DNA of 58,253 nucleotides, counting the filler, from Asterionella formosa (taxonomy: Eukaryota), in NCBI GenBank assembly GCA_002256025.1. It is 8 parts of 8 records of this genome, joined end to end, with 100 filler letters (N's around TTAATTAATTAA, not from the genome) between each part and the next. Parts side by side here need not be neighbours in the genome. Positions count along the whole stretch, not along the records: positions 21,908 to 29,103 come from NKIB01012504.1; 7 more parts are not named here. One strand, 5' to 3'. The translations under genes were made by a program, and so were the position numbers. Shown in pieces: positions 1-58,253 of this stretch (positions within the stretch are counted from its first letter, which is position 1; the number at the start of each line of letters is the position of its first letter). The notes under the pieces were generated by a model. That model was given only the letters and a program-made list of their open reading frames with translations, was not told the DNA's origin and did no database searches.

Positions 1-331
1 GGATTGGGTTCAAGCGGATGTGGTTGGGTCTCTTTTGGCAGTTGGTTGATGGCGAGTCATGCTGCGTTGTATCGATTCTTCTATTGGAATAATAAGGGTT
101 TTTGAGCGATGTGTTCAGTCCACATTCAGGTATATCTGAATGATGAGGGTCTTCTCGTCTTGCTGCTGTTTGGTGCATGTTAGACAGGCTAGTGCGTTTT
201 TGCAGACGATGCCCAATGATTATGAGACATATAATTGAAAGTAGACTAATCTGTTATTGATTTGCGTCTTACTTTGGTTATTGTCAAACTGCATTTATTC
301 GTTTGAATATTTGCTGGTTTCCCTCATGTTT

Positions 332-1490
332 GGATTTGGTACAACATCATTTGGAGGGATTAGCTCGAATGTGTTGCTCGAAGTAGGTCAGAATGCTGTG
401 AGCTATACAATTTGCAACAATTATTATGGTAACATTTTCGATGCAGGAATGATCTGTTCCTACAGCCCCGGAAAAGATTCTTGTCATGGGGACTCTGGTG
501 GTCCACTCATTCTAGGTGGCAGCAGCAGTGCTGCCACTGATATTCAAGTAGGCATAGTGTCCTTTGGAGATGGCTGTGCTAAAATAGGCGTTCCTGGTAA
601 GCTATTACACAGCGTGGATTCAGAATCAAATTTGTCTCTGGTCGTCATTCAAGCCCGCAACTTGCACCTCAACAACGAATGCTCCAACATCAGTGCTAAC
701 CCAAACTCCAACAAAGGCTCCAGTACTTGCCACCAAGACGCCTACCAAGTCTCCTACCACCAAGACGCCCACCAAGGCTCCTACCACTGTGACACCGACC
801 AAGTCTCCTACCACTGTGACACCTACCAAGGGTCCATTGCCAACCACTGCGACACCCACCAAGGCTCCAGTGCCTGCCACTACGACGCCTACCAATGCTC
901 CTATCACCACGACACCTACCAAGACGCCGACTCAGAGTCCAACAGCAATGCCGACTGCTCTGCAAACAATTTCTGGCACTATTAGTGCTTCTACTTGCAA
1001 TTACTATTCAAGAAATGCCATTACTAATCTGCCTAACACATGCTCCTGTTCCACTGAGTCTTGCTCCTGCACAAATACTGCTGACATTCTCAAATCAAAT
1101 AAAGGGGCAGTTTGTAAAGATTGCCAGTGGTGTCTTGGTGGAGTATGTGCTGTTCCTTTTGGAACCTATGGTGAAAATTCACCCTATTCTCCATTTGGAT
1201 ATGGAACTGGTTTCACTTATACAAGTGGGCGTACTGGAAAGTTCATCATGACAGAAGAACTGAATGCATCCGAGTCTTTTACCTATACTTGCAAGGCGTT
1301 TTACAACGATGTACAGTGTACTTCGTGCAATTATTACTCCTGTGGTGGAAGTTACTGGCCATATGTGGATTGCGGCAATATTCAGCAAGGTGCTACTGCC
1401 AATTTTTGCTACCTAAACAATGGCGTCCCTAACAACCCAAACCATTTGCTGTTTGGGTTGGCTGTTGAGTATTATTCTCCATGCGTTTAG
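332..1490 (+). pseudogene. Trypsin-like (S1) serine protease C-terminal half fused to a PT-rich mucin stalk and a Cys-rich domain; frameshifted and apparently 5'-truncated
   Basis: One frame gives GFGTTSFGG..LLEV, MICS, DSCHGDSGGP (catalytic Ser motif) and QVGIVSFGDGC..GVPG. The expected C-terminal helix VSYYTAWIQNQIC starts at 597 in the frame of ORF 693..1490. No His/Asp half is visible upstream. Confidence 0.75.
700..955 (+). repeat. Coding tandem repeat TPTK(A/S)P (mucin-like stalk)
   Basis: Repeated acRccYaccaag units encode TPTKAPTT/TPTKSPTT. Confidence 0.85.
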
Positions 1491-2018
1491 GTGATGTGAT
1501 GGAGAATGCAGTGTGTGTTTGTTCCTGTTTTATGTGCGATTGCTTCCTATATCGGGCTGTAGTTCTCAAGAAGCTTATTTTTGTACGACCTAACAAACAA
1601 ACCAATCATATATTTATATAGGAATATTAATGACAACTATTTCCCGTTTTCCACCAGGCCATGCAGCTGCAACAAGGGGTATAATAAAATTGGTTCCAAT
1701 ATTCATTTTCATATTTGTTATGCCGTTTTTGTATCACGTGTACCGGTATATAGTTTTGCATCCTAGGGATGCCTATTAGTTCCGCCAATTCCGTAGTGCA
1801 TAGTCTATCGGTATATAAAATATGATAAATGCTAGGTAAAATCTAAATGTTGAACTAATATCATCAGATATAATGGCATGATATCACTTACATGTTACTT
1901 TCTAATTACGACTAGGAATATTGTTACTGATGCATTCGCTTCTATAAATCTGACGACGTACCTTGAATGTTTACCGTTCCTGGTACCAGGTAGTCAGATC
2001 TACCAGTCATTCTTGTAA

Positions 2019-3393
2019 TGTTAAGGCTGAACTAAACAGGCCAGTCTATAGCAAGGTAATGGCCATGATGCCATCGCTCAAGGGAGTGATAAATACGGGA
2101 ACGAGATTGCTCGGGTTCTCCGGGTAATTGGTGACTTACTGCTTACTGCAACTGATGAATCAGATATCCACAGTATTGATGGGTACTGGTACAACGTGGT
2201 TGTACCATCTACGTAGATACATACTAACCTAGTAAAAAGTACTGCTGGAACGGCCTCAAGTCACAACTTGTTGGACCTACCATTACAGCAGGGCACTAAC
2301 ATGCCAATTTGTCTTTAGATAGCATCTTATCAGATTATGAGACCGAGTCTACTAGTTCCTGAGTCGACGAAGAGTGACTAGCAGAACAATGGATCATCCG
2401 AAAGTGGTGGAATTGTCTGGAATGACTCAATATGAGTTAGAAACACTCGCAAACGCCGGTCTGACAAATACAGACAACCTTTCCGTCCTCGAAGAAGCGG
2501 ACATCGTCCAGTTACTTCCCAACTCTTCTATCCTGCTTAGGCGTAAGTTGGCAAGACTTGGGACATTTCTCGCAAGAGGACATGTCGTAAACGTCCAAAC
2601 AACTATGCAGAATATCATGGTGACACTAAGCATGCCCAATGCCACCACGGCATAAGCAGTTGTACCAGCAGCACCAGCCATGCCTGTAGACCCTAGGCGT
2701 GGGGCCCCGAAAATATATGTTGATGCACTCAAGGATTTTTCTGGGGTTCCAGTTGACTGGGAGGAATGGTTCATAGGTACAGGTGCAACACTTGGGCAGA
2801 CAGCATATGCAACACTTTTGACTGATACAGGCAAGCCAGTACCAGCTGATACAGTAGGTATGCCACGTGACCGTGAATTATACAACATGCTGAAGAAAGC
2901 ACTGCATGAGGGGACTGCACATCATATAATTGATGCAAATGGGCTCCAGAGTGGACATGATGCCTGGAATGGATTGAAGATGTGGTATGGAAAAGCAGAA
3001 GTATCAAGGACCCTTATTGATCACTACAGGAATCAACTCAATGAGTTACGACTGTCCAATAAGGTGAAAGCTAACGAGTACATAAACACGTCCATTCTCT
3101 ACAGTCGAAAGTTGGAAGATAAACATGAAGGCTACACTGAAGCAACAAAGCGGACTAAATTCCTTAAACAAATTGAGGATGAAGACTATGATGTTTGCAT
3201 TCATAACCTTTGTGGTGACACCAACAAGACTTTTGATGAGTGTCTTCAATGTATTAATAGCAGAGAAAAGGAATTGAAAAGATTCTCTTGAGAGAGTTCC
3301 ACCAAGGCAAGGCGCGCAACAACTTCTACAAGTAAAGGCTGAGCCACACCTAAATCATCTAAAGACAACCAAATTCCTCTCCTCCCGAAAGAA
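2019..3393 (+). mobile_element. Ty1/Copia (CoDi-like) 5' fragment: LTR 2019-2332, PBS 2333-2347, decayed gag from 2389
   Basis: TGTTAAG...CTTATCA termini are followed directly by GATTATGAGACCGAG. The gag-like frame (DFSGVPVDWEEW, SGHDAWNGLKMWYG) is continuous across in-frame stops at 2653, 3289 and ~3339. It is cut off by the MITE at 3396. Confidence 0.75.
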
Positions 3394-3395
3394 TA

Positions 3396-4405
3396 CATTT
3401 TTTGCATAAAAGTGTCGGTAAATGCATAAAACGTCAGTCAGAGGAGTTTGTGATCATTTCCGCGATGCGAAGTTTTTATTCGCGTAAAGAACAAGCAGTC
3501 TATTGTTGAATGGCTTAAAGTATTTCTATAGTAAGCTGTCAAATGACCTTACCAAGATTCCATAGAAATATGGACCACGACAATTAGTGTGTACATGAAA
3601 CTCACTACAAAATTGACTTAGCGGAATTTGTTGCATCTTGAAATGTTGTACCCTCTCCGAGAATACTGTCTCTCAAGTTTTCTCATCTATTTCTACAAAA
3701 TATAGAAAACCCTTATCTAGTAAAAGTTATCAAGCTAATCATCGCGGACTCAAAACTGTCGCTACTTTGGTCATGTCTTCAAAACTGAGAAAATGACGAC
3801 CGAAAACAACTTCCAGCGCCGATTTTAACTTTTTGTTGTCGATACTAGTGCAAAATATTTTATCATTGAACGATATTCTCGTTTATGATAGTCTACATAA
3901 ATGTGCGAAATAGGAATTGTTCATTGTCAATATTCGTGAAGATATTCAACTCCATAATTTCGTCATGGTCAAGATGGAGTTGCTGTCTCATCAACCCCAT
4001 ACCACAGGCAGCTGTACAAACACGCACACATGCAAGTACTGGAAGTATATACCCAGTAGTATGTATGCCAAGCATATGTACCGGTAATATGTAATGCTAT
4101 ATATGGAATGTACAATGTAAAAACAAGGTCTGTTGCATGTATGATGTGTTCCATCTCGAAAACGTAAGTCCATCTGATACATTATGCATCCGATTTCTCG
4201 ACAAAATGTACAGTAGTACAATCATATTTTTATTTTTCGATTTTCAATATACTAAGTAAAAAGAGTCATTGAAAACTTAGTCAGGAAAAGTTTCTATCAA
4301 TGATAGAAATTAATATTGATTTGCTACAAATTTAGTCAAAAAAAGTATCCCAAGTTCCCCCGACTAACTCATTATGCATTTTTGGACACTTTTATGCAAA
4401 AAGTG
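3396..4405. mobile_element. Non-autonomous TIR DNA element (~1010 bp), Tc1/mariner-type (TA on both flanks)
   Basis: Left end TA|CATTTTTTGCATAAAAGTGTC and right end GACACTTTTATGCAAAAAGTG|TA. The imperfect inverted repeat extends ~55 bp, and there is no long ORF inside. Confidence 0.8.
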
Positions 4406-4407
4406 TA

Positions 4408-4965
4408 ATGGACTGTTTTTTGTATTCCATTCATTGTCACTGCTGTGGTTCTTCTTTTTGTCGTTGTTGATGTTAATGTCTGCTGCCATGTTGTTTGTGG
4501 TATTCCACTCATTGTAGATGCTGTCATTCTGATTATTGTTGTTGATGTTAATATCAGCTGCCACGTCGATTTTTGTATTCCATTCATTGTAGTTTTTGTT
4601 TTTCTGATTATCATTGTTGTTGATGTTTATGTCAACTGCCACGTCGGTTATTGTATTGCATTGTCGTTGTTTTTGATGCTACTGCCCGCTACCTTGGATT
4701 GCCTTGAGTTGTGCATTGTGTTCTTAGTCGGTTTATATGGCGCTGTTGTGTTGTTTGTGAGAATCGCTGCAACTGCATTGTAGTTGGTTTCATATGAAGG
4801 TTCATTCACGAGCAGCAAGTATTCTGCTTCGAAATCAATAGTTTCATGATTGTTTGTCGCCATTCCGCCTGTGTTCGATGCTTCCCTAAAGGTTTCTGCA
4901 GCTGCAACATTCAAAGTGGTTTCCATTATCGTCGTTTCCTTGGGGATGGGGGTATCCACCGCCAT
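4408..4965 (-). pseudogene. Degenerate reading frame with three ~25-aa repeats (AADININNN...NEWNT), function unknown
   Basis: ORFs 4648..4965 and 4364..4642 are separated by a stop and a frame change. A ~75-bp tandem repeat lies at ~4420-4650, and the frame is cut by the MITE end. Confidence 0.4.
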
Positions 4966-6136
4966 GGTGGGGAGGAGGCAACGTTCAACAAAAGCGCTAC
5001 TTAGCCTTACCTGCTGTAGGCTCCTGGTACACCTGAATCTGCAGTAACTTAGTATGTGTTTTCAATTTCCATGTTAGCAGAACTATAAAATATTTCCATT
5101 TATTTATATTACCTGTAACCGTTATAAAGTTTCAAACGAAAAGGGCTGCCACCTTTCACAGCAGAATCGCTGACTACCAACTTCAACTTGCTGACTGCGA
5201 CTTCTTTTTGCTAACTGCTGATTTGATTTCTGAAAATTTGAAATATTCGCTGACTGCTGACTTCATTTGCTGACTACTGACATGCAGTCGCTGACTGCTA
5301 ACTTCAATATGCTGACGTCAAGCAACCTACTTTATACACAGGATGAGGCCACCTACCGGTACCAGTGTACGAATCGTGTCTACTTTTCATATTTGAATAA
5401 CGATGGAAACGCATCTTTCCGTTATTGGAATACTAAACGCGATGCCTTCTACGTTCAGACTACCTGGTACCGGGAGTAACACAGAGGTTCCTGCTACTCC
5501 GTACATGATATAAACTGTGAAATAGACTGAAAAAAACATTGCTATGTATCTACTTCTGAACGAATATTGCAGTGCAGTATGGGCGCGTGGATGAATGTAC
5601 CGTGTCATACGGTACAGGGGACTAACTAGTCGTTAGAGTGTTTTAGCGATAGTACAGCGTGCAGGCTTGGAGCAGCGAATGCGCTAGAATGGCGTAGGTT
5701 TATATATCTTTAAGTCTATCTTTTCAACCTTTATCTTTCTTTCCTTGTGCACCATGTAAGTTGTGCTGCCGACAACACTAGCGTATTTATTCGGTTTATC
5801 AGACCCACCGCTCTATCGATTACCACTTGAGTTATCTTTGAATCGGAGAAGAGCGTACAGTGCGAGCGAATAGGAGCGTCGAATTCGAACCATCGAGACA
5901 AGACGTCTGGCATTACGTGTTCGTAACGAATTTTTCATATTCAGTATGTAGTGTCACGTGTGCGTACCGAATTTGGATGATGACGATCATTCGCAGGCGT
6001 CGGTGACCGTGTGCACTCGAGTTGTACCGACGGGTATCCGCAGACGACCAGCGAGCGATAGCGATTGTGGCCGGAGTTGAACTGATCACTCAACAACGGC
6101 ATTAGCGTAACTGTGCTGCCTGCACACAAGTACTAT

Positions 6137-6230
6137 TCGTTACAGCGGGAATCCACCGACGACATGCGTTTGCGTTTGCGAAAATCGTTACAGCGGGAAT
6201 CCACTGACGACATGCGTTTGCGTTTGCGAA
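6137..6230 (+). repeat. 48-bp tandem duplication in the Copia leader
   Basis: TCGTTACAGCGGGAATCCACYGACGACATGCGTTTGCGTTTGCGAA occurs at 6137 and 6185. Confidence 0.95.
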
Positions 6231-6270
6231 TTACTATCATTCTCTTTTCCCAGCAAATCCACTCATTATC

Positions 6271-7208
6271 ATGGCGAATAACTTGGTCGGAGTCGCCCAC
6301 GTTCTGTTGGCAATCGGTTTTGAGGTCGCTGTCGAACGTTTGAACATCATGGCAGCAGGTATTAGCGAGTTTGAGGACTTCCGTTATCTAGTAGAAAAGG
6401 ACATTCGTGACATGGCGGACGAATTTGCGAAGCGTAGCGTGGCAAACATTAAGATTGTTTTTGGACTTGGACGCACAAAGAAATTGACAGGCGTTATGCA
6501 TTGGGTCCAGGATTGTCATCGAGTTAACGACGTTCCGGACCACAACGATTTCAATGTTGAGATTCTATATCAATCGTTGAGCCTTGCGCAGATCAGGAAG
6601 TCCGACATAGATCTCGTGGCTACTAATTCCAAGGCTGCCGATCCGGGAAAATTCAAAGATGAGAGGAAGTGGCCTGAATGGGAAAAGGCCTTTATCAACT
6701 ACTTGGCTGTCATTCCCGGCGTTAGCGGCATACCGTTATCTTATGTGGTAAGAGAAGCAGAGGATCCCGAAGCTGAGGCCGATTATGGCTCATTCAACGA
6801 GCGCATGATCCATCGTGCCCCCCTTAACGGTCAGTATTACATTGCGGATGCGAGACGTGTGCATACACTGTTACTTGGTTTTCTACAGGGCGAACAGACA
6901 GAAAATTGGATTCGTTCCATCTCTCGCTATCAGGACGGTCGTAGGGACATGGTCGCATTGAGGCGGTACTATGCTGGCGAAGGAAATTCCACACGTAGGA
7001 TTGCTGACGCCAAGAAGATTCAATCGTCCCTCCACTACAAGACAGAGCGTGCGTTACCTTTTAACAAGTTCTTGGATTCACTACAACGTATGTTCACGAT
7101 CTTCGAAGAAGAGAACGAGCCTTTGTCCGAAAGAGCGAAAGTAGACGAGCTATTGTCCAAAGTGCAGAGCTCCGGCTTATCTGCCGCAGTCGCCCAACTC
7201 AGATACCA
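6271..7208 (+). CDS. Copia gag polyprotein N-terminus (partial, runs off the scaffold)
   Basis: Uninterrupted 312 codons with ADPGKFKDERKWPEWEKAFINYL..IPGVSGIPLSYVVR and QDGRRDMVALRRYYAGEG, typical of diatom Copia gag. Confidence 0.8.
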
Positions 7209-7308
7209 NNNNNNNNNNNNNNNNNNNNNNNNNNNNNNNNNNNNNNNNNNNNTTAATTAATTAANNNNNNNNNNNNNNNNNNNNNNNNNNNNNNNNNNNN
7301 NNNNNNNN
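7209..7308. other. Artificial scaffold-joining linker
   Basis: N44-TTAATTAATTAA-N44, which gives stops in all six frames. Confidence 0.97.
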
Positions 7309-7933
7309 TCGCCCAAGAGCTAACCGATGGCAAGGGCATCATTGAGCACCTGCAATCCATGTAAATTAATACATGTTCGACTGTTACATACCAACACTTT
7401 GTTTGAATCATAAGGTAATAATAGGCCGATTTTTCGTTCTCCAATTTAGCAAATTGTAATCTCGATGCCATCGCCTCTTTCCTGATGCGTACCTCTTCGT
7501 AAGAACAAGTGGGCTAAATGTATATCTGGTTTGGATCACAAGCAGGAGCAGATACCAATTTATCTACTGAACTGGCAATGACACAACAACCATTCTCTTC
7601 TCGTGGTATCAGGGTTCACGGCATAGCTATGAGAGCCAGAAGGGAGAAAAGAGGCAGTTGAGTTGTTATGGCAGCGGACAGAACAAAGCATTTCCCTGCA
7701 CCCCCGAACGCCTTGATAATTGGAAGTAGCATAGAGGGCAATAGCTTGCAAACCTCCTGTGGTGGCAGGTTTGATTACAAGATTCTTCACCCTTAGCTAG
7801 GGTCCCAGGGCGTGTGGCTGATGGAAAGGCAGGTCCCATTGTACCATATGGACATATAAAACCTTTATCAAGCAATTGAGTCCATTTATTTTGGCCCTAG
7901 TGCAATTATTGGACAACGTGAAATTAAAATGAT

Positions 7934-8460
7934 AATCTGTTTTATGGCCCATTTGTACTCTCCTTTTTCAAGGCAGGTATTCATTATGCTCTCAGCAAAC
8001 AAGACCTGTGCTTCCCTAGTTTTGTTAGCATAGGTGAGACCCCAAACTCCTTTCATGAAAGTTGATCATCCTAGCTGCAGCATTATTATTCTGGGAAACT
8101 CCGACCACCTAGGAAGTCAGCCCAATTGCTTGTAGAGGGTAACCCACTTTTTCTTTTACACCAGGCAAGACCGTGCGGGACAGTAAGGAGTGTGGGAGTC
8201 GAGCCCAACATTTGCTTCTAAAAAAGGTGTGGGAATCAAACCCCACAACCTCAGATCAAAGGCAGTGTGCATGCTAAACCACTAAGCAAGCCATTCCCTT
8301 ACTTCTATATTTTATATTATATGATCACCTTTCATGAAAGGTGGTTGGGGACTCACCTACACTAACAAAACTAGGGAAGCACAGCAGGTCATGTCAGCAG
8401 GTAGCACAATGAAAGACTTGCATAGAAATAGGGGAGTAAAAATGGGCTATAAAGCATACT
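7934..8460. mobile_element. Fold-back/MITE-like element with ~135-bp imperfect inverted arms (about 7934-8069 and 8321-8460)
   Basis: A perfect 23-bp core CTGTGCTTCCCTAGTTTTGTTAG (8006-8028) is inverted at 8362-8384, and similarity extends to both sides. Confidence 0.8.
8082..8299 (-). mobile_element. Degenerate tRNA-derived SINE-like element
   Basis: Minus strand reads AGGGAATGGCTTGCTTAGTGG (A box-like), then GTGGGGTTTGATTCCCAC (B box/T-arm-like), a second T-arm-like TGGGCTCGACTCCCA, a body and an AATAATAAT tail. No TSD was found. Confidence 0.6.
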
Positions 8461-10210
8461 ATCCTTTAAATATAGAAGTAACCTAAACTATTTTCAACAA
8501 CCAATTTCCATAATTTATTTTCCAAGCCCACATAATTTTCGGAGTCAAATGACAATATTTCTTGTTGAAGTGGAGAATTATTTTTTCATTTCTTATTACC
8601 TCTATCTAGTTATCTCTACTTTTCCATTCACAAATATTCTTCACTATGACTAGCATTAAAACATCAACAAAAAGGAAGGCAGAGAACAGATTCTCAAAAT
8701 GTGATGAATGGGATTGAAACTTACTAGGTTTAGTTTAAGCTTAATTAAGAAACAGTGAGCGAGATTTGACAGAGTAAGGAGGTCAGCTTAAGAATAGCGA
8801 AAACTAGCAAGAAGGCTACTAGCAGAAAAAGGTACACTACTACTAGTACTGACACAACAGGTAAGTCCAACAGTAGAGGATATGCACCCGTCAGACAGGA
8901 AGGATTACCAGTACCCTGGTACATGACCTTGTAACACATGTATGTGTTGCTCACTTGTATTAGTCTGGTGGCAATATAAGTACAGTCTGGACGGTACTAG
9001 CATGGTACAGTGTACTCGTGGATTCTTACTGGTTCCAGGTAACACCAGGTTGCTACTATACTTTTGTGTAGAAGCCGGTAGACTGCTTGCTACCTGTACT
9101 CAATCAGATGGAGCACTTGTTGTTACTGATGCGATTCGGATACCAGGACAATAGCATTGTAAAAGTTTTCATACATAGCTAGATATGATGGCTAAATAAA
9201 TAGTTTCTCTCCTACTCCATCATGCTAATGGAAAACTACTCCTCCGTAGTCAATCGAAAATTTTTGACTTTCTGAAAACTGACATTAACTGGTAACCGTT
9301 CCTAGAGGTTGCGGTTCGTGCAAGTCAGACCTCCCATCTAAAGTGGTTACCAGTTAAGTCTTCTTCATTACGAAAGTTAGTACCACATCCAGTGGATCGT
9401 TTCGAAAATGTCGTCACATATGGGCAATATATTTTTTTTAAGTAATTTCTCTTTTGAACAATCTTCTGATGTCACCATTCATTAGGAGGACAAACTATTC
9501 ACTCTAAATGTTCGTAGAAATTGAATTAACAATTACAGACTTTAAAGTGTTAATCAATACATCTGCTGCTCCTTGATTCACAACAGTAGCTGTATTGTTT
9601 GTCATCATAAGCAAGTGCAACCACGATGGACCTATCAATTTGTTGCAACAAACTGTCGTCATGATGGTACCAGGGACCACCAGTTCCGCCATCAAAGGAG
9701 CGAGGGGGTCGTGAAAAGTTGAAATATTCGACTATGCATCCATAGAGAAAAGTGAAGAATCGAACATAAATTCCCTAAATAACCATTGGTCTACATGACG
9801 TTCCCGTTCACGACATACCGGAGCAAAACTTCTATCCGTCACGAGGAGGACTGCTCCATGTGATATAACGGTACCAGGTATGACAGTATCCATTCGGACT
9901 ACAGGTACCAGCGTACCATACCAGGTACTTAGCTCCTGGTAGTTAATAATATAACAGGTAGCGGTAACTGGTACCGCCGGTACCAGGGGTACACAACAAA
10001 ATATTCTGCCGCCAACAATGCTGAAAGCAATTGCAAAGAATCTTTAGAATCTCGTCAGACGGCAGCTAAAGTTCCAGCCGCTGGAGAATAATGGCAATAA
10101 CACCTCGATTATTCTACCGGTAACTTGATTTATGCACGATCGAATTAGAGGTTAGCATTACGCACACCATCACCCGCCATTGAACGCAAGGACATCAGCC
10201 AATCTTTAAA

Positions 10211-11663
10211 ATGAGAAAGGAAGGAGTCCAAGACGTGTCTGATTTTTGTTTTGACACTGATGACTCAGTTGCCCATCAACCGACTGCCCGGCCAACGAGC
10301 AACGGGAGGAAGAAGCGCCTTTTCATTGTCGTCATTGTTGTGATTTCCATTGCCATTATTGTCGGTGCTGTAATTGGGAGCAAGAACAAGAACAGCAGCA
10401 AAAGCAATGCTGCAGCCATGAAGACAGCTGGAGGACTGAGCATGAGGGAATTTCTTTCCACTGTCGCTCTTCAGCGTGGAGCAGAATTTGACGACCCCAA
10501 ATCGTATCAATCGTTAGCATTGCAATGGATGGAGAGCACAAATAATAGCAGTGTCCTATACTCCAATCAGACACTTATTCAACGATATGTACTGGCCTGC
10601 TTATACTACAATACGTTTGCTGTTGGCACATATTATACCGATGTTTCGTATGGGGAGGGGATTGTTCCGGATTGGGTTAATTCAAAATTCTGGATGACGA
10701 GCCAAGATGAATGTACCTGGTTTGGAATCAAGTGTAATTCGAATAAGGAGATTTCCGCAATTGACATGCCTACAAATAAATTGACTGGAAGTATTCCACC
10801 AGAAATTATTTTGTTGGGGAATAGTTTGGAATTTTTGGACATAAATTACAATGTTGTGTACAATGCTAACGAAGATTTGAATTGGATGGGCCATTTGACG
10901 AAATTGAGTGAGTCCTACTAGGCATGACGATTGGCCTTCATTCCATTGGATGTATCCACATTGAACTAACTTATACGAATGCCCTCATCTTTTCACTGTA
11001 GCCACCTTGCGGTGTGGTTCCTGCTACATTGAGTACTACGGAATTCCTTCATTTATTGGGAACCTCGTCCTTTTGACAGATCTTGATCTTTCTTATACTA
11101 TCATTCAGGGTCCCATCAATGGTCCCGCGTTTGCCACTCTGTCAAAGTTAACATACCTCGATATAGGAGGAAATTCGTATAAGTCCACAATTCCTTCCGA
11201 AATTTACACTCTTCCCCTCCTCGAACGACTGTACATTCAAGAAGCGGATATTAGCGGCAATCTGGAGTTCATCAAGGAAATGCCCAACATTTTTGAGATT
11301 TGGATTGATAGAAATCCAGGACTTAAGGGAACGATCCCGACCGAAATTGGATCGGTTTCATCGTTGGGTTCCATCTCGCTGTCAGGCTGCTCCTTTGAAG
11401 GTCCACTTCCCTCGGAACTTGGAGCCTTGACTGATATGCAGCAAATGTGGTTTTTCAGCAATCAGTTAACAGGTACAATTCCTTCGGGAATTAGTCAAAT
11501 GAAGTATTTGCTAAATTTCCAAACTGAAGACAATTTGTTGAATGGAACCATGCCAGCGGCGATATGCACTAACATAAACCAAGATTCGCTCTTTTTGGCA
11601 ACGGATTGTGCAAATGTCACTTGCTCTTGCTGTGATTGTTGCCAAGAACCATGTAACGGGTAA
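10211..11663 (+). CDS. Type II membrane leucine-rich-repeat (RLP-like) protein, 2 exons (10211-10907, 11002-11663), ~452 aa
   Basis: N-terminal TM helix, an LRR N-cap (WMTSQDECTWFGIKC), plant-type LRRs (NKLTGSIPPEI, NQLTGTIPSGI) and a C-terminal CxCC. Intron GTGAGT(10908)...CTGTAG(11001) joins the two ORFs in frame. Confidence 0.9.
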
Positions 11664-11876
11664 AGCAGTTAACAGGGAGGAATCGTTTACATTTTTAATT
11701 TTCAATTTCTTTGGACTGCTCACCTGAAATGGTAACGCGAACGGAAGTGGACCAGTGCAACGCGCTCAATTTTTATTTACCTTACAACAAAATAATTATA
11801 CTTCTTACATAGCAAAACCTCACCATTGGCGAAGCTCCGAAAATGGGATTGTGTGTGTCTAAAATGCAAATATGTA

Positions 11877-13043
11877 CTACAGAATGTCAGCGTCGAAGGC
11901 TCCGAGAATATCATGAAGTGATGGCCGACGAGGTGCAGCTACTAATTCGGCTTCTAGCGACGAAGCTGCCAGTCGGGAGACTCTCCAGTGACTTTTCGAG
12001 CCTTCACTCGTAGGTTCTCCACTCGCTGGGATTTGCTCGACTGATTGACGCTTGGGGGGAGCAATTCGGATGTCTGAGCTGGAAAATCTCAATTCATCAT
12101 CGAATGACTCAAATATATCGTGCAAGGATGATGATTGGTGGGGCATATTCGTCGACCTAGTATCAGCAAATTTGCCCACGGGTAATTCAATCTGCTGCTC
12201 GTTATCTAGGGAATGAATGAAATATTGCCAAAATCCAATTATTTCAGGATATTGATTCTTCGCTTCGTCTCTCTCATCTCCGGCCAAAGTTAAATGCCCT
12301 TGTTCGATTCGCCGCGGCCATTTGAGCAATACAACTCCCGAAGTGAACCACAAGACGCAGGCGGCCAACACAGTGTACCCCCCATGAGCAATGCGACAAT
12401 TAGTGTATTTACCCGATACGACGGAATCGCAGACGCCAGACATTAATATCCACAAGGTCATCGCTTCTAGGAAGCAACAAATGACGAGAAACGACCCGAC
12501 CCATCTTCGCCAATTGGTCGTGGAGGCGTGATCGCGAACCACGCCAAGCCACAACATACTCATGGTCAAGAACCCAATGCAGACTGCCAAGACCCCACAA
12601 GCCCGGGCGATTCGAAAGTGCGAGTCTAAGAATACTTGCGGGGGACCAGATACATGACCCACGGGAGTATACTGACAAGTTCTGATCTTATCCATCGGCG
12701 CGGGAATGTAAATGTTCCCGTAAATGTCCACATCTGGATCGCTATAACTCCACAGGCCAAACGATATTGGATCCGGTTCGCCTTCTGTCGAAACTTCGGC
12801 CAACGTGCACAGCGTCAAGACTATGAGACTGCAAGAAAATGCATTCGAAACCAGGACACTCGGAATTATTTTCCACGGATCCAACGCGAGGAGACAACTT
12901 GTGAATCGCTCCCAATAGCTTTCGACGTAGCGCGCTTTGGCTTCTCGAACCACGTCCAGATCCAAGTCTAAATCTGGGCCCTCGTTGTCTTCTCGGTAGG
13001 CTCTAGCTGTAGAGAGGCGGTGCAAGTCAGTTTCTTGCATCAT
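11877..13043 (-). CDS. Four-TM membrane protein (claudin/PMP22-like fold suspected) with a low-complexity C-tail
   Basis: 388-aa ORF with TM1 followed by a GLW motif and Cys, then three further hydrophobic segments. Confidence 0.7.
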   Translation of the reverse strand: MMQETDLHRLSTARAYREDNEGPDLDLDLDVVREAKARYVESYWERFTSCLLALDPWKIIPSVLVSNAFSCSLIVLTLCTLAEVSTEGEPDPISFGLWSYSDPDVDIYGNIYIPAPMDKIRTCQYTPVGHVSGPPQVFLDSHFRIARACGVLAVCIGFLTMSMLWLGVVRDHASTTNWRRWVGSFLVICCFLEAMTLWILMSGVCDSVVSGKYTNCRIAHGGYTVLAACVLWFTSGVVLLKWPRRIEQGHLTLAGDERDEAKNQYPEIIGFWQYFIHSLDNEQQIELPVGKFADTRSTNMPHQSSSLHDIFESFDDELRFSSSDIRIAPPKRQSVEQIPASGEPTSEGSKSHWRVSRLAASSLEAELVAAPRRPSLHDILGAFDADIL

Positions 13044-14165
13044 TTTCGAAGGATTTGCTGTTTTATATATAGATCTCGCTCAATTGATCGAGGATGCAAA
13101 AGAAATGACGCCAGAAATTGTATCGATCAGCTAAGAGCGAGACTGAGGATGAGCGATGCGGTGAGAAAATCATGCATCATCAGGCAACCGATTACCTACA
13201 ACACAAGAAATATATTCACACCGGAATATTTTGACGGAAACTCCGAAGTACGAAAAGCGACGTACAAAAACTGTGTTTTATCTAAAATCGACCTCGTAAC
13301 ACGTTTTCCAAAAGGAACGCAAAAGAATGTGAAGTTCACAAAAGAATGCAAAAGACCACAAGAAATGACCGCAAAAGAATGCAAAAAACACAAAGTTTCC
13401 AAAAGACTGCAGAAACCCAGAGACGACCACAGAAACTGTTGCATATCTGAGTTTTCAAAGCAATTATAATAACATTGCACCATACTATACAATTTAGTTA
13501 CTAAGCATGATCCTGCGAAGTGTATACTTTTGTTGTATGTCTATATCTTAACATGATCATTGTTCAAAATAATTTAAAATGGATTAAAAATTTTACATCC
13601 ATATTTAGAAATGGTTCTATGTTTCTATATCTCTAGTGGCTACAAAATGTTCTACAATTCTTGATGTGAACATATTGACCATGCATAGATATAGACAGGA
13701 GACTCCCGGAAAAGTCACGTTCTACAATCTACTTGGTACTCCTACTTTTTACTTGGTTAAAGGGTGCGAACTGCACGAAGTGACGTACTTCAAAGTGTCA
13801 GTACAGACATACCTAACTTACAGAAACGGAACAATTGTTACCATCTAATAACCGGTATATTATTCTTACCGGCATTTTCGAAATATTCAAAGATATTTTT
13901 CCCAGTCACCTCCATAACAACAAATTCTAGCATCATACGGCTGAACATACCGTAGGGCATGACGTTGCTCATGGCAGCTAACAAAGTGGCGCATGTGAAC
14001 TTTTGATTGGCTTTCATGTTGAATGTATGGTTTAGGGACGACGATCCCCAATGCTGACAAGCACGTACCCGGAGAACGTGGGTACCAGCGGACTGGTACC
14101 AGGTACCTGGTACCGAAATGTAATCCACATACGTATGTGTGTATTCAATTATCGCATATAAGTTC

Positions 14166-14195
14166 TACTCCCTCTGTTCTGGCATAGTTGCAACT
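14166..14195 (+). repeat. Stowaway/mariner-like TIR fragment (second copy at 21323)
   Basis: TA|CTCCCTCTGTTCTGGCATAGTTGCAACT, near-identical to 21323-21352 on another scaffold. Confidence 0.55.
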
Positions 14196-14281
14196 AAACT
14201 ATCACTTCACTGGTCTGTACGTACTCCTACCAAATATCGCTATTGCTAAGTATACAATGTAGAACGGGGTACCACTTAAAA

Positions 14282-14488
14282 ACTGTAAGCCACCGCTATT
14301 TTACTCTATCTTTCGACTAAAAATATTTATGTAATTCAACGATCAAAACTTGACGCAAGTACAAAGCTTATGTTAGACAATGCTCTCTGCTATACTATTA
14401 AGGAATCAGTTTTGATTCAGTGTATCTAGCCATGAAGAAATAATTTTTCCAAAGTCACTAAGATTATTGCATAGCGGTGGCTTACAGT
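14282..14488. mobile_element. MITE-like element, 207 bp
   Basis: Perfect 18-bp inverted termini ACTGTAAGCCACCGCTAT (14282-14299) and ATAGCGGTGGCTTACAGT (14471-14488), with an AT-rich interior. No clear TSD. Confidence 0.75.
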
Positions 14489-14510
14489 GCATATTTTTCT
14501 ATCTGTACAT

Positions 14511-14610
14511 NNNNNNNNNNNNNNNNNNNNNNNNNNNNNNNNNNNNNNNNNNNNTTAATTAATTAANNNNNNNNNNNNNNNNNNNNNNNNNNNNNNNNNN
14601 NNNNNNNNNN
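14511..14610. other. Artificial scaffold-joining linker
   Basis: N44-TTAATTAATTAA-N44. Confidence 0.97.
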
Positions 14611-14827
14611 GAATATTTTAATCTCAATTAATGACGTTGCTCTTGCTAAGCGAGGAACTCATGTCTTTGAAATTAAAGGCATGAGAGCGAGTCAACAAAA
14701 ACTATTTCACTTCGCTCCATTGCATCATGATATTATAGGTAATTTTTCGTCATCCTAAAATACTCAATTCGGCCGTTTGGAAGAAATGTACATAGCCAAC
14801 ATCTCACCAAACTTATCTACATGCAGG

Positions 14828-16699
14828 TTACTCTCGTTTTGATTTACGCTGCTTAGACGGTGATTTTGTCAATTCCGGCGCTGCTTCTAGTTTGGCCATA
14901 CAATTTTGTTGCAACCACCGTCCCAATGCTAACTTGACACCAAAGAGTACCAACCAAGCCACAATCAGCAATACCTTGCTTTCTGGTTGGAAATATCTCA
15001 TACCTTCCTTCAATAGTCGTAGCATGACGCAAACCAATGGAATTTGAGCAAAGCCAAGTCGTTTCACAACGGCGTGAGAATGATCTAAATTAACTCCCTC
15101 ATGTCCAATTCCTGTAACATCTCCAGCCAATAGCAAGGCATATTCAGGATAGACCGTCGACCGAATAAAGTTGAATTTAGTAATGAAGGAATGCTTCAAC
15201 CAGTCCGCCAACAATTCTGCACACCAGACAACTCCGCACATCCAAATATATTGTGTCTTGCTTTGTAAATCCATACCTTGCGAGATATTCAGCATAAGGA
15301 CTAATGTCAAGAATAATGCCAATTTGAAACGCTCACAAATATCGGACGCTGCAATTTTAAACAAATTGGGTTTGTTGTATTTCTTAAAGACTGTCGATTT
15401 GATCTCCGCAAAATTTCCCGATATTAGCAGCGTCAAGAGTGCTTGGTCACTTGAATTCATGGCAACATTCAATGTTGCTACATGAACGAACAATATTAAC
15501 GTATGGCATGCCGCATACACCAAGACCACCAAGGAACTGACTGCCATCCTTGTACTCTTTGGTTTCCGAGTTGTATTCCAATACATGGAATCCAAACAAT
15601 CTTGCCCCATACTACACATGAGTCGATCAAATACTTCCACAATGGCAATGCAGACATATAACTTTAGCATGGCTTGCCCTCTAATCCAATGATAGAGTTT
15701 ACCAATAGAAATGGGAACCAATACGAACCGGTACACAATGTAAATGATACTGACTTGAATCAATTGATACAAGTGTCTGTTATTATGATTTGTTGAGAGA
15801 GTGCGAGCGCTGACTACTATGAATAACACGAAGCAAACACTTTCTTGAACCACACGCAAACATATACATACACACTCTAACGTACCGTCGATGAAATTGA
15901 TATTCCGGAGTTTGAGGTTTTGTCCATCGTATTACCAGCAATAGTAAGCTCCATACTGCTCTTACTGGTAAAATGGTCAAGGTATATAAAAAACAGTCGA
16001 CGCAAATAATAATTCCAAAACTCAACAGCGCCTCAACTTGTGACGGAACGCGAACAAATTCTTCCATTTGTTGATCAACGTCAGGAGTTGATTCTTGAAA
16101 GCTATTGAGATAATCCATCCACTTGGCCTGAATGGATTTAGGTTCTTCTGTAGCAGTAGTAGTAGTTGCCACTTGTGTCATGCCAGTGCTAACCTTGTCA
16201 GAAGGAGAAGATGAATAGTCACAGCTTGAGCCCGCAAGTAGGGGTGCACTTATACTTAAATCTGTGATTGATTCATCATGCAATATTTTGGAAGAAAAGG
16301 TTCTACGATGTTGACTTTGATAGGGCAAGGGAGATGGTGAATCCAAGGCAGGGACTGTTGTGGAGGGTGACGGGGAAACATCTCGTGGTAGGGTTGGCGA
16401 CTGTTGTTGATCGAGGTTTGAGTTAGTTACCTAGTACTAGTTAGTAATGATAAAGGGTTCTTGTCCACACTCACGTGATGCAATGTAACGCGAGAACTCC
16501 GTTGGCGCTGCAAAAGTCGAGACAGTGTAGCTAACTTCTCCTCCAGTTCCGCCACCCTGTCTTCCAGTGACAGCTCTGAAGTAAACGGAGGCGGCGTGGA
16601 CGGCGCCGCTGCCCCTACTTGTTTGACTGCAATATGATGATCGTGCACTGACGGGGAGGATGGTACTGCCGGTGAGGCAACGTTGGGAGCCACCATCAT
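14828..16699 (-). CDS. TAPT1: TAPT1/EMP65 (DUF747) ER membrane protein, 3 exons (about 16699-16475, 16400-15886, 15776-14828)
   Basis: Motifs DCFLYTLTILP, YHWIRGQAMLKLY, NVAMNS..ALLTLLISGNFAEIKSTVFKK, DICERF and DWLKHSFITKFN. Intron 15885-15777 restores FHRRHLYQ. Intron 1 has donor GTGAGT at 16474 and an acceptor at 16401 (or 16431; both are in frame). Confidence 0.88.
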
Positions 16700-17087
16700 T
16701 AGGATGGCCTTCCTTTCCTGGTGTCTGTTTTGTTTTGCTTGCAGGTATTTCGTTTCGTTTTGTTTCATCACGCACGTTCTTTCGTTTTGGCGTCATGCGC
16801 GCATGCTAATGTTGTGCGTTTGGTCGCTCTATTTGAATACGTACCCTGGTACCTGGTACCGGTACGTCCTCAGCCATATGCATGCATTTCCCGGTACCGG
16901 TACCTGGTATGCTGATGGCTGGCTGGCTGATAGAGAACACACATATGATGGCACATCTCAACCACGGAAGTACCTGGTTCGTGGTCCCTGATATGGTACC
17001 AGGGATACCTGGTACCAGGTACTAACTCTGTTACAGCATACCAAATCAGTCTGTCCGGCTCCCGATGTGCTTGATGAATTTACCAGG

Positions 17088-20000
17088 TGAGCGATCCTGC
17101 ATATCGATACTGTTGTATATAGGGTTAGGGTTATATCAAATATATCAGAACTCAATAATGAGAGAACTTGACTAACACCTATTGTATACTTTGATGTCAA
17201 CTTAGGAAAACGAGTTGTACATTAGGATAAATTAATAAGCTCATATATTCAACAAATACTACTACTTCTAGTTAGATACTTCACTTTGAATTCAAAAAGA
17301 GTCCAATTAGAACAAAACAAACATGGCAATGTAGCTATTCAAGGGTTCCTGTCATTCCTTTGATCAAAGATTACAATGTATTGACTATCAAGACCAAGAC
17401 ATTCAAAGTTGCTTTAACCCGGTGGAAGGTTTGAATCATTTGATCAAGATATGATTGATGGAAGCTCTGTGGAAGCATTGTTGATTGGGTGGCTGGAGTG
17501 AGTCAATTTTGTGACATGGCTAACACATATGCCTTTAGCCCTGCAGATACCTTTTCCTACTTTAAAAGGTGTTTGACCGACATTGCCTTATCGGATTGGT
17601 TGAATGAGGAAATACACCCAGAAGATCAATCCTTATATATTTTCGATGAAGCGATGGTATAATGGTAAGATGATTGTTTACCAAACAAGAGTTTTCAATG
17701 TCAACAAGAACAATGGATGCTACGCTACTAACCTTACCCTTTTCTATGTTGGTCATGGATTTCGGAGCTCGCATTAAAACTTTGAACAGGCTACTTCAAG
17801 TAATGCCTCATCCAGAAGATCAAAACGGATTGTCAAAAGAAGATATGTGGATTATCATCATCTGTTCTATGCCCGATGAGTGGCAGCAAGAGTTTGAATT
17901 GAATCATGTTAAAACGTCAGAAAAATTAATTCGCTCGGTTCTCGCTTACTTCGAGAGTCAATAGTCGTTTAAGGATCGAAGCCAACACCTTCCCAAGAAC
18001 AGTTTTCAAACAATCACGCAAAATCGTCTTCGTTGCTGAAGGCAATCATGTGATGCGTCAGGAAAACGAGCGTGTCAGTCGTCCATTTTACAACGATAAT
18101 TTTACTCCAAGTGGTCATGGAAGAGCGCATGCAATTGTCAACGCGGCTGGTCATGCATGGGATCTTCAAGCGACTGTTTGTAATCAAGCTCTACAAGCCA
18201 GTCGTACATACCACCTAAGAACTGAGAGTCATATAAAGTTTACCCCATGTTTCGACTCAAACTATTTCAGTCAAATTTCATGGTGACAACAAATCAAGTA
18301 CTTAGCTAAATGTAGAACAGGCTCTTCGGCCCGCTTTCAATAGGTATGTTTAATTAGTAATGAAGCTTCATAAGCAATTCAAGCGATATGAAGTTTATAA
18401 AGTTGATGATTGTGGTCGTTTTGTATGACTATCAATACATATTTTTTACTACGTACCTGAAGACAATTTTATATTCAAATTCTGGTTTCGATTACCCTAT
18501 TGTTCATTCTAAAGCTTTTTCCTGATACAATATTATTTGTCTGTTGCATCATCTACCCATTTATTATTAATTGTTTTCATTTTTTAAACCTTAAATAATA
18601 ATGCGTTTGCCTTTTAACTCAAATGGTAAGTAGGGCTTGTCTTGTTTGTGGTGCCGGGAAATCTCCATTGCGTCGGAACCATCGCACAAGGATCTTAATT
18701 TCAGGAACTGACAGCAAATGAACAGGCTTGTTGGCTGCGCGTAGAGCCATAAATTTGTTCCGTAGCTTCATAAATTCATGCTGACTTTTGTTTTGACGCT
18801 CAGTAACCAGTTCCTCTGCCTTTCTCATTCTCACCATTGCAGATGCAAGCACATTTGTTCCAAAAGCATGAATGCCAGCAGATGCCAATAGGCCGGCAGA
18901 GATTCTTTTCTTGTGGGAGTCGAGATGGGCTTGGGCATCAATGTCGATTCCATTTTGAGCATCTTCACGATTCCTGTATTCAACAACACGGTCAACTAGA
19001 GTGCCAGCATATCCATCTGACAGATTTAATTCTTGGGGAGAAGTAGCATTTGCAGTATTGTTTATTTGGATGCCATTTTGAAATGTTGTCTTTGTAAGCA
19101 AGTTGGATTTCAGAGTGATTGAGAACATTATAGTTGAGTGGGCCACATCCTCAGTTGGCAATTGCAGTCCTGTTGGAGGTAACTTGACCAAATGATTCAT
19201 CCCATGCAGTGCTTACTATTCCGAAAATGTCAGCTTTATTGAGTGAGAATTCCTGATGATGGTCCGCTTTCTTGGTGAGTAGTAATATTCCCACTTCGCT
19301 TTTGTAATGGCCATCTTGTGGTAGCAACGGTTTTGTTCAGTGGAGTCACCGACTTGCCAGTAGGAGGTCCCGTATGGAACACCAATGCAGACATTCCAAT
19401 TGTACTCAGGATTATTGATGTATTCAAGAAAGAACAAGTCAAAACGGCCTCCATGACCATCAAGAATTAAGAAAGGTGGTGGGCCAGTGTCCTGTGCGAA
19501 AATTACGGTTTTGTCCATGTGTGCAAGCATTTCAACAAGTAGCTCTGCTGCGATACTTTTATTTTCAGAGGCACAACAGTAAGGAGGTAAGTTGACTCCA
19601 TCAACTGTGCACATTGGTCCTTGCGGGTACCTTTTGTTCTTTCCACTGTTTGCTAAACAAGCTGGTTTACTAGGAGTCTATCATGCCAGTACCAGGTAAC
19701 ACTAGGTTATAATATTTATTTATTGGCGCACCGGCACTTAAACAACTCAAATTAAATGAGTTATTATGGTGCATGACTTTATTGCAATGGCGCAAGCATG
19801 CCATAGTAATGATGCGGAAAAGTCTTGAAACAAGCTAATTATTTATATAGCTTCAGCTTCTCCTATGTGTTGAAAAAGTCATGCAGGGCGGCTCAATGAG
19901 TAAAACTGATTTGTACTAAAAATCGTTGGAATTAGATGATGAACCTTTGCTTACTTGTTTCCTTAATCATCCAATCTTGACAGACAATATTCAATATCCT

Positions 20001-20765
20001 CTGGACTATAATTTAATACATGACAGACTTTTGCTGCAATTGATTCTCAATCAACAAACACATCCGTTAAAATTTCCGTCCATCAATTTTCATGATATAT
20101 TTTTAATATTTTTTGTGAAGAGTCCAGGAGATACTTAGCATATTGCTATTCCTACATCACTATTGGATACTATTTATAATTGGTAATATATGCAGCTCGA
20201 ACTACTATTCATAGTACTATATTACATATTTCACCCGGAGCTTCGGGTTTTCAATGTGATATGATATTAAATATTCCTTTGATTACAGATTTACAATTAA
20301 TAAATCAACGTCGACAAGTAATAACTGACGAACGTTAACGTCGTGTTAATTTCCGTCGTCGATCTTATGATTACAAGTGGGCGACGAGATTTTAATACTA
20401 TTCGATAATCCTACTACTACTTTGGATGATTGTGGACGCGGTACTTATACTATTATTCAAGTACTACATGCCAATGGTACAGTTACTTTTCAACTAACCA
20501 TGCATATTACTTCGTCGTATCAAACGTTTTCATAGGTAAAAGGTTTTCCCTTAAGTGTGGGAGAGTGAGCAATCCTGCATATTGATACAGATGTATATAG
20601 GACTAGGGTTATATCAAATATATCAGAACTCAGTGATGAGAGAACTCGACTAACACCTATTGTATAGCTACTTTGATGTCAACTTAAGAAAACGAATTGT
20701 ACATAAGGATAAATTAATAAGCTCATATATTCAACAAATACGACTACTTCTAGTTAGTTACTTTA
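17088..20765 (+). mobile_element. Decayed, internally deleted Ty3/Gypsy LTR retrotransposon with both LTRs (17088-17283, 20566-20765)
   Basis: Direct repeats of ~196/200 bp start with TG and end CA/TA. PPT GTGGGAGAG precedes the 3' LTR. The TSD is near-perfect (CCAGG/GCAGG). Remnants include gag (FGARIKTLN..MPDEWQQEF), a pol linker (19926-20185) and the integrase end (HANGTVT..RRIKRF). Confidence 0.85.
18619..19660 (-). pseudogene. pogo/DDE_1-type transposase remnant nested in the Gypsy element
   Basis: PFLILDGHGGRFD...VCIGVPYGTSYWQVGDSTEQN, fragmented by frameshifts. Homologous to 33300-34480. Confidence 0.8.
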
Positions 20766-20864
20766 GCAGGTACCAGGTGCTGATTTTTATAAATACGTTT
20801 GTGTGTGTAGTATTATTAAAGCTGCATACAGCAACATCGATTCAATATAACATATAAACACGAA

Positions 20865-21152
20865 CCATGAGCATACATGCTGGCATACCAGTGCTCCCTA
20901 TTTTTAAACCGGTATTTGTTTTGGCATTGAGCAAAATCATATCTAAGTTGAGCAATGTAGATAAAGTATTAATGTTTAACTATCATTTTTGTTTGTTTAA
21001 TATTTGTCTATCTGGCACAGATTCCTATATAATTCAAATATTCAAATCGACACTGGAATCATCAGAATTCATAGTAGGAAACTCCCTGTTCCACACTGTT
21101 TTCACAACCCTGGCAACATTTTCTCCAAACTAGAGTTAAGCCAGGGCCGCAA
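20865..21152 (+). repeat. Dispersed copy of the 3' terminal region of the transposon at 21908-23731
   Basis: Alignable with ~23465-23735, for example TGTTTTGGCRTTGAGCAAAAT, TATCATTTTTGTTTGTTTAA, ATTCAAATATTCAAAT and the terminal GGGCCGCAACCT. Confidence 0.8.
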
Positions 21153-21687
21153 CCTGAAAGCAAAAGATGTCAAATCTGTTATTTAATAGCTGATTATTAT
21201 TGCTTTTATCGATGCTGCAAAAAGGATGCATTGCTCATGGGAATGATGGAAGTATGATGTTGATGAGATTTCAAAATTGTTTGCTTGCCACCACCAGTAA
21301 AAGTACCAGTATGCATACTATGTACTCCCTCTGTTCTGGTATAGTTGTAACTTGTAACCAGATTTTAGGTCACTGCCTCTCATGAAGTGCAAGCTCCGGA
21401 CTTTCTCCGTCTAATAGCCATTCTGCTTGTACCGGTAGTCATCATTGCCCTCAATATACGGTACGCAAGGAAACATGCATCCTGTGGGAGTATAGATGAC
21501 ACATGACACCAAAAAAACTCTTATTACTACGGTACTCCGTACACCGTACCTACAAACTGGTACTCTATGTATGGTTGCGGTTGAAACGTTGACACTATGA
21601 CAAAGGGAAAAGCAGAACAACAGAAGGGGGGGCGCGCAGATGGCTGGTTCCTGGTACCTGGTAGTGTAGCAGCTGGGACCAGGTATC

Positions 21688-21773
21688 TGCAGGTAATTGT
21701 GCTGAAACTAATAGTTTAGCTATCTTTATCCTATTTTAAATTGTTTGTTTATTCAGCCAAATGACCGCAACTT
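21688..21773. repeat. ~85-bp mini-MITE copy (reverse-complement homolog of 35721-35804)
   Basis: Shares GCTGAAACTA..AGTTTAGCTAT..TTATCC..TGTTTGTTTA..AAATGACCGCAACT. Confidence 0.7.
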
Positions 21774-21807
21774 GCTGTTTCTGGCACTCTGCAATGTACC
21801 TAGGTCT

Positions 21808-21907
21808 NNNNNNNNNNNNNNNNNNNNNNNNNNNNNNNNNNNNNNNNNNNNTTAATTAATTAANNNNNNNNNNNNNNNNNNNNNNNNNNNNNNNNNNNNN
21901 NNNNNNN
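21808..21907. other. Artificial scaffold-joining linker
   Basis: N44-TTAATTAATTAA-N44. Confidence 0.97.
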
Positions 21908-23731
21908 AGCAAACTGTTATGATTGTTGGACAGGATGAAGCAATATTCAAACAATTCTTGTTGAATTCCAAGATGTGGACAGGTCCGAATGGCGAGAGAC
22001 CCCTACTACCAAAAGATGAGGGTTCTGGAGTAATGATCAGTTCATTTATCACTCGAGAGCATGGCTTGATAAGAGAAATCGATGACTATATTCTTACAAC
22101 GGTCAATGCCAATAGACTTGGAGCAAGTTATGCAGATGAGGAAGCTGCAATTGACGTACATGGGACCAAAAAGAAGAAGCCATTGACAAAAAACAATTCT
22201 CCATTCTTGGTCTACTTTGATTATGGAGAAAATCGGGATGGCTACTGGAATTACAATCACATGGTGTGTCAATTCGAAGACACAATTGATGTACTAAAAG
22301 TGATGCATCCACACTATAAGTTTGTTTATCTATTCAACCATTCAAGTGGACACAGCAAACATAGACCTGATGGATTGAGTTCAATCAGGATGAAAAAAAC
22401 CTTTGGTGGAAAGGGGTTGCCCATGCGATCGACAATCATTGAACAAGAAGCAGGATTCCTTGGCCCCTTTCAAAGAAAATTACAACCTGGTCAAACACAG
22501 CACCTCACATTCCAACCTGATGATGTGGGCCCATGTTGGATGACTCCTGCTGAACAAGAAGCAAGTCGACATGATACCATCATTGGAGTACCCAAAGAAA
22601 TTCAAAGAAGTCGTGCCCAATTAATATTCGATCTTGCTGCTAAGGGAGCCAATACTAAAGGGAAGAATAAAAGCGATCTGCTGCTCCTCCTCTGTCCACA
22701 GTATCAAGTGCCAACTTCGACACAAATTTCAAGGGTCAAGGAGGGTTGGGAAGTAAAATCGAAGGGATTAGTTCAATTGCTTTGGGAAAGGGGATTAATT
22801 GAAGGAACAAAGGTGAATAGCTACACACTTACCGGTCGAAAAGATGCATTTGGCCTGCAAATAGAGAGCAACACAATTCTTTGACATCTTATGTCCTTGT
22901 GATATGATGACTTCTTGAATGAGCAAGGCATGATGCAATATATTGGTACCAAACTTGTAGTGGAAGTAATGCTAAATCCAAAATGCCATGCCGAGATAGC
23001 TGGGGAAGGTGTGGAATACAGGTGGGCGTGTGCCAAAGGCACATACCGGAACCTGGCACTGAAGGAAAAGAAGGGGAAATCGAATTTCATGGCAAGTGTT
23101 AGAACATGTTTGTCAGCTGAAGTGATTACAGGAGCCCGAATAAGGAAATTTTCTCGACGAGCTCGCCAGTACATGTTGGCTTACCATGCTCTTGATTCTG
23201 GCTTATTTGAACCAGAACTGCAACAGCAGCGCTCCAAGCATGGCCCTGTCGAAATCGACAACCTTATAAAGAAGATGAAGACACATCGATGTGCCTTGGA
23301 CTTTGATTACAAGTTTGTAATGAATGGAGATGAATAAAGCGATCGCTGATGTTGTTATATGCTTGTCAACATTACGTAAACTCATGCATGAATATATTTA
23401 TCCATAAAATATTCCCTATGCTAATTATCTATCATACTAGGGCTACGGTGGCTACTATATGTACTCTGAGCATGATTCCAGCCATATGTGTTTTGGCGTT
23501 GAGCAAAATTATGTCTGCATGCAGTAACGTAGATACAATAAAGACGTTTAAATATCATTTTTGTTTGTTTAAAATGGAACTCTATCAATCTGGTGCCGAT
23601 TCCTATTTAATTCAAATATTCAAATGGACACTCAAATCATGGGAACTCATAGAAGCAAACTCCTTGTTCCCTGCCGTTTTTAGACCCCTAGCAGTGTTTC
23701 TACAAACTAGGGTTAAGCCGGGGCCGCAACC
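21908..23731 (+). mobile_element. IS630/Tc1/mariner-like DNA transposon 3' part; disrupted DDE transposase (21910-23337) with a long insert between the second acidic residue and the E motif
   Basis: GQDEAIF, LLPKDEGSGVMISSF, GENRDGYW, YLFNHSSGH (D to N), KGLVQLLWERG and PKCHAEIAGEGVEYRW. Stop and frameshift near 22884. The exact clade is not assigned. Confidence 0.72.
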
Positions 23732-25522
23732 TTAAGGTTGCTGCATTTGAACCCCTAGCTCGAGGTAGGGTTAATAAAATATTATTGAGTCACACTAATC
23801 AAACTCGTACTTTTCACATATGAATCAAATATGTACAACTCTCAACGGAGCTTTCACCAATAGACACCCTTTCCATATGCTTAATAACAGTCTTCTGAAA
23901 AATTAGGGGTAGAGGTCAACTCTATATCGTCAGGATATAGGATCTGTCGAGAAAGTGCAGAAAAGGAACTTCGGTTTTGTAACTATTCTGAAAATCGTGG
24001 ATTTTACCGGGCCAAATCGTTTTTTTGGTCTAGTAAAAAAACCGGGGGGGGGGGAAGTTCCTTTCTGCACTTTCTCGCCGAAAGATAACTTCTGGGGCTA
24101 TAAAATATCACCTATGTACTTAACTCTTCTTCAAACCCTGCCAACGTTGGGGTTTTGTCGTCCAATAATTTTACAAAATCGGCCTTTTCAACGATCTAAA
24201 GAATGTCAGAATCAGAATCACTAATCACCGAAACGTCATCATCGGAATAAGAGTCTCGTGATTCAATTTTTCGTCCTACAATCTCCTGTACGAAAAACTC
24301 CATTGTAAGTACCCGCATCTCAAAAAAATTTGATTGGTAAAGTTCAATTACTTACCAACATTTGATTGGCCCGGTTTGCGCAGTCTTGCAAAGCCACGCT
24401 GGCCACACTGAACGCACACGTAACATTTTCTTGGGTGTTGGCTGGTACAATATCAACAGTAGTTTGTTGATCATCAGTGATCGTACGCATTGTAGTACTA
24501 GTACTAGAATGCACTTTGCCTGCATTAAATGGACAGAGTGTGCTGATTCTATTTTGATGATCATTGCGGCCACAATGATTGCAGACATTCATTCCTTTTT
24601 GTCTTGTTTCCTGATGTTCCCCTCTTAACGCAACACCAGAACCGGAAGTCTTACCTGAATTGTTGTCTTGCCTTTCTTGTTTGACTGTTTCAAATCGTGC
24701 TGCATGTATTTTTTCGTTTCGTTTCCTCTTTCTTCTGAATTGCGCTTTGTAGGCTCCATCGTCACTTCCTTGCTTCTCCTTGAGTCTCCAGAAGGATTCT
24801 AGCAGTGCTGACATCTGCATTCCACATTGCTCGCATACATCCCTTGTGTATTGCTTGTGTTGCCCCGCAACCGAAGCCACTCGATATTGAAGGCCTCCGG
24901 ATCCCGCAAACACCTTGTTTTTCGGACATCGTCACAACAATGCATTGTTCATTGCCTCATTAATCTGCGTGTCAAAGGGATGATGCAATGATAGCAGTTT
25001 TTCGCCTTCGACTTTCGTTGAAACATGCAACATCAACCATTCGTATAAATTTTTTCCTTTTCCTTGTCATGATATTTCCCGTTACTAACCATTTTTCCTG
25101 CTTTTACAGGGAACCATGTTTCAGAGCGGTAATCATGGCAGCCAAATAAATGATTTTTTAATCCTTTCAATGTTCTTGGCCATTGGAAGGATGGCTGTAG
25201 TTTCAATAACTCCTTATAGGACCATTTAGAAACAGCTCTAATAGTAGAATCATCATCGCAGATGATTGTAGAGTAGATAACATTGTTTTTCATAACTGCA
25301 TCAATCATCATTTCCACACCGGCGTCTGGATCCATTGCCTTCAAACTACCAGTTACATGATTCTTGGGACAAACATTTTCCTTGGTTGGTTTCTTGTACC
25401 ATATAGCCCTGTTGCACACATTGCACTCATGGTGGATTGTTGCGTTTTCGGTTATTAGTCATCAACAAATATTTGCCATGCCACCGGGTCGAATGACACA
25501 TAACATGTTGATTGTAGTAAAG

Positions 25523-25524
<2 letters not shown>

Positions 25525-25616
<92 letters not shown>
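25525..25616. repeat. (TA)n microsatellite, ~46 units
   Basis: Directly visible. Confidence 0.98.
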
Positions 25617-25620
<4 letters not shown>

Positions 25621-25626
25621 GAGCTA

Positions 25627-25842
25627 GGGGAATAGCAAAGTTGGTTAGCTCACCTTCCAAGGTGGTGGGTTCGATTCCCGCATTCTCCACCTGCTTTGTT
25701 TACGTAGTCCCTTGGGTTCCGGGTGATGAGGCAGACAACAAGCAGATCTAAGGCCCTCTGAGGGGCAAAGTGAGACTACACAACCTCCACAATTGTCGAG
25801 TTCTTTAATAATAGCGTACTATAAAATGTACTTAATAATTAT
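25627..25842 (+). mobile_element. tRNA-derived SINE (216 bp) with a 16-bp TSD
   Basis: Head GGGGAATAGCAAAGTTGG (A box) ... GGTTCGATTCC (B box, 25668-25678) ... ATTCTCCA, and an AT-rich tail. TATATACATCGAGCTA is repeated exactly at 25611-25626 and 25843-25858. Confidence 0.85.
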
Positions 25843-28744
25843 TATATACATCGAGCTATGTAGACTGCATATATATATTTAGCGAATTCGAAAAGGAATC
25901 TATGTAAATATTCGCGAATTTCCACTGATTTAAATATTTCAAATGGAATCATGTCATTCAAAATTATTCCATAGAAATTCATAGTTCCAGGGAGTTTCGG
26001 CAACCCTACTATCGTGCGTTGCATGAGTGCTTCTGATAAGCGCTGAAGGAAACTCTCTCGAGTCGGCGTTGCTTTGACGTAGTGCGAGTTTAATTTGCTT
26101 ATTTTACATTGACAATGCGCACTTACTTCAGCCTACAGCGGCGATGTTTATGGTTGCGTCATTTTGGTGCATAAGGATGGCGAAAACTCTTTTCGCTGTC
26201 ATTTCTTGGCCGATTCATACCTTCTCCGCATATGTACCATACGTACTTGAGTTGTCTTTCGCAATGATTTATCCTCTAAAACAATTTTATCTTGAACTTT
26301 TAAAATATGTAGTTGTAACATCAACTAGTTTTGTCTTGGAAATCACTGTATGATTCTGAACCATCACATGAAAACCTGAAAGAGAAGTCTTGTTCACTAT
26401 AATAGTTCATATTATTAACGTGAAGTGCACAACTATAAACTGTAGTTTGTCCATGCATGAAATAAGACACCACAAATATCCTTCCTACTATTTCACAAAT
26501 AAAGATGCATGTAGTAAATAAATTAGCCACAAGAGCAGGATATTAGTTGAACTTTGAACTGAATTATTTGAAATATCAACTAATTCAGTCTCGAGTTCAA
26601 AGTTCATTGTGAAAACTTCACATGAAACCGTTAAAAGTAACCTTTTTTACGGGAAGAGTGGCATTAATTCATGTCAAGTACCCCATCATTAACACTCCTA
26701 CGTAAATGAAATTTCGAAAAGTGGCGTATTTCGCGGCTTAGATGTAAGCAATATTTTAATTTTTGCCTATGGGTTCAAATGCAGGAACCTTAACATAGAT
26801 TTGTAAATGTCAATTTTAGCTCACTATAACCCATTATATAAAATATATTTCGTATATTCCTATCTTTCACATCGAAAATTGCAATGGGTCCGATATTGCC
26901 CATCATTAATTTTTTTTTATATTGCCTATGTTCGCATTTTGGCGTTACGATTTGTAGCAATTGCCCCTCGGTTTTCCAGCCCTGGGAATGCCAAAACTGG
27001 CAAGGGGTCTCCTTAAGGAAACCATTTTATTTACTCTACAGATTTTAATAATTTATATCTAGAATTCACCTTGTTTTTGTTCGTCGCCTGAAAAATGACT
27101 CCGGCAATTCACCTTACACCCTGACAATCATCGTCCAAAATGTCCAGTCTGAGCGAAATTAGTTCATTGATGACGCCAGCAGGGATTCGTTGTCGATTGG
27201 ATGCGGTCGGTTTTTGGTTTGCTTGTCTTCTCTTGGGATTCATGTAGTCACATCGTCCATATTTCGTTGTACAAACGATGACATCGGTGCATATCTGAAG
27301 TTGGTGGCAAGTTTTTACTCCGGTCATGCATGTGATAATGCTTTACGGATATGCTGGTCATCTAGCCTACATACTTACATACGTGGTACTCAAAACAACC
27401 ATGCATGGTTTAAGCTAAACTTTAACGCTTACTTTGAACACGTTATAACATGTAAGCTGTTGACTCGGTATTATCTTTACGAGACCAGAATGTTAAATTA
27501 TATCGTTCAAATATTGATTGATTTTACATACCGTTTGCCCGATTTCGTCCTCACAATTATCCTTCTCACTCTATCCTGCCTGCCGTTGCTCTCAGCTTGG
27601 GTTCGCAACCGGAACCTTCCAATTTTCTTTTGATCCCATTGTCAGCTGTAGTATGTTATGCTAGCTAGAGCGGATCGGTGAGTACAACAGTGAAACAATG
27701 AATGTGGAATGTAGATACTTTTTGTCGAATTTCCGATTTAGTTGCTTCCATGGTCCGTTTTGATCGCTTGTTCCGCACTGTCGTTTTGTTTCTATTGTAT
27801 CTATCTACATAAGAACCAATGTATTTATCGAAGACTAATTTTTGAAGATGTATTGTCGTTGATTGTATTTGTTGATTTGTATAGTCGTTGACCAGCCATC
27901 ATGATGTCAATATTGCCGCCAAGCAATGCTTTTTTGTACTAACGCGCTTTGCTACATTTCTACTACGAGTTCGTATCACAAGCTACGTTTAAATATTCAG
28001 CTAGAGGGAGTCGATAGTGATGGATCTTCCTGGTGATCACGATCAATCAGAACAGATTGTAATGGAATGATCAGGGCTGTTTGATGGGAGGAACGACTGT
28101 GGATGGAAGGACTGCAAGCAACTTGGGTCAGGCTACTACAGCGATGTTCATGGTTACAGCAACCAGATCATCTGCGCTACATCACGATGCAGATTTTAAT
28201 TGTGTTGAGCTTTCTTCTTCTCATCTGTTTCATTTCGCTCTTCGATGGTGTGGTGGAAAGTCATTGTTGCCTGTGTAAGTGCTACAATGCATATGTCTCA
28301 TCTGAAACTCCTATTTTTTACTGTCACTAACCCAATACAATTTTTTCAATTTCTCATTTGATGCTACTTATTACATCGCATTTAATACGTTGGTTGCTCC
28401 AAACATCATGTTCAATTTTCATTGATATTGCATGTTACAATTATTCTCGTGTGTTTGATGCATGTTTTACTATTTCTATATATACCGTATTACCGTTATT
28501 CTGGCTGTCTTGCTAAAATTGGCAATTTAAATGCCGAAAAATCCGATGTACCCCATATTGCCCCTAAATAAAAATTACTTAAGAAAATACTTAGAGACTA
28601 AAAATTACTTAGAAGTACCCGAATGGCAAGACGATAGCTGGAGCGGGAATTGCTGGCACAATGCAAACTGCAGACATATTCTCGTGCAATGCTGCTTCCC
28701 TCTTCTGATGATTTCCTCAATGTTCGACATCGTCATCCCTAACA

Positions 28745-29103
28745 ATGACGGATGATGAAAGGGAAACCGTAGTCTTCGCACCATCACATGATGGTCAGGC
28801 AGCTGAGAACCCTCAAGATGCTCCTCAAGTGGAAGACGAAGCGCGCGCATCAGTGCAACTAACTCAGGTTGTCTCGGACGATCTTCTGAAAGTATCCCAA
28901 CATCCTAACTTGCAACATGATATTTCCTTCCATCCTGGAAAAATTCACTTTTACCTAGCCCCTCAGCAACGTCAAACTTGGGGAGATTCACAAGTTCTGC
29001 CGAGAGTCAATTGGGGAGATGTGTTCTTCGATTTATTTTATGTCGCTGCTGCCTATAATTTTGGAAATATACTGCACCACTCGCCAAGTGCTTCGGGCGT
29101 GTT
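28745..29103 (+). CDS. LtrA-like (low temperature requirement A) membrane protein, 5' part
   Basis: RVNWGDVFFDLFYVAA resembles the LtrA W.ELFFDLVFV motif. Truncated by the scaffold end. Confidence 0.65.
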
Positions 29104-29203
29104 NNNNNNNNNNNNNNNNNNNNNNNNNNNNNNNNNNNNNNNNNNNNTTAATTAATTAANNNNNNNNNNNNNNNNNNNNNNNNNNNNNNNNNNNNNNNNN
29201 NNN
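29104..29203. other. Artificial scaffold-joining linker
   Basis: N44-TTAATTAATTAA-N44. Confidence 0.97.
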
Positions 29204-29226
29204 CCATTTTCTGATGAGTGGTGATC

Positions 29227-30417
29227 ATGACGCCATCATATGCTCTTGGCCTCTTCTTCATTGCTTGTGTTACAATCATATGGAGCCTAGCTAGCATTGT
29301 TATTCAATTCCTGTACACGGTCAAGGATTTCAATTCTCCCTTTCTGCTAACTTACATCGGAACGACACTCTTTACTCTCTTTCTTCCCACACGGCTGTTA
29401 TGGGAACGCGCGCCTTGTTGTCGAGCTGCGAATGGACATGTGGTTGTTCCATGGAGAACAGACAATGTTTATCACAACATTCCATCAACAGTCCCCAATG
29501 CCATTGCTGACAGCGATCATACTACTACCACTACTACTTCATGTTGCACTACAACTACCGGTACTTCCCAACCGACCCAACGACTGCAACATGATGTACC
29601 ACAGAACGAACCACCTCGCATACTGTCACACCAGCAACACTGTATCATTGCACTCAAAATTGCTCCCGTATGGTTCATTGGCAATTGGGCCTACAACTCA
29701 TCTCTTGCCACAACGAGCATTACGTCATCGACCGTCTTGGCATCGACAGGAAGTCTATTCACGTTTTTATTTGCAGTCTCTTGTGGTGACGAGAAATTTA
29801 CAATGCTGAAACTCGTGGGAGTGTTATTGGGAGTCGGAGGTAGTATAATAACGGGATGGAAGGATACCGAGTCATCCACAGGCCAGGACGCCGTGTGGGG
29901 TGACGCCCTAGGACTCGCGTCGGCTGTGGGCTACGGAACGTACACGGTCATGATTCGAGTGCTGTGTCCAAAAGACGAACGTGCCATGTCAATGCAACTT
30001 TTGTTGGGATACATTGGACTTTGGAATGCAGTGATCCTGTCCCCCATTGCCGCCTATATTGTGCTACAGCAAAGAAGCGCTGCGACATCATTAACTTTAG
30101 TGGTGCTGGGATATCTAGTGGCACAGGGATTGCTAGATAATGTACTGAGTGACTATCTGTGGGCGAGAGCCGTGATACTCACGTCGGCAACGGTGGCAAC
30201 AGTGGGACTTGGACTAACCATTCCTCTGGCGTTTGTATCCGACTGGATGTTGGGACATGGAGATGTAAAGTCTGCGGCTTCCATCGTTGGAGCACTGGCA
30301 GTACTCGCAGGCTTTGTTGTTGTTAATTTAGAGGGTGTACAGCAAGACAATCACTTACAGGATGAAAGCGACGAGGAGTTGGAAGAGATACCGGTAGATA
30401 ATTATGGTCTAGAATAA
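29227..30417 (+). CDS. DMT/EamA superfamily transporter, SLC35F5-like
   Basis: ~10 TM segments, with FNSPFLLTY, WFIGNWAYNSSLATTSITSSTVLAST, GDALGLASA and VLSDYLWARAVILTSATVATVGLGLTIPLA. Confidence 0.88.
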   Translation: MTPSYALGLFFIACVTIIWSLASIVIQFLYTVKDFNSPFLLTYIGTTLFTLFLPTRLLWERAPCCRAANGHVVVPWRTDNVYHNIPSTVPNAIADSDHTTTTTTSCCTTTTGTSQPTQRLQHDVPQNEPPRILSHQQHCIIALKIAPVWFIGNWAYNSSLATTSITSSTVLASTGSLFTFLFAVSCGDEKFTMLKLVGVLLGVGGSIITGWKDTESSTGQDAVWGDALGLASAVGYGTYTVMIRVLCPKDERAMSMQLLLGYIGLWNAVILSPIAAYIVLQQRSAATSLTLVVLGYLVAQGLLDNVLSDYLWARAVILTSATVATVGLGLTIPLAFVSDWMLGHGDVKSAASIVGALAVLAGFVVVNLEGVQQDNHLQDESDEELEEIPVDNYGLE

Positions 30418-30722
30418 CGCCATGGAATGTGTAAAAAGTAGACATACCTATAAAGGACCTATAAAGGAAGAAACCATCACTGGGAATGAAGTTGGTCAAT
30501 GCACAGTACCTTGTTCTTGACTTGGCGACGCGGGAATATAACATTCGTACTAAAGATGGCCAGATGCGGTAGGCGCCACGGGCTCATTTGCTACAATGTC
30601 CAGCACCAGGCAGTGAGTCCTCAAGTGGCATGCCCCACCCCCCTCTGATCAACTAAATATCAAGCGGGGATTTATTTGACACAGGCCATTTCACATTCCA
30701 AAAAAATGAGTGACTTATAATA

Positions 30723-31820
30723 CTAACAGCTTGTCAGGTTCTGTTCCAGAGACGACTCGGCGGCTGCAAGTTGAAAGCCTAGGCATTTCAGTACATCCCA
30801 TGATTCCGACGAAAAGTACCAGCAGTATACTTGGTAGAGCTCCTCATCAGTAGAAGGAATATCGACATGACACCTTGAAAACAATACCTTGAGACAATCG
30901 TGAACACTCACTTCACCAGGCTCGGCGCCCTTTGCAATAAGATATGCAACTTCATCTAGTATTGGAAGTAATTTGTTGTCCGTACAACAATTGTCATGGT
31001 CAAGTGCATGGCGGATGCTATCTGAAAGAAATTGTCGGAGGATGCTGGTCATCTCGGATTGTAACGTTGGATCGCGTTCAAGTGCCATGTCAACTTGTTG
31101 TTCCTTCGTCATGCAAAATGTATGGACAGAGCATTCCAAGCCAGCAATTTGCCTTGGAGGAAAGCATTGACAAACCATTTTGCAAAATCCACAGCCGTCC
31201 AAAGTATGGTGTGGATATCGGCGATCGACACCCAAACAATGTGTTCCAACAGTCCCAACCGACAAGTTCGAATTGCAGCAAGTACTGCAAGATGTAGGTC
31301 CATCGAGATATAGCCCACCCACAATGAGATTTTCGGGAAATGAGCCGTCCTTGTAGGCATAGCAGATACTTTCAAAAAGGCTCAGCAACAGAGCACGACG
31401 ACCAAGATCGCGATCGTCCAGTGTTATTAAACACCATGGAATGGCATAGTCACGAAAACTTCGGATTGGGTCCTGTTCATATCCAAGTCGTCCGATCCAC
31501 GCATATTGAAGTAATGAGGAGGAAATTTTTTGCACAAATGGGACGAATCGGGTCACAGTAAAATGATCATACGAGCCTTCGATCTCGCTGTAAGATTCGA
31601 GAGTGTATATATAGATTTTCTCCACGCTACGAAATTGTCCCATGAGTTGTGCACTGCATAAAAGCATGTGATGCGTCGTGACAAGTAAATGAGTCGTTGA
31701 CCTTAGTACGCGACGACGAAGATCTTTATTGACAGCAGACAAATGAAGGACTTCGTCCATCGGCATGTGCATCGTCACAATCGCCAAAAGTTCATTTGGG
31801 ATGTCGGCAAAAAAATCCAT
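30723..31820 (-). CDS. F-box-like domain protein with a Cys-rich middle region
   Basis: N-terminal FADIPNELLAIVTMHMPMDEVLHLSAVNKDLRR fits the F-box pattern. Single ~365-aa ORF. Confidence 0.6.
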   Translation of the reverse strand: MDFFADIPNELLAIVTMHMPMDEVLHLSAVNKDLRRRVLRSTTHLLVTTHHMLLCSAQLMGQFRSVEKIYIYTLESYSEIEGSYDHFTVTRFVPFVQKISSSLLQYAWIGRLGYEQDPIRSFRDYAIPWCLITLDDRDLGRRALLLSLFESICYAYKDGSFPENLIVGGLYLDGPTSCSTCCNSNLSVGTVGTHCLGVDRRYPHHTLDGCGFCKMVCQCFPPRQIAGLECSVHTFCMTKEQQVDMALERDPTLQSEMTSILRQFLSDSIRHALDHDNCCTDNKLLPILDEVAYLIAKGAEPGEVSVHDCLKVLFSRCHVDIPSTDEELYQVYCWYFSSESWDVLKCLGFQLAAAESSLEQNLTSC

Positions 31821-32171
31821 TTTCAAATGTTACTACAAGCGAAGTGAGGTGAGTGAGGGTGAGGCAGAGGCGAGATGATACTGGGAATACTGTACTCCGA
31901 ATGTCCTGACGGGAGTCGAGAGTCGATGACCCCGCGGGGACCAATTTTTCTCGTTTCTGGGATTGAAATGAAATATATGAACAAAGCAAAGGTTCGCTCA
32001 TGTCTCATGATGGTAAAATCCGCTTTTAACAGTATGTGCTGCACCCCTTGAAGAAGATTCCATTACTCACACTCTCCTTCAAGTAGTAATCCCTTGTGTC
32101 GCGATATTTTTCCACGTGAAATGAAGGTTGGATAATGGGAAAAGTCGAATGATTTTACTCTATCGCTTGCA

Positions 32172-32605
32172 CTAAGGAAAGGCAATTTCCTTGCCGGACA
32201 GTCTCCAGTGGTAATGCGACAAAATGTTTCTGATTGTAAAGCACTTTTTCGAAAGTTTGGCCTTCTGGCCTACCAGTAAAACATGTCCATTTTCGCAGAA
32301 TACAACTTTGACTTGGAGAGCCTTTGCTAATTCCTGTAAATTTTCAAGTCCTCGGCTGTTTGAATCGTTGAAAGGGATAGTCTTTAACAGTTCAACAGCA
32401 TTCATATTGCCAAGATCTTCCACAATGACTTTCTTGAGTGTCGCGGACACAAGTTTAGTCCAGGAATCGCAATTGTCGTCAGAGGTGATGCAAAGTCGAG
32501 TATCACACAAACAAAAGTTGATCAAAGGATACTTCCGACGCTGTGTAGGTATCCAAAAGGAATCCAACCAGGCTGCTAATCCAATGGCCACTTGCGCTGA
32601 CTTTT
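32172..32605 (-). CDS. C-terminal part of an uncharacterised protein (5' part lost in the gap)
   Basis: Open ~143 codons up to the N run, with globular composition. Confidence 0.5.
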
Positions 32606-33017
32606 NNNNNNNNNNNNNNNNNNNNNNNNNNNNNNNNNNNNNNNNNNNNNNNNNNNNNNNNNNNNNNNNNNNNNNNNNNNNNNNNNNNNNNNNNNNNNNN
32701 NNNNNNNNNNNNNNNNNNNNNNNNNNNNNNNNNNNNNNNNNNNNNNNNNNNNNNNNNNNNNNNNNNNNNNNNNNNNNNNNNNNNNNNNNNNNNNNNNNNN
32801 NNNNNNNNNNNNNNNNNNNNNNNNNNNNNNNNNNNNNNNNNNNNNNNNNNNNNNNNNNNNNNNNNNNNNNNNNNNNNNNNNNNNNNNNNNNNNNNNNNNN
32901 NNNNNNNNNNNNNNNNNNNNNNNNNNNNNNNNNNNNNNNNNNNNNNNNNNNNNNNNNNNNNNNNNNNNNNNNNNNNNNNNNNNNNNNNNNNNNNNNNNNN
33001 NNNNNNNNNNNNNNNNT
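32606..33017. other. True intra-scaffold assembly gap (412 N)
   Basis: N run without the TTAATTAATTAA linker. Confidence 0.95.
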
Positions 33018-33299
33018 CATCCGACTAAAGGTAAATTCTATCGAATTTCGGACACATCTGTTGAGTAGTGTTGGAACAGCATCTATCAATCTACCTGTCA
33101 TGTTGAAATTCTAATTGAACGACTAGTACATCAGAAGATACGATGATAACAAAACAGCTAAGAAGTGATTTCAATGGGTCAAGGCAGTATATACTTTTTT
33201 CAACTTACATACTACATTTTCGAGAACGGATTAGGTCATGTGTTAATGCACTTTTATTTCATTATACCTTTTTACTAAAAACATATATATACATGATGC

Positions 33300-34480
33300 C
33301 GCACCTTCCACCATCATGATGTTCCTCCAACTTTCAAGTCCAATGTTCAGATCATTGCAATCCCATTGGCCACACCAGCATCGCCTGTATCTTCAGCAGC
33401 ATGCCAAGAATCAGGAAGCTGTGCAGCTGCAGCAAGTGCATTTCATGGAATCTGCACCCTGCAATGGCAAGGGTCGATGTACCTTCTTTGAATTTGTGAC
33501 TGGTGCATCACCTTCACGTTTATGCCAAATTACAAGAGTTCTGAGTTTAGTCACATTGTATGATTCAATCAGCTTTCCAGTTGCTCTCACAGCATCAACC
33601 TTGTACACCATTTTTTGAAATTGAATATTTGCTCGCTTTTTCTTTTCGTCTTGTGCAAGCTGTTGTATTTTCATAACTTTTTTGCATGATCCCAAAATTC
33701 TGGACCAATTCAATAATTACCAGCAGCAAAGTGTAGTTCCAGCAGTAATCCTTTCCTTGTGTTGATCTATTGCAGCCTGTGCTGTTTCCTTTCGTTTCCT
33801 TGCATGATCATCAGCATCGATTCCATTCATTCTTGCAAAAAGCAAAAAAAATTTCAGTCAATGAACCAGAATATCCATCTGTCTGATTCAGCATTTCAGG
33901 AGTTACATTCGAGTTGGTTGTTGTTCCAGCAAGAAGTGATGAATTGAGTTGCGTGCTTGTGCTCTGTATGTCCGCAGTGAGCAAAAGGTTATAGTTGAGA
34001 GGCTACCACCCTTGTTCTGAGACTGCTTTTCTTTTTGTTCTTTTATTTGCAATCCTTTTTTCCCAGGAAGTTGAAACAAGGGCAACAATGTCAGATTTCT
34101 CAATAGCAAATGGCAAATCATGTTCAGTCTTTTTGGTAAGTAGGTCTCGCTTTGCAACTGTCAGCCAGTTCCATTTTGAAACGTCCATTCTGCTCTGACA
34201 AATCTCCGACTTGCCAGTAGGAGGTTCCATAAGGGACACCTATATACACACTCCATGGGGTGCGTCAAAGGGCTGTTGATATAATCAAGAAAGGAGCAAT
34301 CAAATTGGGAGCCATGTCCATCTAGGATGAGGAAAGGGTTTATTCCCTCACTGCGGTCAAACAATTCCAAAGAATCCATTTGGGCCAACATTTTCACCAA
34401 CAGTTCTGCAGTAATGCTTCCTGATTCCGAACAACAACACAAAGTGGGCAAATTGTTTCCATTTAACGCACACACATGGG
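33300..34480 (-). pseudogene. pogo/DDE_1-type transposase remnant
   Basis: SESGSITAELLVKML..PFLILDGHGSQFD, PYGTSYWQVGD and WHKREGDAPV, with several frameshifts. Same family as 18619-19660. Confidence 0.8.
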
Positions 34481-35720
34481 GTTCCCTGGAACATCAATAG
34501 ATTGTTGACCACTCACTTAACAATATCAAAAGGGAAGCTAATGGGATCAATGTGAAAAAGTCGACAGATCATGGATCATTGTAAAATTGGATATTGACAA
34601 ATCATTGGCAACTGCAGAACACAGTTTTGTCTAATTGGAAGCATGGCTTCATTAATTTATTTTGAGTGGTCAATTTTTGGATTGATTTGGTGTATGCCAT
34701 TCCAGGTCAAGAGGTTCCTAGTATGCACAACACCAAGAACTAAGTTTGACTACTGAACTCAATAGCTCTTCTAGTAAATAATCAACATGTATCAATATTT
34801 TGCATTATACATGCCTACTAAGCATATCACTGGCCAATATCGTAGCACATACTAGACCAGCATCTATAGAAGCAATCTAATATGTTGATGGATGCAAAAT
34901 CCCCAACCATATATTCTAGCTTACCATCATTTGAAGTTTGGTACGAACGGTAGACTTACTACCTGGTCCACTGTCAAACACGATGATCAAACAATTGACC
35001 TGCGTGCGCGAAACAAGGGAAGCATGGAAACGAGGACATTATTTAGTTATATTTGAAATCTGCTTTCGACACACACTGTTATGACTACTTGAAGTTCCAA
35101 CATGGTACATGGTAGCATACCGGTAATCGTTTAGGGCATACGTCATTCCTTAACTAACTTCTGTTCAACAGTTTCCGTAGAACGCCATAGATGTAGCCAT
35201 ATTGAATGTTTAGAATATCATAGACATCACGAGGATATTCCATAAGCATCTACCCCTCCAAAAAAATTGAACATGTCATCAGTTTTCAAGAAAACCTCGT
35301 AGACATTATTTGTAATGACCATGACAAAAGCGTCCATATTGTGTACTTCAATTACACGAATAATACGAATCGAAGCACAAATACCGTAATCAAAGTACCT
35401 GGTACCAGGTTACCACGTGCACCTGGTACTCAACTGGTAACCCAAATACTCCGAGTACGATTCAGAGGTACAATTTGATACATCGACACCCTTCAAGTCG
35501 ATGTTAAGTTAGTGCAATACAACCTGGTACCAGGTACCGGTAGTGCGAATGTTTTATTCTTGCATACACCCCATTTTGTCAATTACAAAACCCTCCCGCC
35601 GGTGCAAACGAAATGGTCACTGGTATAACCTATGCCTTTCCTAATTCATTAAATAAAATATCGTTCATTATTGTCCTACCAGAAGTTTGCTCATTTTCAA
35701 CCTGTTAATAAATGTCCCAC

Positions 35721-35804
35721 AGTTGCGGTCATTTTGTTTAAACAAACATTTTAATATTGGATAACAATAGCTAAACTTCTAGTTTCAGCATAATAACCGC
35801 AACT
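35721..35804. mobile_element. 84-bp mini-MITE
   Basis: Inverted termini AGTTGCGGT/ACCGCAACT, with a second copy at 21688-21773. Confidence 0.7.
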
Positions 35805-36053
35805 TGCAGGTGCCTTGCATTCGTTAGATTTTTCTTATGTACACCGATACATACCGGTACTCTGGTAGGTTACTCACCTATACTGGTGTGAACGATCATT
35901 CAACGATCTCTTCCTTTCTTTCCCTGTTCACGCAAACATTTTCCATATTTTGCTTGTCGCTCCACTTGATTCTTGTAATTTTTTACCTTTTGTCGCTCCA
36001 TTTCACTTTTTTTCTTGTACATTCTATATTTCCTTCATCCTAAACCTTCCATC

Positions 36054-36394
36054 ATGGAGACATACAGGAAACAAATTGCTGATCTTGAGGCCGAGATGGA
36101 CTTTCTCAGACGCAGCACGTCAGAAGCACTTGAAAAGAGTTGGGAGGAAGTGGAGCGCTTGCAGCGAGAACGCGAAAATGTATCCAAGGAGATGGCCGAC
36201 ACGAATTTTTTCGTCGATACCATGCCTTTCGTATCATACGAAATGGACAATGCGTCAAGTACTATTCGTCTGGATGATCCTAGTAGCGCTCAGAACAAGT
36301 GGAGATCCTCCTTGTCCGATTCCCTCAAGAATCTGGGAGGTACGCGTCGCTGGGGAAGGAGACCAAGTGCAATCCAAACCAGCATCGAACAGGA
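36054..36394 (+). CDS. Coiled-coil protein, 5' part
   Basis: METYRKQIADLEAEMDFLRRSTSEALEKSWEEVERLQ heptad pattern after a pyrimidine-rich leader. Truncated by the scaffold end. Confidence 0.6.
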
Positions 36395-36494
36395 NNNNNN
36401 NNNNNNNNNNNNNNNNNNNNNNNNNNNNNNNNNNNNNNTTAATTAATTAANNNNNNNNNNNNNNNNNNNNNNNNNNNNNNNNNNNNNNNNNNNN
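36395..36494. other. Artificial scaffold-joining linker
   Basis: N44-TTAATTAATTAA-N44. Confidence 0.97.
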
Positions 36495-39400
36495 CCCCCC
36501 CCCACTCCCACAGTGAATCAGAAGAAAACCCCATCGAAATCCTCCCTCACCAACCTCACAAAGACAAAAAAACAAGGCTCAGTCAACATGTAATACTTAT
36601 TTTAAGCGCCAGCCGCTTCCATCATCAACCCTCCCCTCTTGCACAGAGCCCACTCCTACCTCTCCCTCTTGTTCTGATTATGGCAACACGAAGAAGCGCA
36701 CTGCAACGGCCGGAACCACCACTGATCCATCACCCAATCCTGCTCCAAAGCGCAACTCTACTGTCTCCACTGGCACGACTGTATTTCCTGCTACCTCCCC
36801 CTCTATTCTCCCTCCACCCAGCACCGCCAACTCTCCTCCCGAAGCCTCCTTCCTTCAAGCCTGGCTCTTCTTCAGTGTTCCCCTCCCACAGATCACTCCA
36901 CTTCCAGTTCATTATTCCTCTGATCAAATCGCAACAACAGTCCGATCCCTCCTCACCGCCATATTCTTCCATGATCGCTATGCTCTTTTACTCTCTGTCA
37001 CTGGAAAACCTGACAAGCAGATCACTCGGGACTCCCCAATACCCACTTCAGTTGCCTCGTGTCAATCATTTATCCGACTCAACAATTTTTCGTCTCTTCT
37101 CCGTGGTGGTCGCACACTCCCAGACCATGTAGTCAAAGGCCGAATTCATCTTCGTACCTGTCAACCCATTCAATCTCTTCTAACTACAGTAACCACTTCC
37201 CACCCTCAATGGACAGTGCGGCGCGACCAATTTCATGGAGATGTCCCAGTTGACTGTGGTTGGTTACTATACTCGTCCAAAAAGATGAACCGTCTCGCTA
37301 TACAATCGCAACTAACAGCATTGGCTTTCGCAGAGCTACAGATTGCAATCCCTTTTGTCTGCCTTTGGAGGCAAGTCGATGGCCCTGGTCGTTATCCCTC
37401 CATCTCCACATATACTATTGTTATTTGCACTTCCCCACCCTATCAGTCCAATGCACGTCGTCTTCTCCAAGAAATCTTGTCACCTGATGAACAGTCGAAG
37501 TTCCCTACCAGGTTCCCATTCCAATGCACCATGATTTTCCTTTCACCACACTTTTTAGGTTTATCAGACCAGTCATACGCTCAAAAGATGCAAGAGCAGC
37601 AAGAATTTCAAGCCAATAACGAGGCAGTCCGCATCACTGGTCTCCTTCCCCTCACACACATCTTTCCTGACACATTTGAAACCTTAGGCGGCTCACTTCT
37701 TAGCTTCCCCGAACCCTCTCCTGGCTCCCATTATCTTCTTTGTAGCATTGAAACAGATCCAGCCAATCCATCTGTACTCTTTTTTTGCACTCACTATTCT
37801 AATGTTAGCTACCTAGAATCTCTTATAGAAACTCTCTTTCCAACTCTGAGACAAATCTATCCAACCTTGACCCCCGAAGATGTGTGGCTGGCACCTGACC
37901 ACCACCACACCACTCAAACATTGGAAGATCTCCTTTCTCACTCCAACACAACTCTCTCTCATCTTCTCGATTTCACCCCCTATGGCCTTTCTGACATGCC
38001 GGCTCTCCCCAACCCAACCTCCCACAATAGGTCCCGACCTGTCTCACGCTATGGTAAAGGCGGCAGAGGGCGCCGAAACCATAGAGGATCCCTCCCTTCC
38101 CCCTCTGCCCACTCATCCAATCACCCTCATCCCTCTGACACAACATTTCCGGCCCTGACCCCCAATCCATGGTATAATTCTCCACCTTCACTTTCCAGTA
38201 CCACACTATCCACGGCATTTGAATCCACCACAAACTCCGAGCTCCAATCACTGACCACTACATTATTAAGGCTTCAAGCCCAAGTTGACACTCTGACTAC
38301 TCATATTGCTACTCAAGTCCCTCTTGCCCCTACTCCCCCATCTGACACCACGGATATCGCAGCATTAGACATCAGCCTGGAGCACTCAACACCGCCTTTT
38401 TCCCTCTCCGCTCTCCGCGCAGCCATTGAACCCACCATAAAGTTTCCCTGCAGGAAGAAGTACTACCTCAACTCTCTGCACTCATTACAAGAGAGGTATC
38501 AAGCACAATCAATTCCTCTGAATTTGGTAATGCCATCTCTGAAAATATCCGCCAGCAACTAGTCTTTCACTTCCACCCCTCTGCCTCCCAAATCTCAACA
38601 GCAGAGTCGTCTCAACCCACACCTATGATAACTGGGGGAGACGACAGCGAAGATTAGTAGGCTTGGCAATTCTGCTCCTCTTGGTGAGCAGATGACGCCG
38701 CCTCCATCCCAAGCATCATGGACACAAAGAATCTCCCGACACTTTCAACCCACCTCTGACTTTACTTCTCTTCGTACAACTGTTCAACCACAGAACTCAT
38801 GGGGAGATCCACTACAAGAGCCCTCCTCTTGTCATATCCGCATCTTATTTCAGAACTGTAATACTTTTAACAGAGATTACTATGAACAATTCACCTATCT
38901 CAACCAGATAGCATCACTTCACCCGACAGTAGTTGGTCTCTCTGAAACCAATATTAACTGGTCCAATCACTCCACTCATCAATCTATCACCGATTCAATC
39001 AAGGCCCGATGGCCCCACCGTTGTTTAGCGACAGCTCACACCCCCAATGCTGTTCCCTTGACCACTATATCACAGGCTGGAGGCACATTACAATTCGTCA
39101 CAGGCAGATGCAGCGGAAGAGTTCTAGCCACAGGTAGTGATCCTCTTGGCAGATGGAGCTACCAGACACTCCGATCACACTCTCATAACCGCCCGACATT
39201 TATAACAGCTTATCGAGTCTCTCAGAATCAAAGAACAGGCCCACAAACAGCATATGAGCATCAGCGTTCCCACTTAATTGAACATTACAAAGACAATAAC
39301 CCCAATCCACGGCTCTCAATGCTTCAATCTCTCCAAACATTCATTATTTCCCTTACAGCCAAAAATCATGAAGTACTCTTGATGTGGGATGCAAACTCTC

Positions 39401-41175
39401 TTGCGTCAGATTCTGATATCGCCCTCTTTCTGCGTACATGCTCTCTCACTGATCTTCTATCCTCCCGCGGCATTCCATCCCATGCATCAACCTCTTCCAG
39501 AGGACGCCACATTGACTTTATCCACGGCACTCCACTTCTCCTCTCAGCAGTCCGAAGGGGTGGGATTCTGAGTTTTCACCAAAGCCCCCACAGCGATCAT
39601 CGAGCGCTCTATGTAGATCTCGACGAAAAACTCCTCTTCCAGGATAGCTCGACAGACCCCACTGCTCCCAGCCACCGCCTACTCCGTCTTAGCAACCCAG
39701 GCCAGTGTGCCAAATATCTAGGGGCAGTCAACGAATACCTTACCTCGCACAAAGTGTTTGATCGACTCAACCTTCTTGTCCATCTTAATCTTTCACACAA
39801 CTCCTTACAGGAAATTCAAGCAGCTTATGAATCACTCGACAGAGATATCACAGCAGCTCTTCTGAATGCTGAACGACGATCGGCCCGAGCTTCATATGGC
39901 TATCCCTGGTCCCCCTAACTGATGCGCTGTAGACAGGACTACCTTTCTTGGAAAAAGCGACGCTCCGATTTTATCCGCTTTGGTGATTCTCTGGCAAGCC
40001 TATCAAATCTCTCTACTCTTAAATTTCCAGACCTACCCACCCTCCTTGACCATAGACAGGATCTAGATTACCTGACAAATTGTCTTCAAGCTTCCCGTCC
40101 AAAGCTTAATGAGTGTCAGGCCCACTCGAAATCACTACGCACAGCACATCTTGAAGAACGAGCATTATATGCAGCTCAAACATCAGATTGTAAGGCAGAA
40201 ATTGCTCTGAACAACATCCTCAAGGCTGAAGACATTCGCCGAACCTTTCAAAAACTTAGAAAACATGCAAAAGGGCAACACCACTCTACCCTCCAACGAG
40301 TGGAAATGCCACTTCTACACCCAGATGGATCTCCCACTGGGGCAACCACCTCTATTTCCAATCCTGCACAACTGTTCACAGCGATTATCAATCAAAACAA
40401 AGAACACTTCAGCCAGGCCACCTCTTCCCCCGGAGCTAGTGGCCGCCTGAGCACTTTCATTCCGCCATTCTCCCGGAATCAGTACACAGATGAAATATTG
40501 GCAGACACTTTCGTCACTCCCAACATTGACCCTATTGAGGAGGTTAGCCTCTTTCTTCAAGCAATGGCTAAACCCATATCTCTCCAGGGCATTGATTCCA
40601 TTGATATCACCATCACTGGAGAGAATTTTCGATCTAGCTTCAAGAAACTCCCTGAACACACAGCGTCCAGCCCCTCTGGCCATCACCTTTCCCACTACAA
40701 AAATCATGCTCGAGATGAACGGCTGTCTGGTCTAATTGCCATGATGATCAGTATCCTTTTTAGAATTGGCTTTGCACCACGTCACTGGCGCACTGCTATT
40801 CAGATTATGCTAGAAAACGATTCAGGGGAGCCCCAGATACACCGTTTGCGAGTCATCCAGCTACTCGAGGCAGATATGAACCTGGCCTTTCGACTCCTCT
40901 GAGGCAGGCGACTAGTATATCATGCCCTCTCCTATGACGTTCCTACAAATGGAATTTTGGTAATCTTCCTGGAGCCAGCTGCCTGAGTGCACTCCTCTTA
41001 AAAGTGGTCTCCTATGATTATATTCGCGCTCGCCAAACCACAGCCATTGTTTTCAATAATGATGCTAAGACCTGCTACGATCGGGTTATTCCATCCTTGG
41101 GATTGATGGCCACAGAGCGTTTTGGGATTCCGCCTTCTGCAGCCACCTATATGCTAGCTATTATCTTTACAATGA
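36495..41175 (+). mobile_element. Non-LTR retrotransposon (LINE, Ambal-like): decayed ORF1 (~36680-38560) and ORF2 with APE endonuclease and the start of RT; 3'-truncated
   Basis: APE motifs RILFQNCN, GLSETN, DPLGRWS, WDAN, IDFI and SDHRALYVD. RT motifs SSPSGHHLSHYK, LRVIQLLEADMN and NDAKTCYDRV. In-frame stops at 39916 and 40900, a frameshift at ~40940, and a C-rich strand bias. Confidence 0.88.
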
Positions 41176-42749
41176 GCAACCAATATTGCAAAATCCCCAT
41201 TAGCACGTACAGAAGGCGTCTGTAAATAAAAAATATCATGAAAATATGATCAAGGGTATTGTACAGTAAGTGGCACGGGATTTTCGTATATATGATAATT
41301 TTTGTATCAAAAATATGATCATGGTATCTTGTATCTATGATGATTTATTAAAATGTTACCAACCTTGAAGTATAATGATAATAGGAACATTATCATCACA
41401 CAATGTATATAAACTGATCAACAACATTTCCCATCAATATCATAAACCTTCTCATTTTATTTTCACTTCTCGTGATCGCCCGATGTAAATTATAACTACA
41501 ACGTATCCTAAAACCAGCTCAACTCTATGCTATCATGTGAATTGTTTCATCGTAAATCTATCGTAAACATGATCATACTTCTAATCACAAGCATTGTTCA
41601 AAATAGATTGAAATTGATCGTAATTTAACTATCAAATTAAGCAATGCTATCTATTAATCTACATGCCAGCAACCCAACGTTTCTCTATCTACTCGGCTCA
41701 ATGTATATTCTTTTCTCGCTCTTTCTTCCTCTGTTCTGAATCGTGCGTCTCTCTCCCTGCTGTTAGTGTCACTCTGAACTCGCCGACTATTCCGTTGTTT
41801 GATTGGTTTTATTGTCCTATGCATGTAGTTACAGTTACAATGAGAAGGAATAATTTGTTAGCTAGTCATGGTACATTGACACAAGAACACGCAATTCCAT
41901 CGTATCCTCTTGCTTCACTTACCACAAATCAATGCAACTGATGCATAAGTCTGTAATAGTTACTTGTCAGTAAGCCAAATTCTTGAATAAGTAAGTTTCA
42001 GGTATCCAATGTTGTCGAATAAAACTTACCGGTTCATTTTTGTCATCTTAACTTTGAGAGAATATAAACGTTTTGTTAGTTTTGTTCCAACAGAAGTGAA
42101 TAGGTCCAACGAGCGACAAGAGCACTTACGCAATTTGGTTTTGTTTTACATTGGTACTCCCCAACAAGCGAAATGAGCTGTTTAATCAACTGAGAAAAAA
42201 GGAAATGTGGCTGCGTTTAGTTAACAATTTGTTGTTGTGCTGCCTGTCTCCCAACGATTGTCATCCAAGTACCACATTGATGGCTTCATTACCTTAATCA
42301 TTCTCCATCCTTCGAATGCGCAATGTTTCGAAGTCACAATGTTTTTCGTTATGTATTGCGACAACTTTCTTTTCTTGTCATGTGCTTTACTACGACGTAT
42401 CTTTTCATGAAGCAGCAGGCATTGTTTGTTAACATGACAGAACGATTTCAAAAATATAAACGCCATGAATATAGTAAAAATAAAATTTGTAAATATATAT
42501 ATATATTAAGTTTTATACATTTATAAAATTCAAAGGCGCTCTCGATATGGAACATCTGATATGGTTGAGATGATCATACTTGCATATACATATTCGAAAA
42601 TACTCAATGCACTATATGTCCATTGTTTTCCATGACTACGTGTACCGGTATTGTTTCTGAAATTTGTTTGCATCGATATTTTCTACGTCCGTTGAAACTA
42701 ATTATTTAGACCGTACAGAGTACCAGTAGCAGGTAAGTGATATACAGGG

Positions 42750-43360
42750 GGTAGTTGGAGTAGTAAACTAGCAACAGAACACCATATGTTCAGGACTGTT
42801 GCTACTGCAGTGGGACAGTAAATCATCATATGTTTAGGATCGTATGATCGTAAAACTATAAACCAATAGTCGGAGTTATCAGCAAGCAACAAAACACCAT
42901 ATGTTCAGGACTGTTGCTACTGCAGTGGGATAGTAAATCATCATAGTTTTAGGATTGTATGATTGTAAAACTATAAACCAATAGTTGGAGTTATCAGCAA
43001 GCAACAGAACACCATATGTCTATGACTGCTGCTACTGCAGCGGGACAGTAAATCATCATAGTTTTAGGAACATATGATCGTAGAACTAAAAACCAATAGA
43101 ATACCATATGTTCAGGACTGTTGCTACCATAGCACACTGAAGTGGGACAGTAAATCATCATAGTTTGAGGATTGTATGATCGTGAAACTGAAAAGCGGTA
43201 GTCGGAGTAATAAGCAAGCAATAGAAAAGCATAGTAAATCATCATAGTTTAAGGATTGTATGATCGTGAAACTGAAAAGCGGTAGTTGGAGTAATAAGCA
43301 AGCAATAGAACACCATATGTCTATGACTGCTGCTTCTGCATCGGGACAGTAAATGAATTT
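42750..43360. repeat. Degenerate minisatellite, ~115-bp period, ~5-6 units
   Basis: ACCATATGT recurs at 42781, 42896, 43011 (period 115), 43103 and 43312. GTAAATCATCATAG and GTATGATCGT also recur. Confidence 0.9.
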
Positions 43361-43380
43361 AAGATCATCGAACTTTAAGG

Positions 43381-43684
43381 AAGACAACGACAACAGCTGG
43401 TCGTGTTGCTGGTCCACTTTTAATGGCCGAGGAAGGAAGCAATAAAAAGATCACCATTACGAGCGGAATGAGAGAAATCGCTTACGACGCCAAGTCTGGA
43501 CGATTCGTTGAGACTAACTTGCAGGAAGAAGAATGCATTCCTGACAAGGAATACTGTGTCATCGATCCGGAAAGTGGGGAACTCATTCGTCTCACAGTAG
43601 CCGAAAAGGAGCGTATCTTTCTGGACGCGCTTCAGTCCTACTATGCCACTGGAAGGCAAATGCTCAAGGATGACGAGTTTGACC
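43381..43684 (+). CDS. PGRL1: PGR5-like protein 1 (plastid cyclic electron flow), partial
   Basis: YCVID..LTVAEKERIFLDALQSYYATGRQMLKDDEFD matches the conserved PGRL1 N-terminal region. It is preceded by a transit-peptide-like KTTTTAGRVAGPLLM and truncated at the 3' end. Confidence 0.82.
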
Positions 43685-43784
43685 NNNNNNNNNNNNNNNN
43701 NNNNNNNNNNNNNNNNNNNNNNNNNNNNTTAATTAATTAANNNNNNNNNNNNNNNNNNNNNNNNNNNNNNNNNNNNNNNNNNNN
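43685..43784. other. Artificial scaffold-joining linker
   Basis: N44-TTAATTAATTAA-N44. Confidence 0.97.
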
Positions 43785-44202
43785 ATGATCCCGAGTCTGG
43801 AATTCTGCCAATGGTTTCATAAAATAGTGAAATCTTGTGGGAACCAAGGTCATTGTGGGGCAATATCTTGGTGAGCGTCGTATTATTGGGAATGCTTTTT
43901 GGACCCCACCAAGAGGTGACCCACATTTTAATGTTGGCATTTCGAGACCATTTCAAGTGTTGGGAAATCACTGCGGGGTCGGTGTCATTGTATCGTCCCA
44001 ACTTGGGCAGTTGAGGTGGCAACAGCTTCTCCCGAAGAAATGGAGATCCCTTGTGAAAGTCAGTACCATACCAAGGATAGTAATATGCCCCAACGGTTAG
44101 ATTTGTGAAAAATGGTGGAGATGCTGAGAAGGACGAGCACGATGGCGACTGCTGCAACAGAAGGAATAGAAGTGTGTGAGAAGCGACAGTCCAATGGGTC
44201 AT
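43785..44202 (-). CDS. Glycoside hydrolase family 99-like (endo-alpha-mannosidase/mannanase), 5' part
   Basis: Signal peptide followed by VGAYYYPWY, PKLGRY..DPAVISQHLKW, WVTSWWG and LFYE. Confidence 0.8.
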
Positions 44203-45505
44203 GGTTGTTGTTTGAGTTTGTCGAAAAAGTGAGCCTTTCAATTCAACAAGGAGTTTATTCTAGATGGTTTTACATTTCAAACCCCATGATTGGTTCCAAG
44301 ATCGATGGTATTATTGCTTTTGTGGGAATGTTTGAATAACCATCCATGATCTGGTTTATACCTCCCGGTATATGATTTTAGTATAACTTGATATGGTGAA
44401 CCCGGCACCTCATTCTGCGGTATTCTCTTATTGTGTCGCCATTTTGGAAAATATGTGTTCATACATATCCATGAACCGTTCCAAAACGGTTTGAATATCC
44501 CCCTTTTCCTGTTTCGACATGGATATGCATACAGTCGTCAGTTGATTGACATGCATTCGAGAATAATAGTGTCACATGGAACCACTGCTACCGTAAGCAA
44601 TTTGCATGAAATGATGGTCCGTTTCATCGACCGGGATCAGTTGTTAGATTGTCAGTTGGAAGAACAGCCCTCCTCCTCCTTATGCAAACATGAATCGTTC
44701 CAAAATTTAAAAAAAAGGCAGGGGCGGAGTATCAGGCACAGCAACATCGCTTTAACGGACCTGCTTCCCGTTTATGGTATGTGTACCATCACATACCTGG
44801 TACCTGGTGGTACACTCCGCCGAGCACCCATTATTGTGTTACAGAAGGTAGAAATATGTTCAGAAATATAGCTGTGTTTTTATTTTGAGAATCAACCATC
44901 CATTACGTAGGGCATCCTTTCTTGGACGACCACAAGCAGCGATAGATCAAGTCTAACGGAGGGCGTACAGTACCAGGGGTACCTGATGCTAAGAACTGCA
45001 TACAGTACAACGGTACCTGGTACCAGGTAACAACAACAAATTATAATCAACTACCGGTAGACGGTTTTAGTACCAGGTACCTGGAACCAGGTACTTGGAC
45101 CTGAGGATGCATGGTGTCGGTAATTTGGACTGTCGAGGAGAACCTGTTAGCTACTGTAGTACCTGGTACCTGTTGGTAGGAGTCCTTTCTAAATACCGGT
45201 ATAAGGGTACCGGTGCAACAGTACGGTACCAGGGTACTAGGTACCGTATTTGGAAAATGGCCGACATAAAATGTATTCTACCGGAAGGTCCGTTAAAACA
45301 CGTTTGGTACTTAGTAAAAGATTAAGCTAAATTTCTCGGATACCGGACCTTGCCGGTATGTGCATCACTCATAGTTATCCTGGAAGGAAATTGAATGCAT
45401 TCAATGATGAACTGTTGCCTTTCACATATCATCAGATTGCAACAAAGCAGACAAGTGATTACCAACCTATGTAGTACAAAAAGTACCAATAATAGAAACC
45501 ACAAT

Positions 45506-46627
45506 ATGATTCGCCGGTGCAGTGCTGTTCTGGCAGCTGCGCTCATGCTTCCGCTACATTGGAATCTCCCATCAGCCAATGCTGTCTGTATCAGCAACCT
45601 CAATGACATTGTCTTTCCTGAAATAGAATTGGCACAATCAGGCGGTGATACTTCCACCGAACGGATTTATGTTCTTTGCCCCAACACTAACTTTGTCGTC
45701 GGCAACGCGTTGAATGCGTCAGATCCTCTGAATTACACTGGCGGGTCGTTTCCATTGGTGCTGGTCAATCCTCACATGACAGTATTCTGTGGAGACGATG
45801 GGATGTCCTCGAACAATTGCACCGTCCAAGGAGGTGCGAATCAAGTGATAGCATTGCAGCATGATACAATGCCGCTAGTTTGGTCTGATATTTATCCAGA
45901 TATATCGGATTTTAACTTGTCGGGAGTGGTCTTCCAAGGAGCCACCCGTTTGGCATTCAGCATCAACTCCGTCGGGACCAATGTCCGTATCAATGATTGC
46001 ACCTTTGAAGATCAAAAAACAGGTGACTTTGTCATGTATTTAGATTCGCCAAAAAAGGCATTCCCGGTTCAGCGCCGTAGGGAAAAAAAGGCCTTGACTA
46101 CTCCCACGGTGGAGCAAAATGCTGATATCTCTGTTTCTGTTACCAAATGTACCTTTCGGAACAATCAAGTTGCACTCAGTGTTGTAGCTACCATTGGAGC
46201 TGTTTACACTCATTTGCGCTCAAGTACCTTTAACAACAATACCATTCCTGAAAGTGACAATGGATTGGGCAGTCTATTGTGGTTCACTGATGGTTCAGGA
46301 ACCATTATGAACAATTGTTTCCTTCAAAATCTTTACGCCTTCAGTAATACCCTGGTCAACGGAGGGTTTTTTGAATTTTTCGACAATTACGCAACTGATA
46401 AACCCCGGTATCAAATCATTGGATGCGATGACACTGCATTTGTCAAGAAGGATGATACCCTTGCTGATGCCATATCCAATGAACTCTATATTTGTGGAGG
46501 CTACAACACAACAAATGAATGTTTGGCCAACAAGGTGGCTACGGCCACCACCAGTGCGGCATGGAGTATCACCAGAGCCAGCACTTGGTGTGTCCTGATA
46601 GTGATGTCAAGACTCACAACCGTATAG
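45506..46627 (+). CDS. Secreted/surface protein with parallel beta-helix-like repeats
   Basis: Signal peptide MIRRCSAVLAAALML..ANA, motifs YVLCPNT and CGDDGMSSNNC..GG, and repeated IxxCTFxxN. The C-terminal TSAA plus hydrophobic tail is a possible GPI signal. Confidence 0.75.
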   Translation: MIRRCSAVLAAALMLPLHWNLPSANAVCISNLNDIVFPEIELAQSGGDTSTERIYVLCPNTNFVVGNALNASDPLNYTGGSFPLVLVNPHMTVFCGDDGMSSNNCTVQGGANQVIALQHDTMPLVWSDIYPDISDFNLSGVVFQGATRLAFSINSVGTNVRINDCTFEDQKTGDFVMYLDSPKKAFPVQRRREKKALTTPTVEQNADISVSVTKCTFRNNQVALSVVATIGAVYTHLRSSTFNNNTIPESDNGLGSLLWFTDGSGTIMNNCFLQNLYAFSNTLVNGGFFEFFDNYATDKPRYQIIGCDDTAFVKKDDTLADAISNELYICGGYNTTNECLANKVATATTSAAWSITRASTWCVLIVMSRLTTV

Positions 46628-46980
46628 TGCACATGTCTGAAGGAAGTTTGCACTTGCCAAATATACTGTTTCTTTGGTCCATGGGAGAAACCATAATCAT
46701 GCAACAACGGCTGAACCAAGATAAGGAATAAACCAATATATTTAGTAACATTCTTTTGTTGAAATTTAACTTTAAGCGATCCACATTTTCGCCCCAATAT
46801 GTACATGTATACAAGGTCATTTTGATGAAGAGCATGGGACCCATCAGTGGAATGACGAAACACTGACAGGAACGCCAATCTATCCACGGCAAAATACGAA
46901 CCAAATTTGCTGCCTTTTGTGGATAAAAATATGAAAACTATATGATGCAAAGAATCTTGAAATCGGATCGAGAACAAAGG

Positions 46981-49206
46981 TCAGGAAGTGGTACCATCAG
47001 CCAATATAGTCTCAAATGCTGCAACCGAACTCCGAATGGGCGATTCCACGTCGCCTTGTTGAAGCGAGGCATTTGGAGGTGTATCAAGTATCTTGTTATT
47101 ATTGTTCCGCCTTTGGATGATTTCTACCGCATCCCGCCCATGAAAAAGGGCCGCATGACCCTTAATTGAGAGAAATGCTGTAATGGTGGCACTGGCCATG
47201 ACAACGAAACCCAGCAGGGAAAAGGACGGGTGATAGTCATATTCACGAAAAATAAATGCAAACACAACCCCTCCGACATTTCCGCCAGCTCCAACAATGC
47301 CTGCAACTGAGCCAGTTGCGGCGGAATCGACATAGGTGACGATCCCGTATGTTGATCCTGTGGCCGCCTGGACAAGGATGCTCAAAACAACCATGGCGGT
47401 AATGGCACCTCCCAATGTGCTGGTGGTCGAAAACATGACAGCCATGACGCCTTCCAAAAAAAGCACAATAGCTTGCACCCATAAACGTCCTCGCATCCCA
47501 AATTTGGCATTTGCCATGTCAGAGGTAAAACCCCCAAGGCCTCTGGCAAACAAGTTGGTCCAACCAAAAATAGAAGCAATGCCTGCGGCAGACTCAGTCG
47601 AGAGGCCATACTTTTCTTTAAAATCTAAACGTAGGTTTTGGAGTTGACCATGTATATGGTAACATTTGTGTCAGTGTCGCGTTACGAATATTACCTCCAA
47701 GGATGTCATCATCAAACATCACTTACAGAGCGCAGAGGCATTGACTATTGTGATTTCAACTCCAAAACAACATCCATACTGTACAAACAGAATCCACGTA
47801 TTTGAGTTCCAAAAGGCACGCTGAAGGGCATTCAGGGCCGACACGGGGGGAAGGAGTCCCTGGCGGTACCTTTCGCGAACGTTTCCCTTTGGTGAATCAT
47901 CCGAGTAATTGAAAACGATATAAGCTAAAATAGCACACATGCAAGCTGGCACAACACAGACCGTTCTCCAGGCCAGATCAGCTGCCCTTTCATTGGCCCC
48001 GACTTGATTTTCTCCACTTGTTAGGTGTCCACCGTAAATCAATTTGAAGAGAGGAAACAACACAGATCCCATGACAACCTGGGTCACGCCTCCTCCTAGG
48101 TTTCCCCAGCCGGCCACCAACGCATTGGCTGTTCCGGCCACCTCTTTTGTAAACATACTGTATGTCCAATACTGACTAGTAACGAACGCAGACCCAGCGA
48201 CTCCAATGAACAATCGTAGGACATTTAACCCTGTGGCCGTGTGAACCAACCCTGTCAATGCCGTTGGGATGGCCGACAACAGTAAGGTTCCCGACATTGC
48301 CCACCGCGCTCCAAACTTGTCACAGAAGGGCCCATTGAAGATGCGTGTCACAGCCGACCCAGCGACGCCGTAGATGCTCGAAGTCCATATTTGTCGTTTA
48401 GTCAAATGCAGGGATTGCTGAACTTCGGTCAAGAGAGGTGTAATGGCAAACCAAGTGAAGAATGCCACAAAGAAAGACATCCATGCCAAATGAAAGGCTC
48501 GCATGTGAGGACGAGCCCAGCTTCCCACGGGAATTTCGACAGCCCGATCCTCTTGGCTAGCATCGACCAGGCAGGCGTAGAGACTGTGCTGTTCGACGGT
48601 AGAGTCGCGTGCCTGTGCTGCTGGGAAAGGCGTGTCAATATGGATTGGATCATCGAACGACCAGTCCGTTTCCGAGTAGCTAGAGTTGTATGATTCTGCA
48701 GTGTCACATCCCATCTCCGCATCATCTACGATATCGTCATCTGCCACATTAGGAGGGCTAAAAGAAATGCTGGAGTTATATGGCTTTGCAGCTTCATTTC
48801 CAAACTCAGGAGCATCCACTACGTCAAAATCTGCGACAGATATTGGCCTTGTTACATCTTCATACTCTTGTAGCCGCCATGAATAGGATGGATTCCAAGC
48901 TCGTAGCCGAGATCGCTTCGTCGCTGCTGATGGACGTCCCGGCAACTGCAATCGTGCGGCCTCTTGGTGAATTGAGCGAGGATGATGAAAGCCTTCGTCG
49001 AATGACGAGACCGTCGATGACAACGAACCGGCATCCTCCGGGACCTGTTCTCGTCGTATGTGAACATGTTGTGGTACAGGAATTGTTCGCGCTGCTGTGA
49101 CCAATTCGCGGTTATCGGCCGCCAAATATGCCGGCATTTCCGTGACACAAGCTGTCTTTACTTCTTCGGTTTGCGTGTTGGCGTCCTGCTCCTCATGGCC
49201 TGTCAT
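46981..49206 (-). CDS. NRT2: High-affinity nitrate transporter (NNP/MFS), 2 exons (49206-47727, 47624-46981), ~707 aa
   Basis: RPHMRAFHLAW, the NNP signature AGWGNLGGG, YGCCFGVE, FGWTNLFARGLGG and GIVGAGGNVGG. Intron GTAAGT(47726)...TTTAG(47625) restores ALYFKE. Confidence 0.93.
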
Positions 49207-49968
49207 TCAAAATTGTCCTATGTTTGAAACCCGTCAATGCTTTCGCTCTTTAAATTGGGAATGAAGACAATTGAATGGACGCTGTAGTCAACACAGTACC
49301 GGTTACGTGCATACCGTTGTTTCAAGTGTCAAGTATCAACTACTTTAGTGTTGATGGTGGCCAATCTGTCGGTATGAAACCGGCATCTGGAAGTCTTACC
49401 AATCAAGATGACATCTTGAACAAAATTACATATTTAGCTATACAAAAGCATCAAATTTACGACAAGGGAATGGCAGGCACTGACAGCTGACACGATATGC
49501 CACGAACACCATACTACCGGTACTGGGTGTACCAGATACCAGGTACCAGGTGGTGTCATGGAGGGTAGAAGGGGGGTACCAGGGTGCCAGGTAGTTATAT
49601 ACTATAAATATGTACAGGTACCGGAGTGTAACCGATGCTCCAGTTACCTGGACGAACTGGCATGCAGATGTTGAGGGTCGTTCTTATCATTTTTTTTCGT
49701 GTATCACGGAATTTGAATTTTTTTGAAAATGTATCAGCAACGGTAACTCGATTTGAACTGAATTTCATTCATTCCAAAAGTGTCACTGTATCACTAATTT
49801 GTGATCACATTGTATCATGGAGTAAAATGAATCTTCAACGGCAACAGGCTGGCGAAGATCATGTGTATATCCCTCCAGAATATAATGATGGTCTTGATAT
49901 CAAGCAACAACAAAATATAATTACCGGGAAACTAAATATAATATTAAAAACACACATTTGCATGAATC

Positions 49969-50972
49969 ATGTCGTCGCCATTTGATTTACTTGATGATAA
50001 TGACGATGACAGTAGTGATCTTGATTTCTTCTTCCTCTGTCATTTAACTAAGGAAGCAGAGGAAAAAGAACACTCATCCAAACGACAAAGGCGACGCTGT
50101 AAACGGCAGCTTCAGTCATCTGAACGACGACGACAACGAAGGCACAAGTGGCACCACGAAAGAATCTCCTGGCAATCACATGTCGAGAAACTCAATCACG
50201 AGATTGCTTTCGAGAAGACATACAGAATGTCACACAGAGCATTCAAAAAACTCACCTCCATGCTGGAAATTCAGATTGCAGGGAATTATTCCAAATGTGG
50301 CACTTCTGAGCCCATAATTCCCGAAATTGTGGTAGCCATTGGTTTGCGATGGCTGGCTGGTGGCAGTTACATCGACATTCGTCATGCCTACGGTTGTAGC
50401 ATTGCTTCACTTTATCGATGTCGTGATTTGTTCATTGATGCTGTACTAAACTGTGAAGAACTCGAAATTATTTTTCCAAAAGAAAAAGAAGAATTTATCA
50501 AATTGGCTTCCAGCTTTGAATGCAAAAGCTCAGAGGGCGTGATGAGAGGATGTGTTGGTGCTATTGACGGCTTCCTTGCCACCATCAACCGCCCGACTAT
50601 AGTTGAAAGTGGCAACAACCCTGGTTCATTTTTTTCCGGTCACTACATGACTTATGGAATCAATGTCCAGGCTGTTTGTGATGCTGACTCAAGATTTATT
50701 TATTTTGGTGTAATTGCACCGGGAAAATGCAGTGACCAAGTAGCTTTTGAAAAAACTTCCATTTTCGATCAAGTTGCAGCATTCAACACAGGTTTTTATC
50801 TGGTCGGCGATGCAGCTTACACATTGTCTGATGTAATGCTTGTTCCCTTTGTTGGCTCACAACGTGATGATCCAACACAGGATACATTTAACTTTTTCCT
50901 TTCACAGCTAAGGATAAGAATAGAAATGGCATTTGGTCTTCTTCAGACAAAATGGTGTGTTCTGAAAAAAAA
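49969..50972 (+). mobile_element. PIF/Harbinger (DDE_Tnp_4) transposase, uninterrupted, 3'-truncated by the scaffold end
   Basis: FEKTYRMS, LRWLAGGSYIDI, CVGAIDG, INVQAVCD, VGDAAY and FNFFLSQLRIRIEMAFGLL. Confidence 0.9.
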
Positions 50973-51072
50973 NNNNNNNNNNNNNNNNNNNNNNNNNNNN
51001 NNNNNNNNNNNNNNNNTTAATTAATTAANNNNNNNNNNNNNNNNNNNNNNNNNNNNNNNNNNNNNNNNNNNN
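50973..51072. other. Artificial scaffold-joining linker
   Basis: N44-TTAATTAATTAA-N44. Confidence 0.97.
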
Positions 51073-51073
51073 T

Positions 51074-52384
51074 AAGAGCATCATTGATGGTCCCTATCCT
51101 TTTCCGGGGGGTCAAAATGTGGAAGATGGCATTTTCCATCAAGTCAGATTTGAGTGGGTGAACAGCACCATGACGTTGAAAGTATATTGGGAAGGCAACA
51201 CTACGGCAATTAGTTCTACTGTGATTGACTTGGTGGCCACATTTGGTTCTGAATCCGCCTATTTCGGTTTCACTGCTTCCACAGGCCAGAAAAGCAATCA
51301 ACACGAGGTTTGCTTTGCGAGTATTTCGGGAACTGTGGTTGAAACGTTGGCGCCTTCAGTGCAGCCTACAATTGCACCCAGTGTTGCAGCAAGTTTTACT
51401 CCTTCCTTCTTACTTTCCCAGAGACCATCAAGACCATCAAACAGTCCATCAGTTGGTGCTACAGCTGTCAATACTCCTTCCATCTCGCCTACCATATCAT
51501 CCCCTGACAGCATTTCACCCTCCTTTGTTGGTTCTCTGGAACCATCATTCAACAGTCCTTCAAGCCAGGTATCTGATACACCCTCATCGACTTCAGCCTC
51601 ATTTGTTACACAAACAAAGAGTCCAATTATTGAAGTTACTCTTGCTCCAATTGTTGCAACAACAGATACTCCTTCGACACATACTGACTTTTCAACACCT
51701 GCTCCCAGTGAAACTAACGCTCCTAGTACAAGCTTTGTTGCTCCTTTGACCCCTCCTGTTGTATCACCAACTATGTCTCCATCAATTCTTTTGTCAAGTG
51801 ATGCTCCATTGACCCCTCCTGTGGCGTCACCTACTGAATCTCCATCAATTGTTGTGGCAAGTGATGCTCCATTAACCCCTCCTGTGGCGTCACCTACTGA
51901 ATCTCCATCAATTGCTGTTGCAAGTGATGCTCCCTTGACACCTCCTGTTGTGTCGTCTACTGAATCTCCATCAATTGTTGTGTCAAGTAATGCTCCCTTG
52001 ATCCCTCCTGTGGCGTCGCCTACTGAATCTCCATCAATTGTTGTTGCAAGTGATGCTCCCTTGACCCCTTTTTTTGCGTCGCCAACTGAATCTCCATCAA
52101 GTGATGCTCCCTTGACCCCTCCTGTGGCGTCACCTACTAAATCACCATCAATTCTTTTGTCAAGTGATGCTCCTTTGACTTCTCCAGTGGCGTCACCTAC
52201 TGAATCTCCATCAATTGTTGTGGCAAGTGATGCTCCCTTGACCCCTCCTGTGGCATCACCAACTATATCTCCATCAATTGTTGTTGCAAGTGATGCTCCA
52301 TTGACCCCTCCTGTGGCGTCACATACTGAATCTCCATCAATTGTTGTTGTAAGTGATCCTCCATTGACCCCTCCTGTATTTTAG
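51074..52384 (+). CDS. Legume-lectin (ConA-like) domain C-terminus plus an S/P/T mucin-like stalk, partial
   Basis: NVEDGIFHQVRFEW...AYFGFTASTG..NQHEV, followed by SPT-rich repeats. The ORF stops abruptly inside a repeat. Confidence 0.75.
   Translation, partial: KSIIDGPYPFPGGQNVEDGIFHQVRFEWVNSTMTLKVYWEGNTTAISSTVIDLVATFGSESAYFGFTASTGQKSNQHEVCFASISGTVVETLAPSVQPTIAPSVAASFTPSFLLSQRPSRPSNSPSVGATAVNTPSISPTISSPDSISPSFVGSLEPSFNSPSSQVSDTPSSTSASFVTQTKSPIIEVTLAPIVATTDTPSTHTDFSTPAPSETNAPSTSFVAPLTPPVVSPTMSPSILLSSDAPLTPPVASPTESPSIVVASDAPLTPPVASPTESPSIAVASDAPLTPPVVSSTESPSIVVSSNAPLIPPVASPTESPSIVVASDAPLTPFFASPTESPSSDAPLTPPVASPTKSPSILLSSDAPLTSPVASPTESPSIVVASDAPLTPPVASPTISPSIVVASDAPLTPPVASHTESPSIVVVSDPPLTPPVF
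51740..52377 (+). repeat. Coding minisatellite, 63-bp unit (SDAPLTPPVASPTESPSIVVA), ~10 units
   Basis: GTGATGCTCCHTTGACCCCTCCTGTGGCGTCACCTACTGAATCTCCATCAATT recurs, with one shortened unit near 52098. Confidence 0.95.
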
Positions 52385-53199
52385 GACCGTACTTTTTTTG
52401 TTCTCTTTTCAATGATGCTTCGCCCATATCGTGGTCAGCACTTGTGTTCTCTTCATTTTGGATCTTTTATTTTAATTACTTTTATAGAAATGCATTTTGA
52501 AAATCTCTTTTTTTGTGGTTGAATAAATTGTCTTTTAATCTGGCATTTCATATAATTATAGCAAATATTTGAGTGCTGCAAAGACTGCCAGGCTTAATTT
52601 TGCATGAGATTTTACTTATACTCATGGTTGTACTTGTCCAATAAGTTCTGGTGAGAATTGATGATGGAATAGCCAATAGAGCAACAGATGACAAAATGCA
52701 TCATAGTTGATGCTCAAGATGTCAAGGGTGTACCTCACAACCATTTATTGACTTCCAAACTGTTGCATGTTTTGCAAACATTTCATGAAAATTCCATAAT
52801 TTGCGTGCATGTATTAAATGTCATTGATTAAGCGCCTCATTATTGCTTCTCTATTGTCAGTAGGGGAGCTGGGGTGGCGTTTCCTGGCATAACAACAAGC
52901 CTGGATTGTGTAGAAGAAAACCCCATAACCCGCCCGGTATCAACCTAAAAAATGTGATGACTCTGGGTGCTTAAATGTGAGGAGGATGAGGTGGATTCAC
53001 TCTCTCAAAATTAGAGAAAGGGAAGTGCTAACTGGTGCTATTGTGCTGTGTTTGTTAATCTTCTACCTCAATTTTGAACCAGTGAAGAAAGTGGTGAGCT
53101 TCGTTTGTGAACACAAAGGAGCGAGTTTGCGGTCACACTGTGGTTCTTGACTGCTTTCCCGTCAAGTGCCTTGGAATTGTGCTATAAAATTGGTATATA

Positions 53200-53680
53200 T
53201 GCTGCTATCCTTGTTTGGCCAGATGCGCCAGCCAATTCATTGAATAGAGATTCTGCTTTTTCAATAAACCTGTTTTTTCCCTATCCGAGCTTTGAGTACT
53301 AGCTCCAGTAAAAAGGGTTGGTAAAAGAGATGGGAATCTCTTTTGTCGGTTGTATGATGCTGCTGTGAGTATAAACTTCTGTTTGCATCATAGGCTAAAT
53401 GAGGAGCGATGCTCTCATTTGTTCCTTTATAGAAAGCATGATTTTGTTCCTCCCAAGCTTGCAACGCCAGTTGCAATAACTGAGTGATTGCAGACTTCAT
53501 TCATGAGTTAGCCTGAACTGTAGTTACCTCCTGGTCTGGGTTTGATAACATTGCCTCACAAATGATCATGTGAGTCCGGAGTGGCAATCGGCTTCATGAT
53601 GATGGATTCCATGAGTCATGGTTGTCAATTGGTGGAATAATGAAATTTTTTGAAAAATTAGGTTGTCCCATTGTATCATA
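53200..53680 (-). mobile_element. Probable decayed LINE ORF2 C-terminal remnant
   Basis: ITQLLQLALQAWEEQNHAFY resembles the W..RN..LH motif at the end of LINE ORF2. Heavily degraded. Confidence 0.35.
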
Positions 53681-54397
53681 CAAGCAAATTAAACCGGTAC
53701 AAATTGTGTCCATTCTTATAGTCTGAGTGCGAAAATTGGACAACTTTACCGAACCATAAAGTTTAATTGACAATCTGCCTCATCACAGTGGCACCAAATT
53801 GGAACTCAACAAAACCCTCACCATTCAACAAATTTGAGGGAAACAAATTATTTTTGGTAGTATAGTAGAATATTTTCCAAGCTGAGTGAAAGACTTCAAT
53901 TTAAATCAGCTCAAAAGCACAACAATGCGACCCGCTGCCTCGACTCTGCCTCTTCAGGGAGTGTGTATCAAACCCTTCCCCACCGCCTTCCAGATACTGG
54001 TTAGGTTAAATATTTCAATAATCTGGGCTGTGAATGCCAGGAGAGCGCCATGCAGGCTGCTCTACTAGCTATTCCTTAGGCAGTTTTAACATGCCAGTTT
54101 ATAAACAATGTTACATTATTTATTAAATGGTAAAATTTCTTTTTCGAACCTTGCTTCTTTTAAAAAGCAACTGAGTGTGATTTGAACAATGATGCTATGA
54201 TGCTTTGTATATGTTAAAGTCTACTAGGCCGAGAGGTTCTCAAAATGTATTTATTTGGTGGATTCATGACAAAATTGAGTGATAGAACACATATGTGTAC
54301 ATCCCAGTATTTTTATTGACAATGCAACAATATAACTATTGAAATGTTTCTTTGTGTTGTAGAAATTTGTAGAAATTCAGTTTCGTCCCTTGTTCGC

Positions 54398-55999
54398 CAA
54401 TGGTGGATTCGAAAACACAGCAGAACTACATGTAATGAAATATGATGCAGCAATGAAGACAAAGAATGCGGCTGCATGGAAAGTTGCTGTAGATGAAGAA
54501 CATGATCGTATGGTGAACAAAAATGTTTGGAAACCTATTGACAGAGCAAAGATTCCAAGTAATTCAAAAGTACTGACTTCAACGTGGGCAATGAAGAAGA
54601 AAGCAAGCGGAAAATTTCGAGCTAGGCTGAATGCAAGAGGATTTGAAAAAGTAGATGGTATTCATTGTGACAAGAATACAAAATCAGCTCCAGTCACAAA
54701 TGAAATTACAATTAGAATTGTATTCATTTTGATGGTAATGGGAAGGCTGTATGCTGAATTATTGGATGTTCAAGGTGCATTTCTCAAAGGAGAATTTGCT
54801 AATGGAGAATCAATTTATATGGAGGTACCTCAAGGTTTTGAGAGGCATTATAAAAGGAATGATGTTTTGTTGTTGAAGCGAAATATCTATGGGTTAGTTC
54901 AGGCAGCATATGCATTCTGGAGGGAACTTGTGAAAGCATTTTATGATATGGGATATATGAGGAGCAAAGCAGATCCATGTTTATACTTTGCGTGGACTAC
55001 TAATGGATTAATTATGTGGTTATCTTGGGTTGATGATTGCTTGGTGGTTGGTAAGAAAGAGGAAGTTTTAAAGGCTAAGAAGAAAATGATGAGAAGATTC
55101 GATTGTGATGAAGTTGGACCGTTGAAGGAATATATTGGATGCAAAGTGGATTACAATCCTGATGAGGGCTATGTGCAACTGACTCAACCAGTGTTGTTGC
55201 AAAGCTTTGCTGATGAGTTTGAGTTACCCATAGGTGACAATACAATTACTCCCGCGGTGCCAGGTGATGTTTTGAGGAAAGGAAAATCGACCGAAATGTT
55301 ATCTGTCAAAGAAATGACAAAATATAGGTCTGGTGTGGGAAAATTGTTGCATTTGATGAAATGGTCTAGACCAGAGATCATGAATTGTGTTAGAGAGTTG
55401 TCATGTTTTATGATGGAGGCATTAGGTGCACATATTCAAGCAATGAATAGAGTCATGAAATATTGCATTGGAACTCCTGATCGTGGTTTAAAGTTAAAAC
55501 CAAGTGGTAGATGGAATGGTGATCCAAATTATGAGTTCGTAATTTCAGGCATGTCGGATTCAGATTATGCCAAGGATCCGGATAGGAGACGAAGTGTCAG
55601 CGGATATGCTACATTTTTGAATGGGACACCAACATCTATGAAAAGTAAAATGCCATCGTGTGTTACATTGTCTGTGACAGAAGCAGAATTGGTTGCAGCC
55701 ACGCAATGTGCGCAGGATATGCTGTATGTCATGAGGGTTCTAGAGTCAATGGGACTCAAGGTGAAGAAACCAATGAAACTGAGCATTGATAATAAAGGTG
55801 CAGTCGATCTAACGAACAATTGGAGTGTTGGAGGTCGAACTCGTCATGTGGATGTGCGATATTATTTTTTGCGTGAATTAAAGGAAGAGAATGTCATAAT
55901 CTCTGAATGGATTGGTACAAAAAACAATCATAGTGATTTATTCACAAAGAATTTGGCAAGAAATTTATTTGAAAAGCATACTGCAAAGTTCTGTGGTAA
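54398..55999 (+). mobile_element. Ty1/Copia pol fragment: reverse transcriptase plus RNase H, uninterrupted
   Basis: KFRARLNARGF, LDVQGAFL, YMEVPQGF, IYGLVQAA, SWVDDC, SDSDYA..RRSVSG, SVTEAE, IDNKGA and RTRHVDVRYYFLRE. Confidence 0.93.
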
Positions 56000-56399
56000 G
56001 GCTCCAAAGACTACCTTACTCAAGTCAAGGTTTCTCAGATTGTAAACTAATTGTAATTATATCTAAACTATCAATCCTGCCAACTGGTCCTGCCAAACTT
56101 AATCCTGTCAAATTCAATCTTACCAAATACAATTCAAGACTTCTACTCCAACTAATTTTGATCCCACTGTCAGTCCCATGAAACATTTCACGACTTGACT
56201 CATCAGACTCTCAACATCAACCGGAGTCTTTATAGCCTCCAACACCCTCCCCTTGAGAGTCTCTATCTTCATGGCTCTTCATATACTTATCATTACCACA
56301 GAACTTTGCAGGATGCTTTTCAAATAAATTGCTTGCCAAATTCGTTGTGAATAAATCACTATGATTGTTTTTTGTACCAATCCATTCAGAGATTATGAC
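55994..56399 (-). mobile_element. Inverted Copia 3' end: RNase H tail, PPT (56245-56254) and 3' LTR (56244-55994)
   Basis: Minus strand reads VIISEWIGTKNN..FCGNDKYM, then AAGGGGAGGG|TGTTGGAGGCT ... AGCCTTACCA. Confidence 0.85.
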
Positions 56400-58127
56400 T
56401 GTTATGCGAGATATTATTTTTATCAGATTGCGAACCTTGGGCTTGCAAAGCAAGAGTGGCCGACCTCCTGTCAATAATAGAGAAGGAAAGAAGAACTACA
56501 TGAAATTAACTTTGATGCAGACAAATAAATTTTTTATTTATTAGTTGGATTTAATCTAAGTTTCACCTTCTGAAAGTGTATGAAAATAGTGACCCCGCTT
56601 TCTCTTGCATATCTTAATTTCTAGCCAAGCCTAAACTACAACAGAAATTTCGGAGCCATAGCCATGATGATGATCTTTCAACTCTTGGTTGGGGTCCAAA
56701 AATCTGTATTTGTGATACACAGGTGGTGTTCAGACGAAAAAACCGTCGATGATACAAAGATATGATATAAACCACCATTTTCGAAACAAAACCCGGAGAT
56801 GCTACACCCATGACGACCAATGACAGAACCATACTAAGAACAGCCCTAAGTATGTATAAGAACATCAGGGTTGGTAGCACCAGGAAGAACTATGTGGTGT
56901 ACCCTTCTAGCAAATGAGTACCACCTAAAAACTGAGAGTCAATGTTTAATAACTCCTTCTTCGGACTTAAATTATCGAAGCTTCTTAAATGATAAAATTC
57001 GAAACAAGTACGAACTTTAGCTATTGTAAGCACAATGATGTTGTTACTACTACATATTGCTTTTGTAGCAACAAAAAATCTGTTTGGACACTAAATAAAT
57101 CTATCGACGGAAATACTTTATAATACCTGTATACATAGATATATGAAAGATGATGCCAGCTAAATAGAGTAAAAATAAATTTAGCTTTTTCATTCCATAT
57201 CTCATTGACAGCAACCTTTGAGAATAAAAATAGTATGGAAGTAAGCAACACATGGTAAGCAATTGATGAAATCAAAGCATGATCATTATTGGTTAGTATA
57301 TAAATTGCTACAATATTGCAGGAATAATTATGTTCAGATCTAGCATATTTAGTCCAAAACATGAATTCACTCGATTTAACATCATTGACTCTCAGTTCAA
57401 AATCTTCCAAATGTTGACTCTCAGTTTTAGGTGGTAGTCTTAAAAGCACTTAGCTAATACGTATACTACCGAAGTGAGCTTAATTTTATAGTCAACCCAT
57501 CGATGTATTCTGAATACAGCTGGTTCAAAGCAATTTTATCTAGTAGTTGGTTCCATGACGAATTGGAGTGATTTTTCAATCAACTACCGGTACTGTAATA
57601 TCTTTATCTAGATTTCGGACACCTGATGTCGAGAGAAACAACCTAACAGACACATTCTGACAGCCTGCTTTATCGGTGTATAAATACTGCTACCGTACCG
57701 GTAGAATGAAATACTCCTTCCGCCATGCATTGCTCATCCCTTGGCCTATCGTGATACAATAATAGATCACGGCAATCGATTGCATGGAGATAGATGCCTT
57801 TCATAACATTACTATAACACATATGATTTCCGCACAATCGCGAACAAGGAGAGAAGCGAGGACTAGAACGTATGATGTTTTCGCGGAAGCATGTCTGTGA
57901 CACGTAAGGACGTAAGCTGCAAACCGGGCGAGCTTGTTATCCTAAAATTTTTGCAGGATCTCCAGATGGGAACAGTCGTGAGTGAATAATGCGATGATGT
58001 GGGATCCAGCTTTTCTTTGCTGATTTCAAGGCTTAGTGAGGCGGGATCAACATATGGGATGGCGAAAAAGATAACAAACCCATCTCACCGAAAGGACACA
58101 AAACAACCAACTGCACAACCTCAAACG

Positions 58128-58217
58128 ATGAAGCTCCTTGCAACTCTTGCTTTTGCGACCGCCCTTGTGGCTCCTGTTGCCTCTGTCTCTCTTGATCTCC
58201 ACGATCTCTTGGACTCG
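58128..58217 (+). CDS. First exon of a secreted protein
   Basis: MKLLATLAFATALVAPVAS signal peptide after an A/C-rich leader, with donor GTAAGC at 58218. Confidence 0.65.
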
Positions 58218-58253
58218 GTAAGCTGAATTTGTTGTATTTGTTGAATCATTAAG

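Follow-up and report, generated by a model that had tools for sequence, protein, structure and literature searches.

Short interspersed elements (SINEs) were long thought to be absent from most unicellular eukaryotes, and the available text of three genome reports describes them in a few diatoms, with roles unknown (PMC5859163, PMC7466962, PMC8147415). The closest described systems are the stringent SINE/LINE pairs, 58 of which are reviewed in PMC3747384; those named in its main text include tobacco TS with RTE, maize ZmSINE2 with LINE1-1_ZM, and Chlamydomonas SINEX-3 with L1-1 and SINEX-5 with RandI. The words 'diatom' and 'Ambal' do not occur in the main text of that review (PMC3747384).

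A stretch of 58,253 nt from the diatom Asterionella formosa, hereafter the window, was analysed to follow up an initial annotation that had reported a tRNA-derived SINE between direct repeats. SINEs are in general transcribed by RNA polymerase III (Pol III) from internal A and B boxes, bound through their tails by the ORF2 protein of a LINE and copied by target-primed reverse transcription. The copy in the window, its genomic family, the origin of its head and the LINE sharing its tail are described below.

Sequence data and comparison sets

Separate contigs are joined in the window by artificial spacers of 100 nt (runs of N around a 12-mer), and neighbours across a spacer are unlinked. The SINE copy lies on contig C12504. 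All features are listed in Table 1, together with the loci of related elements elsewhere in the genome. For the nitrate transporter, on another contig than the SINE, the homologues named include those of the diatom genera Mayamaea, Seminavis, Epithemia and Thalassiosira, as fits a diatom host.

The window SINE was searched against its own genome, and the best 30 of 413 candidates were used as the set of loci. The tRNA comparison set consisted of 36 distinct tRNAs called in 29 loci from an Rfam search listing 62 matches. Thirty of 45 LINE loci were gathered using the ORF2 C-terminal protein alone. The RT-proximal 120 residues of the LINE in the window gave 77 genome matches, of which 20 loci were fetched.

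Table 1. Features of the window and loci of related elements
Feature	Position	Strand	Remarks
LRR	10965-11660		Pfam
DUF747	14831-15931		Pfam
Decayed Kolobok-like DNA transposon hosting the SINE	23736..26789	-	TTAA on both sides, 18/19 terminal inverted repeat, GG..CC ends
(TA)46 microsatellite at insertion site	25525..25616	.	far shorter in twin and empty sites
Left TSD, 16 bp	25611..25626	+	first 6 nt within TA run
SINE insert, 216 nt	25627-25842		
tRNA-Ala(AGC)-derived head, 63 nt	25627..25689	+	7-bp acceptor stem with G3·U70, discriminator A, D arm, shortened anticodon arm, T arm
A box	25633..25644	+	two changes from the family majority in the window copy, element positions 11-12
14-nt hairpin in place of anticodon arm	25651..25664	+	3' strand = tRNA variable region; no anticodon
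B box, within T arm	25668..25678	+	
Core common to 235-nt sister SINE family	25690..25747	+	predicted long hairpin
LINE-related 3' tail	25752..25840	+	GC hairpin ~25753-25766, then conserved motifs up to A/T-rich end
Right TSD	25843..25858	+	
EamA	29218-30414		Pfam
Broken, 3'-truncated LINE, another contig of the window	36517..41170 (end approximate)	+	member of tail-bearing clade; own tail absent
MFS nitrate transporter	47722-49206		Pfam
DDE_Tnp_4 transposase	49966-50970		Pfam
RVT_2 (Copia-type RT)	54363-56042		Pfam
Spacers	7209-7308, 14511-14610, 21808-21907, 29104-29203, 36395-36494, 43685-43784, 50973-51072		
1.2-kb elements	L098, L102, L107, L109, L116, L118, L123		contigs C14168, C761, C6381, C7833, C13204, C12788, C9945
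Sister SINE loci	L195-L206, L060, L120, L133		

Structure of the window copy

Both 16-mers reported as target-site duplications (TSDs) were exact, and the sequence was absent from the rest of the window (two forward and no reverse matches); the 216-nt insert, the acceptor-like stem with which it starts and the A and B boxes were likewise present as first described. The exactness of the TSD thus stands, with the reservation that the outer edge of its left copy is soft because of the overlap with the (TA)46 run. For the non-TA 10-mer of the TSD alone, the chance of such a match was ~3e-5 in a 30-position search. The element itself is ~214 nt long plus a short T run, and its ends are not inverted repeats. 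No run of four Ts occurs inside it, which is compatible with Pol III transcription.

Genomic family and target sites

Forty of the 413 candidates from the own-genome search were scored, and in all 40 the match extends over positions 14-212 or more of 216 (identity 86-100%). A motif of 19 nt where the core meets the tail (≤1 mismatch) was found at 89 genome sites, some of them twins, versus none for a reversed control; 89 is a lower bound, because the motif catches 25 of the 30 loci. The 5' end was intact in 27/30 loci, which comprise 23 independent insertions and four twins. A TSD of 11-20 bp with a score of at least 10 was present at 16 of the 23 insertions and was weak or absent at the other seven, while among 702 mismatched flank pairings nine scored ≥9, eight of those being twin loci. 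TATA or ATAT was found 10-26 nt upstream of the SINE in 19/23 insertions versus 12% of control windows. The genome search proposed by the initial annotation thus bore out its expectation of many copies with a common 5' end and differing TSDs (89 motif sites, 23 independent flanks), and the SINE is confirmed as a real, dispersed multi-copy family with TA-rich targets.

A metagenome scan with the head motif gave four loci, three with the shared core and none with the tail of this SINE. Of four runs examined for expression, all in the form of contigs, those of RNA contain copies of the family; they establish no Pol III transcript, because the flanking repeats are included and two copies lie at the ends of 2-kb contigs. 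In one contig, guessed to be RNA and represented by a single record, an A-rich loose end follows position 25840.

Kolobok-type elements are marked by a TTAA TSD and 5'-RR..YY-3' termini, according to the available text of PMC9587614, and the termini of the transposon hosting the window copy (Table 1) fit this description. No Pfam transposase match was obtained for the host element, in whose broken frames transposase-like motifs were judged by eye. Empty sites, which the initial annotation had suggested looking for in other copies of the host, were found: five host copies are without the SINE (L033, L034, L040, L041 and L044), and the target site is single-copy in L044 and L041. One and the same end of the Kolobok-like family received four of the 23 independent insertions, as fits a TA-rich target; these (L007/L018, L011, L023/L025 and the window copy) are found within or next to a shared terminal stretch of a few hundred bases, in both orientations. 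A 736-bp high-copy repeat at ~26009-26744 is inserted in the host end in the window and is absent from other host copies.

Age of the window copy

The insertion had been taken to be recent on account of its unmutated TSD and the intact CpG in its B box, a view that the comparison with other copies overturned. Identity of the window copy to the family majority is 93.9%, the 30 loci, which are the matches most like the query, having a median of 94.2% (range 90.7-97.7%). Contig C5962 carries the same insertion, with one mismatch in its TSD. Between this twin and the window copy, 7/216 aligned bases of the SINE differ, in addition to 7 gap positions, and 55/1,484 positions of the downstream flank differ, a divergence of ~3.5%. 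Ten departures from the majority, including the two in the A box, are common to both. The perfect TSD is not evidence of a fresh jump, because the C5962 twin has diverged and TSDs are perfect at seven other loci as well. The window copy is ageing rather than fresh, and is probably not a source copy. The C5962 twin (L002:690-880 and upstream of L002:1375) retains host sequence lost near 25420 in the window, and it carries a 5'-truncated piece of the 1.2-kb family within the host.

Origin and predicted fold of the head

Compared with the 36 genomic tRNAs, the head matched tRNA-Ala(AGC) best, with a score of 64.5; the next reached 39, and the sole Gly(TCC) of the set, which is probably organellar, nuclear Gly tRNAs lying outside the set, reached 33. 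A head profile likewise found tRNA-Ala(AGC) at E 2e-7, versus 0.015 for the next tRNA, and 29/32 nt of the 3' half of the head match a tRNA-Ala(AGC) of the same genome (L070). The G3·U70 pair and the discriminator A73 are alanine identity marks, and the head carries both. It derives from the tRNA-Ala(AGC) of this genome. In the alignment to that tRNA, ~10 nt are missing from the anticodon arm and the variable region is retained, so that the variable region described initially as almost absent is present and the anticodon arm is what was shortened. ARAGORN found no tRNA genes in the window, and Rfam gave no tRNA match there, either at the gathering score or at E≤10, in agreement with the earlier expectation that the head would not be a functional tRNA gene.

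A four-arm mini-cloverleaf was predicted for the head of one copy, L003 (z -2.64; 2/200 shuffles), and a different fold was predicted for that of the window copy. The stem of the hairpin replacing the anticodon arm is kept in the sister family. When the fold was laid over 10 family and 10 sister copies, 96% of the cells pair; in these 20 rows from two SINE families, no pair changed on both sides, and head covariation was not above shuffles. Folding of the whole element was no better than for shuffles (z -0.28; majority sequence z -1.4).

Related non-coding elements

Two kinds of non-coding relatives were found. The sister SINE of ~235 nt agrees with the present family in head and core as far as position ~120 and again over the final ~30 nt, and differs in between; its core is predicted to fold strongly (z -4.7), and its search gave 558 candidates. 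One decayed sister copy (L060:1267-1400) lies ~230 bases upstream of a tRNA-Asn gene. The second kind, non-coding elements of ~1.2 kb, end in the same tail as the SINE, with no LINE ORF2 match found upstream of the elements, and have a fixed 5' start, 7 of the 10 examined beginning with the same 8-mer. They are pyrimidine-rich, contain an internal duplicated motif and fall into at least three subfamilies.

The tail and its probable partner LINE

The initial annotation had named an Ambal-like LINE family on another contig of the window as a candidate partner and suggested aligning the 3' end of the SINE to LINE 3' UTRs. No match of the SINE tail to the LINE in the window itself was found, because that LINE is 3'-truncated. 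Elsewhere in the genome, a profile of the SINE tail found a sense-strand match no more than 200 nt past the ORF at 27 of the 30 loci gathered by ORF2 protein (best E 4.5e-11, weakest 0.014), and the three ORF2 loci without a match break off early. The best antisense match was 0.01, and none of 20 shuffled sets reached 8 bits. Conversely, a profile of 16 LINE tails found window positions 25769-25845 at E 8.2e-10, the next match being at 0.71. Of the LINE tails, that on C13292 aligns best to the majority SINE tail, with 71 of 91 columns identical, and this contig has an RT upstream on the same strand. Among the 20 loci fetched with the window LINE, the top three tail matches (L125, L127 and L128) are close relatives that reach the end of ORF2, and at 15 loci of a distant RT clade, whose true ends are unmapped, no tail match was better than E 0.8.

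Judged by these alignments, the last ~90 nt of the SINE are homologous to LINE 3' UTRs of one RT-RNase H clade, to which the LINE of the window belongs, and this clade is probably the partner that copies the SINE. The proposed partnership thus holds at the level of the clade, with Ambal membership assumed. Similarity between the SINE tail and the closest LINE tails is only ~70-78%, and they part over the final ~10 nt, so the partner is assigned to the clade and not to a subfamily.

All LINEs of this clade that were found are either broken or cut by contig ends, and none is intact at full length. ORF2 of the clade aligns along P0122, a protein of 1,930 aa (tblastn), and carries RT and RNase H motifs; its Atlas features point to RT (0.95, with a Pfam share of only 15-31%) and RNase H (0.93). 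Pfam RVT_1 did not match the clade, the endonuclease (E 0.018) and zf-RVT (E 1.7e-4) matches were both below the Pfam cut-off, and searches of the PDB with the LINE proteins gave no matches. We take the LINE to be Ambal-like by its domain order, namely a long ORF2 with AP endonuclease-like, RT and RNase H parts as well as a zinc-binding part.

The SINE, the LINEs and the 1.2-kb elements all retain a GC hairpin where the tail begins; 21 of its cells changed on both sides, versus 0/500 shuffles, but the 27 rows compared represent only three related groups. Covariation of a longer tail stem, predicted in three separate folds, was not above shuffles, and when folded alone, the SINE tail did not surpass its shuffles (L005, z -1.2; window copy, z -0.5). 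There is no tandem repeat at the very 3' end and no terminal repeat common to SINE and LINEs.

Two other RT-bearing sequences were considered and set aside. One is a GC-rich, RVT_1-positive endonuclease-RT LINE with a poly(A) end and long open frames, seen as many 98-99% identical contigs of 1-3 kb (L075-L093, 19 of the 20 fetched, L087 excepted); it was rejected as the partner on the evidence weighed below. These contigs represent a very young family or, alternatively, come from another organism whose DNA entered the assembly. The other, an RVT_1 match on C10287, is a 1,058-aa open frame (L087:4333-7506, minus strand) that resembles a telomerase reverse transcriptase by motifs judged by eye, and was not retained as a LINE.

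Proposed mechanism and alternatives

We consider it likely, with a probability of roughly 0.85, that the element is a non-autonomous, tRNA-derived SINE assembled from three modules, in which the head comes from a tRNA-Ala, the core is the one also found in the sister SINE, and the tail was acquired from the 3' UTR of LINEs of an endonuclease-RT-RNase H clade in the same genome. Source copies would be transcribed by Pol III from the internal A and B boxes, with transcription stopping at the T run that follows the SINE. The LINE ORF2 protein may then bind the SINE RNA through the shared tail, with its GC hairpin and conserved motifs, nick DNA at TA-rich sites and copy the RNA by target-primed reverse transcription, staggered nicks giving rise to the TSD. 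The window copy would have landed in the TA-rich end of the Kolobok-like element before the locus split into C12504 and C5962, and would have decayed since.

The alternatives concern both ends of the element and its nature as a SINE. That the element is a MITE, part of the host DNA transposon or the product of a segmental duplication might be read from the clustering of four insertions in one Kolobok-like end and from four locus pairs with common flanks; the variable TSD lengths, the ends lacking inverted repeats and, decisively, the 23 distinct flanks and the host copies without the SINE rule this out and leave it a probability close to nil. Nor is it much more credible that the head is a tRNA-Gly(TCC) gene, a pseudogene or a Gly-derived sequence, as was thought at first. 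The letters TCC do occur in the loop of the short arm, but that loop has 4 nt rather than 7 and is changed in the sister family. The absence of any tRNA call and the Ala score, identity pair and discriminator base all point away from Gly, and even with the nuclear Gly tRNAs outside the comparison we hold such an origin highly improbable.

More weight attaches to how the tail was acquired and used. It may be a relic, the SINE having last been moved by another LINE that recognises an A/T-rich 3' end only, such as the young GC-rich poly(A) family or a member of the distant RT clade; the ~78% ceiling on LINE identity, the differing extreme ends and the presence in the assembly of near-identical GC-rich pieces with long open frames lend this some colour. 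Against it, the GC-rich LINE ends in poly(A), which the SINE lacks, and shares with it a 13-nt match at chance level only, no convincing tail match was seen at any of the 15 distant-clade loci, and the tail motifs and GC hairpin have been kept in the SINE, the LINEs and the 1.2-kb elements alike. We regard it as improbable. The tail could also have been taken from the 1.2-kb elements, as non-coding LINE-dependent donors, instead of directly from a LINE, by the same mechanism. Local alignment of the SINE tail scored 91 for LINE L184, 87, 85 and 85 for 1.2-kb elements and at most 70 for other LINEs, and the SINE hairpin stem is more like that of the 1.2-kb elements; yet the best match of all is to the end of a LINE, and for the sequence that follows the hairpin L184/L183 are the nearest. 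This route is possible but on balance unlikely, and it would leave the enzyme copying the SINE unchanged. Direct descent of the tail from the LINE clade is accordingly preferred as the source of the third module.

A more far-reaching reading is speculative and, taken whole, rather doubtful: that this would be the first stringent SINE-LINE system of a stramenopile and the first case of a SINE paired with an Ambal-type RT-RNase H LINE, that one structured 3' signal might serve the LINE, the 1.2-kb elements and the SINE, and that the anticodon-less Ala head might be a selected mini-tRNA fold, processed or charged as a mimic of tRNA-Ala and more than a promoter.

Comparison with known systems

As tRNA-derived SINEs (SINE2/tRNA) are described in the available text of PMC4455052, the present family resembles them in its tRNA head with A and B boxes, unique body, 3' tail, variable TSDs and non-coding nature. 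It differs in that the anticodon arm is cut to a 14-nt hairpin with a four-arm fold still predicted, in having neither a poly(A) nor a tandem-repeat tail but only a short T run, and in its diatom host. With the stringent pairs, as presented in the main text of PMC3747384, it shares a stretch of ~80-100 nt of LINE 3' end on a tRNA-headed SINE and a hairpin with a variable stem. The UCU loop and downstream CGAG reported there for maize both occur in several of the tails described here, which is a resemblance only. The tobacco TS tail is called 'nearly identical' to that of its LINE (PMC3747384), in contrast to ~78% here, and no terminal repeat common to both partners was seen in this SINE/LINE pair.

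Putative SINEs of the same class have been reported within the same lineage, from Phaeodactylum (PMC5859163), Cyclotella (PMC7466962), PMC8147415 and Pleurosigma (PMC12803021). The available texts are confined to counts and classes and name neither a tRNA parent nor a TSD or partner LINE, and the comparison with them is by description only; supplementary repeat libraries of diatom genome papers might hold the present family. No diatom or stramenopile SINE described with a tRNA parent or a partner LINE was found in the literature searched, most subscription journals and Repbase Reports lying outside its coverage. The Ambal clade is named in the available text of PMC4455052 and PMC12803021, and the partner LINE is likened to it by domain order only, hence 'Ambal-like'.

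The analysis adds a genome-wide test of the tail on LINE loci selected by protein. Now that its tRNA parent is named and its TSDs, empty sites, target preference and LINE tail are described, the family passes from an automated label to a defined system, in which the shared tail offers an RNA signal that can be tested in a LINE type little studied so far and the insertions offer presence/absence markers for strains. The design of the SINE is familiar from textbooks; the group in which it occurs has barely been described.
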